NCBI GenBank assembly: GCA_030613245.1
Contig: JAUWMI010000004.1
Span: 32,610-96,609, forward strand
Direction: 5' to 3'
Source of the DNA: Candidatus Sumerlaeota bacterium
GTDB taxonomy: Bacteria > Sumerlaeota > Sumerlaeia > MWCT01 > JAUWMI01
Length of the DNA: 64,000 nucleotides
Of the stretch, positions 1 to 64,000 are shown piece after piece; positions within the stretch are counted from its first letter, which is position 1, and each line of letters opens with the position of its first letter. The position numbers and the translations under genes are program-made. The notes beneath the pieces were generated by a model. That model searched no databases and was not told where the DNA came from. It was given only the letters and a program-made list of their open reading frames with translations.

Positions 1-1323
1 TGGGCATTTGCCATTCTTTCTTTTCCAATATTTGTAGCCTTTGGGATTACTCGCCAGGTGTCCCTGTTATTTTATCCGCTTACGATTCTTTTGGTTATCC
101 CCTTTCTGGTGATTCCTGCTGGCATTGGCGCAATGCTGACCATGGTATTTGCCGCCTATTTCCCTGCGCGAAAGACACGCACAGTTTTTATCATTCTGGC
201 AGCCGCGGCAATTGGAATTACGGTATTGCTTATGCGGATGCTGGGGACACGGGACATCTTCTTGTCGCTTGATACAGGCGACTTCAGCCAGATTATGTCG
301 CTCTTGCAGTTTGGATCCTTGCCGCTACTGCCGAATTTCTGGCTCACCCAGGGTACTGTGGCTGCTGGAGCCGGCCGCTACGGCGCCTTCCTTTACTGGT
401 TCCTGATACTTGCTAGTACGGCGTTGATGTGTCTGCAGGTTTGTTTCTGGCTCATTCCCAGGCTATATTACCGGGGATGGGCTCTTGCCAAGGAGTCGTC
501 TGCAGTTGCAAGATCATATGCGAGACGCGCAGGCTTTGGTCTGGTGGACACACTCTTAAGGCCCCTGCGTCCGGCAATGCGTGCATTAGTGTCAAAAGAC
601 GTCAAAACCTTCTGGCGCGACCCGACTCAGTGGACACAGCTGATTATTCTTTTTGGCCTTTTGTTTATTTACATCGCAAATATTCGCAGCGCAGCTGCCC
701 ACACCGGAACTATTGACATCTTCATTCCCCGCTGGCAGACGATCCTATCGTTCTTCAATATGGGCGCGACTTGCTTCATTCTCTCGATTCTGACGACGCG
801 CTTCGTCTATCCAATGCTTAGTCTTGAAGGACGCCAATTCTGGGTTATTGGCCTCGCGCCGATCAAACGGGAGCACCTGGTGTGGGAAAAATACTGGATG
901 AGCTGGGCCACTGCTTTCATAATCACTGAAAGCCTGATGATCTTCTCAAATGTGATTCTGAACGTCTCAACATTTATGATGGTGTTATCTACGGTTACCA
1001 TCCTTGTGATGTCATTTGGCCTGACCAGCCTCTCAGTCGGTCTGGGTGCCATGACACCAAATTTTAAGGAGGATAACCCGGCCCGCATCGCAAACGGCCT
1101 GGGAGGAACTCTCAACGTCATTCTCAGCCTGATTTATATCGGAGTAATAATTGCGCTGGAAATCTACCCGACCTACATGTATGAGACTGGCAATTATTGG
1201 AACCTAGCCGTGTGGAAACGCTATATGGTACTGTGCATTGCTGTGCTGATCGCAATAAACGTTGTGACCATCTGGCTGCCCATGCGGTTGGGTTTGCGAC
1301 GCTGGCGCCAGATCGAATTCTAG
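1..1323 (+). CDS. Polytopic membrane protein, ABC-2/putative-ABC-exporter permease-like; 5' end probably outside the window (the frame is open back to nt 1)
   Basis: 421-aa ORF with many hydrophobic segments and GTG at 58. The same frame stays open to the window edge. There are no catalytic motifs, and the family assignment is by general resemblance only. Confidence 0.4.
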   Translation, partial: WAFAILSFPIFVAFGITRQVSLLFYPLTILLVIPFLVIPAGIGAMLTMVFAAYFPARKTRTVFIILAAAAIGITVLLMRMLGTRDIFLSLDTGDFSQIMSLLQFGSLPLLPNFWLTQGTVAAGAGRYGAFLYWFLILASTALMCLQVCFWLIPRLYYRGWALAKESSAVARSYARRAGFGLVDTLLRPLRPAMRALVSKDVKTFWRDPTQWTQLIILFGLLFIYIANIRSAAAHTGTIDIFIPRWQTILSFFNMGATCFILSILTTRFVYPMLSLEGRQFWVIGLAPIKREHLVWEKYWMSWATAFIITESLMIFSNVILNVSTFMMVLSTVTILVMSFGLTSLSVGLGAMTPNFKEDNPARIANGLGGTLNVILSLIYIGVIIALEIYPTYMYETGNYWNLAVWKRYMVLCIAVLIAINVVTIWLPMRLGLRRWRQIEF

Positions 1324-1440
1324 CGCCTTATGGCTCCGGAAAAACAGTGGGAATAGTCGAAATCAGTGGCAGAATGTTGCCTGGAGGGACTGAAAGAGGA
1401 GGGTGCAAGACTACCAGAAGGTGTATAATGCAAAACGACA

Positions 1441-2439
1441 CTATAGATCATAGTGCCGTCGGTAATACTCCTGAAATTCACCGCCCTTGATTTTTTTCCA
1501 CCACTCTACATTCTCGGTGTACCACGCAACGGTTTGCTTGAGCGACTTCTCGAAATTCGCCTCGGGCTTCCAGCCCAGTTTGCGGAGTTTTGATGAATTC
1601 AAGGAATACCGCCGGTCATGTCCTTTGCGATCTGTGACGTGGCGAATCAGACTCTCTTGTTTGCCCAGATAGGCAAGTATCAGGTGCACAACGTCCAGAT
1701 TTTTCTTCTCTTCATTGGCCCCGACGTTGTAGATCTCGCCTTCTTTCCCCTTGTGCAATATCAGGTCAATCGCCGTACAGTTATCTCTGACGTACAGCCA
1801 GTCTCGTACATTCAACCCGTCCCCGTAAAGCGGCAGCTGTCTGTCCTCCAGTGCATTAGTAATAAAGAGGGGGATGAATTTTTCTGGATGCTGATATGGC
1901 CCGTAGTTGTTGGAGCTGCGCGTAATGAGAACCGGAAGACGGTACGTTGTCCAGCTGGAAAGAGCCAACAGATCGGCACCTGCCTTGCTCGCCGCGTAGG
2001 GGCTGCTGGGGTTCAGCGGCGACTCTTCAGTAAACGAGCCTCGATCAATGCTACCGTACACCTCGTCGGTGGAAATCTGAACGTACCGCTCAATTTTGAA
2101 CTCCTTTACCGCTTCAAGCAAAATGTACGTTCCCAGCACATCTGTTTCAACAAATGCCTGGGGGCTAGAGATTGAGCGATCCACGTGGGTCTCTGCGGCA
2201 AAATTAACAATCCAGTCTGCATTGCGGCACGCCTCATCCACATCACGCTTGTTGCAAATGTCACCTTTCTGAAAGGAAAAGTTCCGTTCTCCTCGACAGG
2301 ATTCAAGATTCGCCATGTTCCCTGCGTATGTAAGCTTATCCAGAACGTGAACCGAATAATCAGGGTAAAGGCCAAGTATGTATTTGACAAAATTACTGCC
2401 AATGAATCCTGCCCCACCCGTAACGACGATACGCTTCAT
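1441..2439 (-). CDS. rfbB: dTDP-glucose 4,6-dehydratase
   Basis: N-terminal MKRIVVTGGAGFIGSNFV Rossmann motif and the YxxxK catalytic region (PYAASKAGADLL). The 332-aa length is typical of RmlB. Confidence 0.9.
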   Translation of the reverse strand: MKRIVVTGGAGFIGSNFVKYILGLYPDYSVHVLDKLTYAGNMANLESCRGERNFSFQKGDICNKRDVDEACRNADWIVNFAAETHVDRSISSPQAFVETDVLGTYILLEAVKEFKIERYVQISTDEVYGSIDRGSFTEESPLNPSSPYAASKAGADLLALSSWTTYRLPVLITRSSNNYGPYQHPEKFIPLFITNALEDRQLPLYGDGLNVRDWLYVRDNCTAIDLILHKGKEGEIYNVGANEEKKNLDVVHLILAYLGKQESLIRHVTDRKGHDRRYSLNSSKLRKLGWKPEANFEKSLKQTVAWYTENVEWWKKIKGGEFQEYYRRHYDL

Positions 2440-2712
2440 TGACCCTCTCTTATCTCCTTGAAATGGGCTAGCTACCTTGGGCTAAATACTCAGAGTCGCC
2501 TCTGGCATGCATGGTACCTGAACGTGGCGTCTGGCCATTGCTCAATGTCTGTTGACATAATACCAATGCATATACTAAAAGAAGTTTCAGCTCTTCACGC
2601 AAGCTTCTTGGCTCTGCTCCTATCAGTTTCAGGAGATGTGGTCAACTGGAATTTTGATAAGCGTGTGGAAAACACGCTTCAATTGCAAGTCCGACATTTC
2701 AATTGGTGAAAA

Positions 2713-3186
2713 ATGGAAGCTACGATTCGCAAAGCGCGTTTTGAGGACATTGACCGGATTGTTGAGCTTTGGATGGAAATGATGAGAGCTCACCATCGGT
2801 TTGAGCCGCGTATTGTCTTGGCTGCAAATGCTGCTGGGGAATATCGCAAATTTGTCTCCCATTATATCGCACATGCCGATTCATCTATCTATGTTGCTGA
2901 GCGCAACAACAACGAGGTTGTAGGCTATTGCCTTGCGTTTATCTCCCAGAACCTGCCAATGTTTGAGCCAGAAACATGTGGTTTTATCTCAGATCTCGTC
3001 GTAACAGAAAAACAAAAACGCCAGGGTATTGGCGCGGCATTAATCAGCCAGGTCAAGCAGTGGTTCCAGCGCCGGGCCGTTAAGAATATTCAGTTGCAGG
3101 TCTATTCGCACAACACTGTGGGTAAACAGTTCTGGAAGAAGACTGGCTTTGAGAACTTTTTCGAGCGTCTCTGGCTGGATCTCTGA
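2713..3186 (+). CDS. GNAT family N-acetyltransferase
   Basis: 157 aa. The GNAT acetyl-CoA motif region RQGIGAALI and overall layout fit the family. Confidence 0.7.
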   Translation: MEATIRKARFEDIDRIVELWMEMMRAHHRFEPRIVLAANAAGEYRKFVSHYIAHADSSIYVAERNNNEVVGYCLAFISQNLPMFEPETCGFISDLVVTEKQKRQGIGAALISQVKQWFQRRAVKNIQLQVYSHNTVGKQFWKKTGFENFFERLWLDL

Positions 3187-3246
3187 CGAGCGTTGCCAGC
3201 ACAGTCAAAATCGCACTAATCCAGTTTAGATTTCCCGGAACATTCC

Positions 3247-4632
3247 GTGACGAAAACTGAAACAATTCGCAGGTGGGAGCTGGCAGCAGTTGCGTTTACG
3301 AGCCTGGTTGCCATTGGATTCCTCTGCAGCCGATACCCGGCACACGCACCGTACATCATCGCTGCGCTCCTCACCCTGACTGTATTTTTTCTGCTGGGGC
3401 CTTTTGTCGGATTCTTGCTCTATTTCCCAACCACCTTTTTTCAAACCATTCCCATTGGAACATACCCAATCTCACTCAATCAATTTGCAGGACTGGCGTT
3501 CATCATTTCCTGGATCAGCTGGACATGGCGCAAAAAGATCACCATCCCCCGAAGCCGGTATCTCACTCTCCTCGTGCTGATCTCTGGCTATTTTGCTCTC
3601 TCGGCCCTGACCGGGGAAGACTTTGAGGCAGGACTTACCCATTTCTGGTACCTGGGCATTTATCTCCTCGTCGCCATTGTTATCGGCTCGATGGTAAAGG
3701 ACGAAAGAACGGTAAAGATTTTCTTCTGGCTTGTACTTCTCGTGACCTTTCTCTCATCCTGTATCGGTTTTATCGAATTTGTGTTTAACACGGATTTGTT
3801 TGAAAAATCGCGGGCGTTCTGGAAGGGCAGATTCCGCATCAATGCCACGGCGCCAAATTCCATCGTCTTTGCCTATAACTCGCTCTATGCTTTCCCATTT
3901 GGCTACTACCTTTTTTCTGAAACTCGGCGCAACTTTCCACGTTTCGCCGCACTAGCAATCGCTGTGTTCATCAATGTCATTGCCCTCTTCACCTTTAATC
4001 GCCAGACTATTATCCTGATCATGGTACAGTTTGTGCTGGTCGCTATCCTGTTCAAAAATAAATATACGAAGATCTTTCTGACACTTATCGTTATTCTCAG
4101 CATCGTCTCCGCGCCGTTTCTCATCACTAAGGTCTTCACACGGCTGGGAACGATTACGGAGATCTCCCGCGATTACTCAATACTTACACGCCGCGATGGG
4201 TTTCTGATCGGCATGGAGATCCTGCGCAACAAACCTCTGTTCGGCATTGGGTTCGGCAGCTTTCCAACCACATGGCCCAGCTATCTCCCCGACAATACGT
4301 ATTTACTCCAGTACGACAAGCTTGGAAAACACTATCCTGATTTTGGCTATAATCAGATTCTGTCTGAAACAGGAATAGTAGGATTGACGATCGCTCTAGT
4401 GTTCTTTTGTCTTACGCTCCGTATACTGTTCATGATGCGGCGCGAAGGGATTAACAAACAGCGCCGCGATCTGGCTAATTATGCCAGTGCCTTGCTGGTG
4501 CTTATGGCCGTTTTTCTTATCGCAAGCTTCATCCAGGACACGTTCCTTTACGTTCGCACCTGGATCATGTTTGGTATGATACTGGCATTGTCGAAGCCGC
4601 GGCTATTTCCGGAAAGAGAAAAAGTCCCCTGA
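3247..4632 (+). CDS. O-antigen ligase/polymerase (Wzy/WaaL-type) family membrane protein
   Basis: 461 aa with roughly 10-12 predicted TM helices and a periplasmic loop near the C-terminus (FGIGFGSF). The stop overlaps the start of the next gene (ATGA). Confidence 0.55.
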   Translation: MTKTETIRRWELAAVAFTSLVAIGFLCSRYPAHAPYIIAALLTLTVFFLLGPFVGFLLYFPTTFFQTIPIGTYPISLNQFAGLAFIISWISWTWRKKITIPRSRYLTLLVLISGYFALSALTGEDFEAGLTHFWYLGIYLLVAIVIGSMVKDERTVKIFFWLVLLVTFLSSCIGFIEFVFNTDLFEKSRAFWKGRFRINATAPNSIVFAYNSLYAFPFGYYLFSETRRNFPRFAALAIAVFINVIALFTFNRQTIILIMVQFVLVAILFKNKYTKIFLTLIVILSIVSAPFLITKVFTRLGTITEISRDYSILTRRDGFLIGMEILRNKPLFGIGFGSFPTTWPSYLPDNTYLLQYDKLGKHYPDFGYNQILSETGIVGLTIALVFFCLTLRILFMMRREGINKQRRDLANYASALLVLMAVFLIASFIQDTFLYVRTWIMFGMILALSKPRLFPEREKVP

Positions 4633-5780
4633 TGCGCGTGATTTTTATTTCTCACTCAAGCGAATGTTCTGGTGCGCCTCTGGTTTTGCTTTCCATTGTG
4701 CAGCACCTGAATCCCGATAGCTTCAAACCATTGGTCGTGTTCCCGGATTATGGTGGAGCAGAAGAAATGGCTCGCTTGCACGGGGCGACCACACGGGTAA
4801 TCCGCAATCCCGCTATTGGAATCAGCGAAACGGATGGTCTCTGGCCCAGGCTCAGGCTACTTCTCAGGCGTCTGGCTTATGTCTGGCAGCTGGTCGGCCT
4901 GCTCCGACGCGAGCGCGCCGTGATTGCATACGTGAATTCTGCAGTAAGCATTTTCCCTGGCATCGCTGCAGTGATAGCTGGCAAACGCGTCTGTTGGCAC
5001 GTCCACGAAGACATCATACCAGTATGGACCAACCGAGTGAAAATATGGCTTATCAAGCGTATAGCGCGCGTCATCATCTTTGCAGGCTCATCCAGTCAGA
5101 AACCCTTCCTGCCTCGACCCAAACGAGCACTGTGGTTCGTAGTGCCGAATGGCATTGACGTTGACAGATTTGCCAGCGGTCGCGCATCTGCCCAGCTCTA
5201 TAAGGAGCTTAATCTTACACCCGAAGATTTGGTTGTGACAACAACGGCAATGTTGGCTTGGATAAAGGGCATTGACATACTGCTCGAAGCAGCAGCTGAG
5301 GTGGCTGCCCATTTTCAACGAGTGAAGTTCTTAATTGCTGGTGAATCATCACACACGCATAAGCCATACCTCGATGCGCTACAACACCTGATGCAGCGCC
5401 ACGGGTTGGCCCGCAACGTGTTCTTAATCGGCCGACGCCAAGATATTTCAGACATCCTGGCCCTCTCAACGCTCTTCGTTCTTCCTTCGCGACGAGAGGT
5501 TTGTCCGGTTTCGCTCATTGAAGCAATGGCGGCGGGAAAACCCATTATCGCAACAGACGTCGGAAGCGTGAGTGACATCCTCGACAACGGCCGCTGCGGC
5601 GTGATCGTGCCACCCGAAAACCCCCGTGCACTCGCAAAGGCCATAACGCAGCTCCTTGAGAGTGCTGATGCACGCGAACGCCTGGCACAAGAGGCTCGCG
5701 CAAAAGCCCTCCGTGAATATCGCCTCGATGGCTTTATCCAGCAGATAGCGCACGCAATTACACGCACCTTAGGAAATTAG
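4632..5780 (+). CDS. Glycosyltransferase family 4 (GT-B, group 1)
   Basis: The C-terminal EX7E-like region (PSRREVCPVSLIEAMAAGKPIIATDVGS) is typical of GT4. Confidence 0.8.
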   Translation: MRVIFISHSSECSGAPLVLLSIVQHLNPDSFKPLVVFPDYGGAEEMARLHGATTRVIRNPAIGISETDGLWPRLRLLLRRLAYVWQLVGLLRRERAVIAYVNSAVSIFPGIAAVIAGKRVCWHVHEDIIPVWTNRVKIWLIKRIARVIIFAGSSSQKPFLPRPKRALWFVVPNGIDVDRFASGRASAQLYKELNLTPEDLVVTTTAMLAWIKGIDILLEAAAEVAAHFQRVKFLIAGESSHTHKPYLDALQHLMQRHGLARNVFLIGRRQDISDILALSTLFVLPSRREVCPVSLIEAMAAGKPIIATDVGSVSDILDNGRCGVIVPPENPRALAKAITQLLESADARERLAQEARAKALREYRLDGFIQQIAHAITRTLGN

Positions 5781-5879
5781 CGCCACTATTGAGACATCAA
5801 CCATGTATTGCTCGCGCTGTAGTCGCAAAATGAAGGAACAAAAACGCAGCTACCATAAAAAACGCAAGTGGATTTGCCC

Positions 5880-5995
5880 ACGTTGTGGAAAAGTTCGCAT
5901 GCAAGATATTCGGTCGAAGACGGATAAGGTGTGGAAGTGAAATGAGCAGACATATTGTGCAATGATCGAAGCTGCTCATTGTAAAGATTCGTAGG
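5880..5995 (-). pseudogene. 5'-truncated remnant of a paralog of the TMTC-like TPR membrane protein encoded at 8331..10637
   Basis: A 19-nt exact match (gatcgaagctgctcattgt) links 5965-5983 to 10496-10514, with about 35 nt of flanking similarity. The remnant translates to ...YNEQLRSLHNMSAHFTSTPYP, compared with ...HNEQLRSWRNLPALFTSSFPP in the intact gene. It ends abruptly at the 5994 repeat. Confidence 0.35.
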
Positions 5996-6061
5996 GGCGA
6001 CCCGCCGGGTCGCTCATGCCTGTCTTTGATCTTAGAGGTACTACTCGATCTCTGATGAGGG
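5994..6061. repeat. Roughly 70 bp direct repeat, copy A (GGGGCGACCCGCCGGGTCGC hairpin ... CTCTGATGAGGG); copy B is at 8282..8351
   Basis: About 90% identity to 8282-8351 by eye. It contains the perfect inverted repeat gcgaccc(g)cc(g)ggtcgc. Confidence 0.8.
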
Positions 6062-6314
6062 TAGAATGCGGAGGTAGAATGCGGGGACATGTTATAGATT
6101 AATCTTGACGTTAGGTTGCGGACGAGAGTAGAAGTGCATTAATTATGGCTCCTATTGTGAGAACAGTTATTCAGGGATATGCATATATTGCGTCATAATG
6201 AATAACGAGAATTTCAAAAATCAAGACCTGACCTCAAAACCTGGTCTGTATGATAGCAAATTAGTAAAAGAAATTGTTTTTATAATTTTTTGCTTTAAAA
6301 GAGGCGATGTTAAA

Positions 6315-7709
6315 ATGATGTTTAAAAAAATTCTGATGGTTCTTTCTCTGCTTTTCTTACACGTGTTCATCATGGACAGCATAGGACAGACCAACTACTG
6401 GCAGGAGAATGGGTTAAGAATTTGTCAGAAAGATACATTCGAGGGTACTCCGAAGATATGTCCCGCACCTCAAAATGGCGCTATTGTCATCTGGAGAGAT
6501 CTACTTGAGGGTGGTTTGCCCAACGATGTCTGTGGGCAGCGAATCACAGGAATAGGACAGACTCTCTGGGCAACAAATGGTGCTACTTTATTACACTTCA
6601 TTCTAGATAGTTACATGTTGCTGCGTACCTTCACCAGTGAGGGTAATACAAGTTATTATTATGGCTACGAAGAAACCCCCGATTTGTACGTTCAAAAGAT
6701 GGACGTGAATGGCAGTACACAATGGGGTGTATATGGTACAAACACATCTCTTCCGGTAAACGCTGGATATTATCCGACAACCAGAACCGATATGATCTGC
6801 GATGGCTCAGGTGGAGTGATTATGGTATCCCACCCAGTACAGATAATGCCCACCAGTGGGGGCTATCTCTACTGTCAACGCGTCGATAGCTCTGGTTCCA
6901 ACGTTTGGGGAGCAGGAGGCATACAATTACATGGAACAGATGTGGATGAATTTGGGCTTTGCAGCGATGGCGCTGGTGGCGCAATCTTTGCCTGGGTAGA
7001 TAGGAGGGATGCCGGTGATTATAAGGTTTACGCCCAACGTCTAAATGCCAGCGGGACAAAACTCTGGGGTTCAGACGTCCCTGTCTGCAACGAGTCAGGT
7101 TACCAGATCTTTCCACTGGTCATTGCCACTGCTGATGGTGGTGCAATCATTGCCTGGCGAGACACTCGTGCAACTCCACACACACTATACGCGCAACGCC
7201 TGAACAGCAATGGAGCCCCTCAGTGGACCGCTAATGGTATCCCGGTTGCCGGGGGTGATTTTTCACCCCCCAAAGTTTTCCTTAGTGATGGTCAATCAGG
7301 GGTTTTAGTTGTATTTAAAGAAGGATCTTCCCTTTACGTAACTCGTATTTATGCTAACGCAACAATGTGGGCATCAAAGCTTCTCATTGCCAGTGATCTC
7401 AATCTTACTGAATATGTCGCTGTGGAAAGTTCCGGAGGAGACATCATTGTAGCCTGGTTTTCTGGTTCCAACGACATTATATATTGTCGGAGAATCAGTT
7501 CGACAGGCACAAAACTCTGGGATTCTGATAAAACCATCTGCGCTATCGAGCAGGAAAAAGATGATATCGTAATTTGCTCTGACGGCAACGGTGGAGCTAT
7601 TATTAGCTGGGAACAAGATTTCGATATATATGCACAACGAGTCACAGCCGATGGAACACTCGGGCACAATGCCAGCCTCCCGGTGAATAACTGGAAGCTT
7701 TATTACTAG
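6315..7709 (+). CDS. Secreted repeat protein, roughly 7 x 50-aa repeats (beta-propeller-like); function unknown
   Basis: AAGAGG sits 11 nt upstream of ATGATG. The N-terminus MMFKKILMVLSLLFLHVF is signal-like. Recurrent blocks GGAI(I/F)AW...YAQRLN(A/S)(S/N)G(T/A)(K/P)(L/Q)W recur about every 50-55 aa. The local sequence is AT-richer than the flanks. Confidence 0.6.
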   Translation: MMFKKILMVLSLLFLHVFIMDSIGQTNYWQENGLRICQKDTFEGTPKICPAPQNGAIVIWRDLLEGGLPNDVCGQRITGIGQTLWATNGATLLHFILDSYMLLRTFTSEGNTSYYYGYEETPDLYVQKMDVNGSTQWGVYGTNTSLPVNAGYYPTTRTDMICDGSGGVIMVSHPVQIMPTSGGYLYCQRVDSSGSNVWGAGGIQLHGTDVDEFGLCSDGAGGAIFAWVDRRDAGDYKVYAQRLNASGTKLWGSDVPVCNESGYQIFPLVIATADGGAIIAWRDTRATPHTLYAQRLNSNGAPQWTANGIPVAGGDFSPPKVFLSDGQSGVLVVFKEGSSLYVTRIYANATMWASKLLIASDLNLTEYVAVESSGGDIIVAWFSGSNDIIYCRRISSTGTKLWDSDKTICAIEQEKDDIVICSDGNGGAIISWEQDFDIYAQRVTADGTLGHNASLPVNNWKLYY

Positions 7710-7721
7710 GGACAGAATACG

Positions 7722-8028
7722 CAATACGGGGAGGGGCTGGAGGAAGCACAACAGAAAGAAATCACGAAGAACACATACACGGGGCGACCGAGCGGCACGG
7801 CCGATTTCATAAAAAAATTAGAAACACTTCTCGGCCGTTATCTGAAACATCAGAAGCCAGGACGAAAAAAGGGAAATACATAACCTATCCCACCATTTCC
7901 ACCATTTATCGTCCTACCATTTATCGCGCCAGATTGACGCGACGGACGCGAAGATTGACCGGCTGGTGTATGAGCTTTACCAGCTGACAGACGAGGAAAT
8001 CGCCATCGTGGAAGGAGAAAAACATTAA
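7722..8028 (+). pseudogene. Gene remnants; 7930-8028 encodes the characteristic C-terminal tail of an N6-adenine DNA methyltransferase / type IIG restriction-modification (RM) enzyme (QIDATDAKIDRLVYELYQLTDEEIAIVEGEKH*)
   Basis: The ...IDRLVYELYGLTEEEIAIVEG-type tail is a well-known C-terminal signature of Eco57I/PglX-like methyltransferases. No upstream catalytic region is present. The piece at 7722-7882 (EEAQQKEITKNTYTGRP...) is partly repeated at 8238-8290. Confidence 0.4.
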
Positions 8029-8175
8029 CCACGAAGACACAAAGACACCAAGAAAATCTTAGTGCCTTACTGGTGAAAAAAAAGTAAGAAGGGGAGAAAT
8101 TCTAACCACCAAGACACCAAGACACGAAAATATAAAAACACGAAGAATTTTTTGTGCCCGCCTTTGTGTCTTTGT
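8027..8175. repeat. CA-rich degenerate tandem units with a long imperfect inverted repeat (accaccaagacaccaagacac ... gtgtctttgtgcctttgtggt)
   Basis: Two roughly 70-bp units begin accacgaagacacaaagacaccaag / accaccaagacaccaagacacg. The second forms arms of about 21 bp with 3 mismatches. Confidence 0.5.
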
Positions 8176-8281
8176 GCCTTTGTGGTAAAAAAAATAGGAA
8201 AGGAACAATGAAAGAGCACGACCCCATTCCCCAACGTGCGGAGGAAGCACAGGAGGAAGAAATCAGAAAGAACACTTACAC

Positions 8282-8351
8282 GGGGCGACCCGCGCCGGGT
8301 CGCTCATGTTTGTCTTTGATCTTAGAGGAACTACTCGATCTCTGATGAGGG
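8282..8351. repeat. Roughly 70 bp direct repeat, copy B; overlaps the last codons and stop of the TPR-protein gene
   Basis: See copy A. The preceding 45 nt (8238-8281) also match 7737-7780. Confidence 0.8.
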
Positions 8352-10637
8352 GCTAGGCAATTGAATTTGTGGTGGGGATGATGGCGGTCGAATTTCTTTA
8401 CCTTTTTCGAGTTTCTGGCGGGCATAGACATTCTGCGGATCCAGTGTCAGCACCTGCTTCCACATTTCTCTGGCCTTTTCAATATTTCCCGCCAGCTCCA
8501 GCGCATTACCCATTCCCACATAGGCCATTGCATCTTCTGGATTGAACTTCAGCACTTGAGAATAGGCCTTCGCTGCCTTTAAATACTGTCCGCTCCTCAC
8601 CAGCACATCACCGAGAAAGTAGTACATGCGCGGCTCGAATGCGTTGACCTTTCGATAGGCGTAAACAGTCTCAAATGCCTTTTCCAGATGCCCAAGTTGC
8701 ACGTACAGACTGCCGAGGAGAAAGTAAATTTCGAAATCTGGTGGCTGGACTTTCTGAAGTGCGCCCTCCAGAATCGCTATAGCTTTCTCGGGCTGCTGCC
8801 TGCGAAGGTAAATCTCGGCAAGCTTAAGATACGGGCGCGACAGCTCAGGTGCAAGCCGAATGGCGCGTTCTAGATCATTAAGCGCAGCATCCTGATTATT
8901 GAGCTTATCGTGGGCAATCGCACGATTATTAAGAATCCCGGCCAGAATACTTCGAAGATTTTGCTCCTCGGCCCGGCTGTAAAGCTCAATGGCCTTCTCA
9001 TACTTCTCCTCTTCGCAAGCAAAATTACCGAGCTCATAAAGCGCCATTGCATTTGAAGCATTCACCGTGAGCGCATTCTCGAATGCCAAGCGCGCTTTAG
9101 TTGCCTGACCCAGTTCGTTATATAAACTGCCAATCGTTGCATAATGGTTCCCCGTAAGATCGCCCTCCTGTGCCAGCGCCTCTGCCAGAACCTGTTCTAC
9201 TTCGCGGAACTTTTTTTGGCCTATCAATACCTTCGCCAGATGGTGGTGGGCGACGTAATGTGTCGCATCCAGCTGGATTGCCTTGCGAAATTCCCTCTCA
9301 GCAAGACCCACCCGTCCCTCCTCGTAGTGGCTGAATCCCAGAGTATTGTGAGCGACCGAGCTGGTCGGATGCATTCTCACCTCTGCCGTCCAGAAGTCAA
9401 CTCCTTTGCGCCACTCCTGACTGCGTGCATAGGCTTTGACCGCATAGAGAGTAAGTACCACAAGAAGCACAGTGACTGCAGCCAGGCCTATGGGGCTTTC
9501 CATCCCGCGACGCCCTTTTTGGAATGCCATGTGAAAAACTGCCCCACCGATCATGCAAAAGCCAACTGAAGGAAGGAAGAGCAGACGCTCTGCCACAATA
9601 GTCCCAATCGGAATAATATTGACCGCTGGAAGCAAGGTGATACCGAGAAAGGCAATCCCCACAGCCAGAAGCCTCGATTTTCGCCATGCGTAGACTGCAG
9701 CACCAATAACCACGATAATAGCCAGAAGCGAAAGTACGCTCCCCAACGGGTAGAAGTTTGGCTCAAGCGCCGGCTCGTAAACAACCGTAAGCCTATGAGG
9801 GAAGAGCAGAATCCAAAAATTCTTGAACACAATCTGTGGCACAAGACTGAGGCGCTCTATCAGCCCAAGCGTTCCAAGCGCACGGTGCTCACCTTGCGGT
9901 CCAATAGTCCCCAAAATGGACATGCGTATCCCCAGATAGATTAGCGTCATTCCAAAAACAGGCACGTAGAACGGAAGTATCCTATTTTTAATAAACGACT
10001 GCACCGTTTCCTTTGCACGCGGATAGGCAAAATCCAGCAGAACGAGAAGCAGTGGAAGCACGAGCGCGTTTTCGTACGACCCCACGGCAAGAAGATACGC
10101 TGCCAGCATACCTCCGATCAGCAGGCCGCGCTTCTGCTCGCGCTCTATTGCCCACCGATACAGAATCAGCGCACAAAGCAGAAACAATGCCGACAGTATT
10201 CCTGCACGTCCTACAGCCCAGTTGACGTTCTCGGCATGCACCGGATGAGCTGCAAAAAGAAGCGCAGCTACAAAACTCAACGTCTTCTCCCGCGTCAATT
10301 CCAAACAAAGAAGATAAACCAGACAACAGCAGATCAGGTACAGGACAAGGTTGGTCGTGTGATAAACCCCGGGCTGAATATCCGCGACCTGATACTCCAG
10401 CAGGAATGAGAGCGAAAGGATTGGACGATATAATCCCTGCTCCCGTGCGCCCGGTGGAAAGGAAGATGTAAAAAGAGCGGGCAGATTGCGCCACGATCGA
10501 AGCTGCTCATTGTGGACAATATAAGCATAGTCATCGTAAACAAATTCATTCTTGACGCTTCCGCCATAAATAAGCAGTGCCAGCACTACAATTATGCCAA
10601 GTCGAGCATACGTAGTCTTGTCAAATCGCCTCTTCAC
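8331..10637 (-). CDS. TMTC-like membrane glycosyltransferase (GT-C fold, DUF1736-type N-terminus FVYDDYAYIVHNEQL) fused to a C-terminal TPR-repeat domain
   Basis: 768 aa. The N-terminal roughly 430 aa are polytopic membrane, with the F(V)YDD motif typical of TMTC/PMT-like O-mannosyltransferase homologs. The C-terminal roughly 330 aa carry at least 8 TPR-like 34-aa repeats (AxxxY/LG...). Confidence 0.65.
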   Translation of the reverse strand: MKRRFDKTTYARLGIIVVLALLIYGGSVKNEFVYDDYAYIVHNEQLRSWRNLPALFTSSFPPGAREQGLYRPILSLSFLLEYQVADIQPGVYHTTNLVLYLICCCLVYLLCLELTREKTLSFVAALLFAAHPVHAENVNWAVGRAGILSALFLLCALILYRWAIEREQKRGLLIGGMLAAYLLAVGSYENALVLPLLLVLLDFAYPRAKETVQSFIKNRILPFYVPVFGMTLIYLGIRMSILGTIGPQGEHRALGTLGLIERLSLVPQIVFKNFWILLFPHRLTVVYEPALEPNFYPLGSVLSLLAIIVVIGAAVYAWRKSRLLAVGIAFLGITLLPAVNIIPIGTIVAERLLFLPSVGFCMIGGAVFHMAFQKGRRGMESPIGLAAVTVLLVVLTLYAVKAYARSQEWRKGVDFWTAEVRMHPTSSVAHNTLGFSHYEEGRVGLAEREFRKAIQLDATHYVAHHHLAKVLIGQKKFREVEQVLAEALAQEGDLTGNHYATIGSLYNELGQATKARLAFENALTVNASNAMALYELGNFACEEEKYEKAIELYSRAEEQNLRSILAGILNNRAIAHDKLNNQDAALNDLERAIRLAPELSRPYLKLAEIYLRRQQPEKAIAILEGALQKVQPPDFEIYFLLGSLYVQLGHLEKAFETVYAYRKVNAFEPRMYYFLGDVLVRSGQYLKAAKAYSQVLKFNPEDAMAYVGMGNALELAGNIEKAREMWKQVLTLDPQNVYARQKLEKGKEIRPPSSPPQIQLPSPSSEIE

Positions 10638-10650
10638 TGTTTAACCTCGA

Positions 10651-11838
10651 TCACGCTTCGTCCTCGTCCCAGGAGATCTCTTGCAGACGTTCAATCACAA
10701 TTTTAAGGCGCTCAACTGGCACAGTCAGGGCCAGCCGTACGTATCCTTCGCCAGCATCACCAAGGCCATGACCTGGTGTAGCGACGATCGCCGCCTGGGT
10801 TACCAGCTTCCTCGTCATCACTGCTGACGTAATGCCAGGTTTCGTTCTCAGCCAGCAGTAAAATGTCGCGCGCGGAATTTCGAGCTGCCACCCCTGCTGG
10901 CGCAGTCCCGTAACCAGCACATCGCGACGTTCCTGATAAATTCGCACACTTTGCGGCACAACTTGGTCATACAGGTCAAAAGCCGCGATTCCCGCTTCCT
11001 GAATTGCACCAAAAATACCTGTATCAAGATGCGATTTCACGCTAGCTAGCCCACTGATGACCTCCGCATTGCCACACGCTGCCGCAATTCGCCATCCTGT
11101 CATGTTAAACGTCTTGGAGAGCGAATAAAACTCGATGCCTACGTCCTGCGCTCCTGGCGTTTGAAGAAAGCTCGGTGGCCGATAACCGTCAAACGCAATA
11201 TCAATGTACGCTGCATCATGACATGCAATGAATCCGTACTTCTTTGCATAGAAAACCACTTGCTCAAAGAACGCCGCGTCTGCCACTGCGGTCGTTGGAT
11301 TGTTTGGGTAGTTGAAAAAAAGCAGCTTCGCACGCTCCAGCACGGAACGCTCCAGTTTGTCCAGCTGCGGCAGAAAGCCTTGCTCTTCTGAGAGGGGCAG
11401 TCTGAACGGCTCGCCTCCAGCAAGGAGCGTGCCGGAGACATACGGCGGATAACATGGATCAGGCACAAGAACCAGCTCGCCGGGATTTACGAAGGCTAGC
11501 GGAATGTGGCCGATACCCTCCTTTGACCCAACAAGCGCAAGAATTTCTTTATCGGAGTCCAGCGCAACGTTAAATCGCCGCGCATAATACTCTGCCACCT
11601 TCTCCCTAAAGGCCTTGAATCCTCTGCCAATCGGGTAGCGATGATTGAACGGATTCTCCGCAGCCCGCTTCAGTGCCTCTACAATTGGCCCCGGAGTCGG
11701 CAGGTCTGGATCCCCAATACCCAGATTGATCACATCCTCGCCTCGCGCAATTGCCTCTTCCTTGAGGCGATCCAGCTCAACGAATAGATACGGCGGCAAT
11801 TGCTTCAGTCGTCTTGACGTTTCAAATGCCATGCTCAT
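10651..11838 (-). CDS. PLP-dependent class-I aminotransferase (LL-diaminopimelate aminotransferase-like)
   Basis: The N-terminal LPPYLFVELDRLKEEAIARGEDVINLGIGDPDLPTP is typical of the DapL-like subgroup. The 395-aa length fits. Confidence 0.6.
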   Translation of the reverse strand: MSMAFETSRRLKQLPPYLFVELDRLKEEAIARGEDVINLGIGDPDLPTPGPIVEALKRAAENPFNHRYPIGRGFKAFREKVAEYYARRFNVALDSDKEILALVGSKEGIGHIPLAFVNPGELVLVPDPCYPPYVSGTLLAGGEPFRLPLSEEQGFLPQLDKLERSVLERAKLLFFNYPNNPTTAVADAAFFEQVVFYAKKYGFIACHDAAYIDIAFDGYRPPSFLQTPGAQDVGIEFYSLSKTFNMTGWRIAAACGNAEVISGLASVKSHLDTGIFGAIQEAGIAAFDLYDQVVPQSVRIYQERRDVLVTGLRQQGWQLEIPRATFYCWLRTKPGITSAVMTRKLVTQAAIVATPGHGLGDAGEGYVRLALTVPVERLKIVIERLQEISWDEDEA

Positions 11839-11961
11839 TCACCTAAGTCCTGGAATGAAAAACCACCGGTGGATTTGCAGCGATTAACGAAATGGCCACA
11901 AACACATCCACTCCGGTCTTCTGTTTCGCTGAAGTGAGATAAGATGATTTGTAGCATTTTT

Positions 11962-12756
11962 TTAGCCTGTGCCATGTGCACGACTCGGCTGAAAGAGAAC
12001 TTTTTCCGGCGGATATTCAACGCCCATCAGGATCAGCCCGTGGGGCGGAACGGTCGAGACCAGCCGGTGGCGCTTCTGCGTGTCCAGCATCCGCTTTACC
12101 GCATCAAGGGAGATTTTCTTTCGCCCAACAGCAATGAGAGTCCCTACGATAATTCGTGCCATATTGTACAAAAACGAGCGACACGCCAGGTCAACGTGAA
12201 TGATGCTCTCCTGCCGCTGAATTTCAAACTTTTCCAGGGTCAGCACGGTGCGCCGTGCTGTGCACTGCTGACCGCGAAATGCCGCGAAATTATGCCGACC
12301 ACGCAATATCCGAGCGCCTTCTTCCATCCTCTCTATGTCGAGGCCATAAGGAACATGGGCATAGTAGTGGCGCAGCAACGCAGGCCCTTCAGGGCGATTC
12401 ATTATCTGGTAGCGATACCACCGCAGGATCGCATCGTGGCGCGCATGAAATCCCACTGGAACTTCACATGCCTCCAGAATGCGAATATCAGCCGGCACGA
12501 TGCTGTTACATCCCTTCTTGATTGATTGAGGCGCCAGACGGCTCGCAGTTATGAAATTCCCCACCTGACCCAAAGCGTGCACGCCAGCATCCGTACGACC
12601 GGCACCGTAGAGGGTTACGCGCTCCTGAACAACCTTGCCCAGAGCCGCCTCGATCTCCGCCTGTATTGACGGCGCATTCTTCTGGCGCTGCCACCCGCTA
12701 TAGCGCGTGCCATCGTATTCGATCAAAAGCTTAATGTTTCGTTGCCGCGTATGCAT
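11962..12756 (-). CDS. truA: tRNA pseudouridine(38-40) synthase
   Basis: IEYDGTRYSGWQRQ ... GAGRTDAGVHALGQV, with the catalytic Asp motif RTDAGVHA. Confidence 0.9.
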   Translation of the reverse strand: MHTRQRNIKLLIEYDGTRYSGWQRQKNAPSIQAEIEAALGKVVQERVTLYGAGRTDAGVHALGQVGNFITASRLAPQSIKKGCNSIVPADIRILEACEVPVGFHARHDAILRWYRYQIMNRPEGPALLRHYYAHVPYGLDIERMEEGARILRGRHNFAAFRGQQCTARRTVLTLEKFEIQRQESIIHVDLACRSFLYNMARIIVGTLIAVGRKKISLDAVKRMLDTQKRHRLVSTVPPHGLILMGVEYPPEKVLFQPSRAHGTG

Positions 12757-12770
12757 TTGGGGAAAAACAT

Positions 12771-15422
12771 CTACTTGCTCTGCTTGATTAAATCATCCAG
12801 AATCTTTACAGCTTCAAGCGGGGTAATGGTGTTAATGTCCATTCGGCGCAAGCGCTCCAGTACCGGATGGGTGAGGCCTTCAAACAGCGACAGTTGTACC
12901 ATTGGCTCCTTTGACGCCGCACCAGGCTTGCCCTTACTCCCTGCCTTCACAGTAATAGCTTTTCCGCACTCAAGATTAATAAGAAGTTCTTTTGCGCGAT
13001 TAATAGCCTCCATGGGAACGCCAGCCAGCGTGGCCGCGTAAATACCGTAGGAGCGATCCGTACTGCCCGGAACGATCTTATAAAGAAACACGATGCGCTC
13101 TTTTTCTTCCAGCACCGCAACGTTATAGTTTTTCACGCGCGGTAATGCTTTCTCAAGATCCGTCAGCTCGTGATAATGCGTCGCAAACAAAGTCTTTGGC
13201 ATACAGCCCTTGGTCTCGTGTAAATATTCAATCACCGCCCAGGCAATGCTCAGACCATCGTATGTGCTTGTTCCTCGACCTATCTCATCCAGGATCACCA
13301 AACTCTTGCTGGTGGTATTGTTCAGAATGTTTGCGGTTTCGTTCATTTCAACCAGAAACGTGCTCTGGCCTTTAATCAGGTAGTCCATCGCGCCAACCCG
13401 GGTAAAGATACGATCAACCAGGCAAATTGATGCTGATTTTGCAGGAACAAACGAACCTATATGCGCCATTAATGTAATCAAGGCAACCTGGCGAATATAG
13501 GTTGACTTCCCCGCCATATTCGGACCTGTGATCAGCAGAATTTGATGCTCGCGATTATCGAGACATGCATCGTTCGGCACAAACGGTTGATCCAGCTGCA
13601 TCGCCTCCAGCACCGGGTGTCTGCCCTCCGTAATATGAATTTTATCCGATTCGTTAATCTGCGGTTTCGTATAGTGGCCCGTAATAGCTGCTTGCGTCAG
13701 GGAATGAATGCAATCGAGGATCGCCACGATCCGGCCAATCTGCTGAATCTGCCGTGTGTGTCGCGCAACCTCGTCACGAAGCTTCTCAAACAGTTGATAC
13801 TCGCGGTCGTTGATTTTTTCTTCAGCATTGAGGATGATGTCTTCCTTTTCCTTCAAATCTGGCGTAATAAAACGCTCTGCATTCACGAGGGTTTGCTTGC
13901 GAATATACTCTGGCGGCAGCTCTGGCAGATTCCTGAGATTCGCATTTGTGATTTCAATGTAATAGCCAAAAACCTTGTTGAAGCCGATTTTCAAATTCTT
14001 AATTCCGGTTCGTGCAATTTCCGTCTTGCGCAACCGATTGATCCAGCCCTTGCTATCGCGCGTAATGGCGCGAAGGTCATCGAGATCCGAGTCGTAGTGA
14101 TCCTTTATCAGTCCACCTTCACGGAGTGATAGGGGAGGGTTATCAACAATCGCACGCGCCAGGTGGTCTCGTAAGTCCGGCAAAGGATCAATCTCTTGGA
14201 GCAGGCGTGTGAAAAGAGGACTGACGCACTCTTGAAGCAGCGCCAGCAGTGTGGGGATGCGCTCGAGCGACTGCTTCAGCGATTGCAGGTCCCGAGCATT
14301 CGCCGTACGGCAGCCCACGCGGCTGATAATGCGCTCCAGATCATAAATCCCCTTTAATTGTTCAACCAAAGCACGATGGCGTGAACTGTTGACGTACAAT
14401 TCTTCAATTGCATCCAACCTCTCCTCGATTTCCACCTTGTTTTTCAACGGTTGCAAAATCCATTGCCTCAGCAAACGCCCACCCATTGCTGTTAATGTAT
14501 AATCCAGAATACTGAGCACTGTTCCCTCTGTACCAGCGCTTTGCAGGTTGCGCACCAGCTCGAGGCTTCGCTGGGTAGTATGGTCAAGAATCATAAAATC
14601 AGAAGTTGAATAGACCTTCAGGGAATTAATGTGGCCGACCACGGTTTTCTGTGTCTCGCGCAGGTAACTAATGATGGCACCCGCTGCGGAAATCGCAGGC
14701 TCATACTGATCCGCGCCAAATCCTTCCAGGCCCTGAACCTCCAGCTGCTCAAGCACAAGTGCCCGGCTTGAGACATAGCGGAAGTAGTCATCCGATAGCT
14801 TCGTGATGGTCATTCGGAGCGAGGAATCAATATGCTGAAATGCAATGGACTCGAATTTTTCTGGAACCAGCAACTCTGCAGGATGCAAACGACAAATCTC
14901 GGAAAACAACTCATCCTGCGCGCGATGTCCCGAAAATTCCGTGATTCCAAAATCTCCAGTCGAGAGATCCACTACAGCCATGCCCCAGCGCTTCTTACTC
15001 TGGTAAAGCGCAAGAAGAAAATTGTTCGTCTTCTCCTCCAGGATAGACTCTTCCACCACCGTGCCCGGCGTGACAACACGGATCACCTCACGCTTGACAA
15101 TGCCCTTGGCCTGCTTGGGATCCTCGACCTGCTCGCAGATCGCGACTTTGTAGCCCGCTTTGATCAGTTTCGCCAGATAGCCATCAATGCTGTGGTAAGG
15201 AACACCAGCCAGTGGAATTGCCCGATTCTTGCCAAGACTTTTCCGCGTCAGCGCAATGTTGAGCACATGGGACGCTATCTTCGCGTCCTCATTGAACATT
15301 TCGTAAAAATCACCCAGACGAAACATCAGAATATAGGCGGGGTATTGGGCCTTGATCTGATTATATTGTCTAAGAAGTGGAGTCGCCAGCTCAGTCATGA
15401 ATACGTCCTCATTGTTGATCAA
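12771..15422 (-). CDS. mutS: DNA mismatch repair protein MutS
   Basis: The N-terminal mismatch-binding motif GDFYEMF, the Walker A ITGPNMAGKSTYIRQ, and the 883-aa length. Confidence 0.95.
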   Translation of the reverse strand: MINNEDVFMTELATPLLRQYNQIKAQYPAYILMFRLGDFYEMFNEDAKIASHVLNIALTRKSLGKNRAIPLAGVPYHSIDGYLAKLIKAGYKVAICEQVEDPKQAKGIVKREVIRVVTPGTVVEESILEEKTNNFLLALYQSKKRWGMAVVDLSTGDFGITEFSGHRAQDELFSEICRLHPAELLVPEKFESIAFQHIDSSLRMTITKLSDDYFRYVSSRALVLEQLEVQGLEGFGADQYEPAISAAGAIISYLRETQKTVVGHINSLKVYSTSDFMILDHTTQRSLELVRNLQSAGTEGTVLSILDYTLTAMGGRLLRQWILQPLKNKVEIEERLDAIEELYVNSSRHRALVEQLKGIYDLERIISRVGCRTANARDLQSLKQSLERIPTLLALLQECVSPLFTRLLQEIDPLPDLRDHLARAIVDNPPLSLREGGLIKDHYDSDLDDLRAITRDSKGWINRLRKTEIARTGIKNLKIGFNKVFGYYIEITNANLRNLPELPPEYIRKQTLVNAERFITPDLKEKEDIILNAEEKINDREYQLFEKLRDEVARHTRQIQQIGRIVAILDCIHSLTQAAITGHYTKPQINESDKIHITEGRHPVLEAMQLDQPFVPNDACLDNREHQILLITGPNMAGKSTYIRQVALITLMAHIGSFVPAKSASICLVDRIFTRVGAMDYLIKGQSTFLVEMNETANILNNTTSKSLVILDEIGRGTSTYDGLSIAWAVIEYLHETKGCMPKTLFATHYHELTDLEKALPRVKNYNVAVLEEKERIVFLYKIVPGSTDRSYGIYAATLAGVPMEAINRAKELLINLECGKAITVKAGSKGKPGAASKEPMVQLSLFEGLTHPVLERLRRMDINTITPLEAVKILDDLIKQSK

Positions 15423-15651
15423 ACATGCTGATGCCCTATATTCGGAGAAGAATTCTGCGTTGTCTTCTACCGAATCTCAAGACAAAATACAAGGAGATTA
15501 TGCCACTGCGACTGAATTCGCAACATGTAATCAAAAACGCGCAATTTGCTTGAATTTCGTCACCCGTTAGGACACGTATACTAAGCAATAGCTCTCAGTG
15601 CAGATCTGGCATGTTTTAGCGGGCTAGCCGATATAGCACGCACGAAGCCGT

Positions 15652-16437
15652 GTGACCTCCATCATGCGCACAACTACTCTGCCCCTACTCATAGCACTGA
15701 AGGAAAAACTGAGAATGTTACGGACTTGTACATGGCTGTTTAAGGGGTTCATTGACTTCTTCTTCCCTCCATTATGCGCTGCGTGCGGTGAGCGTCTCGG
15801 AGAAGACGAGGAGGTAGTGTGCGACACCTGCCGCCAGAGCTTTACGCGGGTGCCCAAGCCATTGTGTCTGCGCTGCGGCGCAGGAGGAGTTAAAGCGAAG
15901 CAGAAAGATTGCAAGGCCTGTCCGGAGAAACCTGTGTTCTTTGATTTGGCCCGCGCCGTGGTCCTGTTTAGGGGATCCGCCCGTGAGGCGATTCACACAT
16001 TGAAATACAAGACAAGACCAGAGGTAGGCCCTGTTCTTGGCCGGCCTATGTTTCTCTACCTGAAGCGCGAGCTGGGAGACGAGACCTTCGACGCTATTAT
16101 CCCGGTGCCGCTACACTCCTCACGAGAAAGGAAACGCGGCTTCAATCAGGCGGAACTCGTTGCAGAAGAAATGGCGCGCCTGGCCCACATTCCCTTGATT
16201 CCAGAAGTCTTGGTTCGGATCAAGAGCACGAAGCAACAGACCCAGTTGCCCCCGGAGAAGCGGCGCCAAAATGTGGCTGGCGCATTCGCTCTGCGCATTG
16301 CGGAGCCAATCCTCGGCAAAACCATACTGCTAATTGACGATGTCTACACGACCGGAAATACAGTGAATGAGGCAAGCCGTGTGCTCAAAGAGGGTGGAGC
16401 TAGCAGGGTATGCGTCTTGACTTTTGCCCGGGTCTGA
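15652..16437 (+). CDS. comF: ComF family protein (double zinc-ribbon + phosphoribosyltransferase domain)
   Basis: CAACGERL...CDTC and CLRCGA..C zinc ribbons, plus the C-terminal PRTase motif LLIDDVYTTGNT. The true start may be Met22 (15715). Confidence 0.75.
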   Translation: MTSIMRTTTLPLLIALKEKLRMLRTCTWLFKGFIDFFFPPLCAACGERLGEDEEVVCDTCRQSFTRVPKPLCLRCGAGGVKAKQKDCKACPEKPVFFDLARAVVLFRGSAREAIHTLKYKTRPEVGPVLGRPMFLYLKRELGDETFDAIIPVPLHSSRERKRGFNQAELVAEEMARLAHIPLIPEVLVRIKSTKQQTQLPPEKRRQNVAGAFALRIAEPILGKTILLIDDVYTTGNTVNEASRVLKEGGASRVCVLTFARV

Positions 16438-16466
16438 GAATGCATAATGTGGGGACACGTATGAAT

Positions 16467-17741
16467 CTAGGGGGGAGAGATAACGTCGGCGTGCAGATAC
16501 GGGCGCAGCACCTCGGGCATGAGAACCGAGCCATCAGCCTGCTGAAAGTTCTCCAGCAGCGCGATCACTGTGCGCGGCAATGCCACACCCGACGCGTTGA
16601 GCGTGTGAATATATTCCGGCTTGGCACGCGCCTGGCGTCGAAATCGAATACCCGCTCGACGCGCCTGAAAATCTTCAAAATTACTGCACGATGATACCTC
16701 CAGATACTTATTCATTCCCGGCGCCCATACTTCAATATCATAACACTTCGACGCTGCAAAAGAAAGATCAGCACTACAGAGCTCTATAATTCGATACGGA
16801 ATCTCTAAGCGCTGCAAAACATCTTCCGCGTTTGCAAGCAAGCTTTCCAGCTCCTCGTATGAACTTTCCGGCATCACAAACTTTACCATTTCCACCTTAT
16901 CGAACTGGTGAATCCGCGTGAGTCCACGCGACTCTTTGCCATACGACCCTGCTTCACGCCGGAAACATGCTGTGTAGGCCACGTAATAGAGCGGAAGATC
17001 AAAGCCGTTCAGAATCTCATCTTGATGGAGATTGGTGACCGGTACTTCAGCAGTGGGATTGAGAAACAAGTCCTCCTGCTCAACCAGATACATATCACCC
17101 TCGAGTTTGGGCAGCTGCCCAGTCCCAGTCATACTCTTGCGGTTAACCATAAATGGAGGCCAAATCTCGGTATAGCCATGCTTGTCTATATGCAAATCCA
17201 GCATAAAGTTGATTAGTGCACGCTCGAGCCGTGCCCCCATGCCTTTGAACATAATGAAATTCGATCCGGATATTTTTGTGGCGCGCTGGAAATCCAGAAT
17301 GCCCAGCATCTCACCGATCTCCCAGTGCGGCCGAACAGTAAAGTCAAATATTGGCTTAACGCCCCACTCGCGCACGAAGCGATTATCCGCCTCGCTTGTA
17401 CCCGCAGGGGCGCTGGGGTGGGGGAGATTGGGCACAGTCAGAAGCAGACTCTGCAAGTCATTGTCAATTTGCCGCAGCTCGTCATCGTAGCTCTTAATCT
17501 TGTCACCAACCGCACGCACCTCCTCTCGTAACGCAGCAGGATCCTCACCTGCTTTCATGCGCTGCCCGATGTCTCTGGAGGCCTCGTTACGGCGCTGCTT
17601 CAACGAGTCGCTCTCGCTCACAAGCTGCCGACGCCGAGCGTCTAGCGAGAGAATCTTATCTAAGTCAACAGTCACCTGCTTCTTTTGAGCTCCGCCCTTG
17701 ACCAATTCCCGATTCTCACGGATGAACTTCAAATCCAACAT
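16467..17741 (-). CDS. serS: Seryl-tRNA synthetase
   Basis: The N-terminal [10 protein letters not shown] coiled-coil arm and the class II aaRS motifs (FRREAGS..G.TRIHQF). Confidence 0.95.
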
Positions 17742-17782
17742 TGCTTCAGTCCCTAAATTGCTTCCTGTTTAGGCAATATACA

Positions 17783-18493
17783 TTAAGACTCAGACCGCGT
17801 GCCTGACGCTTTGGTTGCAGCTGCCGATGCCAGCCTATCAGCCCGCTTGTTCTGATCGCGTGCGATATAGCTTATGGTAAATTTTCCCAAATGCCTGATC
17901 AATTGCCTGGCCTCACACTGTAACGCAAACAATGTTTTGTTACGAATTTTATACTCCCCAAGCATCTGCTTGGCTAATAACTCGCTATCGGTGAAAACAA
18001 AGACCTGTTTCACACCACTGTCAAGCGCTTTTTTCAGTCCTTCCACCAGGCTTGAATATTCCGCATAGTTATTTGTCTGCCTGCCAATGAATTTCTTATC
18101 TTCCTCAATTATCCGACCCTCAAGGTCCGTAAATACCAGCCCGATTCCCGCGGGTCCCGGATTGCCCTTTGAACATCCGTCAATGAAGAGCTTCACCTTC
18201 TCAGCAGTCGCCAGCTGTTTGGGGGACTTTTCTTCGCCGGGAAGCGATGCAGCATTTTCCGGCAATTGCCTTCGGAGATATGGCTCAAGTGCGCGTAAAA
18301 GTTGCGCACAGCTGTGAAATGCTTCGCGCAGCGGCCGTTCCTTCACTTCACGGAAAAAATTCGCCACTTTACTAACATCCCCATCCTCCGAAGCCAGCAC
18401 GTCAAGAATCTTGCAAACAGGTACGCTTGTGCCCTTTACGCGCATACACTGCCTGAGCAGCTTGAGCACGTTGGGTGAAAGTTGTGGCTTCAA
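17783..18493 (-). CDS. RNase H (RVT_3/RnhA-like) domain protein with an uncharacterised roughly 100-aa N-terminal extension
   Basis: The C-terminal half LFIDGCSKGNPGPAGIGLVF..NNYAEYSSLVEGL..FTDSEL..IARDQNKRADRLA fits the RNase HI DEDD fold. The N-terminal region has no recognisable motif. Confidence 0.65.
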   Translation of the reverse strand: MKPQLSPNVLKLLRQCMRVKGTSVPVCKILDVLASEDGDVSKVANFFREVKERPLREAFHSCAQLLRALEPYLRRQLPENAASLPGEEKSPKQLATAEKVKLFIDGCSKGNPGPAGIGLVFTDLEGRIIEEDKKFIGRQTNNYAEYSSLVEGLKKALDSGVKQVFVFTDSELLAKQMLGEYKIRNKTLFALQCEARQLIRHLGKFTISYIARDQNKRADRLASAAATKASGTRSES

Positions 18494-18668
18494 TGTCCGC
18501 CTCCGAAGTATCTGTCATCCCAGCGCCATGCCCGACAGGCGTGAGATTTTCTATATGCAATAGCATGCAACCTTGTTACGGTTTCTAAATTTTGAAAAAG
18601 GACGATGTTCTTCAGAGGAAGGTGGGCTGAAATGATGCGGCTATTAAGCTTCCAGATAATTGGCACGG

Positions 18669-19472
18669 CTAACATACCACACGTCGCAGGCATGCCTCCA
18701 GCAATGCCACATCCTCCTCAAGCATGGTCGGATGATCTTTCGTATAGATTCCTACGCAGACTCCGTCTTGAGAACGCAGATGCTTCGCCGCGAAGGTGAA
18801 GGCTTCCTCTGGATCATTGCGCCCTGCTGCCAGCACCTTGTAATGAATCACTGGCCGAGAGAGCTCCTTAATGACCTTGACCATAGCATCGCGATCTGCG
18901 GCATGGAACCATTCCGACCTACCCGATACATGTTCTGCCTGCTTATCTCGATGCGCAGAATTGTAATATGAGCACAGGTAAAAATCCACATCGAGATGCT
19001 CTTCCGCCCACTCAAATACCTTCGGATTGTGCCCAGCGATACCCGCAGGCATCCCTGCCTCTCTGATCTTTGTAATTGCCGGTGGCACCTCGTTGAGCCG
19101 TTTCTGCGCCAGAAGAAAATCCATCACTCCACCGTGAATAAAGCAGGCCTTTGCTCCGCCGGAAATTGCATTTTGAACTCCGCGCTCCGTGCTGCCGATC
19201 TCCGGGCACGTCTGAGCAATCCACTGGACCGCGCCCCCTGCATCCCAGTATTCAAGCAGCACACGCATAACATGATGGTCAGCCCGCCCAATGTGCGTAT
19301 TTATGCCGAGCGCCTCAGATTGACGAAAAATCTCCATAATACGTTCAGCCGTATAGTAGTGTTTCAGTTCCAGGTCAATCTCAGGCCTCTGATGAGAAAA
19401 GCCGCTGAAAGGATTCCCACCCAGAATGAACCGGCTGACCGTAAGATTCCCGATCTTAACCGTCCCAAGCAC
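18669..19472 (-). CDS. Hypothetical protein (267 aa, soluble)
   Basis: Long ORF flanked by other minus-strand genes; no motif recognised. Confidence 0.4.
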   Translation of the reverse strand: MLGTVKIGNLTVSRFILGGNPFSGFSHQRPEIDLELKHYYTAERIMEIFRQSEALGINTHIGRADHHVMRVLLEYWDAGGAVQWIAQTCPEIGSTERGVQNAISGGAKACFIHGGVMDFLLAQKRLNEVPPAITKIREAGMPAGIAGHNPKVFEWAEEHLDVDFYLCSYYNSAHRDKQAEHVSGRSEWFHAADRDAMVKVIKELSRPVIHYKVLAAGRNDPEEAFTFAAKHLRSQDGVCVGIYTKDHPTMLEEDVALLEACLRRVVC

Positions 19473-19601
19473 TTCTTCTTACCAGGCCCTTCGCCACTTC
19501 AGCACTCTATGATCTAGTGATGCCTTCTCTAAGCAAAGTCTTAATGAAGAAACTATGAATATCTTGCAGCCAGTTATTGGACTAATACGGATTCTACGTT
19601 A

Positions 19602-20741
19602 TCAAACCTTGATGTAAATCTTCTTCTTGTAAAGAGGTGTCAAGACTAGGAGCCAAAACACAATATAGCTGATGGCAAACAAGAGGGATGCCATCTTCAG
19701 GTCGTCTGACCATGGGACAAAGATATTTTGGTAAATCCAGGGCTTTAGCGCCAGCTCTCCATCCGCTATGGGTACTGTTATATACCTGCCTATTAATCTG
19801 CCTACGATTCCTGATGCGAAAAAGACTGCAATAGCGTTTGTTCCATAAATAACAAAAGGTGTTGCCCATCGCTTGTAGCCCTTTATGTCTATTAGCCAGT
19901 AACACATCGCCAGGAAATGCAGCGCCATGCCTGCCATGAAGACAACGTAAGAACTGGTCCAGATTTTCTTGTTAATTGGAAACCAGACATGCATGATCAC
20001 TCCGACCACGATTGCCACGTTTGCCATGATAAAAAGACCAGTCAACTTCTCCATCTTGCTTCGCGCAGAATGAAGCCAGTTGCCTGTCAGCACACCCAAT
20101 AGCGTCGTCGAGATCGCAGGAATCGTACTTAATATCCCTTCTGGATCAGGTCTTTCTCTGTACAGATGCCCGCCTAGAACCTTCGTATCAATATAGTCAT
20201 GGAGAAGTCCTTCCTGTCCTGTCACCGACGCTTCGTAACCAATAGGGGCGTGAAAGAGCTTCACGATTGCCCAATAGATAACGATTATCGCAAATGCCCA
20301 GAACGCACGTCCCTTCCAGCCCGTATACATAACAATAATAGCCGCGAAGAAATAACAGACAGCGATCCGCTGCAACACACCAGGGATGCGTATGGTCCCA
20401 AGATTGAATTTGGGAAACCCGGCGAGAATAAGACCCAGCAGAAAAAGAATTGCACTTCGCCTTACCACGTTGGCAAAGAGCTGGCTGCGAGTATCACCCC
20501 GCTCCAGACGCTTCGCAAAAGAAAACGTCATCGCAACTCCCACGATAAACATAAAGAACGGAAAGATCGTATCCGTCATCGTCCATCCATTCCATTTGGC
20601 ATGAAGCAGTGGAGAGTAAACGTGACCCCAGCTCCCTGGATTGTTCACCAGAATCATCATCGCAATCGTAATGCCCCGAAAGGCATCCAGTGAAACCAAA
20701 CGTTCACCTTTCTGCTCTTTGATCTGTTCGTTCATGGTCAC
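19602..20741 (-). CDS. Acyltransferase-3/HGSNAT-like membrane protein (DUF1624/DUF5009 family)
   Basis: The N-terminal RLVSLDAFRGITIAMMILVNN motif is characteristic of the heparan-alpha-glucosaminide N-acetyltransferase-like family. About 10 TM helices. Confidence 0.6.
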   Translation of the reverse strand: MTMNEQIKEQKGERLVSLDAFRGITIAMMILVNNPGSWGHVYSPLLHAKWNGWTMTDTIFPFFMFIVGVAMTFSFAKRLERGDTRSQLFANVVRRSAILFLLGLILAGFPKFNLGTIRIPGVLQRIAVCYFFAAIIVMYTGWKGRAFWAFAIIVIYWAIVKLFHAPIGYEASVTGQEGLLHDYIDTKVLGGHLYRERPDPEGILSTIPAISTTLLGVLTGNWLHSARSKMEKLTGLFIMANVAIVVGVIMHVWFPINKKIWTSSYVVFMAGMALHFLAMCYWLIDIKGYKRWATPFVIYGTNAIAVFFASGIVGRLIGRYITVPIADGELALKPWIYQNIFVPWSDDLKMASLLFAISYIVFWLLVLTPLYKKKIYIKV

Positions 20742-21606
20742 AGACTCTAGGCTCCTTTCTTGATGGTTTGCAGAACTTCAATTACCCTTTCAAAGAAAAC
20801 ATCATCCTGCATGCGACCTAACGCCACTCCTCTGCTAGCCGGATGAGGACTCTTCCTTGCAGAAAGCAGAATGAAACATGCCATCTTATTCTGGATTTGC
20901 CCTATTAAAGAAAGATGGGCTTTGTATTATTGCCAGATGGTGCCCTGAGACTTAGGGGTCGTCAAGCTTGAATTTGGCAATAACATAGAAGCGTCAAGTT
21001 TGCCGGAGCCAATATTTCAAACTATCACATCGACCAATGCCAGCATGTCGAGCCGTGACTCTACCATGAGGAACTTACTGTTTATGAACCATTTTGCAGC
21101 AGGTTATTAAGGATAAAATAGGAGTTTCGCTCAAATTAATTGCATAAAATGCATTTTGCCCTTGACATGAAGGCGATATTCGAATAATCAAGTACATTTA
21201 GTATACTTAAATTAAGATATTTAGTGTGTGCGCCCATTTTTTTGTACCTATTTCCGTCCCAGTTGTAACCGGTGTTACAAGAAGTTTTCATAATAAAGTG
21301 CATATATGAATTTAAAAAGAAGTAATATTATACTTGCATGTTAATTTTGCTCTTGATAGAATGAAATTAATATACACATAAAAAGCAAGTATATTTCGTA
21401 TACTCCTTTTTCATGTTTCTATTCTAACTCAGTGCGTATCTTTTCCTGTTCCAGCCGCAGCTCCTGCTCAAAGACATCCTGAGAAACATCCTATAACGCA
21501 TTCCAAGATCTCGCAGGAATGAAAACGATGTATTTCTTGATCTGTTTTAAGCGCAGATCATTAACTGGGTCTTTGTATTTGTATTAAACAATAACCTGCT
21601 AAATGG
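20742..21606. promoter_or_regulatory. Roughly 0.9 kb AT-rich ORF-free divergent intergenic region, with a TTGACA hexamer at 21162 and palindromes at 21141-21153 (TGCATaaaATGCA) and 21264-21279 (TGTAACcggtGTTACA)
   Basis: No six-frame ORF of 60 aa or more. Locally about 30% GC against about 50% in the flanks. The perfect 6-4-6 palindrome is operator-like. Confidence 0.4.
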
Positions 21607-21623
21607 AAAGGAGGTGATTTAGA

Positions 21624-22139
21624 ATGCTTAAGCGATACCGCTTTCTGCTGTTTGCTGTTGTTGCGATCGTAACCGTGGCAATTGGAACCAGCGCAATATG
21701 GGCTGTTTGCCAATATAAGTTTACAAAGGGCATCAGTGGCCCAATGCAGGTGTATGTCAAGGAGTACAACCAATGGGACTTATACATACACATCTCCGGG
21801 CCTGGCCTTAGCGACCTCGTAATAACAGACGTTATCCCGGCTGAATTGGACGTACTTTGGTACACGGCAGACATGGGAACTGTGTCCATTGAGGAAACTG
21901 GAAAGTCTGGCAAATCCGCGACTAAAGTTACATGGACCATCAATGGCCCCATCCCGGATAATGAGTTTACCACCCTACGCTTGCGCATTGCCACGAGACT
22001 CAGTCCATCTGGTAAGTTCTACCGGTTTACTGACGCTGGCTGCTACTATTTGAACGAAGGCGCGCATATGGAAGGCATCCGCGATTTGTTGCCGTGGTCT
22101 GATGACACAAATGGTATAACTATAACGGTACTGCCATAA
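21624..22139 (+). CDS. Small secreted/membrane-anchored hypothetical protein (171 aa)
   Basis: Canonical SD AAAGGAGGTGA (21607-21617) 6 nt before the ATG. The N-terminal hydrophobic anchor is LLFAVVAIVTVAIG. Confidence 0.55.
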   Translation: MLKRYRFLLFAVVAIVTVAIGTSAIWAVCQYKFTKGISGPMQVYVKEYNQWDLYIHISGPGLSDLVITDVIPAELDVLWYTADMGTVSIEETGKSGKSATKVTWTINGPIPDNEFTTLRLRIATRLSPSGKFYRFTDAGCYYLNEGAHMEGIRDLLPWSDDTNGITITVLP

Positions 22140-22762
22140 GATTAACTCGGTACGAGTACAAATTGCATTGTGAGGAGCCGTGGGTTTACTGACGTGTCCT
22201 CCCCTTGGCACACCTAAAATCTGGGGTTTTCAGTAATCGAGGGCAGCACTGAGTGAAAACAAGCTGCTCATGCAGAGCCGATTATGGGTCGGAGTCCACG
22301 GTTTCTCATCTCTTTTTAGAAAATGTGAGGTACTTCAGGTAAAATGCTGTCTCTTACGATTTCAACAAAGTTGCATACAAGGGGATGTTTTTTCTTAAAG
22401 GAGCGACAACTCCTAAAATTTATGGGACATATCCTAACCGATTGAAATGGTCTTTTCTTATTCTATTCTGAGGACGATTTAGTCTCATTGATGTTATTTA
22501 ACAAGCAAGTTATGCATTGTTGGCCAAAAGAGATTTCGAAAAGGCGGAGCGTTTAGTTAATCACTGCAATGTGTGGAAGGAATGGCTGCTGATGAAGAAT
22601 GAGCTATTTTTATTATACCAAGTATACTTAGTTCCGTGGGAAAACGTCGATAAATTACCAAATCTTAATGCGAGAATTTAATGAAAATCAAAGGTTGCAT
22701 TAAAAAAGTGCATTTTTTTCTTGACACGGCGAAATTGCCTGTGATAGCGGAAACCATACTTG

Positions 22763-22789
22763 CTATACCATGTAATAGATTTGGTATAG
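22763..22789. promoter_or_regulatory. Inverted repeat CTATACCA-N11-TGGTATAG upstream of the HTH-PilZ gene, with a TTGACA at 22721
   Basis: Perfect 8-bp arms lying in the long leader of the regulator gene; a candidate operator. Confidence 0.3.
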
Positions 22790-22977
22790 TAAAACGTGCG
22801 CCCTCACGTCCGTTCCTGCTCCAACTACAGAAGAACATTAAAGCTGAAAGATCCCCTTACGACCCAGCAGGCAACCTACTCAGCAGCTACAGAAAACCAG
22901 GGGTGCTGGAGAGGTATACGCATTTTTCTGTCTTACGTAAATTACTACATCCTATCAACCGGCGGGTCAGGGGAGAT

Positions 22978-23532
22978 ATGAAAACTTATTCAACCTTAGA
23001 AGCAGCCAAGAGAATTGGCGTTAGTAAATCAACATTGTTCGCTTGGTTTAAACATGGTAAAGTAAAAGACGTTGCGCGTGATCACCGTGGCTGGCGAATT
23101 TTCACCAGGGAGGATATACATCGGCTCATTGAATTCCGGCGCAATCGTCGAGCTATGCCTCAGAGCGCAGCTGGAATAGAACGGAGGCATTTTACGCGAG
23201 CGAAAGCCGCCATCCCAATCGTCTATGCACTTCGTGAAAGCCCAAAGCGGTCTGGGAAAGAGAAAATCGAAACAGTTACCGTGAATGTGAGTGGTGGTGG
23301 CTTCATGATAGAACAAAACAAGCCTCTCCAGACCGATGGCTTCCTTGATATTAAGTTCAATTTGCCTTCCCCTGCAAAGAAAGTCAAAGCAATTGGGCAA
23401 ATAAGATGGGTACGGGAAGTTAAGAAAGATCAAGAATCTACTTTTCTTCTCGGGTGTTGGTTCAGGTCAATAAACCCACATCAAAGAAAGCAGGTGATAG
23501 ATTACATTTTTGGATCAAAACCAAAAACATAA
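22978..23532 (+). CDS. Excisionase/MerR-type HTH DNA-binding domain fused to a PilZ (c-di-GMP-binding) domain
   Basis: GGGGAG lies 6 nt before the ATG. The N-terminal STLEAAKRIGVSKSTLFAWFKHGKV matches the Xis-family HTH. The PilZ motifs are RHFTR (RxxxR) and NVSGGG (D/NxSxGG), 27 aa apart. The upstream part of the 283-aa ORF (22681-22977) is probably leader, not coding. Confidence 0.7.
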   Translation: MKTYSTLEAAKRIGVSKSTLFAWFKHGKVKDVARDHRGWRIFTREDIHRLIEFRRNRRAMPQSAAGIERRHFTRAKAAIPIVYALRESPKRSGKEKIETVTVNVSGGGFMIEQNKPLQTDGFLDIKFNLPSPAKKVKAIGQIRWVREVKKDQESTFLLGCWFRSINPHQRKQVIDYIFGSKPKT

Positions 23533-23815
23533 GTATGTACCAAATTCGTTATCCACTTGTAGATGATGGCTGTTGCGCCTCTGATGTTACTCTTCTGTTC
23601 CTCTTCTCGCTGAATATCTTTTCTGACTATACTCTCCTGATGCCCAGATCCGTGTTCTTAACACAGTAGCCTGTTGAATTAGTTGTTGCTTAACCAGGTG
23701 TTTGCCTGCTGCCCTGACGGGCTGCCAAAAGTTACCTGCGAAAAGTTATCTGCAGACACCATGTAAGTTCATTTTGGTTCTGGTTTTACCAAAGGCAAAA
23801 TCGCTGGAGGATTTA

Positions 23816-24529
23816 ATGGAAAACATCTCAAGAGTTTTTCGTACGGTTGCCCTGATTGCCAGTGCTCTGTGCCTCTTACTCCTTGTTGCATGTGCTGCCA
23901 CATTGAGTTTACCAACCATGCCTCTGGATACCAGTATAAGGGGTGTGACTATCCCACAAGAGGTGCGACTTGCGCCAGGAGACGAGATTGAAATCAAGTT
24001 CTATTATACGCCGGACCTGAACGAGAGCCTGACCATTCGGCCAGATGGGAAAATTACCCTCCAGATGGTTGATGACGTCGAGGTAAAGGGTCTCACTCCA
24101 GACGAACTCAGAGTCGAGCTTGAAAGGCTATATACGCCATACATTAAGGAACCTGCTGTCAGCGTGATAGTGCGCACACTTGCCAGCCAGCAAATTTTTG
24201 TTGGCGGGGAGGTGCGCACGCCCGGAGCACTCCCTCTAAACGGTAACACTACGTTGCTCCAGGCTATTATACAGGCTGGTGGATTTATCAAAGTGAGTGC
24301 GAAATTATCGAATGTTATCGTAATGCGCCAGGACGAAGGAAAGTGGTACGGAGGAGCTTTTGACCTAAGAAAGGTGGTTAAAGGCAAGGAAAGCGATTCG
24401 TTTTACCTTAAGCCTATGGATATTGTTTACGTGCCGCGCACCAGAATTAACAAGCTTAACCAGTGGGTTGATCAGTATATCACGAGGATGATTCCAGGGA
24501 TGGGCAGCATTACAGCTTTTGCTCCGTAG
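23816..24529 (+). CDS. Polysaccharide export outer-membrane lipoprotein (Wza/EpsA-like, Poly_export + SLBB)
   Basis: Lipobox LLVAC. The Poly_export motif is PGDEIEIKFYYTPDLNESLTIRPDGKITLQMVDDVEVKGLTPDEL. Confidence 0.8.
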   Translation: MENISRVFRTVALIASALCLLLLVACAATLSLPTMPLDTSIRGVTIPQEVRLAPGDEIEIKFYYTPDLNESLTIRPDGKITLQMVDDVEVKGLTPDELRVELERLYTPYIKEPAVSVIVRTLASQQIFVGGEVRTPGALPLNGNTTLLQAIIQAGGFIKVSAKLSNVIVMRQDEGKWYGGAFDLRKVVKGKESDSFYLKPMDIVYVPRTRINKLNQWVDQYITRMIPGMGSITAFAP

Positions 24530-24567
24530 ATAAGGCCAAAACGATTGGTTCAACAAGAGGTGGCAGA

Positions 24568-26172
24568 ATGGAGCCGATGGAATTAAAATCAAACGTTCCA
24601 GTGCATGGGAATCCGTATTTACGGAATATCTCAGAAATTCCCGAACAGTCGCGCCGTGACTTCTTTCGCATCATATTTCGGCAAAAATGGAAGATCTTGC
24701 TCTGCTTTGTCTTTGTAGTGGGTGCTGCAGCATTCATGGCTTCTCGTACATCAAAGACTTATGAATCGCAAGCAAAGATAATGGTTCGGATGGGACGTGA
24801 GATGCTTTCCGATGACCCGGTGATTCGTAGCGGAGAAGAACGCGGGACTACCAGCAGCCGGGATCAGATGGAATCTGAAATTACAATTCTGAAAAGTAGT
24901 ATCGTTGCCGCGCAGACAGTTGATGAGATTGGAGTAGAAGCCTTTCTTGCGAACGCAAAGGGACAGCCTGCAAAACTTCCTCGCACGCAAATTGCTGAAC
25001 TGGAAACCCTTTCTGAAATTGCGCCTCGCGAGAGAGTTATCAACAGGGTGATGAATAATCTCACTGTGAAAAACAGGGGAAGCATTATTTCAGTAGGTTT
25101 TACCGCAACGGATCCCTATCTCGCGCAACGTGTACTTGACACACTTTTGCGTGTCTATATAAAGCGCCATATTGCTGTGTTTCGGTTAGAAGTTTCCTCG
25201 CAGTTCTTTAGCGAACGCAGCGCTGCTCTTGCAGCTCAGCTCGCACGTAGTCAATCTGAATTCGAAGAATTCTGTAAAACGCATGGCATAATTAACATTG
25301 AAGAGCAAAAAAGCGGGCTGCTGGCTCAGGTGGATGATTTACATGCCCGCCTCTATGATATGAACGCGGAAATCAGTGGATCCCTTGCCATGATCTCCTC
25401 ATTCAAGAATGAGTTAGAAAACCCTGCAGAACGGAATTCCGAAGCTTCAACAGCGGTTCCTGGTGAGCTGGCAAGAATACTGAACACAAGGTTACTTGAG
25501 CTAATGTTCAAGCAAGCGGAGATTTCTCCAAAATATCCGGAAGATTCAAAGGAGATGCGCGATATCAGGCAACAAATCGAAGTTACACGATCATTAATCG
25601 CAACGGAGAATGAAAATGAATCTGGAGCACTTACAGGGATTGATACGGATAAGGCGGCGCTTGAAAGTGCAATGAAAAGCGAGCAAGCCCATCTGGCGTC
25701 ACTCAGGGCGAGGAAGAAATCCTTGGCTGGGGAGCTGGCGAAACGAGAAAAGGCCCTCAACGAACTTTCACCACTTGAGGGAAAGATTGCAAAGATGAGG
25801 CGTAATATCAGCCTGAGCGAACAGGAATACCTGAATTACCGTAATAACCTGCAGGCTACTGAAATCTCGGCCGCTCTGGACAGTGCACATGTTTCTAATG
25901 TTAAAATCTTACAGCCCGCTACTCTGCCAGTGACACCAGTCAAGCCAAGGAAAACGCGTATGATTGCTATCGGATTATTCATCGCATTTTTCGGAAGTAT
26001 AGGTTTTGCCTTTGTTATAGAGTATTTTGATCACTCCTTTAAAACGAATGAAGAAGTTGAACGTCGTTTGGGACTGCCCGTTCTGGCCACTATCCCGAAG
26101 GTGAGGAAACGGGAGTTATTATTAGCCACAGGCCAGCCCGGGAGAAACGAGAGGTTATTGTCTCATGAATAA
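24568..26172 (+). CDS. Polysaccharide chain-length determinant (PCP/Wzz-GumC family)
   Basis: TM helices at both ends with a long coiled-coil periplasmic region. The Wzz-type N-terminal motif is VKNRGSIISVGFTATDPYLAQRVLDTLLRVY. Confidence 0.8.
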   Translation: MEPMELKSNVPVHGNPYLRNISEIPEQSRRDFFRIIFRQKWKILLCFVFVVGAAAFMASRTSKTYESQAKIMVRMGREMLSDDPVIRSGEERGTTSSRDQMESEITILKSSIVAAQTVDEIGVEAFLANAKGQPAKLPRTQIAELETLSEIAPRERVINRVMNNLTVKNRGSIISVGFTATDPYLAQRVLDTLLRVYIKRHIAVFRLEVSSQFFSERSAALAAQLARSQSEFEEFCKTHGIINIEEQKSGLLAQVDDLHARLYDMNAEISGSLAMISSFKNELENPAERNSEASTAVPGELARILNTRLLELMFKQAEISPKYPEDSKEMRDIRQQIEVTRSLIATENENESGALTGIDTDKAALESAMKSEQAHLASLRARKKSLAGELAKREKALNELSPLEGKIAKMRRNISLSEQEYLNYRNNLQATEISAALDSAHVSNVKILQPATLPVTPVKPRKTRMIAIGLFIAFFGSIGFAFVIEYFDHSFKTNEEVERRLGLPVLATIPKVRKRELLLATGQPGRNERLLSHE

Positions 26173-26857
26173 CAAAATGATTACCAATAAGGTGGGGGAG
26201 GGAATCGTTATCAGCTGGAAGATCCCCAACCGAATGGAAGAACAGTGCGGCGCGCTAAAGCATGCAGTCATGGCTTCCATGGATGGCAGAGCCTACGTGC
26301 CATCTGTCCTGGCATTCACCAGCTGCCATGCAGGCGAGGGGGTCACAACGGTAGCAACAAGTTTTGCTCTAACGATTGCTGAGGATCGCGAACGATTTGT
26401 TCTACTGGTTGATTGCAATATTAAGGACCCCTGGTTGCACACACTTTTACAAGCACAGAGAGCTCCAGGATTGGTTGAGGCTCTTACAACAGAGTCTGAT
26501 CTTCCGTGGCCAGTACATCGCATTGGCCAGAGACTTGATGTCCTTTTTGCAGGAAAGGAGACGTTGAAGCCCTGGCGTGTTTTCGGCGGTGGCGAGTTTA
26601 GCAATTTTTTGCGAGAGGCCAAAAGAAACTACGACATGGTAATCCTTGACTGTCCGCCCGTGATTGACTCTGCCGGCTCGCTAGTATTGGCGACAAAAGC
26701 AGATGCCATTGTTTTGGTGCTAGAAGCTGAACGTACTCGGCGTGAAGTTGTACAACGCGCTCAAAGGGCAATTATGAGTTCCGGTGCTAAAATACTCGGA
26801 GTCGTTCTGAATAAAAAGCGCTACCATATTCCCAAGGTGCTGTACAAACATCTTTGA
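26165..26857 (+). CDS. BY-kinase-like P-loop ATPase (CpsD/CapB/EpsB-type) with a non-canonical Walker A (GEGVTT, Lys replaced by Val)
   Basis: Walker A' is VLLVDCNIKDP and Walker B is MVILDCPPV. The short C-terminus has only two Tyr. It overlaps the PCP stop. Confidence 0.65.
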   Translation: MNNKMITNKVGEGIVISWKIPNRMEEQCGALKHAVMASMDGRAYVPSVLAFTSCHAGEGVTTVATSFALTIAEDRERFVLLVDCNIKDPWLHTLLQAQRAPGLVEALTTESDLPWPVHRIGQRLDVLFAGKETLKPWRVFGGGEFSNFLREAKRNYDMVILDCPPVIDSAGSLVLATKADAIVLVLEAERTRREVVQRAQRAIMSSGAKILGVVLNKKRYHIPKVLYKHL

Positions 26858-26885
26858 TCGCAAAGATTCGAAACAGAAACTTTCA

Positions 26886-28238
26886 GTGAAAGGAAGAAGA
26901 CGCGTGCCATCGAGAATTCTCCGCTGGCTAATATCTGGCTCAGGAAAGCGCACAGGCATCCGCTCTGAGATTCCAGATCTCTGGAGTGCTGAGGCTTTTA
27001 ATGAGCAGCTGAAAAAGGAGAAGCTGCGTGCTGAACGGAGCAACTCGCCCTTCGTGCTTCTTGTGTTTGATGTGCGCTGCACGTCGGGGAAAAGAGACGA
27101 CTGTATCCGGAGCTTAACTTATCTGGCTAAACTGATACAAGAATGCACCAGGGCCAGCGATACGCGGGGCTGGTATCGTGAAGATGGCAAAGAAAGGGTT
27201 GGGATTATTTTGCCAGATACGTTTCGAAAAGGTGCGCTCCAGGTTGTTGAAAAAGTTGAAGCGTCTTTTAAAAGGCATTTATTGAAGGTACACAGTGGAG
27301 ACGGAGATTCGATGTGGCTGGTTTACAAGATGTATTGGTACCCTGGCAACCATAATTCTTCCGATCGAGATGATTCCCGTCTTGGTGTAAATCGGGCCCA
27401 AAGTAACGAAAACCGACCTGGGGACTCAGAGACACAGGACGCCGACTCTCAAACATCCCGCCAAACAATGGTACCCTATAATATAGAGAGTTGCTCGTTT
27501 ACAACTTCTCTTAATACAGAACAACTTCACAATGAGGTTCAAATCGTTCACCCGGGAAAATTGTTTCAGCTACTCGCATACCATCTTCCCAGATGGAAGC
27601 GCACGGTAGACATAGTAGGAGCTTCGTTAGGACTGGTCGTACTTTCTCCCATCATGTTCTTAGTTGCGCTATTGATCAAAATGACTTCCCGAGGGCCGAT
27701 TTTTTTCAGGCAAGAGAGAGTCGGCTACCTGGGTAAACAGTTCCAATTCCTGAAATTTCGCTCAATGCGAACGCACGCTGACGAATCAATCCATCAAAAA
27801 CATCTCAAGGAACTGATATGCAACGGCAACGGCAATGGCAACGGATCCGATAAGCCGATGACAAAAATTCGTAACGATCCGCGGGTTACAAAATTGGGGC
27901 GATTGCTTCGTGCATGGTGTCTTGATGAATTACCGCAATTGATACACGTGTTGAGAGGAGAAATGTCATTAATCGGTCCCAGGCCACCCATTCAATACGA
28001 GGTGGAAGATTATCAGGATTGGCACAAGCAACGCCTAAATATAGTTCCGGGAATTACTGGACTTTGGCAGGTTAACGGCAAGAACGCCATGACATTCGAC
28101 GAAATGGTTCGTGTGGACCTTCGATATATGAAGAATCTCTCCTTTTGGACAGATATAAAGATTTTGGCGAAGACCATTCCCACGGTACTTCGTATTGGGA
28201 TTGGCGCGAAATCTACGGCGAGTTGCCAGGAAGGATGA
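26886..28238 (+). CDS. Priming polyprenyl-phosphate phosphoglycosyltransferase (WbaP/PglC 'bacterial sugar transferase' family) with an N-terminal roughly 210-aa degenerate GGDEF-like domain
   Basis: The C-terminal catalytic domain reads ...FRSMR...DPRVTKLGRLLRAWCLDELPQL...IGPRP...VPGITGLWQVNG. The N-terminus aligns to the GGDEF fold (FNEQL..PFVLLVFDV..RASD-TRGWY-REDGKE-RVGIILPDT). A single re-entrant/TM helix lies between the domains. Confidence 0.8.
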   Translation: MKGRRRVPSRILRWLISGSGKRTGIRSEIPDLWSAEAFNEQLKKEKLRAERSNSPFVLLVFDVRCTSGKRDDCIRSLTYLAKLIQECTRASDTRGWYREDGKERVGIILPDTFRKGALQVVEKVEASFKRHLLKVHSGDGDSMWLVYKMYWYPGNHNSSDRDDSRLGVNRAQSNENRPGDSETQDADSQTSRQTMVPYNIESCSFTTSLNTEQLHNEVQIVHPGKLFQLLAYHLPRWKRTVDIVGASLGLVVLSPIMFLVALLIKMTSRGPIFFRQERVGYLGKQFQFLKFRSMRTHADESIHQKHLKELICNGNGNGNGSDKPMTKIRNDPRVTKLGRLLRAWCLDELPQLIHVLRGEMSLIGPRPPIQYEVEDYQDWHKQRLNIVPGITGLWQVNGKNAMTFDEMVRVDLRYMKNLSFWTDIKILAKTIPTVLRIGIGAKSTASCQEG

Positions 28239-28245
28239 AAAGAAA

Positions 28246-29301
28246 ATGATTAAAGTTGCAGTAGTGGGGTGTGGCTACTGGGGCCCTAACTTGATTCGCA
28301 ATTTTTGTTCTGTTCCCCAGTGTGTTATGAGCATGGCGTGTGACACAAAGCCAGATCGGTTGGAATACATACAACGCTTATATCCGTCAGTCGCAGTGAC
28401 CAGCGACTTCCAGGACATTATCAACAATGACGACATTGATGCTGTGGCAATCGCAACACCTGTTGCAATGCACTTTCCCATGGCTCAGCAATGCCTGCAA
28501 CGCGGCAAACATGTTTTGCTTGAAAAGCCTATAACTGCGTCGGTCAAGGAATGTCAAGAACTTATCCGGCTTGCCGTTAAGCATGGCAGGACGCTAATGG
28601 TGGACCATACCTTTGAGTATACAGCTGCGGTCAACAAGATAAAAGAAATTATCCAGAGTGGAGAGCTTGGACAAATATATTATATTGATTGTGTCAGGGT
28701 AAATCTTGGTCTGTTTCAAAACGATATCAACGTCGTATGGGATCTGGCGCCCCATGACGTATCCATTGTTCTCTATCTGCTTGACCAGCAGCCGGAAAGC
28801 ATTAGTGGGCAAGGCAAGGCACACCTCAAGCCGGGCATTGAGGACGTAGCAGCACTGGCTCTGAATTTCCCCGACAACCTTGGGGTCTACATTCAGAGTA
28901 GCTGGTTGCATCCGAACAAGATTAGGAAAATCACAATCGTGGGGAGTAAGAAGATGCTGGTCTACGATGACGTTGACCCATTGGAGAAGATCAAGATCTA
29001 TGACAAGGGTGTGGAAGTTCCGGCGCATTACGAAACTTTTGGTGATTTCCACTTTTCCTACAGGTACGGCGATATTTATAGCCCACGGCTGGAAGAGACG
29101 GAACCTCTCAAAAAGGTATGTCAGCACTTTATCGAATGCATCGGTAATGGAACGCAACCAAGAACCAACGGCATAAGCGGTCTGCGCGTCGTCTCGGTGC
29201 TTGAATCGGCGAATATATCCTTGAAGAACGGAGGAAGCCCGATTGCGATTGATTGGAATCGCGTAACTCCAGAAGAAATATCCGCCAAAGATTCAATATA
29301 A
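28246..29301 (+). CDS. Gfo/Idh/MocA family NAD-dependent sugar oxidoreductase (WbpB/UDP-GlcNAc 3-dehydrogenase-like)
   Basis: MIKVAVVGCGYWGPN Rossmann start and EKP motif (LLEKPIT). Confidence 0.8.
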   Translation: MIKVAVVGCGYWGPNLIRNFCSVPQCVMSMACDTKPDRLEYIQRLYPSVAVTSDFQDIINNDDIDAVAIATPVAMHFPMAQQCLQRGKHVLLEKPITASVKECQELIRLAVKHGRTLMVDHTFEYTAAVNKIKEIIQSGELGQIYYIDCVRVNLGLFQNDINVVWDLAPHDVSIVLYLLDQQPESISGQGKAHLKPGIEDVAALALNFPDNLGVYIQSSWLHPNKIRKITIVGSKKMLVYDDVDPLEKIKIYDKGVEVPAHYETFGDFHFSYRYGDIYSPRLEETEPLKKVCQHFIECIGNGTQPRTNGISGLRVVSVLESANISLKNGGSPIAIDWNRVTPEEISAKDSI

Positions 29302-29640
29302 TAACCTATAGTGCCAGATAGAAAAAAGTGTTTTGACGTAAAGATGTTCCTCTGAGTGTTTTTACAATGCTTGTTAGGCCGAAGGTGTTACCTCGAAACT
29401 ATGTAACATAAACTCCAATCACCTGATCAAATATTGTTAAGTAGAGCATTCAGATTCGTGTCTGACTGAATTCTTTTCAGTGTCCGTTTTTTAGACATTA
29501 GTCTTGCTCAATCCTATAAGGATTCGCAGATTTTTTTCTGAAAATCTTCAACTCATTCACCCATTTTGGATCTGCAATAGATTGTATCGCCTATTGGTAT
29601 CTAAACAGCAATGTACGAATAATAGCCGTGAGGCCTGAGC

Positions 29641-30720
29641 ATGAAAATAAGTTTCGTTTTGCCAGGCAGAGCACGATCTGGTGGCGTGCTCTGTACGGTT
29701 CATTGTGCAAATGGTCTCCTTAAGCGAGGCCATAGTGTTCGTATTCTTTATAAAGGGCCTTATATCCGCAGGTTAGTCCGAAAGACATGGATCTCGGCTA
29801 GGTATGGGCCGAATGCCGACGGCCTGCAGCGTTACAGAGGTGCACGTTCACCATACAAATCCATAACAAACTGTGCTTTCGATAAAGATGAGCTGGTAGT
29901 AGCAACAGGGCCTCATTGTGCACTGGAGGTCGCTAAGTTAGCTTCGGGTCAAGGAATTAAGGTCCAGTATGTGCGCGGCATCACGCTTCCTAACAAGGAA
30001 GACATGTACCGTGCTTGGAGGCTGGACATTCCGATAATTGTTGTGGCCTCGTATTTGGTGGAGGAGATTCGGAACAAGGTCGGCAAGGATGTTGTTGGAA
30101 TTGTTCGGGATGGAGTCAGCACCGAGGATTATTATCCTTGCGATGAAGAATCTAAGCGCACAGGGATCGGAACTAGTTTTGGGGTTGGGCCTGCGAAGGA
30201 CCCAAAAACAATTTTAGCTGTTCTCAGCTCACTAAAGCAGCAATTTCCGAATGTAGCTAAGCACGTTTATGGCTCATGCCCTCGACCAAAGAAGGTTGAT
30301 CGAAAGTCCTTTGTGAGATTCCCCTCCATATCTCAAGCGCGATCGATGTATTCAAAATCGCTAGTTTGGTTTTGCGCAAGTCGCTCGGAAGGCTTCGGCC
30401 AGCCAATTTTAGAGGCTATGGCCTGCGGATGTGCCGTTGTCAGTACAGATTGCGGCGGGCCGCGCGATATTATTAGACACGGCGAAAACGGATTTTTAGT
30501 CGAAGTTGGAAACGTAGAACAAGTTGCCAAATACATTGCTCTGCTTTTGAAAAATAATGATTTGCGTATAAGAATAAGCAAGGAAGCGCAGCTCACCGCA
30601 AAGCAATTTACATGGCATAGAACTATTGACCTGTTGGAAGCGTACTTATTACGGATTCTTGATGAAGCCAAAGGATCGCATTCGGACCAAGGAATCCTAG
30701 AGAAAGTGACTGCCCAATAG
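29641..30720 (+). CDS. Glycosyltransferase family 4
   Basis: The C-terminal SEGFGQPILEAMACGCAVVSTDCGG matches the GT4 signature. Confidence 0.75.
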   Translation: MKISFVLPGRARSGGVLCTVHCANGLLKRGHSVRILYKGPYIRRLVRKTWISARYGPNADGLQRYRGARSPYKSITNCAFDKDELVVATGPHCALEVAKLASGQGIKVQYVRGITLPNKEDMYRAWRLDIPIIVVASYLVEEIRNKVGKDVVGIVRDGVSTEDYYPCDEESKRTGIGTSFGVGPAKDPKTILAVLSSLKQQFPNVAKHVYGSCPRPKKVDRKSFVRFPSISQARSMYSKSLVWFCASRSEGFGQPILEAMACGCAVVSTDCGGPRDIIRHGENGFLVEVGNVEQVAKYIALLLKNNDLRIRISKEAQLTAKQFTWHRTIDLLEAYLLRILDEAKGSHSDQGILEKVTAQ

Positions 30721-30807
30721 CAATAGGGACGACTTTTTAGTGGAATGAGGATGCATAAGAAAAGCCAGACGTGAGGGTAAGTTTGATTTTCCAGCACTTG
30801 CGGGACT

Positions 30808-32130
30808 ATGATTAGGCAAGAGACACAGATAAAGGTTTGCTTACTTGGCGTTTCATTTGAAACGGGGAATATGGGGGTACATGCGCTTACTCATGCTACC
30901 ATAAAATGCATCCTCGCGCAATTGGCCGACGCCCAAATTACAATCCTGGACTACGCACATCAGCCAAAGGAATACAATCTGAGGATTGGCGATAAGAAAA
31001 CCACCGTACGCATGGTGAATATGAGATTTTCTAAAAAGTTTTATCTTAAGAATAATGTTGCCGTGCTTTTCTTACTTTCGTGCATTCTGAAACTAATCCC
31101 GATTCCATTTGTCAGAAGGCGCATAATCGAGAACAACGCTTGCCTAAGGACATTAGTGAACGCCGATATTGTGGCAGACATCAGCGGGGGAGATAGCTTT
31201 ACAGATATGTACGGCTTACGCAGAGTCTTTTATATATGCCTTCCCAAAATACTGGTTATCATGCTGAAAAAAGATCTCATTCTCCTGCCGCAAACTATCG
31301 GACCCTTTAAAAGTATCCTGGCAAAAGCTATTGCCAGATATATTCTGAACCGTGCCAGTATAATCTATTCCAGAGACCGTATTGGTCTGAGCGAATATGT
31401 AAGCTCTCTGAAAATGAATGCTGTAAACGGAAAGGCTAGGTTTTGCTACGACGTAGGTTTTGTGCTTGAGCCAGCAAAGCCCAATAAGATTGAGATTAGT
31501 TCTCTTCTCAATACAGGCAACAGCAGGTATATGGTGGTTGGGCTTAACATCAGTGGCCTACTTTATAACGGCGGCAGAACCCGCAACAATATGTTTGGAT
31601 TAAAAGTCGATTACCAACAGCTAATTCTTAAAGTTATAACTTTACAGATGCAGCACGAGAACGCAATCGTCCTGCTTGTACCACACGCTTTCCACCCGCC
31701 TGAGCATTTTGAAAGCGACCAGGGTGTATGTGCCCAGGTTTATGATTTGCTTAGAGAGAGGTATGGAAACCGGATCAAGCTCGTTCCGGGAACTTATGAC
31801 CAAAGCGAGATTAAATATATTATTGGGATGTGTGATTTTTTTGTTGGCTCACGGATGCATGCGTGCATCGCGGCACTTTCGCAGAGCATTCCCACAGTGG
31901 CTATTGCGTATAGCAAAAAATTCAAGGGTGTTATGGACTCAATTGGAGTTGGAAATCTTGTAGCAGACCCTCGGGAAATGGAAGAGCAGGAAATACTCGG
32001 TGTAATTAATAAAGCATACGCGGAAAGAGACATCATTAGCAATCATTTAGAGCGGACCATGCCTGATGTGAAGAAGCGCGTGCTGAATCTTTTTGCAGAG
32101 ATCCAAGAGTTCAGTATGAAGCGGCAATGA
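30808..32130 (+). CDS. Polysaccharide pyruvyl transferase (CsaB/WcaK family)
   Basis: GGDSFTDMYG and the C-terminal SRMHACIAALSQSIPTVAIAYSKKFKGV are typical of the PS_pyruv_trans family. Confidence 0.8.
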   Translation: MIRQETQIKVCLLGVSFETGNMGVHALTHATIKCILAQLADAQITILDYAHQPKEYNLRIGDKKTTVRMVNMRFSKKFYLKNNVAVLFLLSCILKLIPIPFVRRRIIENNACLRTLVNADIVADISGGDSFTDMYGLRRVFYICLPKILVIMLKKDLILLPQTIGPFKSILAKAIARYILNRASIIYSRDRIGLSEYVSSLKMNAVNGKARFCYDVGFVLEPAKPNKIEISSLLNTGNSRYMVVGLNISGLLYNGGRTRNNMFGLKVDYQQLILKVITLQMQHENAIVLLVPHAFHPPEHFESDQGVCAQVYDLLRERYGNRIKLVPGTYDQSEIKYIIGMCDFFVGSRMHACIAALSQSIPTVAIAYSKKFKGVMDSIGVGNLVADPREMEEQEILGVINKAYAERDIISNHLERTMPDVKKRVLNLFAEIQEFSMKRQ

Positions 32131-33305
32131 AGATAACCGATCAAAATATCAGTTTGATTGTCAAGAAGCGCATTTGCTGCGGCTGTGGCGGTTGCACCGT
32201 CATCTGTCCGCAGGCATGTATAGAAATGATCAGTGGCCGGCACTTCAACTATCCTCAAGTTCAGGTTGACGGATGTATAAAGTGTGGAAAATGCATTCAG
32301 GTATGTCCGAGCACGCACTTGCTGGAAAACCTAGATGAGAAACTGTATGTGTCGCATTTAAATGAGGCCTATAACTACTGGATTGCTCATGCTAATGACG
32401 ATGCAATACGGACAGAAGGAGCTTCAGGAGGATTTGTTTCGGCGTTCTTGATCTATCTGCTGCGCGCGCAAGAGATAGACGGAGCTGTAGTAGCATGCGG
32501 AGATGATTCCGATCCGCTTTTGAACCGGTCGTTTCTTGCTACTGATGAGAAAGGGATTCTGGCGGCGTGTGGGTCCAGATATGGTCCGGTTTCAAATTGT
32601 ACGGCCCTTGAACAAATAATAAAGAAACCAGGAAACTACGCATTTGTTGGGAAGCCGTGTGAAATTCAGGCTTTGCGCAAATTGCAAGATCTTGTCCCTG
32701 AGCTGAAAAAGCGCATTCACTTATCAATAGGAATCTTTTGCGCATGCACTCCTCCGCGCAGCAACACAGCATCTTTTCTATCCCGATGGGGTGTGAGATT
32801 GCAAGACGTACGGAAGATTCAATACCGGGGGCACGGCTGGCCTGGTTTGTTCCGGGCATCGAATGGTCGCAAGATATTGCTTGAAAGGCCATACATGGAT
32901 GCCTGGCGGCACCTCGTGGCAACTAATCCATCAATCAGATGCATGCTGTGTTTCGATACATTTGCCGATGCTGCGGACGTATCGGTCGGTGATCCGTGGG
33001 GCGAAGAACTCATTGCCTCGGAACAAAGAGGACTATCACTGGTTGTGGTAAGAAGTAAACGAGCGAAGGATAACATTCGATCTGCAGAAAAGTCCGGCGC
33101 TATCAGCCTTATAGAAACCACACGAGCCGACGTACTCACATGTCAGAAGGCGCTTGTGGGTAAGGTCCAAAAAGCAAGGGCAAAAGTTCTTGTTTATCAG
33201 ATCATCTCTCAGAAGCGGGTGCAAGAACCACTAACGCTATGGAAAAATAGATTTTCGATGGCAAGGTCACTGTTGAGACAATATGCGAAGCGCCATTACT
33301 ATTGA
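32127..33305 (+). CDS. FrhB/FdhB-like (coenzyme F420 hydrogenase beta subunit-like) protein with two N-terminal 4Fe-4S ferredoxin motifs
   Basis: CCGCGGCTVICP and CIKCGKCIQVCP. It overlaps the pyruvyl-transferase stop; these two families are well known to pair in EPS loci. Confidence 0.7.
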   Translation: MKITDQNISLIVKKRICCGCGGCTVICPQACIEMISGRHFNYPQVQVDGCIKCGKCIQVCPSTHLLENLDEKLYVSHLNEAYNYWIAHANDDAIRTEGASGGFVSAFLIYLLRAQEIDGAVVACGDDSDPLLNRSFLATDEKGILAACGSRYGPVSNCTALEQIIKKPGNYAFVGKPCEIQALRKLQDLVPELKKRIHLSIGIFCACTPPRSNTASFLSRWGVRLQDVRKIQYRGHGWPGLFRASNGRKILLERPYMDAWRHLVATNPSIRCMLCFDTFADAADVSVGDPWGEELIASEQRGLSLVVVRSKRAKDNIRSAEKSGAISLIETTRADVLTCQKALVGKVQKARAKVLVYQIISQKRVQEPLTLWKNRFSMARSLLRQYAKRHYY

Positions 33306-33396
33306 TGTGCGCACTGAATTGGATTATGTATCCATTACAATAATAGAACTTGGGCATGTGCAGGGAGTTTGCGCTGAAGGAGAATAAAAAGAAACC

Positions 33397-34764
33397 ATGG
33401 AGCCAGTAACATTATTAATAGCCGCAATAGGCTCTTTGGCTGTGTTCTCCGTTCGTCCAATTATGGGGATTATTTTTTATGTAGCGGTCCTTGCGTGGTA
33501 TCCTTCGTATTTAACATTGAAGGTAGGTACGCTTGATTTTTCTGCAAGCCGTATAGTAATTCTAGCACTCTACGCCAGTATTTTGTTCCGAACCAAACTT
33601 GCGCAGCAATTTAAATGGTGCTGGCTCGACCGGCTCCTTATCATTGCACTCCTTGGCACCGTTATATCTGGTATGATGAACGAGCCATTCTGGAAAATAG
33701 TAGAAAACCGCAGTGGAACAGCCTTCAACACATTACTCCCGTATTTTGCGGTGCGGATGATTGTAACTTCTCGAGAGAAATTCCTGACGGTTCTGAAAGG
33801 CTTTTTAGTTATCGGAACCCCACTGGCTATAGTAGGTGCTTATCAGAGTCTTACCGGTCATAATCCGGTCGGATTTCTTCACCAATATGGCGCGTGGACA
33901 CCCAGAGAAGCTCATAGATATTTCAGATATGGCCTGTATCGCGCGGAGGTGACATTCTCAGTTAGCATCCTTTTTGGGCTGTTCTTTGCCATGATTGCAC
34001 CATGCTGTGCAGGCTTATGGGGACATATAAAGCACCTTCGGCTTCCCATTGCTGCTGGGATTGGATTAATGTTGATTGGCCTAGTATCATCTGCCTCCAG
34101 TGCAGCTTTCCTTGCAGGTTTAGTGGCATTGCTTTTGCTTTCAATGTTTCCAATTAGACGTTATTGGCCTGCTTTGCTTATAGTGTTGGTTGCGGGATGC
34201 ATATTTGTAGAGGTGTTCAGCAACAGGCACTTCTACTCAGTTCCGGCCAGTTTCACATTCAGTTCGGCAACTGCTTACTACCGGATTGGTCTTATAGAGG
34301 AGGCTTTCGGTGGTGGCATGACGGGTCACTGGATTGAGGGCTATGGATTGATTGGCATGCAGCCTGATCGCCTTGGTTGGGTACACTGGGATCTTACCAA
34401 TCAATACATTGGCATACTGGCTCGTTTCGGACTGCTGGGGCTTTTGCCTTTCTTGGTTGTCATAGTTGCATCGTTAATTCGGCTGCGAAGAGCCTTTGTC
34501 TTGGCTAGCCCCAACAAGGCTGATCAGTGGATGATCTGGTGCTTGCTAGCTTCAGTGGCGGGTATACTAATTGCAATGAATACTGTGTCTTTATTCGACC
34601 AATCAGGCAACTTATTCTATATCTTACTTGGTCTAAGCGGAGCTATGCCCGTGATTCTTTCATCAGTCCCCGCGAAAACAAAGCCACTAGTTGAGACATG
34701 GCGTTATAGAGTTGACTTTCCTTTTCCTGAAATGGCTGATACGAAGAATTTTCAACAAGGTTGA
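33397..34764 (+). CDS. O-antigen polymerase/ligase (Wzy-type) family membrane protein
   Basis: 455 aa with roughly 11 TM helices and a large periplasmic loop. Confidence 0.55.
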   Translation: MEPVTLLIAAIGSLAVFSVRPIMGIIFYVAVLAWYPSYLTLKVGTLDFSASRIVILALYASILFRTKLAQQFKWCWLDRLLIIALLGTVISGMMNEPFWKIVENRSGTAFNTLLPYFAVRMIVTSREKFLTVLKGFLVIGTPLAIVGAYQSLTGHNPVGFLHQYGAWTPREAHRYFRYGLYRAEVTFSVSILFGLFFAMIAPCCAGLWGHIKHLRLPIAAGIGLMLIGLVSSASSAAFLAGLVALLLLSMFPIRRYWPALLIVLVAGCIFVEVFSNRHFYSVPASFTFSSATAYYRIGLIEEAFGGGMTGHWIEGYGLIGMQPDRLGWVHWDLTNQYIGILARFGLLGLLPFLVVIVASLIRLRRAFVLASPNKADQWMIWCLLASVAGILIAMNTVSLFDQSGNLFYILLGLSGAMPVILSSVPAKTKPLVETWRYRVDFPFPEMADTKNFQQG

Positions 34765-34840
34765 TTGGCAGAACTGTGCAGATAGAGGTCCAGGCACGGC
34801 CTACCAAGGTGTTAACACCCATGACATCAGGAAGCTGAGG

Positions 34841-35788
34841 ATGGACGTATCGATTATTATAGTTAGCTGGAACACGAAGGAAATTCTGCGCAATTGTTTA
34901 CGCTCAGTCTATGAACAAGCGGGCCCTATTAGCTTCGAAGTATTCGTCGTTGATAATGCGTCCTCAGATGGATCCGCACAAATGGTGGAGAATGAGTTCC
35001 CGCAAGTATGTCTTATTCGCAATGCCGAGAATAGAGGCTTTGCAGCGGCGAATAATCAAGCAATGGCTCGTGCGATGGGAAGATACATTCTCCTGCTTAA
35101 TCCGGACACGATTGTGCTTAATGGTGCCATTGCTAAGACAGTGTCCTTTGCAGATGCACATCGTGAAGCTGGGGTGATAGGTTGCAAGATCCTTGGCAGC
35201 GATCGTACTTTGCAGCGAAGTTGTTCTACGTATCATAGCCCTTTGAACCTGTTGATATTAACGTTTGGCTTGCACCGTCTCTTTCCTCGAAGTCGCTTTT
35301 TTGGGCGCGGACGGATGACATGGTGGGATTATGGAAGCGTACGTGAGGTACAGACGGTAAGTGGTTGCTTTATGTTGGTTCGACGAGAAGCCATCAATCA
35401 AATTGGTCTTATGGATGAAAGATTTTTTATGTATACCGAAGAAATGGACTGGTGTTGGCGGATGTGGTCCAAGGGATGGAAGGTGATCTACTTTCCAAAT
35501 GCCGAGATAGTTCACCTTGGAGGATCAAGCTCTGCTTTAACCTGGGAAACTATGATATTAGAACAAAGGAGAAGTTTATTACGATTTATTGAAAAACGAC
35601 AGGGGCAATTGGCAAAGGGGGTTGCCAATGTACTGTTGCTTCTTGGGACACTCGTCAGGCTCTTGTACTGGTGGTGCTCAATCCCTCTGCGCACGCCGCA
35701 TGTGGCAAGCAAATTAAAAAAAAGAATTAAGCTGGGTCTCTTAACGGCCAAGTTCCATCTTGGCTTTGGTAGAGAATCCCCGCCATGA
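34841..35788 (+). CDS. Glycosyltransferase family 2
   Basis: MDVSIIIVSWNT...DNASSDGS...NRGFAAANN (DxD/GT-A). Confidence 0.8.
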   Translation: MDVSIIIVSWNTKEILRNCLRSVYEQAGPISFEVFVVDNASSDGSAQMVENEFPQVCLIRNAENRGFAAANNQAMARAMGRYILLLNPDTIVLNGAIAKTVSFADAHREAGVIGCKILGSDRTLQRSCSTYHSPLNLLILTFGLHRLFPRSRFFGRGRMTWWDYGSVREVQTVSGCFMLVRREAINQIGLMDERFFMYTEEMDWCWRMWSKGWKVIYFPNAEIVHLGGSSSALTWETMILEQRRSLLRFIEKRQGQLAKGVANVLLLLGTLVRLLYWWCSIPLRTPHVASKLKKRIKLGLLTAKFHLGFGRESPP

Positions 35789-35827
35789 GGTGGCGTTTCG
35801 GCCAACGATAGTTAAAGTTTTCAAAAG

Positions 35828-36793
35828 GTGATGGGCGATAGAATGAATAGGACACACTTACAACAGACTGGTTTAATAGCAGGCGAGAAGTACATAGTAA
35901 TAACTCCGGCCCGGAATGAGTCTGCCCATATCGAGAAAACAATAAAGTCTATGATCAGCCAGACTGTTCTTCCGTCCGAATGGATCATTGTGGATGATGG
36001 CTCAACGGATGGTACGCCTGAGATTGCGGAGAAATACTCCCAGCAATATGGCTGGATAAGGCTAATCAGAAATCCAGCGGACAGGAAGAAGCGAGACATT
36101 GGCGGAGGTGCTCCAGCAAAGGCTTTTAACCTTGGACTTAAACACATGAGTACTGACAACTACGAATTTCTCGTTAAGCTGGACGCAGACCTGTCGTTCG
36201 AGGCAAACTATTTTGAGCTGCTGCTCAAGCAGTTTGCCGAAGATCCCAAGCTGGGTATAGCTGGGGGGAATATCCATGAATTCAGGCATGGAGTTGCCCG
36301 GCCGCGTAAAAGCTACCTCTTACATGTTGCAGGGGCCACGAAGGTATACCGACGAGAATGTTTTCTGGATATAGACGGGCTCGTTGAAAGTGTAGGATGG
36401 GACACCATTGACGAGATTTCCGCCCGTATGAAGGGCTGGAAAACCCGAACTATTGAGAATCTGAAGATATTCCATCATAGAAGGACATTTTCGTCGGAAG
36501 GAAATATTCTTGTGGGATTTATACGCAGAGGTCGAATTGATTATCTCTTAGGTTTCCATCCCTTTTTTGAACTTCTGAAATGCTCGCACACCATGGCACG
36601 CGCCAGGCCTTACCTATTAAGCGGGCTTTTCATGGCCTATGGCTACATAAAAGCGGCATTGAAAAGAGAAAAAAGACCGGTCACTCCTGAGTTCATTAAG
36701 TATCTCAGAGGAACACAGATGCAAAGGCTGAGACGTCTATTTTCTTTCAGGAATAGTTCTGAGATGGGAATAGTTCATAAGAAAGCTAATTGA
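35828..36793 (+). CDS. Glycosyltransferase family 2
   Basis: YIVITPARNESAHIEKTI...WIIVDDGSTDGT. Confidence 0.8.
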   Translation: MMGDRMNRTHLQQTGLIAGEKYIVITPARNESAHIEKTIKSMISQTVLPSEWIIVDDGSTDGTPEIAEKYSQQYGWIRLIRNPADRKKRDIGGGAPAKAFNLGLKHMSTDNYEFLVKLDADLSFEANYFELLLKQFAEDPKLGIAGGNIHEFRHGVARPRKSYLLHVAGATKVYRRECFLDIDGLVESVGWDTIDEISARMKGWKTRTIENLKIFHHRRTFSSEGNILVGFIRRGRIDYLLGFHPFFELLKCSHTMARARPYLLSGLFMAYGYIKAALKREKRPVTPEFIKYLRGTQMQRLRRLFSFRNSSEMGIVHKKAN

Positions 36794-36952
36794 AGCGAAA
36801 AAATAGCAGCGATACCAAGGCATGAGAAGGATTAGTTCGACCTTCCAGCGCAAGATAATCCAGATTGTTTTGAACAAAAACAAGGTGTCGTGCCATTGAT
36901 TTCAAGATCATATTTTACAATTCATGCGCATACGGAGTGACAAGAGCGAACG

Positions 36953-38248
36953 ATGAACCTGGCAAGGTTTATATTTAACTCTCGGGGGATCAGTAATCTT
37001 TTGCACCGTTTTTGGAGCTTGTTTTGCCGCTTTGGCTTTACGCCGGCACGCATGGAGAAGCAGTTGCAAAAGATGACGGATATTTGCAAGGCCCACGATA
37101 TTCTGCCAACATTTCCAGCCACTGCTTGCATCTTAAGGCGGTACCCGAAGCCAATTACGAGACTGCAGGCACAGGGTGTGGAGTTTGCTGTGCATGGACT
37201 AGTGCACACGGATTACACGCAACTTCCGTTTGAGAAACAGCGAGAGCATTTTGAGCAAGCGATAGAGATTTTTGAAAAAGCCGGGATTCGCATGTGTGGG
37301 TTTCGCTCGCCTTATTTGCGCAGTAACAACGACACTCATCTAGCGGTTAGCGATTGCAATTTTGTATGGGCAAGTAATTTTGTTATCCATTGGCCAGTGG
37401 TGGAGCAGGGTGAGTTTCCTCCTCAGGCATGGGAGGCCTACCAGAAGGTTCTGGAGCTTTATAGCAGCCAGTCAGCAACACAATATCGCGTCATTCCACA
37501 CCTGCTAGACGGTCATGTGGAAATTCCGGTTTCCGTCCCAGATGACGAAGCCTGCGTGGATCGTCTGGAGCTTAAACGTGACAAGAGGCGCATCGGGCGC
37601 ATCTGGCAATCAATCTTGGAACAAAGCCATGCGCGTGGGGAAATCTTCACAGTGCAGCTCCATCACGAACGCCTGCCATTTTGCGATGAGGCGCTGGACT
37701 ATGTTTTGACAATAGCAGACCAGCTATCGCCGCCGGTTTTCAAGGGACAGCTAGCAACAATTGCTAATTGGTGGAAGCAGCGCAGGAGCTCAATCTTTCA
37801 TCTCGAGGTTGCGAGGGATAGCTACACACTCGAGCTTAAGACGCCCAAGGAAGCAACAATACTCTGCCGGGGCATGGAGGGCTCCAAAGACCACCTATTC
37901 TTTGCCAACTATACTCTGACAAGCAAACGGGTCTTCTCTGGTAGAGGGATTCTACCAGGAGTTGCGCTTAGTAGCCAGTGCCATCCGAGCTGGCGAGATT
38001 TTTTACAGGAAGAAGGATTCCTCACATTGGATCCGATGCACTGCGCTCGAGCTGCGTATGTGGTGGAGGAACCCAATATGCTAACCGAGGAAGGTGCTTT
38101 TAATGTACTTCAGGCAATAGACTCTGCGGATACTCCTATGGTGAGGCTTTGGCGATGGCCGCAAGGCTGCCGGAGCGCCCTATGTGTAAGTGGTGATATT
38201 GATTGTATGACGCTCCAGGATTTCTTATGGCGAATTTGGGAGGTATGA
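36953..38248 (+). CDS. Polysaccharide-deacetylase-like (NodB-related) family protein, putative
   Basis: It has a HGLVHTDY H-x-x-x-H-like motif, but the TFDDG motif is not evident, so the call is tentative. Confidence 0.4.
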   Translation: MNLARFIFNSRGISNLLHRFWSLFCRFGFTPARMEKQLQKMTDICKAHDILPTFPATACILRRYPKPITRLQAQGVEFAVHGLVHTDYTQLPFEKQREHFEQAIEIFEKAGIRMCGFRSPYLRSNNDTHLAVSDCNFVWASNFVIHWPVVEQGEFPPQAWEAYQKVLELYSSQSATQYRVIPHLLDGHVEIPVSVPDDEACVDRLELKRDKRRIGRIWQSILEQSHARGEIFTVQLHHERLPFCDEALDYVLTIADQLSPPVFKGQLATIANWWKQRRSSIFHLEVARDSYTLELKTPKEATILCRGMEGSKDHLFFANYTLTSKRVFSGRGILPGVALSSQCHPSWRDFLQEEGFLTLDPMHCARAAYVVEEPNMLTEEGAFNVLQAIDSADTPMVRLWRWPQGCRSALCVSGDIDCMTLQDFLWRIWEV

Positions 38249-39297
38249 TGGCTGTCTTTTGTACCAATCCATTAAACGATGCGCGCTGGCCAGGATTGCT
38301 GGAGAGACACGCCGACGCTTCTATTTTTCACACCCGCGAATGGCTGGAAGCATTATATCGTACTTACGGCTATGAACCCGTTGTGTATACAACTTCCAGT
38401 CCGGCATCAGATCTGACCGATGCAATTGTGTTTTGCAAAGTAAATAGCTGGTTAACTGGAAAACGTATGGTTTCTTTACCATTTTCAGACCATTGCCAGC
38501 CACTCATAGATTCTGCCGATGCCCTGCATGAAATTCTGGAGAAGTTGCAAAGTGATCAGACTGAACAGCAGCGGAAATACATCGAATTAAGACCGCTGCA
38601 TATGGACGAGGACTGGCTGCTGGAAAATGGATCACTTGCTGAAAGCGACACCTACTTTTTCCACTGCCTGAATCTGAAACCTACGCCTAATGAACTGATG
38701 CAAGGCTTCCATAAAGACTGCATCCAGCGACCAATTCGGCGTGCCCAGCGCGAGAATTTAACATTCAAGGAGGGGACGTCGGACGAGCTACAGTCGGCCT
38801 TCTATCACATGCTGCTTATGACACGCCGCAGACATCAATTGCCGCCTCAGCCGAAACAATGGTTTCGCAACTTGCAACAGTGCCTGGGCGAAAGATCTAA
38901 AATACGTATTGCGTTTAAGACTGATCAACCCATTGCTGCAATTGTAACACTTTCTTATAAGAATAAACACTACTATAAGTATGGATGCTCGGATCCAAGG
39001 CATAAGAACCTGGGAGGCACGGTTGCCCTTCTTTGGCGTGCCATGCAGGAGGCGCGGCAAGACGGAGCCCAAGAATTCGATATGGGGCGCAGCAGCATTG
39101 ACAATACTGGCCTGACTACGTTCAAAGATCGATGGGGGACTATGCGTAGAAGAATGTCATATTTCAGATCAGCTAACGTGTGCACGCATGATACTACCGA
39201 GGGATGGAAAATGAGAGTTGCAAAACAGGTCTTCTCGCACCTCCCGAATCCAATGCTGACTCTTGCAGGTAACTTACTATATAAACATATGGGCTAA
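38245..39297 (+). CDS. FemAB-like/GNAT-fold acyltransferase (resembles the PEP-CTERM-system-associated FemAB family)
   Basis: ATGA overlap with the upstream gene. The N-terminus reads NDARWPGLLERHADASIFHTREWLEALYRTYGYEP. Confidence 0.55.
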   Translation: MMAVFCTNPLNDARWPGLLERHADASIFHTREWLEALYRTYGYEPVVYTTSSPASDLTDAIVFCKVNSWLTGKRMVSLPFSDHCQPLIDSADALHEILEKLQSDQTEQQRKYIELRPLHMDEDWLLENGSLAESDTYFFHCLNLKPTPNELMQGFHKDCIQRPIRRAQRENLTFKEGTSDELQSAFYHMLLMTRRRHQLPPQPKQWFRNLQQCLGERSKIRIAFKTDQPIAAIVTLSYKNKHYYKYGCSDPRHKNLGGTVALLWRAMQEARQDGAQEFDMGRSSIDNTGLTTFKDRWGTMRRRMSYFRSANVCTHDTTEGWKMRVAKQVFSHLPNPMLTLAGNLLYKHMG

Positions 39298-39433
39298 GAG
39301 CCAATAGCCGTTTTTTTTTCTCGAAATAGGAAAGAAACACTTAATATACCGGCGCTTGTACCTATTACATCATAGCCGCAAGTCGTCTCTGACGTAAAGG
39401 TGAACAACATAGAAATACCTGGAAAGTTGTAAT

Positions 39434-40141
39434 ATGTGGATCGAAATAATACTATCAGCTATCGCCATAATGGCCGTCTTATATATTCTCTTCCCATGGG
39501 TAGTAAAACTAATTTTGCGGAAGGAGTTCTTGCGATTGGCAAACAAGAGTTCCGGCGTCTGTCTGACATTTGATGATGGTCCGGATCCTGTGTTCACGCC
39601 CAAGGTACTTGATATTCTTGCAAAGTTTAACGCAAGAGCTACCTTCTTCCCAATCGGCAAGAACGTAGAACGATATCCAGCTCTTATGAAAAGAATCATC
39701 GAGGAAGGACACGAATTGGGCGAACATGGTTACGATCATAAGCATCCATGGCTCACTGGGCCCTATGGTACGTGGATGGACGTATGGAAAGGCGGACGCC
39801 AGCTTGCGGCATATGCCAAGAATGGAGCCGTTAACCTCTTTCGACCTCCTTATGGGAAACTCAATCTTGTCTCAATGCTATATATTTACCGAAAGAAAAA
39901 GACAACCGTGTTTTGGAACCTTGATCCCAAGGATTACAGACTCTCGTCAGAAAATATGCTTATCCCGAACATCCAGAATCACATTACCAATGGAACGGTA
40001 ATATTATTTCATGACGGACGTTGCAATTTGGCGAAGGGCGGGCGTGATGCTACGCTTCGAGCCCTCGCAATGGTTCTTGAGTCAGCGCGCAATAAGGGAT
40101 TAGAGCCTGTTACCATTAAAGAGCTCTACCTAATTAAGTGA
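39434..40141 (+). CDS. Polysaccharide deacetylase (NodB domain)
   Basis: N-terminal TM anchor. LTFDDGPDP, ATFFPIG and HELGEHGYDH are the canonical NodB motifs 1-3. Confidence 0.85.
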   Translation: MWIEIILSAIAIMAVLYILFPWVVKLILRKEFLRLANKSSGVCLTFDDGPDPVFTPKVLDILAKFNARATFFPIGKNVERYPALMKRIIEEGHELGEHGYDHKHPWLTGPYGTWMDVWKGGRQLAAYAKNGAVNLFRPPYGKLNLVSMLYIYRKKKTTVFWNLDPKDYRLSSENMLIPNIQNHITNGTVILFHDGRCNLAKGGRDATLRALAMVLESARNKGLEPVTIKELYLIK

Positions 40142-40191
40142 AAAATCGACACCGCGGCTACTTGAAAAGAGAATATTAAAATCAGCCGTAT

Positions 40192-40689
40192 GTGCCAGAG
40201 GATTATATGAAAAACATTGCTTCTGACGTTAAGCTTGGGAAAAATGTTAAGATTTATGACTTCGTGAATCTTTATGGCTGCGAGATTGGCGATAACACGA
40301 AGATCGGAACCTTTGTAGAGATTCAGAAAGGAAGCAAGATAGGCAAGAATTGCAAGATTTCGAGTCATTCATTTATTTGCGAAGGGGTAACTATTGAGGA
40401 CAATGTATTTATTGGCCATAATGTAACGTTCATTAACGATGCGTATCCCCATGCAACAAAAGAAGATGGCACATTGCAGACAGATGAAGACTGGGTCTGC
40501 GTGCCAACCCTGGTAAGAAAGGGGGCCTCAATCGGTTCGAGTACCACTTTACTCTGCGGAATCACAATTGGTGAGAAGGCTGTTGTAGGTGCAGGAAGTG
40601 TTGTGACAAAAGACGTTCCACCGTTAACAATCGTCGCAGGCAATCCAGCTCGAATTCTGCGCAAAATCAACGAGGAGAAAAAGCAATGA
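40192..40689 (+). CDS. Left-handed beta-helix (hexapeptide-repeat) sugar N-acetyltransferase
   Basis: Repeated [LIV]G.N..I hexapeptides throughout; WbpD/PglD-like. Confidence 0.8.
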   Translation: MPEDYMKNIASDVKLGKNVKIYDFVNLYGCEIGDNTKIGTFVEIQKGSKIGKNCKISSHSFICEGVTIEDNVFIGHNVTFINDAYPHATKEDGTLQTDEDWVCVPTLVRKGASIGSSTTLLCGITIGEKAVVGAGSVVTKDVPPLTIVAGNPARILRKINEEKKQ

Positions 40690-41789
40690 CCGTTCCATTT
40701 CTGGACTTGAAAGCACAATATGTTTCAATCCGAGATGAGATACACGAAGCACTAACACGGGTTATGGATAACACGGCGTTTGCAGGCGGTCCGGCTGTTG
40801 CAGGATTTGAAAAAGAGTTTGCTTCATTTTGCGGCTGTGAGTTTGCCGTGGGTGTGGGCAGTGGCACAGAAGCCCTTTGGCTAAGCCTTCTTGCTCTTGA
40901 AATTGGTTCCGGGGATGAAGTGATCACTGTCCCGAATTCGTTCATTGCCACAGCAGAAGCTATTAGTTTCACTGGCGCTAGGCCCGTTTTCGTAGATGTT
41001 GATGAGCAAACCTACAATATGAATCCTGATTTGCTCGAAGCTGTGATTACGAAAAAGACAAAGGCCATTATTCCTGTTCATCTATTTGGTCACACTGCCG
41101 ATATGGACGCAATCCTGGCAATCGCAAAGAAAAAGGGACTTTATGTCGTAGAAGATGCGGCCCAGGCTCATGGGGCTCAATACAAAGGACAGCCTGCGGG
41201 CTCACTGGGCATCGCGGGATGTTTTAGCTTCTACCCGGGCAAGAACCTGGGTGCATACGGTGAGGCAGGCGCTGTAGTTACAAACGATGCGTCTCTTGCA
41301 GAGAAAATTCAGATGCTGCGCGATCACGGCCAAAAAAAGAAGCATGAACACGCGTGGATCGGGTGGAATTCGCGCATGGACGGTTTCCAGGGTGCCATTC
41401 TGAGTGTAAAATTGAAATATCTATCCGAGTGGAACGAGGCACGGCGTAGGTGTGCACGGCGCTATAATGAGCTGCTTGAGAATTCGAGCATTGTCACTCC
41501 CACTGAAGCAGACTATGCCAGGCATGTTTATCACATCTACGCAATTTGCACAAGGAATCGTGACAATTTGAAAAACTCCCTGGCTCAAAAAGGTGTGCAC
41601 TGTGGAATTCACTATCCGATTCCAATTCATCTGCAGCCAGCGTACGCATTTCTTGGCTATAAAAAGGGCTCGTTTCCAGTGACTGAAAAGTGCGTTCAGG
41701 AACTCCTCTCCTTGCCTATGTATCCGGAATTAAGCGCCGAGCAAATTGAAACTGTGACTACGGCAATTTTGGCCGAAGTCCACAATTAG
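40686..41789 (+). CDS. DegT/DnrJ/EryC1/StrS family PLP-dependent sugar aminotransferase
   Basis: The N-terminus is MTVPFLDLKAQY. The PLP-lysine region is FSFYPGKNLGAYGEAG. Confidence 0.9.
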   Translation: MTVPFLDLKAQYVSIRDEIHEALTRVMDNTAFAGGPAVAGFEKEFASFCGCEFAVGVGSGTEALWLSLLALEIGSGDEVITVPNSFIATAEAISFTGARPVFVDVDEQTYNMNPDLLEAVITKKTKAIIPVHLFGHTADMDAILAIAKKKGLYVVEDAAQAHGAQYKGQPAGSLGIAGCFSFYPGKNLGAYGEAGAVVTNDASLAEKIQMLRDHGQKKKHEHAWIGWNSRMDGFQGAILSVKLKYLSEWNEARRRCARRYNELLENSSIVTPTEADYARHVYHIYAICTRNRDNLKNSLAQKGVHCGIHYPIPIHLQPAYAFLGYKKGSFPVTEKCVQELLSLPMYPELSAEQIETVTTAILAEVHN

Positions 41790-41815
41790 GTAAATTTAAC
41801 ACATGGAAAAGTCCT

Positions 41816-43030
41816 ATGAATAATAAAACGGCAATAGTTATTCCCTGTCTCATCCCAGGACTGGCAGTTATTCGGAGCCTTGGCCGGAAGGGTGTCCCTA
41901 TTATAGCCCTGCACCATCAGAACAGTGAGATGGCGCAGGTGTCAAAATACGTCCGGGAGAGAATTTGCGTGCCGGACCTACAAACCTCAGAAGACGCATT
42001 CATCTCTTTTCTTCTTGACAAAGGAAAGGATTGGAAGGGAAGTCTGCTATTTCCCTGCGGTGAGTTTGAGCTCGTTGCTATTTCCAAGCATAAGCATGAA
42101 TTGCAATCGGCATATGTTGTGGCTGCTCCCGATTGGGATCTCGTCGAAAAAGTAATAGTAAAGAAACACACCTACCAGATTGCAGAGAAACTGGGAATAC
42201 CATCTCCTAAGACGATGGTCCCTAATTCAATAGATGATATTGAAAGATTTAAAAATGACATAGACTACCCTTGCCTGGTCAAGCCATGCGAAGCCCACAA
42301 GTTCTACGAAGTCTTCGGATGCAAGATGTTTGAAGTTAAAAATGAGGACCAGTTATATACATCCTTCAACAGAGCATCAGACGCGGGATTGGAAGTAATG
42401 ATTCAAGAACTGATCCCGGGCGACGATACATGTGGTGTAAATTACAACTCATACTTCTGGGAGGGCTCACCTGTAGCAGAATTCACTGCGGAAAAAGTCA
42501 GGATTCATCCGCCCAAGTTTGGATCCCCGAGAGTGCTTCTGAGCAAGTGGATTCCGGAAATCATTGAGCCCGGCAGAACTTTGCTTAAAGAGCTAGGTCT
42601 TTCTGGCTTCTCATGCACAGAATTTAAGCGTGATATTCGCGACGGTGTTTACAAATTTATGGAAGTAAATGCCAGAACTAACCTTTCCGGCTCTCTGGCA
42701 GTAAAATGCGGCATAAATTTCCCATGGATCATATACCGACACTTAATGTACAACGAAATCCCACCTTTTGGTGAGCAGAAAATGGGAATATATTGGATGG
42801 ATATTGTAAAAGATGTGACGCACTTAATTATGTCACGCAATATAGAGCATTTTACAATGAGGCAGTACGTAAAGCCTTATTTGAAGAAGAAGATTTATGC
42901 TATTTTTTCCTGGAAAGATCCGATGCCTTTTATTGTGTTGATGCGGTACATCGTAACCAAGGCATTTACAAAAGTCCGAGAGGGCTTGCGCAGACATTGC
43001 AAATATTTGAATCCCAGAAAGAGTAAATAG
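41816..43030 (+). CDS. ATP-grasp domain protein (carboxylate-amine ligase-like)
   Basis: ATP-grasp core EVMIQELIPGD...FMEVNAR. Confidence 0.7.
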   Translation: MNNKTAIVIPCLIPGLAVIRSLGRKGVPIIALHHQNSEMAQVSKYVRERICVPDLQTSEDAFISFLLDKGKDWKGSLLFPCGEFELVAISKHKHELQSAYVVAAPDWDLVEKVIVKKHTYQIAEKLGIPSPKTMVPNSIDDIERFKNDIDYPCLVKPCEAHKFYEVFGCKMFEVKNEDQLYTSFNRASDAGLEVMIQELIPGDDTCGVNYNSYFWEGSPVAEFTAEKVRIHPPKFGSPRVLLSKWIPEIIEPGRTLLKELGLSGFSCTEFKRDIRDGVYKFMEVNARTNLSGSLAVKCGINFPWIIYRHLMYNEIPPFGEQKMGIYWMDIVKDVTHLIMSRNIEHFTMRQYVKPYLKKKIYAIFSWKDPMPFIVLMRYIVTKAFTKVREGLRRHCKYLNPRKSK

Positions 43031-43044
43031 TCCGGTAACCCGCC

Positions 43045-43920
43045 ATGTGGCAACGAATGAGTATAGATGAATACGCTGAGTTCAACAGGGGGATGGGAGT
43101 AAAAGTACGTCAAGAAAATGGGGTCTGGTGGCAACAACAGCATCCTTTCTTCTATCGCCCAGTTTTCCCTTTCTTGCAATTGACCTCCAGAGATGTAGGT
43201 GAACATCCGCGATGCCTGGGTGCAGTGCAACATGCAGTGCCTCAGGGAGAGCCCTGCAATTCTCATATGAATTTCATCGTTTATGAACAGCCGGGCTCGT
43301 ATAAACTTAGTACATTGCCAAAGGTTAACAAAAAAAGAATCTTGAAGACGCATAAACATCTGACGATACGTCCCATACTTGATCAGAAGGAGTTTATTGC
43401 TCAAGGATATCCTGTATACCTGTCTTTCTATAAACGGACGCGTTACTCTTACAAGAGCGATCGAAGAAACCCAAAGATATTCGCCGAGTGGACTCGTACC
43501 CTGTTCCGCTTCCCTAAGGTTGTGGTTTTGGGGGCGTATTCCCAGCATAAATTGCTGCAAATTGACATCAGCTGCTTGGTAGAAGATACCTTGTTTCAGC
43601 TAAGCACCATCAATTCCAACGAAGCACTGGAATTGCAAATCTCAGATCTGGTGCTCCACATAGAAAGAGAGCTTGCTGCAAAGCATGGAGAAATCAAACA
43701 CATATTTTCTGGATCGCTCGCACAGAAGGAGAGTTTAAACAAGTTCAAGATCCAGCGAGGGGCGTGTGTTCTTATTATGCCTGCTTATCTACATTGTCAT
43801 CGTGCGCTCCTTTCTTTGATCAAATTTACCCGAAAAAATCTGTACGATCGACTGATAGGGTTGGATAAAACACAGGTCCAAAACAAAATGAAAACGGCAG
43901 TCTGCACAGAATTGGTGTGA
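43045..43920 (+). CDS. Hypothetical protein (possibly FemAB/GNAT-like acyltransferase); its N-terminus is duplicated at 44753-45043
   Basis: 291 aa. No firm motif; there is weak resemblance to the FemAB fold. Confidence 0.4.
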   Translation: MWQRMSIDEYAEFNRGMGVKVRQENGVWWQQQHPFFYRPVFPFLQLTSRDVGEHPRCLGAVQHAVPQGEPCNSHMNFIVYEQPGSYKLSTLPKVNKKRILKTHKHLTIRPILDQKEFIAQGYPVYLSFYKRTRYSYKSDRRNPKIFAEWTRTLFRFPKVVVLGAYSQHKLLQIDISCLVEDTLFQLSTINSNEALELQISDLVLHIERELAAKHGEIKHIFSGSLAQKESLNKFKIQRGACVLIMPAYLHCHRALLSLIKFTRKNLYDRLIGLDKTQVQNKMKTAVCTELV

Positions 43921-43943
43921 TTTTTGCATCCCGGTAAAGGAAC

Positions 43944-44750
43944 ATGATGCGCGTACAAAGCTCAAAAGAAAGATCCGTTATAGATTGGCCAAACAAACCT
44001 ATTATTTCACCGGAGGACTTCGTTAAAGCCGAGTATTCCAATCCTGAGTTTGTCCGGAAATACATGACTGTCGGCTTATGGCGATCAGAGGAAGTCTTGA
44101 TGGAGCGCTACTTTGAGCCGAAGAGTTCTGTGCTTGATTTAGGATGTGGGGCAGGCCGAGCAACCATTGCCATGGCACAAAAAGGATTTAAGGTTACTGG
44201 GATTGACCTGATTCCGGAAATGATTGAGGCCGCGAAAAGTCAGGCGGCTATAAACGGTCTTCAACTTGATTTCAGGGTGATGGATGCACGAAATCTATCT
44301 TTTCCCCATGAGTCCTATCAGAATGTCCTTTTTTCATTCAATGGATTTGACCAAATACCAGGAAAAGCCAGCCGTAGGCAATTACTCGAGGACGTCCACC
44401 GCATACTCAAACCAGGCGGATGCTTCATTCTTTCCTGCAGATCTGGGCTGGCATTTGGTAAAAGATGGGCCACGTGGATCTGGCTTGCCCTGGAGTTCCT
44501 TGTGCGAAAAGTTAGCGGTCGCATTAAACCAGGTTGGGAGTGGGGGGACAAGATTCGCAAGGGCTGGTATCACCATTATTCCACACCATTTAGCATCCGG
44601 AAGGCTCTTCAACAGGTCGGATTAGAGCTAGTCTATTTTAATTCCAGCCGTAATATCGAAAAAGGCAAGCGACCCACTTTCCTGACTAACTTCTCTCCGG
44701 ACAAGAGTCTTTTCTTTGTCGTTAGAAAATCAGCGGATAGCAAGAAATAA
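43944..44750 (+). CDS. Class I SAM-dependent methyltransferase
   Basis: Motif I is VLDLGCGAGR and the post-I acidic residue is GIDL. Confidence 0.8.
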   Translation: MMRVQSSKERSVIDWPNKPIISPEDFVKAEYSNPEFVRKYMTVGLWRSEEVLMERYFEPKSSVLDLGCGAGRATIAMAQKGFKVTGIDLIPEMIEAAKSQAAINGLQLDFRVMDARNLSFPHESYQNVLFSFNGFDQIPGKASRRQLLEDVHRILKPGGCFILSCRSGLAFGKRWATWIWLALEFLVRKVSGRIKPGWEWGDKIRKGWYHHYSTPFSIRKALQQVGLELVYFNSSRNIEKGKRPTFLTNFSPDKSLFFVVRKSADSKK

Positions 44751-44752
44751 CT

Positions 44753-45043
44753 ATGAGAACACTGACTCAGAAGCTTTCTGGAGACACTGCAATAGACCCA
44801 ATTTCCCTGTGGGAGCGCATGAGCATAGATGAGTACGCCGAGTTTGAAATGGTGATGCGCGTAAAGCTTCAGAAGAAAGGGGGAGTTTGGTGGCATCAAA
44901 TACGCCCATATTTCTACAGGCCCCTGTTTCCCTTTGTAGAATTGTCCCCCAACCAAACGAAAGGACTCTTTGGCAAGTTTGCAGCCTTTCAACATCCTGT
45001 GTCCCCGGTACATCAGCACAATTCTTACATAAATTTTCAGTAA
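44753..45043 (+). pseudogene. Truncated duplicate of the N-terminal ~85 aa of the 43045-43920 protein
   Basis: Compare WERMSIDEYAEF..GVWWHQIRPYFYRPLFPF with WQRMSIDEYAEF..GVWWQQQHPFFYRPVFPF. It ends after 96 codons. Confidence 0.5.
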
Positions 45044-45500
45044 AGTTCGAAAGAATCTCTTTAAGCGGTTGAAAGGAATGGATGAAAGGCAGATCCAGAG
45101 CCTAATCAAGAGGACACGTCCTGGTAACAAATAACCACCCGCTGGCTGAGACACAATTATAAGCAAGAGTCAAATCGCAGAATAAATGAGATTTTCAGAT
45201 TGACTATGCAAATGCTCCTCTTCGCCCATGCATCTGATCGCGGCAGAATATTCTAATCCGTTTCGTGAAAAAGGAACATCTGGAGACTCACGCAAGTAAA
45301 CTTGCATCAGAGGAATCTAAAAGTTTCCTAGCCTATCTTTATGAGTTGCAACAGAAGTTATTTTTCGATCATGAGCTCTTCCAAATTGTCAAAAAAGGAA
45401 AGGGCGTGTTTAGCTTAACTAAGAGCGTCTGTTCAAGCTCCGCTTTGAGAAACTATAGTACATAGATTGATCGCGTTTTTGGCAAGCAGGTGTTTAAACT

Positions 45501-47132
45501 ATGTCAATAGGAAATGTCGGCAAGAAAATAGGGGAACAGGTTTATATAACCGGCGAAACAATAGGGATCCATAAAGCAGACAATAAAGGGCGACAAATAT
45601 GGTGGTTTGGGAGTGACCCATCCGAGGGTATTCCATCCCCTGGAGCATTCATAAAAGACCTTCAAGCCAAACGTCTCCGCAAAATAGCTCCGCCCTGGGC
45701 AGCGGTTACTGTTGGAAAGAAAGATGAAGGCGTTTGGGCCTGCACAGACGCCATAGGGTTGCAACACCTATTCCTTAGAAAAGTTGGCAAAGATACTATT
45801 GTTGGACCAGATGTTTTTAAACTCGCTGCGCATGCACCAGTGTATATTGACTCCATAGGTGCGTATGAACTCTTTTGCATGGGAAATCCCCAAGGCGGGA
45901 GAACTCTGTTTTCAGACGTACGCCTAATACCTCCAGCCACCCAGATTCGGCTCGACACTCCTTACACAGTGGATACATACTGGTCCTTACCTCAGCCATC
46001 CCCAGGTCATCCGGAGCATGCCATTAAAACATTCATTGATGCATTGATAAAGGCAGTTACCAGGAGCTGGCGACCCGGCTGTGCACTGGAGCTTACGGGT
46101 GGGCGAGATAGTATGCTAAATTTGCTTGCTTACTTAAAAGCAGGTATTCCTGTAAAAACTTGGACACATGGGTTAAAAGGGAATTTTGATATGGTTGCAG
46201 CACGTGCCCGCGCAAAAAGCCTGGGGGTCCCTCACCAGCCCATCTTCACGGAACGTTTAGAGAAACTAAGTCCTTTTGAGGCGGGGAACTTGGCAATTAA
46301 CTTTTTGAATGCCTCGGGAGGACAAGCGAATATCCTTGAATACTGGCACCTACGTTGGATACTTCAGCAGCTTAAGGCTACCGGCTCAATTAGCGGTGTA
46401 GGAGGCGAAGTATTCCGCGGTTTCTACTATGAATGGACCGGTCGAGGAGTGCTTCCTAAATATATCACCGAGCTAATGCTTCTTCGTGGAAAAGCCAGAC
46501 ACAGTATGCCTTTTCCTGCTTCCTTTCTCGATAAAAGATTCATACAGTTAGGGGAACCAGCAGTACATGATGAGTTAAGGCAGCTTCTAGAATATAGAAA
46601 GACTTCGTGCCATAGCCTGGATGCTTACTACTTGGCCAAGCGTATGCATCATTTCTGTGGCACCACGTGGTCGGCTACAGGCCGCTGGCGCCCAGTACGA
46701 GCGCCTCTTTTCGATCCAGACGTTATCGATTGTCTGTCGCTAGTGCCAATTGAATTCCGCTTCCATTCACGCCTAGTGGATGAAGTCACTCGGCGTCTGT
46801 TGGGGGATCTACCGTCAGTTAGCCTGCCGAAGTTACAAAAGACAAGACGAATTGTGCGCTTGTATAGAAAGGTAAGGAACGCTCGGGGAGCTGTTTTTAG
46901 AAATTTCCAGAATGTTACTGCTCGTCTTGTTTTGAATTCGCCCCAGGCACTCGTTGCGCTTGCACTAGATGACATGCGCACAGGCTGTCTTTACAATAGA
47001 TCTGTTCTTAAGCGACATATTGCAAAAACAACAGTGGGAAGGCAAGCGGTTAGCATGCCATTGGGTGCTTTGCTAACCATCGAGCTCGCAGCCCGGGCCG
47101 TTGGAGACGCATTTAGAGGAATAGACATATGA
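45501..47132 (+). CDS. Asparagine-synthetase-B-like (PP-loop ATP pyrophosphatase) amidotransferase, lacking the N-terminal Cys nucleophile
   Basis: PP-loop is LTGGRDSM. There is no Cys2, so glutaminase activity is doubtful. Confidence 0.65.
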   Translation: MSIGNVGKKIGEQVYITGETIGIHKADNKGRQIWWFGSDPSEGIPSPGAFIKDLQAKRLRKIAPPWAAVTVGKKDEGVWACTDAIGLQHLFLRKVGKDTIVGPDVFKLAAHAPVYIDSIGAYELFCMGNPQGGRTLFSDVRLIPPATQIRLDTPYTVDTYWSLPQPSPGHPEHAIKTFIDALIKAVTRSWRPGCALELTGGRDSMLNLLAYLKAGIPVKTWTHGLKGNFDMVAARARAKSLGVPHQPIFTERLEKLSPFEAGNLAINFLNASGGQANILEYWHLRWILQQLKATGSISGVGGEVFRGFYYEWTGRGVLPKYITELMLLRGKARHSMPFPASFLDKRFIQLGEPAVHDELRQLLEYRKTSCHSLDAYYLAKRMHHFCGTTWSATGRWRPVRAPLFDPDVIDCLSLVPIEFRFHSRLVDEVTRRLLGDLPSVSLPKLQKTRRIVRLYRKVRNARGAVFRNFQNVTARLVLNSPQALVALALDDMRTGCLYNRSVLKRHIAKTTVGRQAVSMPLGALLTIELAARAVGDAFRGIDI

Positions 47133-47224
47133 ATGGTTATGAATTTTCCTATAGCAACGTTGCGTCATCGGGGAATAATCTATAATCTTTAGGCAGGAAC
47201 CCTCTATAGTCTTACTTACGTACA

Positions 47225-47255
47225 ACCAATAAAATGCCCGGTCGAGACCGGGCAT
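47225..47255 (-). terminator. Rho-independent terminator downstream of the beta-helix protein gene, in the convergent intergenic gap
   Basis: Perfect 8-bp stem ATGCCCGG/CCGGGCAT with a 6-nt loop, followed on the minus strand by TTTTATTGG. Confidence 0.45.
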
Positions 47256-47358
47256 CGGGTAATTTCAATTCATATGCCATCTATGTCCCAATCAGGCGCC
47301 TCCTGAGGTCTTTCCACACCTTCGAGAACAAGAACAACAATTCTATCCGGTAAATCAA

Positions 47359-50300
47359 TTAAGGATAAGGAATCGTGAGATAATCGACTGCAACGCTGTC
47401 CATGTAGATGGTACCGCCCTTCGCCGCGTTGAAGTCAAGCAAATCGATCGTCACGACGAACCCATCCTCTGACGGCGTTGGTGAGCCGGGCAAGATTGGG
47501 GTCTCCCAATAGAGCTCATACCCAGTACCACCAACTGTTGGCATTGCGCCTGGGCCACCGGCGCCTTGGCTATTCAGTTCCATCGTCTTCGTCATCTGTG
47601 CGTCGTCATTCTGGCACCGCAGCCTGATCTGTGGCATGTCATTTCGGGCCGCATCAGTCGCGCACCTCAGCGTGTATGTCGCCCGATAGAGCTTATCCGC
47701 CACATAGGTTAGCTCATTTGCCGTCCAGCTCGACTGCCAGAATCCCGAATTGCTCGAGTCAGCAAGGCTGGACGCAATGGAGAGCGTGCCAGTACCATCA
47801 CCACCTGACGTAACTGGACCGTAGCCAACGTTTGTTAAGAATTGCCAGTTCGCAAAATCAGCAGATGAGCTATACGTCTTAACCGATGTGCCAGATGCCA
47901 AACGTGGGAACCGCTCCACTGTAATCCGATCCACATAGTGCGTGCCATACTGCCCCGCGTCGAAGTCAACCATATCAAAGGCAACACCAAGGTTATATGC
48001 CAAGATCGGCGCAAAATAGATGGCGTATTCTCGCTGTATTGGATCAGTTGGTAAGGAGTTGCTGTACGAGCCTGACGGGTTCACGACGTGCGATGCCGAC
48101 TCCAGAGATTGATCCTGGGTCCACCGCATGCGAAACTGCGGATTCGCAGAAGCCGTGGCTTGACTGGAGGAAGCCAAGAACCGGGCCCGATACACATTAT
48201 CCGCCAAGCAAGGAATGTCCAGCGGCCCAATCCAGAATCCGACGCGGTTTGTCGTATCATTCGCCGAACTGATGCTTATTCGACCACCGCTATAGCCGGA
48301 CCATGCCCCGGAGAAGCCCGGACCACTTAGCGGTAGAAATGACCAGCCTTCAAGAGAGGCATCAAACGTATATTGCGGGAGAGGCATAATAGGAGCTGCA
48401 TCATAGATAGCTTGAATCTCTTCCTGGCCCAGAGCTCGGTTGTAGATACGGACATCATCGATGATTCCATTAAATGTATTGCTAAAAGGCTGCCATGTAA
48501 TACTATCACCAATTAAAACTTGTGAAGTGCCCTGGTAAATTCCCCCATTATAACCTTGAGGGCTTCCGCTTGATGAACCATCAATATATAATTGTACATA
48601 ACTCCCGTCGTAAGTAGCTGCTATATGATGCCAGGTATTTAAAGTCATACCAGAATCTGCCCAAAATCTAATATGGTTCCCACTTGAACCATCAGGACTT
48701 AATAGAAAAAGAGGTGTCGTACCTCCTACCCCAAGCCAATAAGAAACTTGTTCATCCTTAGTTAATACAGCACTCCATGCTTTTGATTGCTCCAAATAAA
48801 CCCATGCAGCAATTGTCATTGATTCAGGGTCTAGATCATCATGGTGAGGAATTGTAACCTTATCATTACTTCCGTCAAAATCTAAAGCATAATTAATCCT
48901 TCCCTCTGTCCATAATGGGCCATTGATTAAAGTTCCATCATGACCATTACCTGAGGAGTCTTGTGCAGTTGTGCCAGCTTCTTCATCAAGTTTCCAGTGT
49001 GCAATTAAACCATCAGTTACATCAGCTCTATATACATAATCTATCTGGGTTGGCTGGATTGGATTCAAAGCGGTATCTTTTACATCTTCTACTGTTAAGG
49101 TATATGTCAGCCCATCTGTATGAGAAGAGGTTGTTAAAGTAACAGTTATAAGATCAAACCCAAGCGAAGCCTGCGTTATTGATATGCCATTGTTGATACT
49201 ATAATTTGTTATATTTTCTGCTGACAATGTATCTAGGGCCTCATTGAAAACAATATTAATGGATGTCTCTTGTGTTATAACTGAAACAATAGAAGGTGGG
49301 GTTGTATCAGCCAATGTAGTAGCTGAGACAGGGGGCGATTTATCAGATTCATTTCCTGCAAAATCATATGCTAGAACTTGGTATGTATATGTAGTAGAAG
49401 GAGTAAGCTCTGTATCAGAATAGGTAACTGTAGTAGATGTTGCTATTTCAACACCCTCTCTGTATATCTTATATCCTGCCAGTGCTACATTATCAGTCGA
49501 TGCATCCCAGGATAGGTCTATTTGCTGATGGGATACTGCAGTAGCAATTAGAGTCTGTGGTACTGTAGGCGGTTCTGTGTCAATGACACCAGGATATTCA
49601 TAAGCACCTATATCCCAGCCAGCACCTTGTGGTCTTGGGTCTCCAGCAATGTCTTTTGTGAAATCATAATACTCGCCATATTTTAATTGAAGTTCATTAA
49701 GTATGCTAGTTATGTCAGTTCCTGCATCAATTGCAATACTGCCTGGTTTTAGATGATAATTCCAGTCAGCACGATTAGCACCACTAACATCAGCAAGTAT
49801 TTTTGTTAAATCTGGTTCATAAATTTCATTTGTGCCTGAGCTTGAACCTAAAACAGTATAAATATTATGTGAGATATCTGCTCCAGGTTTATCCACTGGT
49901 CGAGCTATAATATTATTTTTCATGATTAAATTATCAATAGCGCCTATACCATAAAGAGTAATTGGTGGGGTATAACCACTGAAAAGAACATTGTTTAGAA
50001 CTTTCACATTTTTGGCACCAGATCCCCAAACAGTAATAGGGCATGTGCCTGATCCTTCTTTTGCTATTAAAATATTGTTGTAAACAGTTAGGTCATCTGC
50101 CCTATGTATTGCAAGAGGTCTTTGGCCTCCAAAAACCACATTACCAGCAACTAGAATATTTCTGGTAAAACATGAAGGACAAACTTCAGCTGCCGCGTGG
50201 TCATGATATATTGTAATTACATTGGTATGGCCTGAAGGAGCACAGTCATAGAATTTATTATTTATTACTACTATTGTCCCACCGCCACTCTCAATCCTCA

Positions 50301-50940
50301 TTCCATTAGGAGTTCTTTCGAGAGTATTGTTTCTGATAATAAGTTTGCCTCCCTCCGCACCAGCGTATATTCCTCTTGAGTCTGTATCATGTATATAATT
50401 ATTTTCAATAATACAAACATCGTCACTAGCCTCAAACCTCACATCGTAAATATCTCCAAGATCTACTGCTCCAGAGAGGCCACTATTGCCACTTACTTCA
50501 TTATTTCTTACAATCATATTTAATCCAGGAGTGTCTCCTAAAATTCCGGCATTCTGTACTCTAAATCCTTCTATAGTTATATAATTATAACCAGTATTTT
50601 TTATATGATTTCCATTCACGATAGCTTTTGTTCCTTCTAAATCGGGCCAATTGTCTCCTCTGTATGTTATATGATTTCCAGATACACCACTTGCTTTAAT
50701 ACTTATGCTCCCTCCATAAATCACTCCTCCTTTAAATAATACAGTGTCTCCAGGCTGCAAGCTGGCAGAAGCTGGGTTGCCTGTTGCATTTGGGTCACCG
50801 GGGGCATGTTTCCAAGGGGTAGATGCCGATAAACCAGTGTTTGTATCACGGCCATTTTCAAAATCTACATAGTAGTCTGCCTGAGCAAAACTGCATAACA
50901 AGAAAAAGGGAACCAGAAAAACCACAACTACGTACTTCAT
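47359..50940 (-). CDS. Large secreted multidomain protein: right-handed parallel beta-helix (pectin-lyase fold) + FN3 + Ig-like + LamG/ConA-like + two C-terminal beta-sandwich (CBM-like) modules
   Basis: Signal peptide MKYVVVVFLVPFFLLCSFAQA (start at 50940 with GGAGTGG SD). PbH1-type repeats (IENNYIHDTDSRGIYAG...). The FN3 region is PPTVPQ...YKIYR...TYTYQV. The LamG region is ...HWKLDE..GNGHDGTL....DFDGSNDKVTIP. Confidence 0.8.
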   Translation of the reverse strand: MKYVVVVFLVPFFLLCSFAQADYYVDFENGRDTNTGLSASTPWKHAPGDPNATGNPASASLQPGDTVLFKGGVIYGGSISIKASGVSGNHITYRGDNWPDLEGTKAIVNGNHIKNTGYNYITIEGFRVQNAGILGDTPGLNMIVRNNEVSGNSGLSGAVDLGDIYDVRFEASDDVCIIENNYIHDTDSRGIYAGAEGGKLIIRNNTLERTPNGMRIESGGGTIVVINNKFYDCAPSGHTNVITIYHDHAAAEVCPSCFTRNILVAGNVVFGGQRPLAIHRADDLTVYNNILIAKEGSGTCPITVWGSGAKNVKVLNNVLFSGYTPPITLYGIGAIDNLIMKNNIIARPVDKPGADISHNIYTVLGSSSGTNEIYEPDLTKILADVSGANRADWNYHLKPGSIAIDAGTDITSILNELQLKYGEYYDFTKDIAGDPRPQGAGWDIGAYEYPGVIDTEPPTVPQTLIATAVSHQQIDLSWDASTDNVALAGYKIYREGVEIATSTTVTYSDTELTPSTTYTYQVLAYDFAGNESDKSPPVSATTLADTTPPSIVSVITQETSINIVFNEALDTLSAENITNYSINNGISITQASLGFDLITVTLTTSSHTDGLTYTLTVEDVKDTALNPIQPTQIDYVYRADVTDGLIAHWKLDEEAGTTAQDSSGNGHDGTLINGPLWTEGRINYALDFDGSNDKVTIPHHDDLDPESMTIAAWVYLEQSKAWSAVLTKDEQVSYWLGVGGTTPLFLLSPDGSSGNHIRFWADSGMTLNTWHHIAATYDGSYVQLYIDGSSSGSPQGYNGGIYQGTSQVLIGDSITWQPFSNTFNGIIDDVRIYNRALGQEEIQAIYDAAPIMPLPQYTFDASLEGWSFLPLSGPGFSGAWSGYSGGRISISSANDTTNRVGFWIGPLDIPCLADNVYRARFLASSSQATASANPQFRMRWTQDQSLESASHVVNPSGSYSNSLPTDPIQREYAIYFAPILAYNLGVAFDMVDFDAGQYGTHYVDRITVERFPRLASGTSVKTYSSSADFANWQFLTNVGYGPVTSGGDGTGTLSIASSLADSSNSGFWQSSWTANELTYVADKLYRATYTLRCATDAARNDMPQIRLRCQNDDAQMTKTMELNSQGAGGPGAMPTVGGTGYELYWETPILPGSPTPSEDGFVVTIDLLDFNAAKGGTIYMDSVAVDYLTIPYP

Positions 50941-51590
50941 TACAACCACTCCTTTCCAACAGGAACAAGAACTTTTCCGGCATGCGCAAGAATTTAAAAA
51001 ATTCAATTAGGCTGTTATCCCCTTAATTCAAACAAATGGAAGCCTTACATTAAGAAGACGAGAGAGTCAATAAACAACCATACTGCGTGGATGTTGAAAG
51101 ACATAAAATATCGCAATCTGATGAGACATTGCCGTTTCGCAACCTAAATGGCATTAATACTTTGCATCTCCGATCAGTGGTCATTATTAAACTAGGCATG
51201 ATTTTCTTAAGAGCCACACGGCCACTTTGCTTCAGTCGCATGATCACACTGGACTATATATAAGCCTGGAAATCAGCAACATGTTAAAGATTTTCAATAC
51301 ATTCGTGTGCAAAGCCCACAAGAAATACATACTATATCACTTAGCAAAAATAGACTGCTAAATTTCCGGTTGGCCAAGCAACTGTGCCACAGAGCATTGA
51401 TTTGCCTTCCCTTAAAGCTCTAAGTCTGGCAAGGAGTCGAATTCGCTCTTCATGCATTTTCCCTAACCAATACAAATGCTATGCTTTTGCATCGCGGAAC
51501 ATCGGCAAGAAATAGAAAGGTAATATTCGGTCTCGTTTTTGTTGCAAAGTTATGGAACAACCACGCAGGCGCAAAACTATAGATTATTTT

Positions 51591-52541
51591 CTACCTCCAA
51601 GTACTCTTGCGCCTCCAGCGCATAGCCCATGGGAAGCAAAGCACAACAAGACATCTTAAATATGTTCTTAAATAACCCCCAAAGCGCAGACCATCGAAGG
51701 CATAACGTCTGGCGTCGTACATATTCTTTTCTATACAACAAATTTCCGCCATGGTTGCGAGAAAAGAGCCCAAGGTTTGCCTAACTCTCCGAATAATTCT
51801 CCTTCCTTTTTGTTCACAACGAAAATAGACTTCAGAAAGAATCGTAATCCCTTCTTTTGTCCTTACTTTAACTGAATCCAGCCGATTGTTTATCAGCCCT
51901 TTTCTCTCAGCTGAGCGATGAATAATGGTGAGCGGTGTAGTTATATACGCAAAGGCCGTTTCGAAGGCTAAATTAAAAATCATCCGAGTATCGTCCGCAA
52001 TCTGTAACCGCTCATCGAAATATCCTACATGAGCAAAGAGGCTGCGCTTAACCAACATCGATTGTACGTAGTTTTTTGTTGAACTATCCAAAACCATTTC
52101 AAGAGGCTCACCATATAACTTATATCTCATTTCTTTCTGTTCTGTAGCAACGAGGGATGTGTGCTCATCGGGTTCGCTCTCATATATAATATTAGTAAAA
52201 CAAACTTGTGCGTCGCTTTGAGTTACGCAGTCCATTTGGTAGGCAAGTTTTTCAGGTATCCACCTGTCGTCTGAATCAAGAAAAGCTACCCATTTTGCGT
52301 TCGCGGACTTAATGCCTAAATTACGAGCAGCTGCCACACCGCGATTTTCCTGATATATATAGCGTATACAGTCCTGATAAGGTTCCAGAGCTTGCCGAGT
52401 GCCATCTGTGGAACCATCGTCAACAACAATAATCTCATAATCTTTATACGTCTGAGCTAAAGCGCTGTCTATTGCTTTTGTCACATACCTGGCTCGATTG
52501 TAAGTTGGGATTATCACGCTGATACTTACCCGCTTTTCCAT
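51591..52541 (-). CDS. Glycosyltransferase family 2
   Basis: VSISVIIPTYNRARYV...EIIVVDDGSTDGT. Confidence 0.8.
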   Translation of the reverse strand: MEKRVSISVIIPTYNRARYVTKAIDSALAQTYKDYEIIVVDDGSTDGTRQALEPYQDCIRYIYQENRGVAAARNLGIKSANAKWVAFLDSDDRWIPEKLAYQMDCVTQSDAQVCFTNIIYESEPDEHTSLVATEQKEMRYKLYGEPLEMVLDSSTKNYVQSMLVKRSLFAHVGYFDERLQIADDTRMIFNLAFETAFAYITTPLTIIHRSAERKGLINNRLDSVKVRTKEGITILSEVYFRCEQKGRRIIRRVRQTLGSFLATMAEICCIEKNMYDARRYAFDGLRFGGYLRTYLRCLVVLCFPWAMRWRRKSTWR

Positions 52542-52702
52542 GATTAAAGGGCCCCCTGGCTTATATTGCTTTCCCTGCTTTCTGAAGCCGTCTATCAACT
52601 GTATCAGTCTTCTAGAGCCTTATAGTTTTACACAAGACAAATAATCTTGCCTTTGTCTTCTCTCGGTCAGGCCCTGTAAAATTCTCCAAGGTTATATCTG
52701 TG

Positions 52703-54244
52703 TTAATCTTTGCTTCCAGTTTCGGCATATTGGGGGAGTTTTATGATCCCCAATTTGTTAAAAAGCCATTTCTTTTCTTGTGAGTCCAAAACCCAAAAAA
52801 ACGAAACCCCCAGCGTCAATATAACTATTATTGCAATTGGCGGTGCCAATCCAACAATTCCGATGCCAATGAAATGGCGGCTGAATAGCCACCATGAGAG
52901 AAAAAACACAAGAGAAATTTTAACAAAGGCCTTGCCAAGGACGCTATAGTAGTAGTCCTTATAGGGCATTTTTAGACATTTACATACATAAAAAGGCTGC
53001 ACAAGTAGCCTCATGACAATCATTGGAATAGCATAGCCAAGAGCTATGCCCAGCATCTTGTATTGAGATACTAATAGTAAACTGAGCGAGAGATTGAGCA
53101 ATGCTTCCACAGAATTGCAATAAGCGTAAAATTTATGGCGCGCTATGCCATAGAGAAAACCCACAGAGGGCGCTTGGGCGAGATCAACGGTTGTTCCTAT
53201 AATTAACAGAAAAAGAGGAACATAGGCATCTATATAATCAACACCCATCCAAGCAGCAATGAATGGTTTTCCATATAGGAGAAGACACAGCCCTACGCAC
53301 ATCGAGAAAATAGTGGAAAGTTTTGTCCCTGTGACGAAAGTCCGGCGCATCGCATCTTCATCTTGGCGGCCCAATTGCTGGCTGAACATTGGGCCAATGC
53401 CACCCATGAGAGAGATTATTAGATTTCTAAAATACATGGTTAATCGTTTGGCAATGGCGTAGTGCGTTATCATGCCGATACCAAGAAAAGCACCAATAAT
53501 GAAGGCGTCTATGTTGAATCTGATTTGATCAGCTATTTTTGCAATGAACGTGAAAATGCTATAGGCGAATAGATCCTTAAAGACCTTGCGACTTGCTGTT
53601 CTAATTGACAGGCGAAATCTCGGTCGCACTATCTTAAGAAGCACGTAGCGTGCTGAGTGGTTAGAAAGCTCAATCAACATCGTCACAAGGGCCAGTGCCA
53701 CTATACCATATCCTGCTTTTAGCAAGAGGAAAATTAAGACAGCTCTCACCAGGGTACCTGCGATGTTGAGTCCAGATATAAGATCGAAACGCAACTCGGC
53801 AGACAAAGCTCCAAGAAAAGCTCGACACGGAAACCCAGCCACGAAGCCTGCACCCATGATTAATAGCACTTTGCTAAAAAGAGCTGCTTCCGTAGGATCT
53901 TTAATTATGCGAGAGGAGAAGAACGCCGCAACTATGGTAATTGCGAAAATGAGCAAACCCAGTAATCCGAACATGACAAATGCGGTGGAAACTGAGCGGT
54001 TTATCTCCTCCTCATCCCGCTCTCCTATACATCGTGCAACCCGATACTGCACGGCAGTGACAATTCCAAGATCAAAAAGGCCGTAGTATCCAAGAAAGGC
54101 AGCGACCAATACCCAATAGCCATAGATGCGATCACCAAGGGTATGGATGATAAAAGGCATCAGGAACATACCGACAACAACCTGAACCACAAGGTTGGTT
54201 GTCCGCATGGCTGATCCTAAGGCTAGTTTACGAGCAGCGTTCAT
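52703..54244 (-). CDS. Wzx-type oligosaccharide flippase (MOP/polysaccharide biosynthesis protein family)
   Basis: 513 aa, roughly 14 TM helices, matching the usual Wzx layout. Confidence 0.75.
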   Translation of the reverse strand: MNAARKLALGSAMRTTNLVVQVVVGMFLMPFIIHTLGDRIYGYWVLVAAFLGYYGLFDLGIVTAVQYRVARCIGERDEEEINRSVSTAFVMFGLLGLLIFAITIVAAFFSSRIIKDPTEAALFSKVLLIMGAGFVAGFPCRAFLGALSAELRFDLISGLNIAGTLVRAVLIFLLLKAGYGIVALALVTMLIELSNHSARYVLLKIVRPRFRLSIRTASRKVFKDLFAYSIFTFIAKIADQIRFNIDAFIIGAFLGIGMITHYAIAKRLTMYFRNLIISLMGGIGPMFSQQLGRQDEDAMRRTFVTGTKLSTIFSMCVGLCLLLYGKPFIAAWMGVDYIDAYVPLFLLIIGTTVDLAQAPSVGFLYGIARHKFYAYCNSVEALLNLSLSLLLVSQYKMLGIALGYAIPMIVMRLLVQPFYVCKCLKMPYKDYYYSVLGKAFVKISLVFFLSWWLFSRHFIGIGIVGLAPPIAIIVILTLGVSFFWVLDSQEKKWLFNKLGIIKLPQYAETGSKD

Positions 54245-54569
54245 GGAAAGATACCAATGATTTCGAGAAGTTGCTTTTAGGCTACCTATTTTTGTCTTGC
54301 GACTCTTGCATTAAAAATAGGGATGAAGAATTACCTTGTATTTCTCCGACCTTAGAAGGCTTTGCAAAGCGGCGCATTTTAAAACACCACGGTGCTGTGA
54401 TAATTATTAGAGGCGGTCTCCTCGGGGAAGTCAATCTGACACGTACGCGCCGCCTCCTCAACGATCAATGCATTACATTTCAATGGATATATAACAAGTC
54501 CAAAAAGCCACTCTCAAAAATTTATACCTGCCTCCGTAACCTAAAGCGAGGACAACTAGGTGGCCGCCC

Positions 54570-55751
54570 TTATTTTTGCCAGTCTTTTAGACGATATAAT
54601 TGCATGAACCCCCGTCGCGGCGAGATATAGATGAGCTCATAGCCTTCCTTGAGTTGTCTAAAGATGGATTTCGCATCTTCATTGTCGCTTTCTGGCTCAT
54701 GCATGCACCAAACAAGCACGTAGTCCACACTTCCTCCTGTTCGTTGGGGATACGTGAGAAAGTCTACCCGCGGGGGCTGTAATGCCAGTTCCGCCCCAAT
54801 GCCCATGTGCTTGAACGGATCGAGGTTAGAACGGAAGATAATCGGGAAGTAGCCCGTCGTGGCTTCATAATTCAAGAGGTTCACGACGTGCCTTTGCGCA
54901 GTTGCATAAGCCGAGGCATGCAGAAAAGGGCTAACCTTATACAAGAGATCCGGTTCGTGAGATGGGTGTAGTTGATGTGAAAAGCAAAGTGGCAGAAGTG
55001 TTGTATTCGTTTCGATAAGATGTGTTCCCGAGAGATATTCTTCCAAGTAGTCATTGATCTGCACGTATTTGGTTGTGTGGAGTCCAAGTAGAACTAGGGC
55101 GATTACCGCCGCAACGACTCCGATTTTCAACTTAACAATCCTATGATACGACTGAGCGCCGAACCAGAGAATCAGGACAAAGAATGGATATAAGTTCATC
55201 CGATGGCTGATGAAACTACCTCCGGACATATGTTTAGGGGCGGTAAAATACAAGATGATATACGCGGCAAATATGCGGATAAACCCATCCCAATGATTTA
55301 CGTGAAAACGAACTCCCTTCAATACAAAAAGGTACAGAAAGACTGCAGCAAATAGTGCCGCAAACGGCGTCGAAAACCATATTTCCTGTTTCTGGTACGA
55401 GACGAGCGAGTTAAGGCTAATGAGACGGCCCCACAGTTCCCACACGGGCGGCCTGGCGAAGCTTTGCGTTCCCTTTTGGAGGAGAAACGCGGTGACGAGA
55501 ACAAGTGTTGGCAGAAACGAGTAGAGCAGCACAAGCGCTCGTGTCGAAACGGCCTTCCAGAGGGCTCGTACGTTATATTGCCGCTTACTTATCTGTTGAG
55601 CGAGGTCGAGAATGAGCGAGCCTTCGGAGGCATCATCAGTGTCACGGATCAAGGAGAAAAATATGTTTAATAATTTCGGGAGGGAGGTATCGCTATACTG
55701 TATACTTGAGGTGATAAACGCGAAAATAGTATGACACTTCGGCCGGAACAA
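54570..55751 (-). CDS. Hypothetical membrane protein with a C-terminal soluble domain
   Basis: 393-aa ORF. The multi-TM N-terminal half has no recognised motif. The true start is uncertain. Confidence 0.4.
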   Translation of the reverse strand: MFRPKCHTIFAFITSSIQYSDTSLPKLLNIFFSLIRDTDDASEGSLILDLAQQISKRQYNVRALWKAVSTRALVLLYSFLPTLVLVTAFLLQKGTQSFARPPVWELWGRLISLNSLVSYQKQEIWFSTPFAALFAAVFLYLFVLKGVRFHVNHWDGFIRIFAAYIILYFTAPKHMSGGSFISHRMNLYPFFVLILWFGAQSYHRIVKLKIGVVAAVIALVLLGLHTTKYVQINDYLEEYLSGTHLIETNTTLLPLCFSHQLHPSHEPDLLYKVSPFLHASAYATAQRHVVNLLNYEATTGYFPIIFRSNLDPFKHMGIGAELALQPPRVDFLTYPQRTGGSVDYVLVWCMHEPESDNEDAKSIFRQLKEGYELIYISPRRGFMQLYRLKDWQK

Positions 55752-55892
55752 ACATGAGGTCCCGGCCGAAGTGAAATACTAATCACTGCAAAGGTGATGA
55801 TAAACTGGCAAAAGTGAACTCGCCTAAGTCAAATCTCCATATACTCGTCTATGCTGCCACGATGAGCGTTTTATCTGTATGCTTGTTTATTC

Positions 55893-56153
55893 CTACTGAA
55901 GTAAATCTTTTGCTGCATCCTCTGCTTTCTCAACTTCTTCTTCAGCTTTCTTCTCTAATTGCGCGGCTTCTTCTTTTGCTGCTTCCAGTGCTTCTTTAGC
56001 TTCTTTCTCAGCCTCTATTTTTGCTTTTTCAGCTTCCTCTACTTCTGCCTGTGGTACAGCTGGCGCTTGGGCTTGTTCCTGCCCCCCACAGCCGCTCATA
56101 ATTAGTGCCAATAATCCAAGAACTACCACCAGTACTGTCATCAATCTCATCAT
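55893..56153 (-). CDS. Small Ala/Glu/Lys-rich coiled-coil lipoprotein
   Basis: Signal plus lipobox MMRLMTVLVVVLGLLALIMSGC. The remainder is low-complexity (EAEKAKIEAEKEAKEALEAAKEEAAQLEKKAEEE). Confidence 0.5.
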   Translation of the reverse strand: MMRLMTVLVVVLGLLALIMSGCGGQEQAQAPAVPQAEVEEAEKAKIEAEKEAKEALEAAKEEAAQLEKKAEEEVEKAEDAAKDLLQ

Positions 56154-56299
56154 TGACCTTCTCCTTTCTTTTTTTACAGATAAAACAGCAATAAACATGC
56201 GATATTCTACACTTTGCGTCAATCAAAATCTATTTTCTTAGATCCTTGTCTTCGCAGGGCCTAACTCATGCCAAATTCTTCCTCTGATCTTTATAGAAC

Positions 56300-56376
56300 T
56301 GGTCGGGGCGACTGGATTTGAACCAGCGACCACCTGAACCCCATTCAGGTACGCTACCAGGCTGCGCTACGCCCCG
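56300..56376 (-). tRNA. tRNA-Pro (anticodon GGG), CCA encoded
   Basis: Reverse complement: CGGGGCG-TA-GCGC-AGCCTGGTA-GCGT-A-CCTGA-ATGGGGT-TCAGG-TGGTC-GCTGG-TTCAAAT-CCAGT-CGCCCCG-A-CCA. The 7-bp acceptor is perfect, U33 and G37 are present, and there is a T-loop TTCAAAT. Confidence 0.85.
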
Positions 56377-56569
56377 ACCAAAAGTATGTATTGGAATTCT
56401 GTACTTATGAATGCCTGTGAATCTCCGTCGATAACTTGACCTTAGATTTTGCTCCCCCTGGCAAGCGGTAGGCCGCAAACACGAAACTCTTCTTGCACTT
56501 CATACCATTACTGTTCACGTTCTGTGAGCTACTGGGTTACAAAAGCCAATTCTCTACGAAACTGAGATT

Positions 56570-56962
56570 CTAGCGGTTCAGGGAGTTAGCCAATTGGTGC
56601 AAATCTTTCTGTACAGAGTTAAGCTTTTTGCTGATCGTCTTAAGCTCGCCACTACGCTTGCGCGTTGAACGCCTGGCGTTTTGCTCCGAGGCTCGACTTT
56701 GACGATACATCTCTCTGATTTTGTTCTTTGCTCCCGCAATTTTAAAACGCTCTTCATAGAGCAGCTTCTTAATAAGAAGGATCATTTCGATGTCGCTCTT
56801 ACGATATCGGCGCTGGTCGCTCTGATCCTTTTGCGGCTGGAGCTCCTTAAACTCAGTTTCCCAATAGCGTAGAACGTAGGGCTTGATGCCCGTAATCATG
56901 CTTATTTCGTTAATGCGGTAGAACAGCTTGTCCCTGTGCGTCTTGATCGCAGCATCTGCCAT
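56570..56962 (-). CDS. MerR family transcriptional regulator
   Basis: HTH is YRINEISMITGIKPYVLRYWETEF. A coiled-coil dimerisation helix follows. Confidence 0.75.
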   Translation of the reverse strand: MADAAIKTHRDKLFYRINEISMITGIKPYVLRYWETEFKELQPQKDQSDQRRYRKSDIEMILLIKKLLYEERFKIAGAKNKIREMYRQSRASEQNARRSTRKRSGELKTISKKLNSVQKDLHQLANSLNR

Positions 56963-57548
56963 CAGTATCACCCTTTCTTCATCAACTGTGCCAATCAGCG
57001 GGTCATGACATCACAACACATCACACTTGCATGAGAACTGCTAAGGTAACTGGTGCCCTATGGAAAAGAATTGCCGCACTTACCACAGCACTATACAGGA
57101 AAACACACAAAGAAGTCTTCACATAATAAGCGCCAGGCAACTTTTTACTTAAGTATGTCCTCACCTCCTTCTTATCGAAAGCAGTACTAACCTCTGAAAC
57201 TTTCGGCTTGCGACTCTTTTACATTACTTATTTTTAAGTACTTAATGGCACGCACTGAAAGCGAAATCAAGCCTTTTTTACGCTCTTGGCACAGATTTTA
57301 CAACTGCATTCGGCTCCATGGGCAGAATAGACATGCAAAGCGGTGCTGCATTGAAGAGGCGGGTGAGGAAAACAATCGTGCTAACAGCATGTACGGAACA
57401 AATTGTGCTGCGCAATCCAGGCGCTGTGTACGAGGCCTGCCGCTATGGGTTGCGTTAGTGTTTCGGTGGTCTCTGCGGGGAAACACGGGGGTGTACGGGC
57501 TAGGCCGGTGCCTGGGTCAGTGGTGAAAGAATAATTGCTATGCCACTG

Positions 57549-58574
57549 TTAGTAAATTTCAGGCTTTGGGCTGCGACGCATAAGCTTGGCAACGGCATCC
57601 TTTGGCGGCCGATCTTTGAAGATAATATTATAGACTTCCTCGGTAATTGGCATTGAAACATCATGCCGCTTAGCCAATTGACGAGCAGCCTGAGTAGTTG
57701 TGATGCCTTCCACGACCATGCCAATTTGGCGTTGTACCTCTTTTACGGTTAAGCCTCGAGCAATCCGCTCGCCAAAAGCACGATTTCTGCTATGGCGGCT
57801 CAGGGCGGTCACAATCAGGTCACCCACGCCAGCGAGGCCAGTAAAAGTCTGGACGTCGGCACCCATGGCCTTGCCCAGGCGAATAATCTCAGCCAGACCG
57901 CGTGTTAGCAGCGCAGCTTTCGCGTTGTCGCCAAGCTTGAGGCCGTCGCACACACCCGCCGCAATCGCAATGATATTTTTTAGCGCACCTCCCAGCTCGA
58001 CACCCAGAACATCCTGATGCGTATACACACGGAATGTGGGCGTCATGAAGAGCTGCTGTACGGTTCCTGCAGTTTTCTTATGATAGGCAGACACAACTAC
58101 GGAGGTGGGTGCCCCTCGCGACACCTCCTCGGCATGGCTCGGGCCGGACAGCACGCACAGCTGATCCCGAACCGCTTCCCCAATAACATCGAGCGCCACG
58201 CACGATAGCGTCGTCAGTTGCTTGGTGTCCAGACCCTTTGCCCCAATGATGATTGGCGCATTGAGGCGCGCAATGCCCAGCGATTTTAGCTGCTCACACA
58301 GCGCTCGCATCCCGTGCGACGGAATTGCTATGACAATCGTATTTGCTTGGCGGAGGGCCTTCTGGAGGTCGTTGGTAATCATAATCCTCTTGGGCAGATA
58401 CACATGGGGAAGGCGGTGAGGGATACGGCTTTTTACCAGAGACGCGACAACCTTTTCATCAATATCCCAGATCTGTACTTTAAAGCGCTTCAGCGAGAGC
58501 AGGTGGGCGAGCGTTGTTCCCCAGGTTCCGCCACCCAGAACGCAGACGACAGGTTTGGCGCTGGTTTGGCTCAT
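57549..58574 (-). CDS. gpsA: NAD(P)H-dependent glycerol-3-phosphate dehydrogenase
   Basis: VCVLGGGTWGTTLAHLL Rossmann motif. The GpsA-type C-terminal domain ends the 341-aa protein. Confidence 0.9.
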   Translation of the reverse strand: MSQTSAKPVVCVLGGGTWGTTLAHLLSLKRFKVQIWDIDEKVVASLVKSRIPHRLPHVYLPKRIMITNDLQKALRQANTIVIAIPSHGMRALCEQLKSLGIARLNAPIIIGAKGLDTKQLTTLSCVALDVIGEAVRDQLCVLSGPSHAEEVSRGAPTSVVVSAYHKKTAGTVQQLFMTPTFRVYTHQDVLGVELGGALKNIIAIAAGVCDGLKLGDNAKAALLTRGLAEIIRLGKAMGADVQTFTGLAGVGDLIVTALSRHSRNRAFGERIARGLTVKEVQRQIGMVVEGITTTQAARQLAKRHDVSMPITEEVYNIIFKDRPPKDAVAKLMRRSPKPEIY

Positions 58575-58673
58575 ATCCGCTTGTTCCTTCCATCAAGCTG
58601 CCCGAGAATGAACATGTGGCAAGAGATGTTTGTGCATTTTAGAATAATCCTGCTGGTGTCTTAGTGACACCAG

Positions 58674-59282
58674 CTAAAAAATCTTTGACTCTGTTCCTTG
58701 CGCCAAGCGCTTTATATTCTCACGGTGTCTCCAGACGACCAGGCCTCCGAGAAGAACAGTAAGCATCACAAGCGGCAGCGAACGTGGTCCAACAAGCAGC
58801 AGAAAGATCGGAAGCAGGATAGCGCCGGTTAATGACCCGAGTGACACGTAACGCGTGCTGGCTATCAAAATCAGACAAATGCTGAAGGTCAAGAGCAGTG
58901 CCTTTGGAGCAAGGGCGAGATACACCCCTATCGTAGTGGCCACTCCTTTGCCCCCTTTAAACTTCAAGCAAATTGTGAACATATGGCCGATAACCGCTGC
59001 AAGACCAATGCAAAGCGCCTGGTTCTCTTGACTCAAGAAACCCGATGCGCTCCCTCCAGTGATGAGCGGAAAGAGAAGCGTTGGAAAGAAGCCTTTAGCA
59101 GCGTCCAGGATAAGTACGGCAATTCCCACGGGTTTGCCGAGCACACGCATGGCGTTCGTCGCACCGACATTTCGGCTTCCATGCTCGCGCAGGTCAATGC
59201 CACGCAGTATTTTCCCGAGAATAAAGCTTGTCGGGATTGACCCAATCAGATATGCAATCAACAATAGTGCAAGAAACGCCAT
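58674..59282 (-). CDS. plsY: Glycerol-3-phosphate acyltransferase PlsY
   Basis: LIGSIPTSFILGK...EHGSRNVGATNAMRVLG is the canonical PlsY motif. 202 aa. Confidence 0.9.
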   Translation of the reverse strand: MAFLALLLIAYLIGSIPTSFILGKILRGIDLREHGSRNVGATNAMRVLGKPVGIAVLILDAAKGFFPTLLFPLITGGSASGFLSQENQALCIGLAAVIGHMFTICLKFKGGKGVATTIGVYLALAPKALLLTFSICLILIASTRYVSLGSLTGAILLPIFLLLVGPRSLPLVMLTVLLGGLVVWRHRENIKRLAQGTESKIF

Positions 59283-59396
59283 TAAACTCCCTTTGCACGA
59301 GCAATCTTTTCAATTTATCACTAAAGGCGACACTATTCGAGTCAGGTAACCATGCGGATACCTGTTACTGCTCAATTCAGACCGGCAGCGCTCATG

Positions 59397-60767
59397 CTAT
59401 CTTCTGCGCGGCCGGGATGCCGAATCGGCTCTCCTTCGGAGTTTTAGCCGAATGGGAACTCCCTCAAATTCAAATTCTTCACGCAGTTGATTCACTAAGT
59501 AGCGTTGATATGAAAAGTGCATCAGTGTCGGGTCGTTGACAAACAACGCAAAGCTCGGCGGTAGAACGCCTATTTGAGTGACATAGTGAATCTTCAGCGC
59601 CTTGCCCTTCCGGACAGGAGGAGGGAATTGTTTGAGGACACGCTCCATTGTCTTGTTGAGCAGCGGGGTTTTGATTTCTTTGAGAGCCAAAGCATACAGC
59701 TTATCAACCAGCGGCAAGATCGTCATGACTCGTTGTCCAGATAGTGCGGACACGAAGACAATCGGCGGAAAGGGCAAGAAATTGAATTCGCGACGCAAAA
59801 TCTTGGCATAAGCGCCACTGGTGTCTGTGTCTTTCTCAACGGCATCCCACTTGTTAACAACAATAATACAAGCCTTACCGGCTTCCAGTGCGTACCCGCC
59901 AATATGTGTGTCCTGCTGCACAACGCCGAACTGCGCATCGAGCACCAGCAGTGCAATATCGCAACGCTCCAGACTCATAATGGAAGAGGCTACTACGAGT
60001 CTTTCGATTCCTCTGGCGATTTTCCCACGGCGCCGGATGCCTGCAGTATCAATAATCGTATAGCGGCGTCCTGCAAGTTCAAATGTGGTGTCAATGGCGT
60101 CGTGTGTAGTGCCAGGCGTTGCGTGGGCAATTACCCGCTGCTGTCCGAGAAGCGTATTAATGAGGGTAGATTTCCCCACGTTCTGGCGCCCCACTACGGC
60201 AATGCGAATACCGCCTGCCTGATCTCCTACATCCGTCGTCGGAGCAGGAAGTGCAGCCACCGCATCATCAAGTAGCTGGCTGATTCCCAGTCCGTGCGTG
60301 GAGGAGACTGGATAGATTGTGGATACACCAAAACGGCTGAAGCTATAAGCCTGGGCTTTGCGCTTTGAATCGTCACACTTATTCACGACGATAAAGAAGG
60401 GCTTTCCGGTGTTCCGCAGCTCATGCACAATATCTTCATCTAAGGGATTAAGAGTCTCGGAAACATCCGTCAGAAAAAGAACCAGATGAGCTTCTTCAAT
60501 TGCCAGACGTGTTTGTTCACGCATGTGTGCGACTATCTCTTCCTGACTGTCAGGCTCGTATCCCCCTGTATCCACCAGCAGGAAGTCCTTGCCCTCCCAG
60601 CTGCTGCGGGCATACTTACGGTCGCGCGTCAGGCCGGGCGCAGCCGATACAACAGCCTTTCGAAATCCAATAATTCGATTAAAGAGAGTAGACTTGCCGA
60701 CATTAGGCCTTCCGATAATAGCCACGATTGGAAGTGGGGGAGTGACGATGCTGACCTTAGCGCTCAT
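59397..60767 (-). CDS. der: Ribosome-associated GTPase Der (EngA), two tandem GTPase domains + KH-like domain
   Basis: GRPNVGKSTLFN and GRQNVGKSTLIN G1 motifs. The start was chosen at MSAKVS (60767) to avoid overlap with the DUF512 gene. Confidence 0.9.
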   Translation of the reverse strand: MSAKVSIVTPPLPIVAIIGRPNVGKSTLFNRIIGFRKAVVSAAPGLTRDRKYARSSWEGKDFLLVDTGGYEPDSQEEIVAHMREQTRLAIEEAHLVLFLTDVSETLNPLDEDIVHELRNTGKPFFIVVNKCDDSKRKAQAYSFSRFGVSTIYPVSSTHGLGISQLLDDAVAALPAPTTDVGDQAGGIRIAVVGRQNVGKSTLINTLLGQQRVIAHATPGTTHDAIDTTFELAGRRYTIIDTAGIRRRGKIARGIERLVVASSIMSLERCDIALLVLDAQFGVVQQDTHIGGYALEAGKACIIVVNKWDAVEKDTDTSGAYAKILRREFNFLPFPPIVFVSALSGQRVMTILPLVDKLYALALKEIKTPLLNKTMERVLKQFPPPVRKGKALKIHYVTQIGVLPPSFALFVNDPTLMHFSYQRYLVNQLREEFEFEGVPIRLKLRRRADSASRPRRR

Positions 60768-62073
60768 GTATTGCTCCAAGGGCTTCGGCAATGAATACCT
60801 TAACATCATTAGGCACAACTCTCACGTCAGACTTGGTTGACGCTGCGAGCTGGTACAGGCTCATATTGTCGAGAAAGAGATCATCTTCCGGCCGCAGGCA
60901 ATTTGCCGGGATAAAATATGTGTCGTAGCCAGGATGCCTGCGAATGGTGCGCAAAATATCCTTGCCTGCCAATAGTCCAGTCACAGTCACTGTGGGGCCG
61001 AACAGACGGTTTGAAACAACCAGGGGGTCAAGCCGCAAATTCCTGATCTGGTTCAATCGCATAATGATGCGACGCAGAACGCTCTCTCCGAGCTTGCTGG
61101 TTATTACGCCGACACGCCGTTGTTGTGACAAGGATTTCGGCAGTCTGCGAACGGCCTTGCCGTAGTGCTCATAGAATTGCCACACCATGCCTATGCCGTT
61201 TTCCAATTGCGGCACCATGTCGAATCCGCGGTACGATGGAGGGTTTCTGCCTGCCAGCAGGTAGAACTCGTCGCTTAAGAACAGGATACAGCGGCCAAGA
61301 TTCCTGGTCAATGTTTGCCTGAGCGGCTCTATCTGGTGCAAGAATCCCCGGGCGTAGGCGGGCGTTACACGCATGAGCTGCGCTGCGCGAGGACGATATT
61401 TCGTCAGCCCCACGGGCACAATAGCAATCGAAAGGAGGTAGGGGTAAAATTGCGCAAGCTCAGTAATGGTACGTTGTAGATACGTCCCGTTATTCAAGCC
61501 AGGGCAGAGCACGATTTGGCTGTGGAACGAGATGGTGTGCCTCCTGAGCCGCCGGAGAATCTGGAGAATGTCAGGTGCCTGTTTGCGACCGAGCATCTTA
61601 AGCCGAAGCACGGGATCAGTGGTGTGGACAGAGATGTAAAGCGGCGACAGGCGCTGCCGGGCAATTCGGGTAAAATCTGCTTCGGTCAAATCCGTAGCTG
61701 TTATATAGTTGCCGTGCAAAAACGACAGCCGGTAATCCTCATCTTTGACGTAGAGCTCCTTGCGCAGGTTCGGAGGAAGCTGGTGAAAAAAGCAGAAGAG
61801 ACAACGGTTCCGGCAACGACGGATTTGCAATGGCTCAGCGGTCAAACCCAGCGGGTATTCTTCAGAGCGTTTCTGGATGCAGACGGTCTTCAGGCCACCT
61901 GTGCGCGATTTGATCTCAAGGCGAAGTCGCTTTCGGGCTGAGAAGTAAAGAAAATCGAGCGCGTCATGCACAGGGTAATTGTTAATTCTAAGCAGATGGT
62001 CGCCCGCACGAATGCCATAACGCGCAGCAAGCCCATCTGGTTCGACGTGTTGAACGCGGACACCGTGGCGCAT
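60757..62073 (-). CDS. DUF512-family protein with an N-terminal PDZ domain (radical-SAM-like fold; typical der-neighbour in Firmicutes/Cyanobacteria-like genomes)
   Basis: PDZ-like region GVRVQHVEPDGLAARYGIRAGDHLLRINN. The DUF512 core includes CRNRCLFCFF. The start was set at the internal Met (62073) so that it abuts the pgsA stop. Confidence 0.7.
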   Translation of the reverse strand: MRHGVRVQHVEPDGLAARYGIRAGDHLLRINNYPVHDALDFLYFSARKRLRLEIKSRTGGLKTVCIQKRSEEYPLGLTAEPLQIRRCRNRCLFCFFHQLPPNLRKELYVKDEDYRLSFLHGNYITATDLTEADFTRIARQRLSPLYISVHTTDPVLRLKMLGRKQAPDILQILRRLRRHTISFHSQIVLCPGLNNGTYLQRTITELAQFYPYLLSIAIVPVGLTKYRPRAAQLMRVTPAYARGFLHQIEPLRQTLTRNLGRCILFLSDEFYLLAGRNPPSYRGFDMVPQLENGIGMVWQFYEHYGKAVRRLPKSLSQQRRVGVITSKLGESVLRRIIMRLNQIRNLRLDPLVVSNRLFGPTVTVTGLLAGKDILRTIRRHPGYDTYFIPANCLRPEDDLFLDNMSLYQLAASTKSDVRVVPNDVKVFIAEALGAIHER

Positions 62074-62077
62074 ACCG

Positions 62078-62713
62078 CTAACCCGTTGCTGGGCGTGAGT
62101 CTTTATAGTGCGAAAGCATTTTGGTTCCAATAAGAATGTAATGTAGTCCGGAGAAAATCGTAATTGCAAGGGTTATGTGGGAGATCAAACTTGTAGGGAA
62201 GAGGAATTGCTCGACCGTACCGCGGCCGCTGGTGATCAGGTAATTGGCCAATGCAACTTCAAAAATCGTGAAGGTCTGACAAACTGTTGTGGCTTTGCTC
62301 AGAAGCGTGGGCCGATACTCGAGATCCTTGATGAGAATTTGCAGGATGCCCACACCCAGTAAAATCACGACATCGCGAAAAATAACTACAATAGTGAGCC
62401 AAGCACGGACAGTAATCACTCCCGTCGTATCGCGAATGAGGAATGACATCGAGATAAAGGCAGTAACCAGAAGCAATTTATCGGCAATCGGATCGAGAAA
62501 ACTGCCCAGCCATGTCTTTTGCTTTAATGCCCGAGCAATGATGCCATCTGCTGCATCCGTCAAAGCGGAAAACACAAACACTAAAAGCACCCAGCCCCAC
62601 CTACCGTAGTAAACCAAAATTGCCAACAGCGGCACGCAGACAATGCGGAGTAAGGTCAGCTTGGTTGCGTGATTAATCTTTAGCGGATGCAGCTTTACCC
62701 GAAGCATTACCAC
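62078..62713 (-). CDS. pgsA: CDP-alcohol phosphatidyltransferase (PgsA-like)
   Basis: LTDAADGIIARALKQKTWLGSFLDPIADK fits the D-G-x2-A-R...G...D-x3-D signature. Confidence 0.85.
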   Translation of the reverse strand: MVMLRVKLHPLKINHATKLTLLRIVCVPLLAILVYYGRWGWVLLVFVFSALTDAADGIIARALKQKTWLGSFLDPIADKLLLVTAFISMSFLIRDTTGVITVRAWLTIVVIFRDVVILLGVGILQILIKDLEYRPTLLSKATTVCQTFTIFEVALANYLITSGRGTVEQFLFPTSLISHITLAITIFSGLHYILIGTKMLSHYKDSRPATG

Positions 62714-64000
62714 TTCCTTTCACTGTTACCAGAACCTTGCGTACAGTAGTATTGCCCTCGTCATCCGTAACCATAAGACTGAGCGTATGTTCACCAACTG
62801 TTAATGATTCCGTATCAAAGGCAAATAGTTCCTCAGCAGCGTCAAAAATGCCATCTGTAGGCATGAGGTACAGCCAGTCGTCGGCGTCAACGTTATACTG
62901 CACCGCAGCAATAATGCTCGCCCCGTCCTTTGCAGTGGCGGTGATCGTAAAAATGCCCGCTGACTTCTCACGTGCACTGAACGTGGCAATCTCGGGTGGG
63001 GTATTATCTACAACAAAGAGCTCGCTGACCAGCGATGCAGTCCGTGCCAGCGGCTCAGGGTTGCTCGGCAAATCGGTCACCCCCACTTTGATCCTGTACG
63101 GGCCATCTGGAATAGATACGGTCTCAAACGTATACCGGGTGTTTGTAATCTCGTCTTCGATTTCCTTCCAGGTTGTCTCGCTTTCACCTTTGAAATAGAG
63201 GGTAGCTTCCAATTCATCGTCGTTAGCGTCGGAAACGTCCCAGGAAATTGTAATTTTTTTCGGATTGGAGTCGGCAGCTTTGCCAACGGCTTTCTCATCC
63301 GTTCCAGGACGCCCTCTCAGATTACCAACCAAAGGGGCTTTCTTGTCTATTCCAGGCTCAGTGGGTCTCTTGATCTCGGGCTTCGCTGCAACTCTGGCCT
63401 TTTTGACAGTAATTCGTTTAATCCGAGGAGCCAGATTCGGCATAGTGTAGTAGATTTCTGCAAAATCCAGGACAGGCCCTGCAGCCGCTTTCTTTTTCTT
63501 CTGTAGTTTAACTTGCCACTGGAGAAATTGCGCAATGGGGCTTGTGATCGGGACTCTTTGATTGGGCACCGGTGCGAACTCCGACCACGGGCTCCAGGTG
63601 TCGTCGGGCTCAGAACTGTTGCCACTGCGCGTGGCAAGACTTAGCTGCACCCCGGCAGGCATCTCAGCCTGGATGAAACAATTTCCCCATTTCACCGCGG
63701 TCTTTGCATCAACAGCACGTGACCAGAAGATTCCCTCTTCAGCCTCATCAAACTGTAACTGGTAGACCACCCCGCCACTCCCTGTTGAAACAGCAAGCCC
63801 GCCAGCACGAGGCCCTATAGACAGAAGATACTTCTCCTCGACGCTGCGCAGAAGCGTGAAGTCCCCATTATCCTTCACGACGTAGAGATTCCCTTTCTCG
63901 CCAGCGGCAGCCAGAAGGTGCTTCCGTTGAGGATCAAAATAAAGGCAGTGAATCGGAGTTTCTTCTGGTCTCCAGATTTCCTCGACGTATCCCTGCGGAT
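62673..64000 (-). CDS. Secreted FN3/Ig-like + beta-propeller-repeat protein, 5' end outside the window
   Basis: The frame is open to nt 64000 (...NLYVVKDNGDFTLL...). FN3-like blocks follow (ITISWDVSDANDDELEATLYF). The C-terminus is GSGNASGKAASAKD. Confidence 0.5.
   Translation of the reverse strand, partial: PQGYVEEIWRPEETPIHCLYFDPQRKHLLAAAGEKGNLYVVKDNGDFTLLRSVEEKYLLSIGPRAGGLAVSTGSGGVVYQLQFDEAEEGIFWSRAVDAKTAVKWGNCFIQAEMPAGVQLSLATRSGNSSEPDDTWSPWSEFAPVPNQRVPITSPIAQFLQWQVKLQKKKKAAAGPVLDFAEIYYTMPNLAPRIKRITVKKARVAAKPEIKRPTEPGIDKKAPLVGNLRGRPGTDEKAVGKAADSNPKKITISWDVSDANDDELEATLYFKGESETTWKEIEDEITNTRYTFETVSIPDGPYRIKVGVTDLPSNPEPLARTASLVSELFVVDNTPPEIATFSAREKSAGIFTITATAKDGASIIAAVQYNVDADDWLYLMPTDGIFDAAEELFAFDTESLTVGEHTLSLMVTDDEGNTTVRKVLVTVKGSGNASGKAASAKD

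Follow-up and report, generated by a model that had tools for sequence, protein, structure and literature searches.

What is the extra DNA that separates two convergent genes in this genome, and how did it come to be there? Between a zinc-ribbon gene and a TMTC-like gene the spacer is 2.4 kb long, and the extra DNA occupies positions 5934-8360 of the window, the 64-kb stretch of DNA that was analysed. An earlier note on this sequence had listed repeats, a hairpin and gene remnants here, all of which are real. We find that the patch is mobile-DNA debris of already known element kinds, strain-variable and largely ordinary (Table 1). With a probability of about 75%, we read the spacer as a strain-variable accumulation of debris from copies of a RAYT/TIRYT-like element. 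When the pieces were searched across the rest of the 64-kb window, none of them recurred.

Table 1. Features of the spacer and its flanking genes (TIR, terminal inverted repeat; RM, restriction-modification).
Feature	Position	Strand	Details
Left flank, 45-aa zinc-ribbon gene	5803..5940	+	CxxC...CxxC; conserved, outside the debris
D3, 49-nt patch	5934..5982		Like the TMTC-like 5' coding region (10465-10513); joined at GCTCATTGT to transposase remnant CATTGTAAAG
Module A	5990..6061	+	GTAG tag, hairpin GGGGCGACCC-GCC-GGGTCGC, linker TCGATCTCTGATGAGGG
Left TIR of copy a	6062..6106	+	GGTAGAATGCGG twice, then GGGGACATGTTAT
Copy a, 5' leader and decayed N-terminus	6107..6198	+	ATG at 6145; MAPIVRTVIQGYAYIAS, then stop
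Passenger gene	6315..7709	+	464-aa secreted repeat protein, intact
Second left-end remnant (LE')	7710..7733	+	GGGACAGAATACGCAATACGGGGA
Copy C, transposase C-terminal tail	7728..7883	+	GEGLEEAQQKEITKNTYTGRPSGTADFIKKLETLLGRYLKHQKPGRKKGNT, then stop
Right TIR	7881..7930	+	ATAACCTATCCC, then CCACCATTT-type tandem units
Type IIG RM stub	7918..8028	+	Last ~33 codons and stop
Two octamer-array inverted-repeat units	8025..8190		AACCACnAAGACACnAAGACAC ... CTTnGTGnCTTnGTGG
Further transposase fragment, left half of tail	8211..8290	+	..EHDPIPQRAEEAQEEEIRKNTYTGRP
Module B	8282..8351	+	Hairpin and linker; overlaps the TMTC-like gene end
Right flank, TMTC-like membrane protein with TPR repeats	8331..10637	-	768 aa; Pfam TPR families

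The same site in related genomes

Some homologs of the TMTC-like protein are named O-mannosyl-transferase/TMTC, and Pfam detects TPR families in it. The zinc-ribbon ORF is also present in the close relative L010 and, at about 77% amino-acid identity, in the distant L005, where the insert is absent. Since the ORF is kept in both, its weak zinc-ribbon/TnpB matches do not mark a TnpB remnant, and this candidate was rejected.

In the distant relatives L005-L007 (TMTC 73% identical), the stops of the zinc-ribbon and TMTC genes are only about 85 nt apart, and no repeat separates them. GCA_964454265.1 (L013 and L008, joined by a 55-nt contig-end overlap only) has modules A and B and the same passenger gene, with different transposase fragments. 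L010-L012 have two short-form modules around an AAA-ATPase gene, and a deletion that extends to the DapL stop has removed their TMTC gene; L009 shows a third type of left flank. The comparison across relatives that the earlier note proposed therefore reveals contents that differ between close strains and an insert that is absent from a distant one. Its suggestion of a decayed insertion or rearrangement hotspot is borne out, with close relatives carrying other deletion derivatives or cargo.

Two hairpin modules

Repeats A and B both represent one hairpin-plus-linker module, built around a hairpin that resembles a degenerate GTAG-tagged REP. They had been described as paired direct repeats with a GCGACCC...GGGTCGC hairpin, and this holds: the 59-nt core (A 6003-6061, B 8293-8351) is 95% identical, and including the hairpin the copies match at about 85% over 82 aligned columns, with a 2-nt indel in the loop. 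The 32-nt core pattern occurs in the window only at A and B (0/100 shuffles). The GCGACCC/GGGTCGC stems fold at -8.5 kcal/mol in A and -11.2 kcal/mol in B. Module A has GTAG and an 8-bp stem and module B has CACG and a 9-10-bp stem, while the canonical form elsewhere is 13 bp including GTAG...CTAC. In A, a degenerate REP, about 25 nt interrupt the 3' arm; a short-form module without these 25 nt is found in L010. The linker behind the GTAG-tagged hairpin is 19 nt in this lineage. The right edge of A falls exactly at the transposase left inverted repeat, and a module next to a transposase left end is also found in L010, with a different TIR subfamily.

Module B was rightly placed on the stop codon of the TMTC-like gene: it covers the stop at 8331-8333, and its last 21 nt are the final six codons and stop of that gene on the minus strand. 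TMTC proteins ending in PSSEIE are found only in relatives that are at least 87% identical and also have the module. Both A and B are older than the split from GCA_964454265.1.

Is the 70-bp repeat a dispersed element? The complete unit is not, whereas copies of its 23-nt hairpin core are scattered widely. The exact 23-mer has at least 126 matches in at least 120 unrelated metagenome contigs of 38-72% GC, and 89 of these matches close as a 13-bp GTAG...CTAC palindrome (-16.9 kcal/mol), the usual closure being ...GGGTCGCCCCTAC. A RAYT-like gene is present at 18/120 of the loci, and at nine the hairpin lies in frame inside the gene; two of the proteins with an in-frame hairpin score 63 and 66 bits against NCBIfam REP_Tyr_transpos. 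The association of GTAG REPs with RAYT-type genes is seen both at these loci and here, where the hairpin adjoins Y1 remnants. The 64-kb window contains just two copies, both degenerate, and about 100 kb of the relatives' DNA has none outside this locus; with so few copies in this lineage, the hairpin departs here from the behaviour of a classical REP.

Transposase remnants

The debris includes parts of at least three decayed copies of one Y1_Tnp (tyrosine, HUH) transposase element, closest to the REP-associated (RAYT) and TIR-associated (TIRYT, 'TIRtron') type. The element family had been called unrecognisable, but it can be identified: a RAYT/TIRYT-like Y1_Tnp gene with TIRs on both sides, accompanied by a hairpin resembling GTAG-type REPs. 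The window's transposase pieces alone are too short for Pfam, and the family scores belong to a reference from L015: a 221-aa protein reconstructed from the near-complete copy in L014/L015. This reference matches Pfam Y1_Tnp (PF01797; 5.5e-16, 59.2 bits vs a cut-off of 23). Its best-scoring family is NCBIfam REP_Tyr_transpos (2.5e-20), where its 72.9 bits fall below the equivalog threshold of 80 bits, and we therefore call it RAYT-like rather than a RAYT equivalog. A composite of the fragments retrieves PF01797 proteins, and in P0078 the Y1 core and the same C-terminal tail are joined in one ORF. Window pieces, among them a left and a right end in inverted orientation, align with the reference at 78-90% identity in nucleotides and 74% in amino acids.

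In copy a, 6087-6186 matches the L015 element at 80% (blastn), and L013 has MARFARIVIPGYAYHVTHRGNRREDVF at the position of the N-terminus. In inverted orientation, the left TIR (6062-6106) matches the near-complete L015 element at its right end (78% over 45 nt), and GGGGACAGGTTAT is found at both ends in L014/L015, placing the gene between long terminal inverted repeats. LE' has a perfect counterpart in L013 (7970-7997, 100% identity), and there it leads into an N-terminal transposase remnant. Positions 7731-7897 match the tail and right end of the L015 element at 78% (blastn), and copy C aligns with the 221-aa reference at 74% identity (tblastn, E=2e-17). The further fragment at 8211-8290 is 90% identical to the L015 element and 98% to the L013 tail. 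The third, partial copy of the repeat that had been reported at 7737-7789 is a real similarity (7739-7789 vs 8240-8290, 88%), but it is the transposase 3' tail and not the 70-bp repeat; the match is to the left extension of B, not to A, with which 7739-7789 has only GGGGCGACC in common.

No intact transposase is present in the window or in any fetched relative. Instead of an uninterrupted ORF with HUH and the catalytic tyrosine, the window holds 17 N-terminal codons and the tail only; the L013 transposase has internal deletions, and even in L015, the best copy, the frame is shifted and HUH reads RVH. The patch is therefore a fossil. With every copy broken, the patch is now inert, except for the passenger gene and, possibly, hairpin B.

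Comparison with known elements

TIRtrons (TIRYT) are tyrosine transposase genes with long terminal inverted repeats, for which a GGGGWSAS motif has been reported (Di Nocera, De Gregorio and Rocco 2013, PMC3733652). Our element resembles them in having a RAYT-like Y1/HUH gene within long inverted repeats rather than REPs, in its low copy number, and in a TIR core that fits this motif, a feature of some published TIRs: GGGGACAG in L014/L015 is an exact match, and GGGGACAT at the window's left end agrees at 7/8 positions. Unlike TIRtrons, all copies here are broken, the TIRs contain tandem 12-mers, the protein has a C-terminal extension of about 70 aa (..TYTGRP..FIEKLE.LLGR.L...K.GRK), a GTAG hairpin module lies directly upstream of the left end, and copies are separated by a passenger gene. 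Elsewhere among the metagenome contigs, GGGGWSAS is not enriched beside the hairpin (2 found vs 2.9 expected), so the idea of the hairpin as a landing pad has no general support.

REPtrons combine RAYT/TnpAREP genes with GTAG REPs (Nunvar 2010, PMC2817692; Bertels and Rainey 2011, PMC3116915; see also Messing 2012, PMC3479197; Corneloup 2021, PMC8266576). The likeness lies in a G+C-rich palindrome that follows GTAG in module A, beside a RAYT-branch Y1 gene and downstream of convergent genes. In contrast to the hundreds of REPs per genome, two degenerate copies are present in 64 kb here; they are direct rather than inverted pairs, and contigs of 38-72% GC share the identical hairpin, while a classical REP family is specific to its lineage. 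With IS200/IS605 elements, the debris shares the HUH/Y1 catalytic domain (Pfam Y1_Tnp) and hairpins near element ends. However, the NCBIfam IS200 model gives only 26.7 bits vs a cut-off of 55, those elements have subterminal hairpins at both ends and no terminal inverted repeats, and no tnpB is present here.

Junctions and origin of the spacer

Patch D3 is identical to 10465-10513 at 40/49 positions (the best of 300 window-wide shuffles reached 31/49) and is conserved in L013. It had been taken for a truncated paralog fragment beside A, but there is only this 49-nt TMTC-like patch, with no further paralog sequence. D3 joins the transposase remnant at the microhomology GCNCATTGT, and CATTGTAAAG is found both at the D3 junction and in L013/L008, where it belongs to the Y1 remnant's AYKWSSARAHCK end. 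Likewise, the 8211-8290 fragment joins module B at the common 9-mer GGGGCGACC. Since they lie at short microhomologies, the junctions are better explained by element copies recombining with one another than by att sites or target duplications.

The element behind the debris would be a ~220-aa Y1 (HUH) gene within ~45-nt terminal inverted repeats, with a GTAG REP hairpin and linker ahead of it. Work on E. coli TnpAREP has established how enzymes of the RAYT class act: they cleave and rejoin hairpins of single-stranded DNA at the foot that carries GTAG. Elements of this family may have entered the convergent intergenic spacer repeatedly. Illegitimate and homologous recombination among their common segments would then have deleted and reshuffled copies, leaving a different derivative in each strain. 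Points against this reading are the lack of an intact transposase, the sub-threshold 72.9 bits, the low copy number of the hairpin and the missing GTAG of B.

Compatible with this history, though on balance doubtful, is the suggestion that the host has kept the hairpin modules as bidirectional terminators or mRNA-stabilising stems at convergent gene ends. According to the TIRtron study (PMC3733652), REPs are found chiefly downstream of convergent genes, and many are believed to function as RNA elements. On the + strand module B scores as terminator-like, and hairpin B is possibly a terminator or RNA-stabilising stem at the gene end. The stem in L013 is rebuilt as GCATGGGC...GTCCATGC (-13 kcal/mol), with both sides changed, and A and B within one genome are 95% alike while A and its ortholog are about 91% alike. 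Yet the copy at the B position in L008 has no stem (-6.1 kcal/mol, z = -0.9), and the distant relative has no hairpin at all.

It is improbable that A and the 49-nt patch are leftovers of a local duplication, in which a second, paralogous TMTC copy arose with its downstream hairpin. In its favour, the similarity of the patch to the 5' coding region of TMTC is significant and has the same orientation, and A on the minus strand still reads ...LPSSEIE followed by a stop. However, the similarity ends after 49 nt with the conserved zinc-ribbon gene adjoining, the minus-strand order (gene end, hairpin, codons 42-58) is unlike that of a gene remnant, the patch meets transposase-derived sequence at GCNCATTGT, and the window has no other TMTC paralog.

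We consider it very improbable that A and B are attL and attR of an integrative island in the TMTC-like 3' end, with about 70 bp duplicated and the integrase lost later. The direct repeats do flank DNA missing from a relative, B supplies the final codons of the gene in the manner of att sites at gene ends, and in L010 the variable DNA also lies between two modules. Against this, no integrase or remnant of one occurs in any fetched strain (no recombinase ORF or Pfam match in 5781-8330 or the relatives' variants), and A abuts the transposase left inverted repeat exactly, an adjacency repeated in L010 with another TIR subfamily. Moreover, the module comes after a truncated transposase gene both in A and in the relative's B, the left edge of B is a microhomology junction within the transposase tail, and the hairpin core is a dispersed REP-type sequence. 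An integron cassette was rejected, as inspection of A, B and the CA-rich arms revealed no RYYYAAC ... GTTRRRY attC cores.

Other sequences among the debris

The secreted repeat-protein gene between A and B is real, its product having an N-terminal hydrophobic helix and about eight 50-aa repeats. An ortholog occupies the same position in L013, and there are 17,010 related representative clusters. The protein has no Pfam or PDB sequence match; a low-confidence predicted model matches 7-bladed propellers, and the protein is probably a beta-propeller. The lower GC attributed to this gene applies to the ~300 nt upstream (0.34-0.39) but not to the gene body (0.43-0.53 vs a window mean of 0.475).

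The recognition of a DNA methyltransferase/type IIG C-terminal tail was also correct. The stub matches PADLOC REase_MTase_IIG at profile positions 1031-1062 of 1066 (E=1.8e-7), and its tblastn matches lie under N-6 methylase, Eco57I and TaqI-like genes. While its last ~33 codons match the extreme C-terminus of type IIG enzymes (the Eco57I/TaqI-like C-terminal region), it is a stub without methylase or nuclease domains, with the transposase right end upstream, and so has no function. The description of the locus as a defence islet had this 33-codon stub as its sole basis and is not supported; PADLOC detects nothing else.

The CA-rich inverted repeat is confirmed, with 28-nt arms (8025-8052 and 8162-8189) that are 86% complementary, a further direct copy of the arm at about 8103-8130, and eight occurrences of the octamer motif vs 0.42 expected. 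The arm motif has 21 exact matches in 17 IMG/VR loci, and a mirrored arm lies 28-152 nt away in 10/19 distinct matches. The unit is a member of a dispersed octamer-array inverted-repeat family. It resembles MITEs and REPINs in its two mirrored arms of ~24-28 nt, its variable spacer and its presence in many contigs, but differs in that the arms are arrays of three octamers bounded by AACC...GGTT, in having no known partner transposase or visible target duplication, and in its many copies in phage-like contigs. Both Logan contigs of this strain stop within the octamer-array unit (window positions 8039 and 8067).

The spacer and its components

Every feature that an earlier note had listed for the roughly 2.4-kb spacer between the zinc-ribbon gene and the TMTC-like gene is present in the sequence, and its reading of the locus as a rearrangement scar or hotspot was right in outline; the finding is real. 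Repeats A and B share a 59-nt core that is 95% identical, each has a G+C-rich stem, and the 768-aa TMTC-like/TPR gene has its stop codon within B. In the window, a 32-nt core pattern of A and B is found at these two places only, and 100 shuffles did not produce it once. The peptide resembling a restriction-modification (RM) enzyme aligns with the very C-terminal end of type IIG enzymes (PADLOC E=1.8e-7), with tblastn matches to methylase, Eco57I and TaqI-like genes, and the CA-rich part is, as claimed, an inverted repeat, built of octamer arrays. The supposed third copy of the repeat (7739-7789) resembles the left extension of B (8240-8290, 88%) rather than A, and the reported drop in GC holds for the 300 nt upstream of the passenger gene only, as the gene itself does not lie below the window.

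The element family had been called unrecognisable, which does not stand. The components are of known kinds: a Y1 element of the RAYT/TIRYT type (tyrosine transposases associated with REPs and with terminal inverted repeats, or TIRs), a GTAG REP-type hairpin, an RM stub and a small inverted-repeat element. Among the contents of the spacer, the passenger gene alone has escaped decay. For annotation this removes a puzzle, since pseudogene debris accounts for the repeats, the RM-like peptide and the short spurious ORFs; gene calls are warranted at the locus for two genes only, the passenger and the small zinc-ribbon gene.

Rfam returned nothing at E<=1 in the locus and a single tRNA in the whole window. 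A reading of the hairpins and CA-rich arms as integron attC sites was rejected because the R'/R'' cores are absent. We found no paper containing sequences of the locus, octamer-array strings included.

Features of the spacer in the window, and hairpin loci in metagenome contigs (L016-L135)
Feature	Position	Remark
Zinc-ribbon ORF	5803-5940	45 aa
TMTC-like patch	5934-5982	40/49 to the 5' coding region of the TMTC-like gene over 49 nt; best of 300 shuffles 31/49
Terminal inverted repeat	6062-6106	inverted copy of the right end of the L015 element
Leader and N-terminus of element	6087-6186	80% to L015 element
Passenger gene	6315-7709	
Second left-end remnant	7710-7733	after passenger gene; identical in L013
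Tail and right end	7731-7897	78% nucleotide to L015 element; 74% amino acid, E=2e-17
CA-rich octamer arrays	8025-8190	inverted-repeat family
Left half of tail	8240-8290	90% to L015 element
Exact hairpin GTAGGGGCGACCCGCCGGGTCGCCCCTAC, examples	L037 4965; L105 10100; L124; L132	from L016-L135
Array-flanked hairpin	L016, L017, L033, L058, L085-L087, L100	

A strain-variable site

An ortholog of the TMTC-like protein (73% identical) is encoded on JGI contigs of a distant relative (L005-L007), with the same neighbours as in the window: Wzy-like, GT4, zinc-ribbon ORF, TMTC-like, DapL-type aminotransferase, TruA and MutS. About 85 nt lie between the zinc-ribbon ORF stop and the TMTC-like stop there, and this spacer contains no repeat, hairpin or passenger. 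The zinc-ribbon ORF is kept in all relatives, this empty-site one included, and is therefore a real flanking gene. Weak matches had also allowed it to be read as a TnpB C-terminal remnant, which was rejected because the full ORF is kept in the relative without the element. This small ORF is easily missed in annotation, and in L013, a contig of a closer relative, it has an in-frame stop.

Among the closer relatives, the spacer differs both from that of the window and from one relative to another. The MAG GCA_964454265.1 (contigs L013 and L008, which overlap by 55 nt) has both modules and the passenger gene, with fragments between them that differ from the window's. On L009, a further kind of left flank borders the module beside the TMTC-like gene. 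Contigs L010-L012, whose GT4 and DapL genes fall in the same 90% clusters as the window's, are without the TMTC-like gene, which is thus dispensable in this group. Here an 822-aa AAA_16/AAA_22 ATPase gene (L010 11138-14543; also on L011 and L012) is bracketed by two short-form hairpin modules, the right one abutting the DapL stop. These differing contents mark the spacer as a strain-variable site, and its extra DNA, judged from the sequence comparison, would most simply have been inserted in the ancestor that the close relatives share. PADLOC gave no match for the alternative cargo (the L010 ATPase and an RHS protein on L015). The TMTC-like protein of GCA_964454265.1 (P0064, L008 10001-12412) has 803 aa vs 768 aa in the window, the extra 35 aa coming from a TPR unit that is tandemly duplicated within it.

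Remnants of a tyrosine-transposase element

In L013, module A is followed by MARFARIVIPGYAYHVTHRGNRREDVF.. fused to ..EEAQEEEIRKNTYTGGRPTGATDFIEKLEMLLGRCLKRQKPGRK, and the passenger gene by a second remnant, ..NRREDVFFDDEDR.. and then ..YVELNPAPVGMVGQPEAYKWSSARAHCK, which continues into the module. A protein word-index search with the 57-aa tail alone found nothing; a composite query from the L013 fragments was needed to retrieve homologues. These were PF01797 proteins, and the composite also retrieved protein P0078, with a YVELNP..YKWSS core and the tail in a single ORF. Contigs L014 and L015 carry a near-complete transposase copy with one frameshift. The repaired 221-aa sequence matches Pfam Y1_Tnp (5.5e-16) and the NCBIfam REP-associated tyrosine transposase (2.5e-20; 72.9 bits, below the cut-off of 80), and reaches only 26.7 bits with the IS200 model. 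The 64-kb window holds no further copy of any element piece beyond those tabulated. The TIR core, GGGGACAG(GTTAT), fits GGGGWSAS, a motif reported for tyrosine-transposase genes with TIRs instead of REPs, known as TIRtrons or TIRYT (PMC3733652).

A possible alternative is that the 70-bp unit itself is a diverged piece of the transposase coding region, for which the resemblance of GDPLLSLDHPF.. to GRPAGSLMPVF.. speaks; against it, the native form of that region is already within the left extension of B.

The near-complete element (L014 1381-1605; L015 909-2749) lies directly upstream of an RHS/YD-shell gene, and ahead of it in L014 stands the tail of a further Y1 copy, suggesting that polymorphic-toxin-type genes are surrounded by arrays of Y1 elements.

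Origin of the arrangement

The right edge of A is the exact start of the left TIR, and in L010 module, linker and left end likewise adjoin, with a different TIR subfamily. On the left, both A and the relative's B begin at the truncated ..AHCK end of a transposase gene. The left edge of the window's B is a junction of tail (..TYTGRP) and hairpin at a common 9-mer, GGGGCGACC. The TMTC-like patch meets the transposase remnant at GCNCATTGT. Compared with the tail that precedes the passenger gene in L013, the window's tail C (7728-7883) is 84% identical and the tail piece beside the window's B 98% identical. All of these edges, junctions and identities would be accounted for if an ancestral array had been longer, with several element copies, and different repeat- or microhomology-mediated deletions had then trimmed it in each lineage.

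Two other explanations are less likely than such an array. One takes A and B, paired around the passenger gene, as att sites; against it, their edges lie at the TIR start and at transposase-gene ends. The other takes the locus as a TMTC paralog remnant, for which the 49-nt patch speaks; against it, the patch runs directly into transposase sequence.

A and B are older than the split from GCA_964454265.1. The two copies of one genome resemble each other slightly more than orthologs do, which hints at possible gene conversion between them. With the trimmed array as its history, the locus would be a worked example of the in-place decay of Y1-transposase elements and REP-type hairpins, in which deletions through microhomology and repeats cause a single intergenic spacer to vary among uncultivated strains that are close relatives; the extreme outcome, in one strain, would be the loss of the neighbouring TMTC-like gene.

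The GTAG hairpin

Module A starts with CGTAG-GGGCGACCC-GCC-GGGTCGC.

Whether the repeat is dispersed, as the earlier note wished to see checked, depends on the part considered. A long pattern, covering the hairpin plus the 70-bp unit's right half, had no match in metagenomes and one chance match, without the hairpin, in GTDB genomes, so the unit as a whole is not dispersed. The exact hairpin 23-mer is: GTAGGGGCGACCCGCCGGGNCGC has at least 126 matches in at least 120 metagenome contigs, with entirely unrelated flanks, and the contigs with the exact hairpin GTAGGGGCGACCCGCCGGGTCGCCCCTAC (at least 120) range from 38% to 72% GC. The canonical closure GTAGGGGCGACCC-GCC-GGGTCGCCCCTAC (13 bp, -16.9 kcal/mol) is present in 89 of the 126 matches listed. 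Among these listed matches, a RAYT-like gene occurs at 18 of 120 loci, and at nine loci the hairpin lies in frame inside such a gene, where it reads VGATRRVAPT just after the HUH motif (..MPNHxHGII..VGATRRVAPT..GSxGAIxGQFKS..). Two proteins with the in-frame hairpin score 63 and 66 bits with REP_Tyr_transpos in an NCBIfam scan. Together, these features of the dispersed hairpin are the signature of a GTAG-type REP. Earlier work has tied such REPs to RAYT/TnpAREP enzymes, which bind the folded single strand and require the GTAG tag for cleavage (PMC8266576; PMC3733652).

The window's lineage has a degenerate hairpin. Compared with the short form of L010, A and B have about 25 nt interrupting the 3' arm. 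The GTAG tag is gone from B, and the stem from the orthologous B copy in L008; in L013 the stem of the A copy has been rebuilt. As the hairpin is not abundant in this lineage, we do not regard it as a classical REP family in this genome. Families of the classical kind are considered lineage-specific and passed on by vertical descent. The presence of this exact hairpin in more than 100 unrelated environmental contigs, and in frame in RAYT-like genes, may make a dedicated survey worthwhile. We think it rather unlikely that GTAGGGGCGACCCGCCGGGTCGCCCCTAC (29 nt) is a REP family spreading horizontally across very different bacterial lineages, its RAYT-like partner often with an in-frame copy, and that at loci of this kind such modules form, together with TIR-flanked Y1 elements and octamer-array repeats, a cassette-exchange hotspot swapping passengers between strains. 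Were this so, the swapped passengers would be the beta-propeller protein of the window, the AAA ATPase of L010 and the RHS gene beside the L015 element.

The hairpin was also considered as a general landing pad for GGGGWSAS-type ends and rejected as such, there being no enrichment of these ends at the 126 metagenome hairpins listed. Many copies of the canonical hairpin have short tandem oligonucleotide arrays on both sides (for example GGGTTTC/GAAACTC, GTGCGAG, TTCGGAGT). The resulting composite repeats recall, in style, the TIRs and CA-rich arrays of the window. Intergenic spacers of the relatives hold further GTAG...CTAC hairpins whose stems differ (L010 2980-3027; L010 19414; L009 92), at a low density of roughly one in 10-20 kb; a look at the corresponding positions of the window found none.

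The passenger gene and the octamer array

The passenger protein has a signal-peptide-like helix and approximately eight 50-aa repeats with the motif DG.GG.I.AW.D.R....IYAQR....G...W. It has no Pfam match and no PDB sequence match, and a low-confidence model (pLDDT 53) resembles a seven-bladed propeller. Its relatives form 17,010 representative clusters, mostly of very large repeat proteins; many members have 1,000-5,500 aa, and no Pfam model detects the family.

The octamer-array arm AACCACnAAGACACnAAGACAC has 21 exact matches in 17 IMG/VR loci (L137-L153), and a mirrored arm lies 28-152 nt away in 10 of the 19 distinct matches. This spread and the mirrored arms indicate a dispersed MITE/REPIN-like family, without a known partner; no Y1 genes were found near the arrays in the viral contigs. 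Two Logan contigs of this strain (SRR12623517) both end inside the array, with a 29-nt overlap (window 8039-8067), which points to an assembly-graph branch, arising from other copies or from strain variation. The octamer-array family is present in phage-like contigs (IMG/VR), one of which, L151, carries four tandem left arms.

Follow-up and report, generated by a model that had tools for sequence, protein, structure and literature searches.

What is the role of the long gap that separates two divergently transcribed genes in a Sumerlaeota genome, and which of its sequence elements carry that role? The gap occupies positions 20742–21623 of the 64-kb stretch of DNA analysed here (the window). 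It is bounded by the start of a minus-strand gene for a 379-aa, acyltransferase-like membrane protein (19602–20741) and by the ATG of a plus-strand gene for a 171-aa protein (21624), just as an earlier note on this DNA had drawn it. The same note had seen no ORF of at least 60 aa inside, which is correct: the longest has 55 aa, and the final 25–63 nt of the region are overlapped by two ORFs that run antisense to the 171-aa gene. Hidden small proteins could be ruled out, as all ORFs of 12–55 aa in 20742–21623 are interrupted by stops or frameshifts at orthologous loci and none of them is conserved. Rfam gave no match, either for the whole window at gathering scores or for 20600–23100 at E-values up to 5. 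Every syntenic Sumerlaeota locus retrieved has kept a long gap here, of 0.87–1.18 kb in all of these related loci, together with the blocks inside it; a genome scan for further ones returned two Sumerlaeota loci, one of them already known. Unrelated inserts of ~300 nt are located left of the conserved block 21085–21101 in L003 and L008. A 62-aa ORF (L003) and a 92-aa ORF (L008), mutually unrelated, both lie within these lineage-specific inserts. The explanation that we favour, with somewhat better than even confidence in it as a whole, is that 20742–21623 serves both divergently transcribed genes as a common upstream control region and is neither a gene nor a replication origin.

The most conspicuous elements of the region are not its meaningful ones. 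The earlier note had singled out two perfect palindromes, TGCATaaaATGCA (21141–21153), next to a TTGACA hexamer (21162–21167), and TGTAACcggtGTTACA (21264–21279), and had suggested searching them for a regulon. All three sequences were found at these positions, and the second palindrome extends to a 7-4-7 palindrome (21263–21280). Perfect palindromes occur in the region at chance-level frequency: perfect inverted repeats with loops of 0–10 nt numbered 16 with 5-nt arms (13.0 +/- 4.3 in mononucleotide shuffles), 5 with 6-nt arms (3.1 +/- 2.1) and 2 with 7-nt arms (0.95). TGTAAC..GTTACA has no second copy in the 64 kb, even when 3 mismatches are allowed, and TGCATAAAATGCA with 2 mismatches has 4 matches in the 64 kb, where 3.6 are expected. 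Neither is kept in all relatives, with TGTAAC..GTTACA being degraded at the orthologous loci L007, L038 and L008, and TGCAT..ATGCA being absent in L008 and non-palindromic in the paralogous modules described below. Given this poor conservation and no recurrence beyond chance in the window, the two palindromes were rejected as a regulon motif, and they are not the features that matter, whichever reading of the region holds. The notion of a “regulatory hub” stands in a general sense, considering that the gap is conserved and that a promoter-like module and a dyad both recur in it, but not with perfect palindromes as its basis.

The left part of the region holds the following features:
20742–20936, minus strand: probable 5′ leader of the acyltransferase-like gene.
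~20752–20765, minus strand: ribosome-binding site of the acyltransferase-like gene, AAGGAG on the minus strand, GCTCCTTTCTT on the plus strand.
20937–20985, minus strand: best-conserved island of the region, AAATTCAAGC-TTGACG (20965–20960), 17-nt spacer, CACCAT (20942–20937).
21085–21101, no strand assigned: conserved block TGAACCATTTTGCAGCA, ~60–75 bp upstream of the first rightward TTGACA.

Within the leader, CTCCTTT..GATGGTTT adjoining the start codon is conserved in 7 loci, and the remainder of 20742–20936 evolves at an approximately neutral rate. The 45-bp island shows 92% identity (over 20942–20981) across 6 orthologues compared to 64–80% at third codon positions of the flanking genes, and in the two most distant orthologues still 82% compared to 55–61%. 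Its spacer contains a short dyad, CCCT/AGGG, that becomes GCCC/GGGC and CTTT/AAAG in distant loci. We regard TTGACG-17 nt-CACCAT as a candidate leftward promoter with a weak -10 assignment (CAsCAT); it probably drives the acyltransferase-like gene via a leader of ~190 nt. The block at 21085–21101 is invariant or near-invariant in 7 loci, keeps its position in L003 despite the missing module A, and is possibly an upstream factor-binding site. Two other readings of the conserved blocks were excluded by eye, sigma-54 given GG-N9-GC in place of GG-N10-GC, and ECF given no conserved -10 partner after TGAACC.

The right part, the AT-rich two-thirds of the region, is composed of two promoter-like modules with a third relative in front of the next gene downstream:
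21127–21316, plus strand: module A, promoter-like, recognised with orthologue profiles and nhmmer; TTGCATaaaATGCA (21139–21153), ATTTTGCCCTTGACA (21153–21167), dyad box AAGTACAtttagTATACTT (21190–21208), GTGCGCCC (21228–21235), C-rich motif TTTCCGTCCCAG (21251–21262), weak hairpin TTGTAACcggtGTTACAA (21263–21280).
21317–21623, plus strand: module B and the 5′ leader of the 171-aa gene; CTTGCATG (21332–21339), ATTTTGCTCTTGATA (21344–21358), dyad box AAGTATAtttcgTATACTC (21387–21405), C-rich motif TTCCTGTTCC (21443–21452), Shine-Dalgarno (SD) sequence GGAAAGGAGGTG (21605–21616).
22674–22977, plus strand, outside 20742–21623: module C and the leader of the HTH-PilZ gene; ATTTTTTTCTTGACACGG (22712–22729), TTGCTA (22760–22765), 19-nt spacer, TATAGT (22785–22790), dyad CTATACCA/TGGTATAG together with TATAGT, GTGCGCCC (22796–22803).
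21190–21208, no strand assigned: dyad box 1, AAGTATA-N5-TATACTT type, in module A.
21387–21405, no strand assigned: dyad box 2, AAGTATA-N5-TATACTT type, in module B.
22611–22629, no strand assigned, outside 20742–21623: dyad box 3, TATTATAccaagTATACTT, ~90 bp upstream of the module C TTGACA.
22978–23532, plus strand: gene of a 184-aa protein with MerR-type HTH and PilZ domain, from Pfam and PDB matches.

Modules A and B are paralogous, a tandem duplication of a ~190-bp promoter/leader module directed at the 171-aa surface-protein gene. Their orthologue profiles match each other reciprocally (nhmmer E 1.4e-4 and 3.1e-6, searching 64 kb on both strands), and each copy combines an A/T-rich tract and a C-rich leader motif with a TTGACA-type hexamer that is followed 22–28 bp downstream by a 19-bp dyad. 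Pairwise similarity reached z = 5.6 for A–B and z = 4.7 for A–C; that of B–C (z = 0.2) was not significant alone. Module C is linked to A and B by weak but reciprocal profile matches (E 0.004–0.25), of which the A–C cross-matches (E 0.004–0.03 in several orthologues) were always co-linear. Moreover, ATTTTNNNCTTGAYA has exactly three perfect copies in the 64 kb, located in A, B and C, and 7 copies with one mismatch where 1.0 is expected. The modules differ in their conservation: B is present in all 8 lineages and C is near-invariant over ~110 nt without indels in 9 loci, while A was found in 6 lineages and is absent in L003. Since conservation of the downstream half of module A is also not above neutral (third codon positions), module A may be a decaying duplicate.

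All -35-like hexamers of the locus are conserved (TTGACA at 21162–21167, TTGATA at 21353–21358, TTGACA at 22721–22726 and, on the minus strand, TTGACG at 20965–20960), and the TTGATA of module B reads TTGACA in L003, L007, L038 and L040. A scan with the sigma-70 consensus, which may not be that of this phylum, detected no -10 hexamer 16–18 bp after the TTGACA hexamers, and overall 7 promoter-like sites compared to 5.4 expected. Inspection by eye gave only poor -10 candidates, the best being TAATCA, CACCAT and, at variable spacing, TATACA, and module B of L040 alone shows TTGACA-16 nt-TATAAA. Other intergenic TTGACR sites in the window are likewise without a TATAAT partner. At the RNA level, RNAalifold pairs 21443–21452 of the module B leader with the SD (21605–21613; 93% of cells paired), an anti-SD helix without significant covariation (70–117 of 500 shuffles reach the observed values), and in the module C leader a predicted anti-SD UCCCCU pairs with GGGGAG.

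The element that does recur is the 19-bp dyad, whose half-sites are spaced by 12 bp. Allowing up to 2 mismatches, it occurs once within a gene and otherwise at 21190, 21387 and 22611, with 0.4 sites expected in the 64 kb that the dyad scan of the source genome covered, and a longer version of the pattern has 4 matches against 0.08 expected in the same 64 kb. Three of the sites are located within 1.45 kb, and the dyad is absent from 100.9 kb of unrelated loci. Box 3 is conserved as TATTATATCAGATATACTT in L007, L010, L038 and L040 with symmetric changes, and the 5-nt spacer of the dyad (wTTAG) is itself conserved. Not all of its arrangement is uniform. It lies downstream of TTGACA in A and B and upstream in C, which counts against the model proposed below. 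The dyads of A and B have no -35/-10-like hexamers directly flanking them and are not centred in a 19–20 bp MerR-type spacer; only module C shows such an arrangement, with TTGCTA-19 nt-TATAGT around a dyad.

The gene behind module C offers a candidate for the protein that binds these sites. It is the first gene of a Wza/Wzz/tyrosine-kinase/glycosyltransferase exopolysaccharide (EPS) cluster, and its 184-aa product matches Pfam PilZ (E 1.2e-12) and, over residues 4–50, MerR_1 (E 4.8e-7), with residues 3–50 also matching MerR-family regulators in the PDB (E 1.7e-4). The match covers only positions 1–46 of the 69 in the MerR_1 profile, with PilZ beginning at residue 68 and no matched MerR coiled-coil region, a point against binding of a dyad as a MerR-type dimer. 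In the alignment, both PilZ motifs, RxxxR and (D/N)xSxxG, are present, RRHFTR being invariant and NVSGGG being conserved with DVGGGG in distant members. The intact motifs make the protein a candidate c-di-GMP receptor. Fusions of a MerR-type HTH to PilZ are rare: in a set of 1.84 billion representative proteins, clustering at 50% identity leaves only about five groups of them. Three full-length homologues (P0036–P0038) are 37–42% identical; a profile search gave no additional full-length HTH-PilZ homologues, a metagenome scan for further HTH-PilZ loci returned HTH-only relatives alone, and in a literature search we found no paper describing a MerR-HTH-PilZ regulator. The dyad is associated with HTH-PilZ genes also beyond the close relatives: with 0–1 mismatch it precedes, by ~60–70 bp, the start codon in each of two distant HTH-PilZ genes (L041 and L042), whose proteins are 49% and 46% identical to the one studied here and which are the only distant homologues with upstream DNA inspected. 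Chance placement was reached in 16 of 20000 and 11 of 20000 shuffles (p about 6–8e-4 each), although L041 and L042 are mutually related and amount to one independent observation, so that the link between dyad and HTH-PilZ genes rests on few related lineages.

From this association we infer that the dyad boxes are operators of the neighbouring HTH-PilZ protein. In the full form of this model, which we put forward as tentative and rather less than evenly probable, the dyads would be the operators of a c-di-GMP-dependent transcription factor from a class not described before, a MerR-type HTH fused directly to PilZ, that couples the surface-protein gene, its own gene and the EPS cluster in Sumerlaeota by means of a duplicated module, to which module A might add a short C-rich RNA. 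In the explanation favoured here, the HTH-PilZ protein would bind the dyads in A, in B and upstream of C, so that the cellular c-di-GMP level would govern how strongly the surface-protein gene and the gene of the regulator itself are transcribed, alongside EPS production. The C-rich motif of module B may additionally mask the ribosome-binding site. The conservation, the paralogy of the modules and the recurrence of the dyad next to HTH-PilZ genes are observations, whereas promoter activity, transcription starts, the identity of the binding protein, activation or repression by it and its reaction to c-di-GMP are matters of prediction from sequence.

Other explanations account for parts of the same evidence. 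The earlier note had given a GC content of about 30%, which applies to the 320-bp core 21101–21420 (28.7%, compared to 47.5% for the window) and not to the whole region (37.6%, with 44.7% in the left part, 20742–21050, and 33.9% in the right part), and had considered silencing by an H-NS-like protein. Xenogeneic silencing of the EPS island by such a nucleoid protein, with the repeats having no specific role, would agree with the AT-rich core and with the GC content of the downstream EPS cluster (44–48%), which is slightly below that of the upstream genes (50–53%). However, the region as a whole falls within the range of the other intergenic gaps in the window (37–49%) and does not qualify as an AT island, the locus and its gene order are conserved in all relatives and are no recent insertion, and silencing does not need the sequence-specific blocks and dyad that are conserved here. 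We know of no H-NS-like protein in Sumerlaeota and regard silencing as very improbable. A chromosomal replication origin, with an AT-rich unwinding element at the GC-skew minimum and a switch of gene orientation, would explain why the cumulative GC skew is lowest at 21–22 kb, where the genes diverge. But the skew changes sign again at ~47 kb, exactly where the genes return to the minus strand, and hence tracks the coding strand and not replication; moreover, 20742–21623 contains no TTATCCACA box with at most one mismatch, the window contains no TTATNCACA, and there is no dnaA/dnaN context among the genes examined. Lacking DnaA boxes and with a skew that follows the gene strand, the origin is effectively refuted and its probability close to nil.

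Two further alternatives place the function in RNA. The earlier note's suggestion of encoded sRNAs can be specified as module A being an independent sRNA gene of ~70–110 nt that starts after TTGACA, ends at the TTGTAAC-cggt-GTTACAA hairpin followed by GAAGUUUUC, and pairs in trans through its C-rich UUUCCGUCCC with SDs such as GGAAAGGAGG of the 171-aa gene. Module A indeed has a promoter-like front end as in B with no ORF behind it, its C-rich motif resembles the B motif predicted to pair with the SD, and a hairpin with a short U-run is present in the window, the corresponding position in L007 and L038 holding a different hairpin with UUUU. Against this, Rfam has no match, the hairpin has little predicted stability (-5.1 kcal/mol, z -1.46) with 2 of 7 pairs broken in L007 and L038 (2 of 6 loci), and the putative RNA folds no better than shuffles (z -0.9 to -1.8; +0.9 in L008). 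Across orthologues, identity in 21222–21340 is 60–67% and does not exceed the synonymous baseline (64–80%), and L003 has no module A at all. An sRNA thus finds no positive support, the supposedly transcribed part evolving at least as fast as third codon positions and the hairpin being unconserved, and we give it a low probability. Slightly less doubtful, though still unlikely, is that the dyads, like the palindrome of module C, function in RNA, with AAGUAUA...UAUACUU hairpins at the 5′ end of each leader, where they would influence stability, processing or translation. The boxes are 22–28 nt past a -35-like hexamer and could lie at or just after +1, RNAalifold predicts for the box a hairpin that includes several G-U pairs, some changes in module B of L008 and in module C preserve pairing via wobble, and both leaders (B and C) are predicted to sequester the SD. 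On the other hand, the asymmetric positions in 15 box instances comprise 6 G-T, 6 A-C and 7 other combinations, and because they show no wobble (G-U) bias a DNA site fits better than an RNA hairpin. The conserved spacer would be unusual for a loop, box 3 lies upstream of the module C -35-like hexamer, and the anti-SD helix has the non-significant covariation given above.

If the proposed operator role of the dyads is true, it would provide a defined operator sequence for Sumerlaeota, a small regulon consisting of the surface protein, the regulator and the EPS genes, and a new way for c-di-GMP to control transcription, by means of a MerR-type HTH joined to PilZ. If it is false, the region would be a long ordinary promoter and leader. 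To our knowledge, there are no studies of regulation in Sumerlaeota. Two genome-survey papers deal with the phylum (PMC8092238, PMC10866078).

The predicted arrangement shares traits with several known systems. Like many surface and biofilm operons with tandem promoters and leaders that mask the ribosome-binding site, the region has two modules, a ~200-nt leader and a pyrimidine stretch complementary to the SD. Unlike in ordinary tandem promoters, the duplicated unit of ~190 bp can still be recognised as paralogous, and the gene next door has a third relative of it; the SD masking is a prediction here. BrlR of Pseudomonas aeruginosa is a MerR-family regulator that binds c-di-GMP (PMC6028453). 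The 184-aa protein resembles it in its MerR-type N-terminal HTH and its predicted c-di-GMP response, and BrlR-type regulators likewise act on their own promoter. Module C, with TTGCTA-19 nt-TATAGT and a dyad centred in the spacer, has the classical MerR promoter geometry, whereas the dyads of A and B are outside any 19–20-bp spacer, unlike in MerR-family promoters. BrlR senses c-di-GMP without PilZ and possesses a MerR coiled coil and a GyrI-like domain, while in the 184-aa protein the HTH leads almost directly into PilZ. MrkH of Klebsiella pneumoniae is a PilZ-domain, c-di-GMP-dependent activator of the mrkABCDF fimbrial operon that recognises the MrkH box (PMC3161979, PMC3828302). Both are PilZ-domain transcription factors, by prediction in our case, encoded beside genes for surface structures. 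MrkH contacts DNA with its PilZ and N-terminal domains. It has no MerR-type HTH, in contrast to the 184-aa protein with such an HTH at its N-terminus, and the site described here, known from sequence alone, is a 19-bp AGTATA-based dyad in three copies and unlike the MrkH box. The predicted logic is nevertheless alike: the specific site that MrkH binds is short and precedes both its target and its own operon, and here c-di-GMP would likewise be relayed to a surface protein and matrix genes.

The intergenic region 20742-21623 lies between a minus-strand gene on its left and a plus-strand gene on its right, and it is a long divergent promoter/leader region, an ordinary kind of object. Its unusual part seems to be the tandem duplication of a promoter module whose dyad goes together with a rare regulator of the HTH-PilZ type, a verdict based on comparative inference across a handful of uncultured genomes. 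The earlier note, which had flagged an AT-rich, ORF-free gap with two perfect palindromes, described something real but overstated it, and what is informative lies elsewhere than in the features it singled out. The two palindromes and the TTGACA hexamer do sit exactly where they had been placed, and no ORF of at least 60 aa lies inside the region; none of its small ORFs survives in orthologues. The claimed low GC holds just for a 320-bp core (21101-21420, 28.7%), while the full region has 37.6% (left 300 bp 44.7%), compared with 47.5% for the entire window and 37-49% for its remaining intergenic gaps. Set against this range, the value speaks against H-NS-type silencing, for which there is nothing specific in favour. 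Another low-GC stretch, 37-41% over ~4 kb in and around a 1215-aa minus-strand ORF (49000-53000), falls below the region's GC when averaged at equal scale.

Features of the divergent region and its right flank
19602-20741, minus strand: gene for a 379-aa polytopic membrane protein, left neighbour of the gap
20937-20985, minus strand: conserved island, AAATTCAAGC-TTGACG, 17 nt, CA(C/G)CAT
21085-21101: second conserved block, TGAACCATTTTGCAGCA, kept in all loci
21127-21316, plus strand: module A, promoter-like
21317-21623, plus strand: module B and leader of the 171-aa gene, promoter-like
21624-22139, plus strand: 171-aa gene with N-terminal hydrophobic segment, right neighbour of the gap
22674-22977, plus strand: module C and leader of the HTH-PilZ gene
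22978-23532, plus strand: MerR-type HTH + PilZ gene (184 aa), directly after module C

The 171-aa protein had no match in a Pfam search and its family is tiny (15 clusters among 5.8 billion proteins), and a member look-up yielded seven independent syntenic loci. Their minus strand carries genes for SerRS, an RNase H-like protein and a 267-aa protein as well as the acyltransferase-like gene; a long gap (0.87-1.18 kb) separates these from the plus-strand 171-aa gene, and another long gap lies between the latter and the MerR-HTH-PilZ gene, which is followed by Wza-like, Wzz/GNVR, ParA-like kinase, sugar transferase and more EPS genes. Since gene order and gap length are kept, the gap is a conserved feature of the locus. 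The previous label “HGSNAT-like” for the 379-aa protein could not be confirmed because its sole Pfam match, GWT1 acyltransferase, falls below threshold (E 4e-4). One orthologous locus (L040) has a tandem pair of 171-aa genes (392-871 and 1227-1703) with identical ribosome-binding regions, where module B precedes the first copy only.

Conservation was judged in a 7-way alignment against third codon positions of three flanking genes, whose identity to the window is 64-80% for all six orthologues and 55-61% for the two most distant. The bulk of the gap drifts near the neutral rate and islands exceed this baseline, the strongest being 20937-20985 (92% and 82%, respectively), a candidate leftward promoter with a poor -10 and, in its spacer, a short dyad showing compensatory changes between lineages. 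In both of the most distant loci, a ~300-nt insertion separates this island from the TGAACCATTTTGCAGCA block (L003 5190-5640, L008 ~1400-1860); the insertions are mutually unrelated and each holds one called, spurious-looking ORF of 62 or 92 aa.

The AT-rich right part of the gap consists of two related plus-strand units, modules A and B. ATTTTNNNCTTGAYA occurs without mismatch at just three sites in 64 kb (21153, 21344 and 22712), the last of which belongs to module C ahead of the HTH-PilZ gene, and CAAGTAYATTTNGTATACT is present at 21189 and 21386. Orthologue profiles of A find B and vice versa (E 1.4e-4 and 3.1e-6; whole window, both strands), with matches co-linear across ~140 nt, and single-sequence local alignment gives z = 5.6. 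Module A also resembles C (z = 4.7; profile cross-matches E 0.004-0.03, repeated in several orthologues), whereas B and C on their own are not significantly similar (z = 0.2), so that A links the two. Module B occurs in 8/8 lineages, C in 9/9 and A in six; A is missing from L003, where the TGAACCATTTTGCAGCA block therefore directly precedes B. Around 110 nt of module C (22712-22803, plus strand) are nearly invariant, with zero indels across nine loci with protein divergence of 20-30%. No TATAAT-like partner lies 16-18 bp after the TTGACA hexamers of these modules, nor after those in other gaps of the window. Module C has TTGCTA-19 nt-TATAGT with a spacer-centred dyad of 8-nt arms (CTATACCA/TGGTATAG; compensatory changes in both arms in L008), matching classical MerR promoter geometry.

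The flagged palindromes do not stand out. Perfect inverted repeats with arms of 5, 6 and 7 nt number 16, 5 and 2 in the gap, counts equalled or exceeded in about a quarter of shuffles, and recurrence is lacking too: a further TGTAAC..GTTACA is absent from the 64 kb even when three mismatches are allowed, and TGCATAAAATGCA-like sites occur at chance rate in the window. The palindrome TGCATaaaATGCA sits in the A/T-rich front of module A and is kept in 5/6 A copies, its counterpart being a direct TGCAT repeat in C and a single TGCAT in B; TGTAAC..GTTACA belongs to the tail of A, where conservation is poor, and is degraded in three orthologous loci (L007, L038, L008). That module A encodes an sRNA is possible but unsupported: it has no Rfam match, its tail evolves at the neutral rate, the hairpin is weak and non-conserved, and folding energies are no better than those of shuffles. 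An origin of replication was rejected, as DnaA boxes are absent and the GC skew reverts at 47 kb along with gene orientation.

The recurring conserved element is instead the dyad AAGTATA-N5-TATACTT (alternatively read as AGTATA-N3-AGTATA), found with up to two mismatches in A (21190-21208), in B (21387-21405), at 22611-22629, ~90 bp upstream of the module C TTGACA, and at one in-gene site, against 0.4 in shuffles; 100.9 kb of unrelated loci gave no match. The decisive evidence comes from L041 and L042, the only more distant HTH-PilZ genes with readable upstream DNA (protein identity 49% and 46%), the former followed by a Wza-like gene as in the Sumerlaeota locus. Both carry the same dyad ~60-70 bp ahead of the HTH-PilZ start codon (AAGTATAgtgagTATACTC and cAAGTATAgtaagTATACTTg), which arose in 16/20000 and 11/20000 shuffles of the respective short upstream regions, and both have a CTTGACAC-type element and a AGTATAttAGTATAC repeat farther upstream. 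As the two loci are mutually related, they count as one independent confirmation. Action of the boxes at the RNA level is not favoured: symmetry-breaking positions over 15 instances (G-T 6, A-C 6, other 7) show no G-T excess and the 5-nt spacer is itself conserved, a pattern more in line with a DNA site than with an RNA hairpin.

We propose that the gap would act as a divergent control region in which the island 20937-20985 drives the acyltransferase-like gene leftward and the duplicated promoter/leader module (A followed by B) acts rightward on the 171-aa surface-protein gene. The HTH-PilZ protein, loaded with or freed of c-di-GMP, might bind the dyads in A, B and upstream of C, thereby co-regulating the surface protein, the regulator itself and the EPS genes behind. 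In the B leader, the conserved stretch TTCCTGTTCC (21443-21452) is able to base-pair with the SD GGAAAGGAGG (21605-21613), a helix proposed by RNAalifold in which 93% of cells are paired and two double changes occur; covariation does not exceed that of shuffles and the pyrimidine-purine runs pair even when slid, so masking of the SD is just a possibility. For the C leader (22796-22977, plus strand) the predicted fold would mask the SD in a similar way, UCCCCU (~22852-22858) pairing with GGGGAG; an inner helix of this fold has a compensatory A-U to G-C change in L002.

Between the 171-aa gene and module C lies a conserved structured element of ~150 nt (22173-22322, plus strand), with an 18-bp closing helix (GUGAGGAGCCGUGGGUUU with GAGUCCACGGUUUCUCAU), inner helices and then CUCUUUUU, kept in 9 orthologous loci with double changes at 8 pairs. 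It has no Rfam match and may represent either a complex terminator or an ncRNA not described so far. Its 5' arm contains one copy (22183-22194) of the exact 12-nt direct repeat GGTTTACTGACG, the other lying inside the 171-aa ORF (22024-22035). Scattered over the whole window are 22 sites of TTATCCACA with at most one mismatch (13.1 +/- 3.4 in shuffles, 0/100 reaching 22), none in 20742-21623.

The regulator combines a MerR-type HTH (Pfam MerR_1, E 4.8e-7; MerR-family regulators in PDB, E 1.7e-4, residues 3-50) with a PilZ domain (Pfam, E 1.2e-12) in which the RRHFTR and NVSGGG motifs are conserved. Its ORF is called at 283-338 aa, running upstream across module C, which looks like an annotation artefact given the conserved start at 22978. 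Full-length relatives amount to eight 90% clusters among 5.8 billion proteins and, in a set of 1.84 billion, to five 50% representatives, remaining matches covering the HTH or the PilZ part alone; the direct fusion is thus a very rare architecture, and no paper describing it was found in the literature searched. Its known analogues are the PilZ-based activator MrkH (PMC3161979) and the MerR-type c-di-GMP receptor BrlR (PMC6028453). A c-di-GMP-responsive transcription factor with its operator is a known kind of system, of which this locus seems to be a variation.

Follow-up and report, generated by a model that had tools for sequence, protein, structure and literature searches.

Transcription factors that respond to c-di-GMP belong to many unrelated families. 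PilZ is the commonest c-di-GMP receptor domain, and to our knowledge its fusion to a standard DNA-binding domain is almost never seen; the PilZ proteins with known nucleic-acid binding, MrkH and PlzA, are both devoid of a helix-turn-helix (HTH) motif. MrkH of Klebsiella pneumoniae is a PilZ-domain activator of type 3 fimbriae (PMC3161979; 5kec, 5ked, 5kgo), and BrlR of Pseudomonas aeruginosa is a c-di-GMP-binding regulator of the MerR family (PMC6028453; 5xbt). The window analysed here, a stretch of 64,000 nucleotides of contig JAUWMI010000004.1 from a Candidatus Sumerlaeota bacterium, encodes a protein that consists of a short MerR-type winged HTH (wHTH), a flexible linker of about 12 residues and a canonical PilZ domain.

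With MrkH this protein shares the use of a canonical PilZ domain as c-di-GMP sensor in a small one-component regulator of a biofilm trait as well as autoregulation, all of which is predicted for the window protein, and the PilZ folds of both proteins match with a Foldseek E value of 3.5e-5. However, MrkH has no HTH, carries a PilZ-like β-barrel (PilZN2) at its N-terminus and contacts DNA by its PilZ domains, whereas the N-terminus of the window protein is a helical wHTH, and no relationship between the two is detectable outside PilZ. BrlR resembles the window protein in its MerR-type wHTH and in its responsiveness to c-di-GMP, the latter being predicted here, but it is a full-length MerR protein with a coiled coil and a GyrI-like effector domain, it has no PilZ domain, and the fold match is poor (TM 0.25). 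CuxR, in which a DNA-binding domain and a c-di-GMP site made of RxxxR and a β-barrel act on an adjacent exopolysaccharide cluster, is similar in functional logic only: its sensor is a cupin that mimics PilZ and its HTH is of the AraC type, in contrast to the genuine PilZ and MerR-type HTH of the window protein. BldC, Xis, RacA and TnrA/GlnR also have a MerR-like wHTH that ends before the dimerisation helix (PMC5859096), but no domain for sensing a ligand accompanies it in those proteins. The targets of BldC are direct repeats, on which it assembles into head-to-tail multimers, whereas in the window it is an inverted repeat that shows the best conservation, and BldC was not found among the PDB sequence matches at E≤10. 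The C-terminal position of PilZ and the location of RxxxR in the inter-domain linker are shared with YcgR, MotI and PlzA and suggest a ligand-induced domain closure as in these proteins. In contrast to YcgR, the window protein shows no PilZN/YcgR_N Pfam match, its N-terminus is a wHTH and its genetic context is exopolysaccharide (EPS) synthesis instead of flagella. The names attached to the family are automatic ones only, “YcgR” (from JGI) or “hypothetical protein”; as a functional label ‘YcgR’ is wrong, and the present analysis corrects the automatic assignment of these proteins as a YcgR flagellar brake.

Among 1.84 billion representatives, 5 clusters, each of metagenomic origin, show the full HTH-PilZ architecture. 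Scans of genomes and metagenome contigs returned mostly HTH-only matches, with the exception of two contigs of Sumerlaeota MAGs. A literature search on HTH-PilZ or MerR-PilZ proteins, on PilZ in combination with excisionase and on Sumerlaeota in combination with exopolysaccharide yielded nothing relevant and no description of the architecture, and an HTH fusion is nowhere mentioned in a preprint that surveys PilZ domains. Judged from its sequence, the wHTH-PilZ fusion thus appears to be a very rare and undescribed, yet logical, link from c-di-GMP to gene expression; if true, a direct fusion of this kind would be the simplest possible connection of a second messenger to transcription.

The gene proper extends on the forward strand from 22978 to 23532 (184 amino acids plus stop) and is shorter than the open reading frame of 283 codons in which it lies. 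The ATG at 22978 is conserved in the alignment and is the point at which the homologues start; the N-terminal extension of the longer frame is missing in the relatives P0004 and P0007. Comparison with the related loci L001 and L003 revealed a clear third-position bias of substitutions in the core gene (23/20/83 and 26/19/64 by codon position, respectively) and no indels. In contrast, the 297 nt from 22681 to 22977 show no such bias and contain 34 gap columns against L001 and 14 against L003. The original prediction had taken about 300 nt at the 5′ end of the long frame for a leader, and this is borne out: the stretch represents the non-coding promoter and leader part, coding signal is present only from 22978 onwards, and the gene does not begin at 22681 with a different N-terminal domain. 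Upstream of the HTH Pfam returned only an overlapping HTH_Tnp_1_2 match below threshold (E 0.25, 11.9 bits at a cut-off of 27.9, residues 97–124). A Shine-Dalgarno sequence GGGGAG (22970–22975) precedes the ATG by 2 nt, and the stretch GGGTCAGGGGAGA plus ATG is largely kept across all aligned loci, with substitutions in L001 to L003. The start of the 184-residue form, which is supported by the homologues, codon-position bias, Pfam and a structural model of pLDDT 81, hence corrects an over-long gene call; the protein is small, easy to study in vitro and potentially of use as a c-di-GMP biosensor.

The wHTH comprises residues 4–50 (22987–23127, forward strand) and is matched by MerR_1 (PF13411) with 30.2 bits at a cut-off of 21.6, covering profile positions 1–46 of 69. 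HTH_17 (PF12728; 20.4 bits, cut-off 27) and the ‘excise’ model TIGR01764 (18.4 bits, cut-off 28.8) both stayed under their thresholds. Because of these scores we regard the HTH as MerR-type and as excisionase-like only in its shortness; of the initially proposed ‘Xis/MerR-type’ domain the MerR part therefore holds, whereas the excisionase part finds no support either in the profile scores or in a neighbouring integrase. The MerR signature GVSxxTL...RxxxGxRxF is retained, and the top PDB matches of the N-terminus by sequence and by fold are the wHTHs of NmlR/HI_0186 and RacA; identity to DNA-bound NmlR, which is also a Foldseek match, amounts to 35% over 65 residues. In the AlphaFold model the domain consists of helices 6–13, 17–25 and 44–56 followed by a disordered linker (59–69). 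The long antiparallel coiled-coil dimerisation helix that follows the wHTH in classical MerR regulators is absent: the last helix is only 13 residues long and runs into a linker with a pLDDT below 50, and a dimerisation element suited to a palindromic site is not evident in the protein.

PilZ was recognised by PF07238 with 48.5 bits (cut-off 22.5, E 1.2e-12) at residues 68–179 (23179–23514, forward strand) as a full-length profile match (1–102). Both predicted motifs, RHFTR and NVSGGG, are intact. RRHFTR occupies residues 69–74 (23182–23199), with the RxxxR motif proper formed by R70-H-F-T-R74 (23185–23199) at the C-terminal end of the linker and preceded by R69, and NVSGGG occupies residues 103–108 (N103-V-S105-G-G-G108; NxSxxG, 23284–23301). 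RRHFTR and NVSGGG are separated by 28 residues and not by 27 as initially claimed. The model (pLDDT 81) comprises the wHTH, the disordered linker and a six-stranded barrel (strands 80–86, 96–104, 108–113, 122–127, 136–150 and 153–165) with a C-terminal helix (167–179); Foldseek matches it to the PilZ domains of MotI, YcgR, Alg44, MrkH and PlzA, c-di-GMP-bound structures included.

As predicted, the gene stands at the head of an EPS locus. It is followed on the forward strand by a Wza-type polysaccharide export protein with Poly_export and SLBB domains (23817–24529; start taken as the ATG at 23817 after GGAGG; the orthologues have 234–237 residues) and, according to domain scans, by a Wzz/GNVR-type PCP (24568–26172), a P-loop kinase-like protein (26165–26857) and a phosphoglycosyl transferase (PGT; 26886–28238). 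The proposed fusion of the PGT with a GGDEF-like domain was confirmed with respect to the PGT; the GGDEF-like match of its N-terminus is present but weak. L001, L003 and L005 share the order regulator-Wza-PCP-kinase, and so does L010 at 49% identity. Subfamilies that are more remote (P0009, P0010, P0011 and P0158) are not located beside EPS genes, so the link to EPS is specific to this lineage.

Within the 838-nt intergenic region upstream of the regulator the best conserved block (22666–22813, forward strand) comprises an AT-rich stretch, CTTGACACGG..AAATTGCC, the palindrome described below and GTGCGCCC. Invariant columns in sliding windows of 30 columns amount to 40–77% in this block versus mostly 7–20% in less conserved intergenic parts; other local peaks reach 0.33–0.53. 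An exact inverted repeat CTATACCA-N11-TGGTATAG is present at 22763–22789 as predicted; five orthologous loci (L001–L005) have retained it, and only these have it at the same place. Its arms extend to 11 nt (22760–22770 and 22782–22792), giving TTGCTATACCA-N11-TGGTATAGTAA at 22760–22792, a candidate operator or 5′ RNA hairpin. Perfect 8-bp inverted repeats whose spacer does not exceed 20 number 25 in the window, and the intergenic region has a probability of about 0.24 of containing one or more by chance; the weight of the palindrome consequently comes from its conservation and not from its improbability as such. The attribute ‘operator-like’ is thus backed by conservation and not by statistical rarity, and an RNA hairpin is compatible with the variation in relatives, too. 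A second copy is not present in the window: the other matches at ≤3 mismatches all lie inside open reading frames, and exact occurrences of TGGTATAG elsewhere are intragenic, too.

The arm sequence is seen again in front of homologues that are 49% and 40% identical, and CTTGACAC is also found upstream of the 49%-identical homologues. The 11-mers common to the window, L010 and L035 map only to the arms and their immediate flanks (22757–22795), with 7 such 11-mers versus 1.95 expected, a number that about 3% of the shuffles attain. Between 22610 and 22920 GTATA/TATAC motifs cluster (22614, 22622/23, 22764, 22784 and 22914/15): 7 were observed against 0.70 ± 0.90 in dinucleotide shuffles, an about ten-fold enrichment not reached in any of 1000 shuffles, and the motifs are likewise enriched upstream of L010 and L011.

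Read from the sequence, TTGCTA (22760–22765) and TATAGT (22785–22790) on the forward strand form a candidate MerR-style promoter. Their 19-bp spacer is of non-standard length, the dyad is centred in it and this geometry is free of indels in five loci; in classical MerR regulators a dyad operator lies inside a −35/−10 spacer of 19–20 bp. TTGACA at 22721–22726, within the conserved block, is a second candidate, but is not followed by a convincing −10 element in any lineage. Neither candidate was called by a generic sigma-70 scan of the window and of L010. TTGACACGGCGAAATTGCC was considered as a sigma-54 promoter, too, but was ruled out by eye as the GG/GC spacing is wrong. Since an Rfam scan of 22100–23900 at E≤1 gave no match, a c-di-GMP riboswitch or another known RNA is not indicated.

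We slightly favour the view that the protein acts on the EPS operon as a one-component transcription factor that responds to c-di-GMP and probably regulates its own gene, a view for which we infer ligand binding, DNA binding, the bound site, co-transcription, the start of transcription and the sign of the regulatory effect. c-di-GMP would be bound between the RxxxR arm and the β-barrel, as in YcgR, PlzD or MrkH. The bound ligand could then order the linker and fix the HTH against the barrel or, alternatively, pair two PilZ domains; either change would shift the occupancy of the GTATA/TATAC sites around the regulator’s own promoter, with the inverted repeat TTGCTATACCA-N11-TGGTATAGTAA as the presumed central site. 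As no terminator separates the regulator from wza, the same promoter may also drive the Wza-PCP-kinase-PGT operon, and by this EPS gene expression would come under the control of c-di-GMP. If true, this would open a first way into the regulation of EPS synthesis in Candidatus Sumerlaeota, a phylum without a cultured model. A more far-reaching version, which we consider rather improbable, is a new class of c-di-GMP transcription factors in which PilZ takes the place of the MerR coiled coil and effector domain. In this version two PilZ domains would be brought together by intercalated c-di-GMP, so that a dimer would exist only with ligand. Each arm of the dyad, which is centred in the 19-bp −35/−10 spacer, would then receive one wHTH of the dimer, and the promoter that serves regulator and EPS operon would be activated by a MerR-style remodelling of this spacer.

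The most serious competing explanation, possible though in our estimation clearly behind the favoured one, concerns the palindrome alone and is compatible with a c-di-GMP regulator: a regulator mRNA that starts from the TTGACA promoter could carry the repeat as an 11-bp stem-loop at its 5′ end or close to it, where it would serve as mRNA stabiliser or leader element, in which case the protein, if DNA-binding, would bind elsewhere. Because the variation in the relatives fully fits a hairpin on the sense strand, an operator is just one of two live readings. All stem substitutions in the five loci pair on the forward strand (0 of 10 pairs broken) and include G-U intermediates (CG->UG->UA, UA->UG, GU->GC); an AT-rich stretch and TTGACA are conserved across lineages 35–40 nt upstream, and in L010 and L011 a small hairpin, GTATA-N4-TATAC, lies about as far from CTTGACAC. 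However, these are five sequences only, in which one change is truly double and three are single transitions (chance about 0.1), a proper −10 element after TTGACA is absent in every lineage, and Rfam offers no match. Moreover, the arm sequence itself, and not the pairing alone, reappears in distant lineages; in L035 one arm-like 11-mer lies, without a partner arm, inside the spacer of a promoter that matches sigma-70 at 11 of 12 positions. A consensus fold of the whole leader gave no convincing covariation apart from the 5′ hairpin.

Two further explanations relate to the protein and both appear very unlikely to us. PilZ could be a protein-protein adaptor as in non-binding PilZ proteins such as PilZ/PA2960, so that the regulator would answer to a partner protein and not to c-di-GMP. 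Consistent with this, 4 of 9 relatives (P0003, P0005, P0007, P0008) carry a glycine where the (D/N)xSxxG motif has its serine, and the window proteins that were scanned include no canonical GGDEF, EAL or HD-GYP enzyme. Several points count against an adaptor: the RxxxR and NxSxxG motifs, which are typically missing from non-binding PilZ proteins (10.1101/814665), are both canonical in the window protein, R70, R74, G107 and G108 are invariant in 9 of 9 family members (35–97% identity), and the PilZ profile score is twice the threshold. Marginally less probable still is that the N-terminus is an excisionase or architectural binder (Xis-, RacA- or BldC-like), a DNA organiser or part of a mobile element, whose place beside the EPS genes would be fortuitous. 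The HTH indeed has its closest relatives in stand-alone MerR_1/HTH_17 proteins of 60–100 amino acids, the coiled coil is missing as in BldC and Xis (PMC5859096), and several phased TATA-core motifs could suit cooperative binding of a multimer. Against this stand, besides the sub-threshold excisionase profiles, the absence of integrase, transposase and phage genes or any mobile-element context nearby in any locus, the flanks, which in every locus consist of MutS, SerRS, RNase H, hypothetical proteins and EPS genes, and the gene order with wza, kept down to 49% identity.

For the transcription factor favoured here the spacer between regulator and wza (23533–23816, about 285 nt) deserves attention. 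No intrinsic terminator was detected in it, nor on the forward strand in L001 or L010. Since the palindrome has no copy before wza, EPS control would need read-through from the regulator promoter or a different site; the spacer could also harbour an independent promoter. It contains a conserved block, TGCTGCTTAACCAG (23683–23697), in which the conserved TTGCTTAACCA at 23686 shows 2 mismatches to the palindrome arm over 11 positions and, as a possible site for EPS control, is only a lead.

The regulator ahead of wza is a genuine PilZ protein. Pfam PilZ matches it over the whole profile (aa 68–179; 48.5 bits against a threshold of 22.5), and both motifs named in the original prediction are present in canonical form, RRHFTR (aa 69–74) as RxxxR and NVSGGG (aa 103–108) as (D/N)xSxxG. 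The excisionase-type HTH of that prediction stood only in part: an HTH is present, with MerR_1 at 30.2 bits (threshold 21.6) over aa 4–50 and profile positions 1–46 of 69 only, but HTH_17 (20.4 vs 27) and TIGR01764 ‘excise’ (18.4 vs 28.8) stayed below threshold. AlphaFold modelling from nine family members (mean pLDDT 81) gave an N-terminal part with helices 6–13 and 17–25, a wing and a helix 44–56, followed by a linker (aa 59–69, pLDDT below 50), six strands and a C-terminal helix; wHTH and PilZ are joined by this flexible linker, whose C-terminal end holds the RxxxR arm. In a Foldseek comparison with the PDB, the N-terminal 65 residues matched the wHTH of NmlR, a MerR protein in its DNA-bound form (35% identity), and RacA. 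The C-terminal half matched the c-di-GMP-binding PilZ domains of MotI, YcgR, Alg44, MrkH and PlzA. No solved structure spanning both halves was found by Foldseek against the PDB, nor by sequence searches. The N-terminal domain is a MerR-type wHTH that stops short of the coiled-coil helix used for dimerisation. In sequence it is closest to stand-alone proteins of 60–100 aa that match both MerR_1 and HTH_17, and BldC, Xis and RacA represent this class (PMC5859096).

Of the 283-aa frame listed at 22681–23532, only the last 184 codons, from the ATG at 22978, behave like a gene. Homologues at 46–79% identity start at this methionine, among them P0004 with 184 aa and P0007 with 183 aa, and N-terminal extensions in other homologue gene calls are unrelated or absent. 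Pairwise DNA comparison with the orthologous loci L001 and L003 gave substitutions by codon position of 23/20/83 and 26/19/64 in the core gene, each with 0 gaps, a pattern that shows a coding signature. For 22681–22977 the values were 27/36/24 with 34 gap columns (L001) and 26/34/20 with 14 gap columns (L003). Since homologue starts and coding signature set in only at 22978, the first ≈300 nt of the ORF are leader, as predicted, and upstream of the HTH the 283-aa form contains no Pfam family above threshold that would represent a different N-terminal domain. The region around GGGTCAGGGGAGA, just 5′ of the ATG, is largely conserved. A consensus fold of the leader pairs CCCCU (22853–57) and GACCC (22861–65) with GGGUC (22964–68) and AGGGG (22969–73), so that the anti-Shine-Dalgarno stretch 22853–22865 could mask the ribosome-binding site of the regulator (22964–22973); this pairing is kept in four of five loci and partly broken in L001, with no convincing covariation.

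When a profile was run against 1.84 billion sequences, each representing a cluster at 50% identity, 1813 matched, but only five (P0001, P0007, P0009, P0010 and P0011) did so over both domains, the others matching the HTH half or the PilZ half alone. Among 5.8 billion 90%-identity clusters, a profile search found 13 with both PF13411 and PF07238, all from metagenomes or MAGs, each representative being recorded from a single contig. The two full-length genome matches (97% and 91% identity) are both Candidatus Sumerlaeota MAGs. Family members carry only automatic names, ‘c-di-GMP-binding flagellar brake protein YcgR’ or ‘hypothetical protein’. A literature search yielded no paper with HTH-PilZ or MerR-PilZ wording, while domain databases may still note the architecture; a preprint surveying PilZ domains makes no mention of HTH fusions. 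A 2023 receptor review gives CuxR as a cupin-domain receptor; among the PilZ proteins it lists, MrkH and PlzA are the ones known to bind nucleic acid. This wHTH-PilZ combination is rare and has so far gone unannotated; its function is obvious and testable, although we infer every step of it.

As originally proposed, the regulator heads an EPS locus. It is directly followed by Wza (Poly_export and SLBB), a Wzz/GNVR co-polymerase, a P-loop kinase-like protein and a Bac_transf phosphoglycosyl transferase (PGT; 26886–28238) with a weakly GGDEF-like N-terminus; glycosyltransferases, a pyruvyl transferase and a deacetylase lie further downstream. L001 and L003 (78%), L005 (91%) and L010 (49% identity) share this gene order, and in L002 the sequence ends just past the regulator. 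Because orthologues have 234–237 aa and GGAGG-N5-ATG is conserved, Wza better starts at ATG 23817 than at TTG 23702 of the mechanical ORF (23702–24529, 275 aa). The 5′ side holds MutS, SerRS, RNase H and conserved hypothetical proteins, and no mobile-element genes in the loci inspected. Members of distant subfamilies do not adjoin EPS genes: P0009 lies next to a thiolase operon, P0010 precedes a Kelch/FG-GAP protein, P0011 follows a hemerythrin and the neighbours of P0158 are uninformative. The EPS link belongs to the regulator’s own subfamily and not to the wHTH-PilZ architecture. Three ORFs at 18669–22139 adjoin the regulator in all Sumerlaeota loci and gave no significant Pfam match; two run on the minus strand (267 aa, 379 aa) and one on the plus strand (171 aa). 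The G+C content of the 20–24 kb region is 0.44 compared with ≈0.50 in the flanks.

The N-terminal ≈140 aa of the PGT, predicted to be GGDEF-like, indeed match the GGDEF domain weakly (25.6 bits, cut-off 23.8). By eye, the translation reads RASD-TRGWY-REDGK where diguanylate cyclases have RxxD-x5-GG(D/E)EF. This part would have a degenerate active site and possibly a retained I-site, as in GGDEF domains of the c-di-GMP receptor type.

The predicted palindrome was found exactly, CTATACCA-N11-TGGTATAG at 22763–22789. Taken alone it is statistically unremarkable: perfect 8-bp inverted repeats with a spacer of ≤20 occur 25 times in the window, and 24% of shuffles of the intergenic region contain one. 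It lies within 22666–22813, where the 838-nt intergenic region is best conserved (40–77% invariant columns, against mostly 7–20% in less conserved parts and 0.33–0.53 at other local peaks). The degenerate form GCTATAY-N15-RTATAG occurs at the same place in all five Sumerlaeota loci and in none of the other fetched loci. The arm sequence also occurs outside this lineage. L010 and L011, the loci of ≈49%-identical homologues, carry TTAGTATACCA ≈50 nt past a CTTGACAC box, which the window also has, and a second site, AAGTATA-N5-TATACTT. Upstream of P0009 (40% identical), L035 has TTGCTATACTTG within the spacer of an 11/12 sigma-70 promoter; here, at L035 1–40, where the contig begins, the near-consensus TTGACT-18-TATAAT is found and TTGCTA-19-TAAAAT is also readable. 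The 11-mers common to window, L010 and L035 (≤2 mismatches) fall exclusively in the palindrome arms and their immediate flanks (22757–22795), seven against 1.95 in shuffles, of which ≈3% reach seven. The HTH recognition region is nearly identical in the window protein and P0007/P0008, and a shared DNA site is therefore expected. GTATA/TATAC occurs seven times in 22600–22930 (0.70 ± 0.90 in dinucleotide shuffles; 0 of 1000 reach seven) and is similarly enriched upstream of L010 and L011. These motifs form three groups ≈150 bp apart (22614–22627, 22764–22788 and 22914–22919), a spacing that might reflect looping or cooperative binding; the first, TATACCAAGTATAC, is itself an inverted repeat and shares AAGTATACTT with the second site of L011.

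At the DNA level the palindrome could be an operator of the regulator. Read from the sequence, its centre falls in the 19-bp spacer of a candidate promoter, TTGCTA (22760) and TATAGT (22785), free of indels in the five loci, and a dyad in a 19-bp promoter spacer is the geometry typical of MerR-controlled promoters. The same arms could act as RNA, forming an 11-bp stem in a 5′ hairpin of a transcript from an AT-rich/TTGACA element (22697–22726). All variation among the five loci keeps sense-strand pairing via G-U intermediates (CG→UG→UA, UA→UG, GU→GC), but informative stem substitutions are few; the AT-rich/TTGACA element is conserved, yet no acceptable −10 follows it in any lineage. Because the arm sequence itself, beyond its pairing, is conserved across lineages and is unpaired in L035, we rank the operator somewhat higher than the RNA hairpin, and both may hold together.

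Between regulator and wza, no intrinsic terminator was predicted on the plus strand in the window, L001 or L010, and the palindrome has no copy there. Within the 285-nt spacer, the alignment of four Sumerlaeota loci shows one conserved block, TGCTGCTTAACCAG (23683–23697). Its core TTGCTTAACCA matches the palindrome arm TTGCTATACCA at all but 2 of 11 positions; the block, a lead only, might serve as a weaker second site or as an element of a wza promoter. In the simplest model the regulator’s promoter also feeds the EPS operon, though wza could have a promoter of its own.

In YcgR, PlzD/VCA0042 and MrkH, c-di-GMP binding orders the RxxxR arm against the barrel. By analogy, c-di-GMP would order the regulator’s arm against its own barrel, and this would have to reposition the HTH and/or allow PilZ-PilZ pairing via intercalated c-di-GMP. 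Without the MerR coiled coil, a dyad or multi-site operator would be occupied most economically through ligand-dependent dimerisation or BldC-like cooperative binding. High c-di-GMP usually raises EPS, so the ligand can be expected either to activate or to relieve repression. The protein would then functionally resemble the c-di-GMP-responsive biofilm-matrix regulators MrkH, CuxR, VpsT, FleQ and BrlR, although it belongs to none of these families. A classical MerR protein was rejected on testing, since the coiled coil is absent, an excisionase because of the HMM scores below threshold and the lack of a mobile context, and YcgR or MrkH because the N-terminal domains differ. The architecture would be noteworthy to c-di-GMP specialists and easily tested; mechanistically it offers nothing surprising yet.

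Further upstream, two invariant blocks, TGAGGAGCCGTGGGT (about 22171–22186) and CCACGGTTTCTCA (about 22296–22308), are mutual reverse complements and form a ≈15-bp helix with G-U pairs around ≈105 nt with little conservation, and CTCTTTTT comes next. For the RNA fold, the z-score is only −2.0, Rfam gave no match, and the arms never vary and therefore yield no covariation information. The blocks might be a structured RNA or 3′ element belonging to the 171-aa ORF upstream, or else two protein sites.
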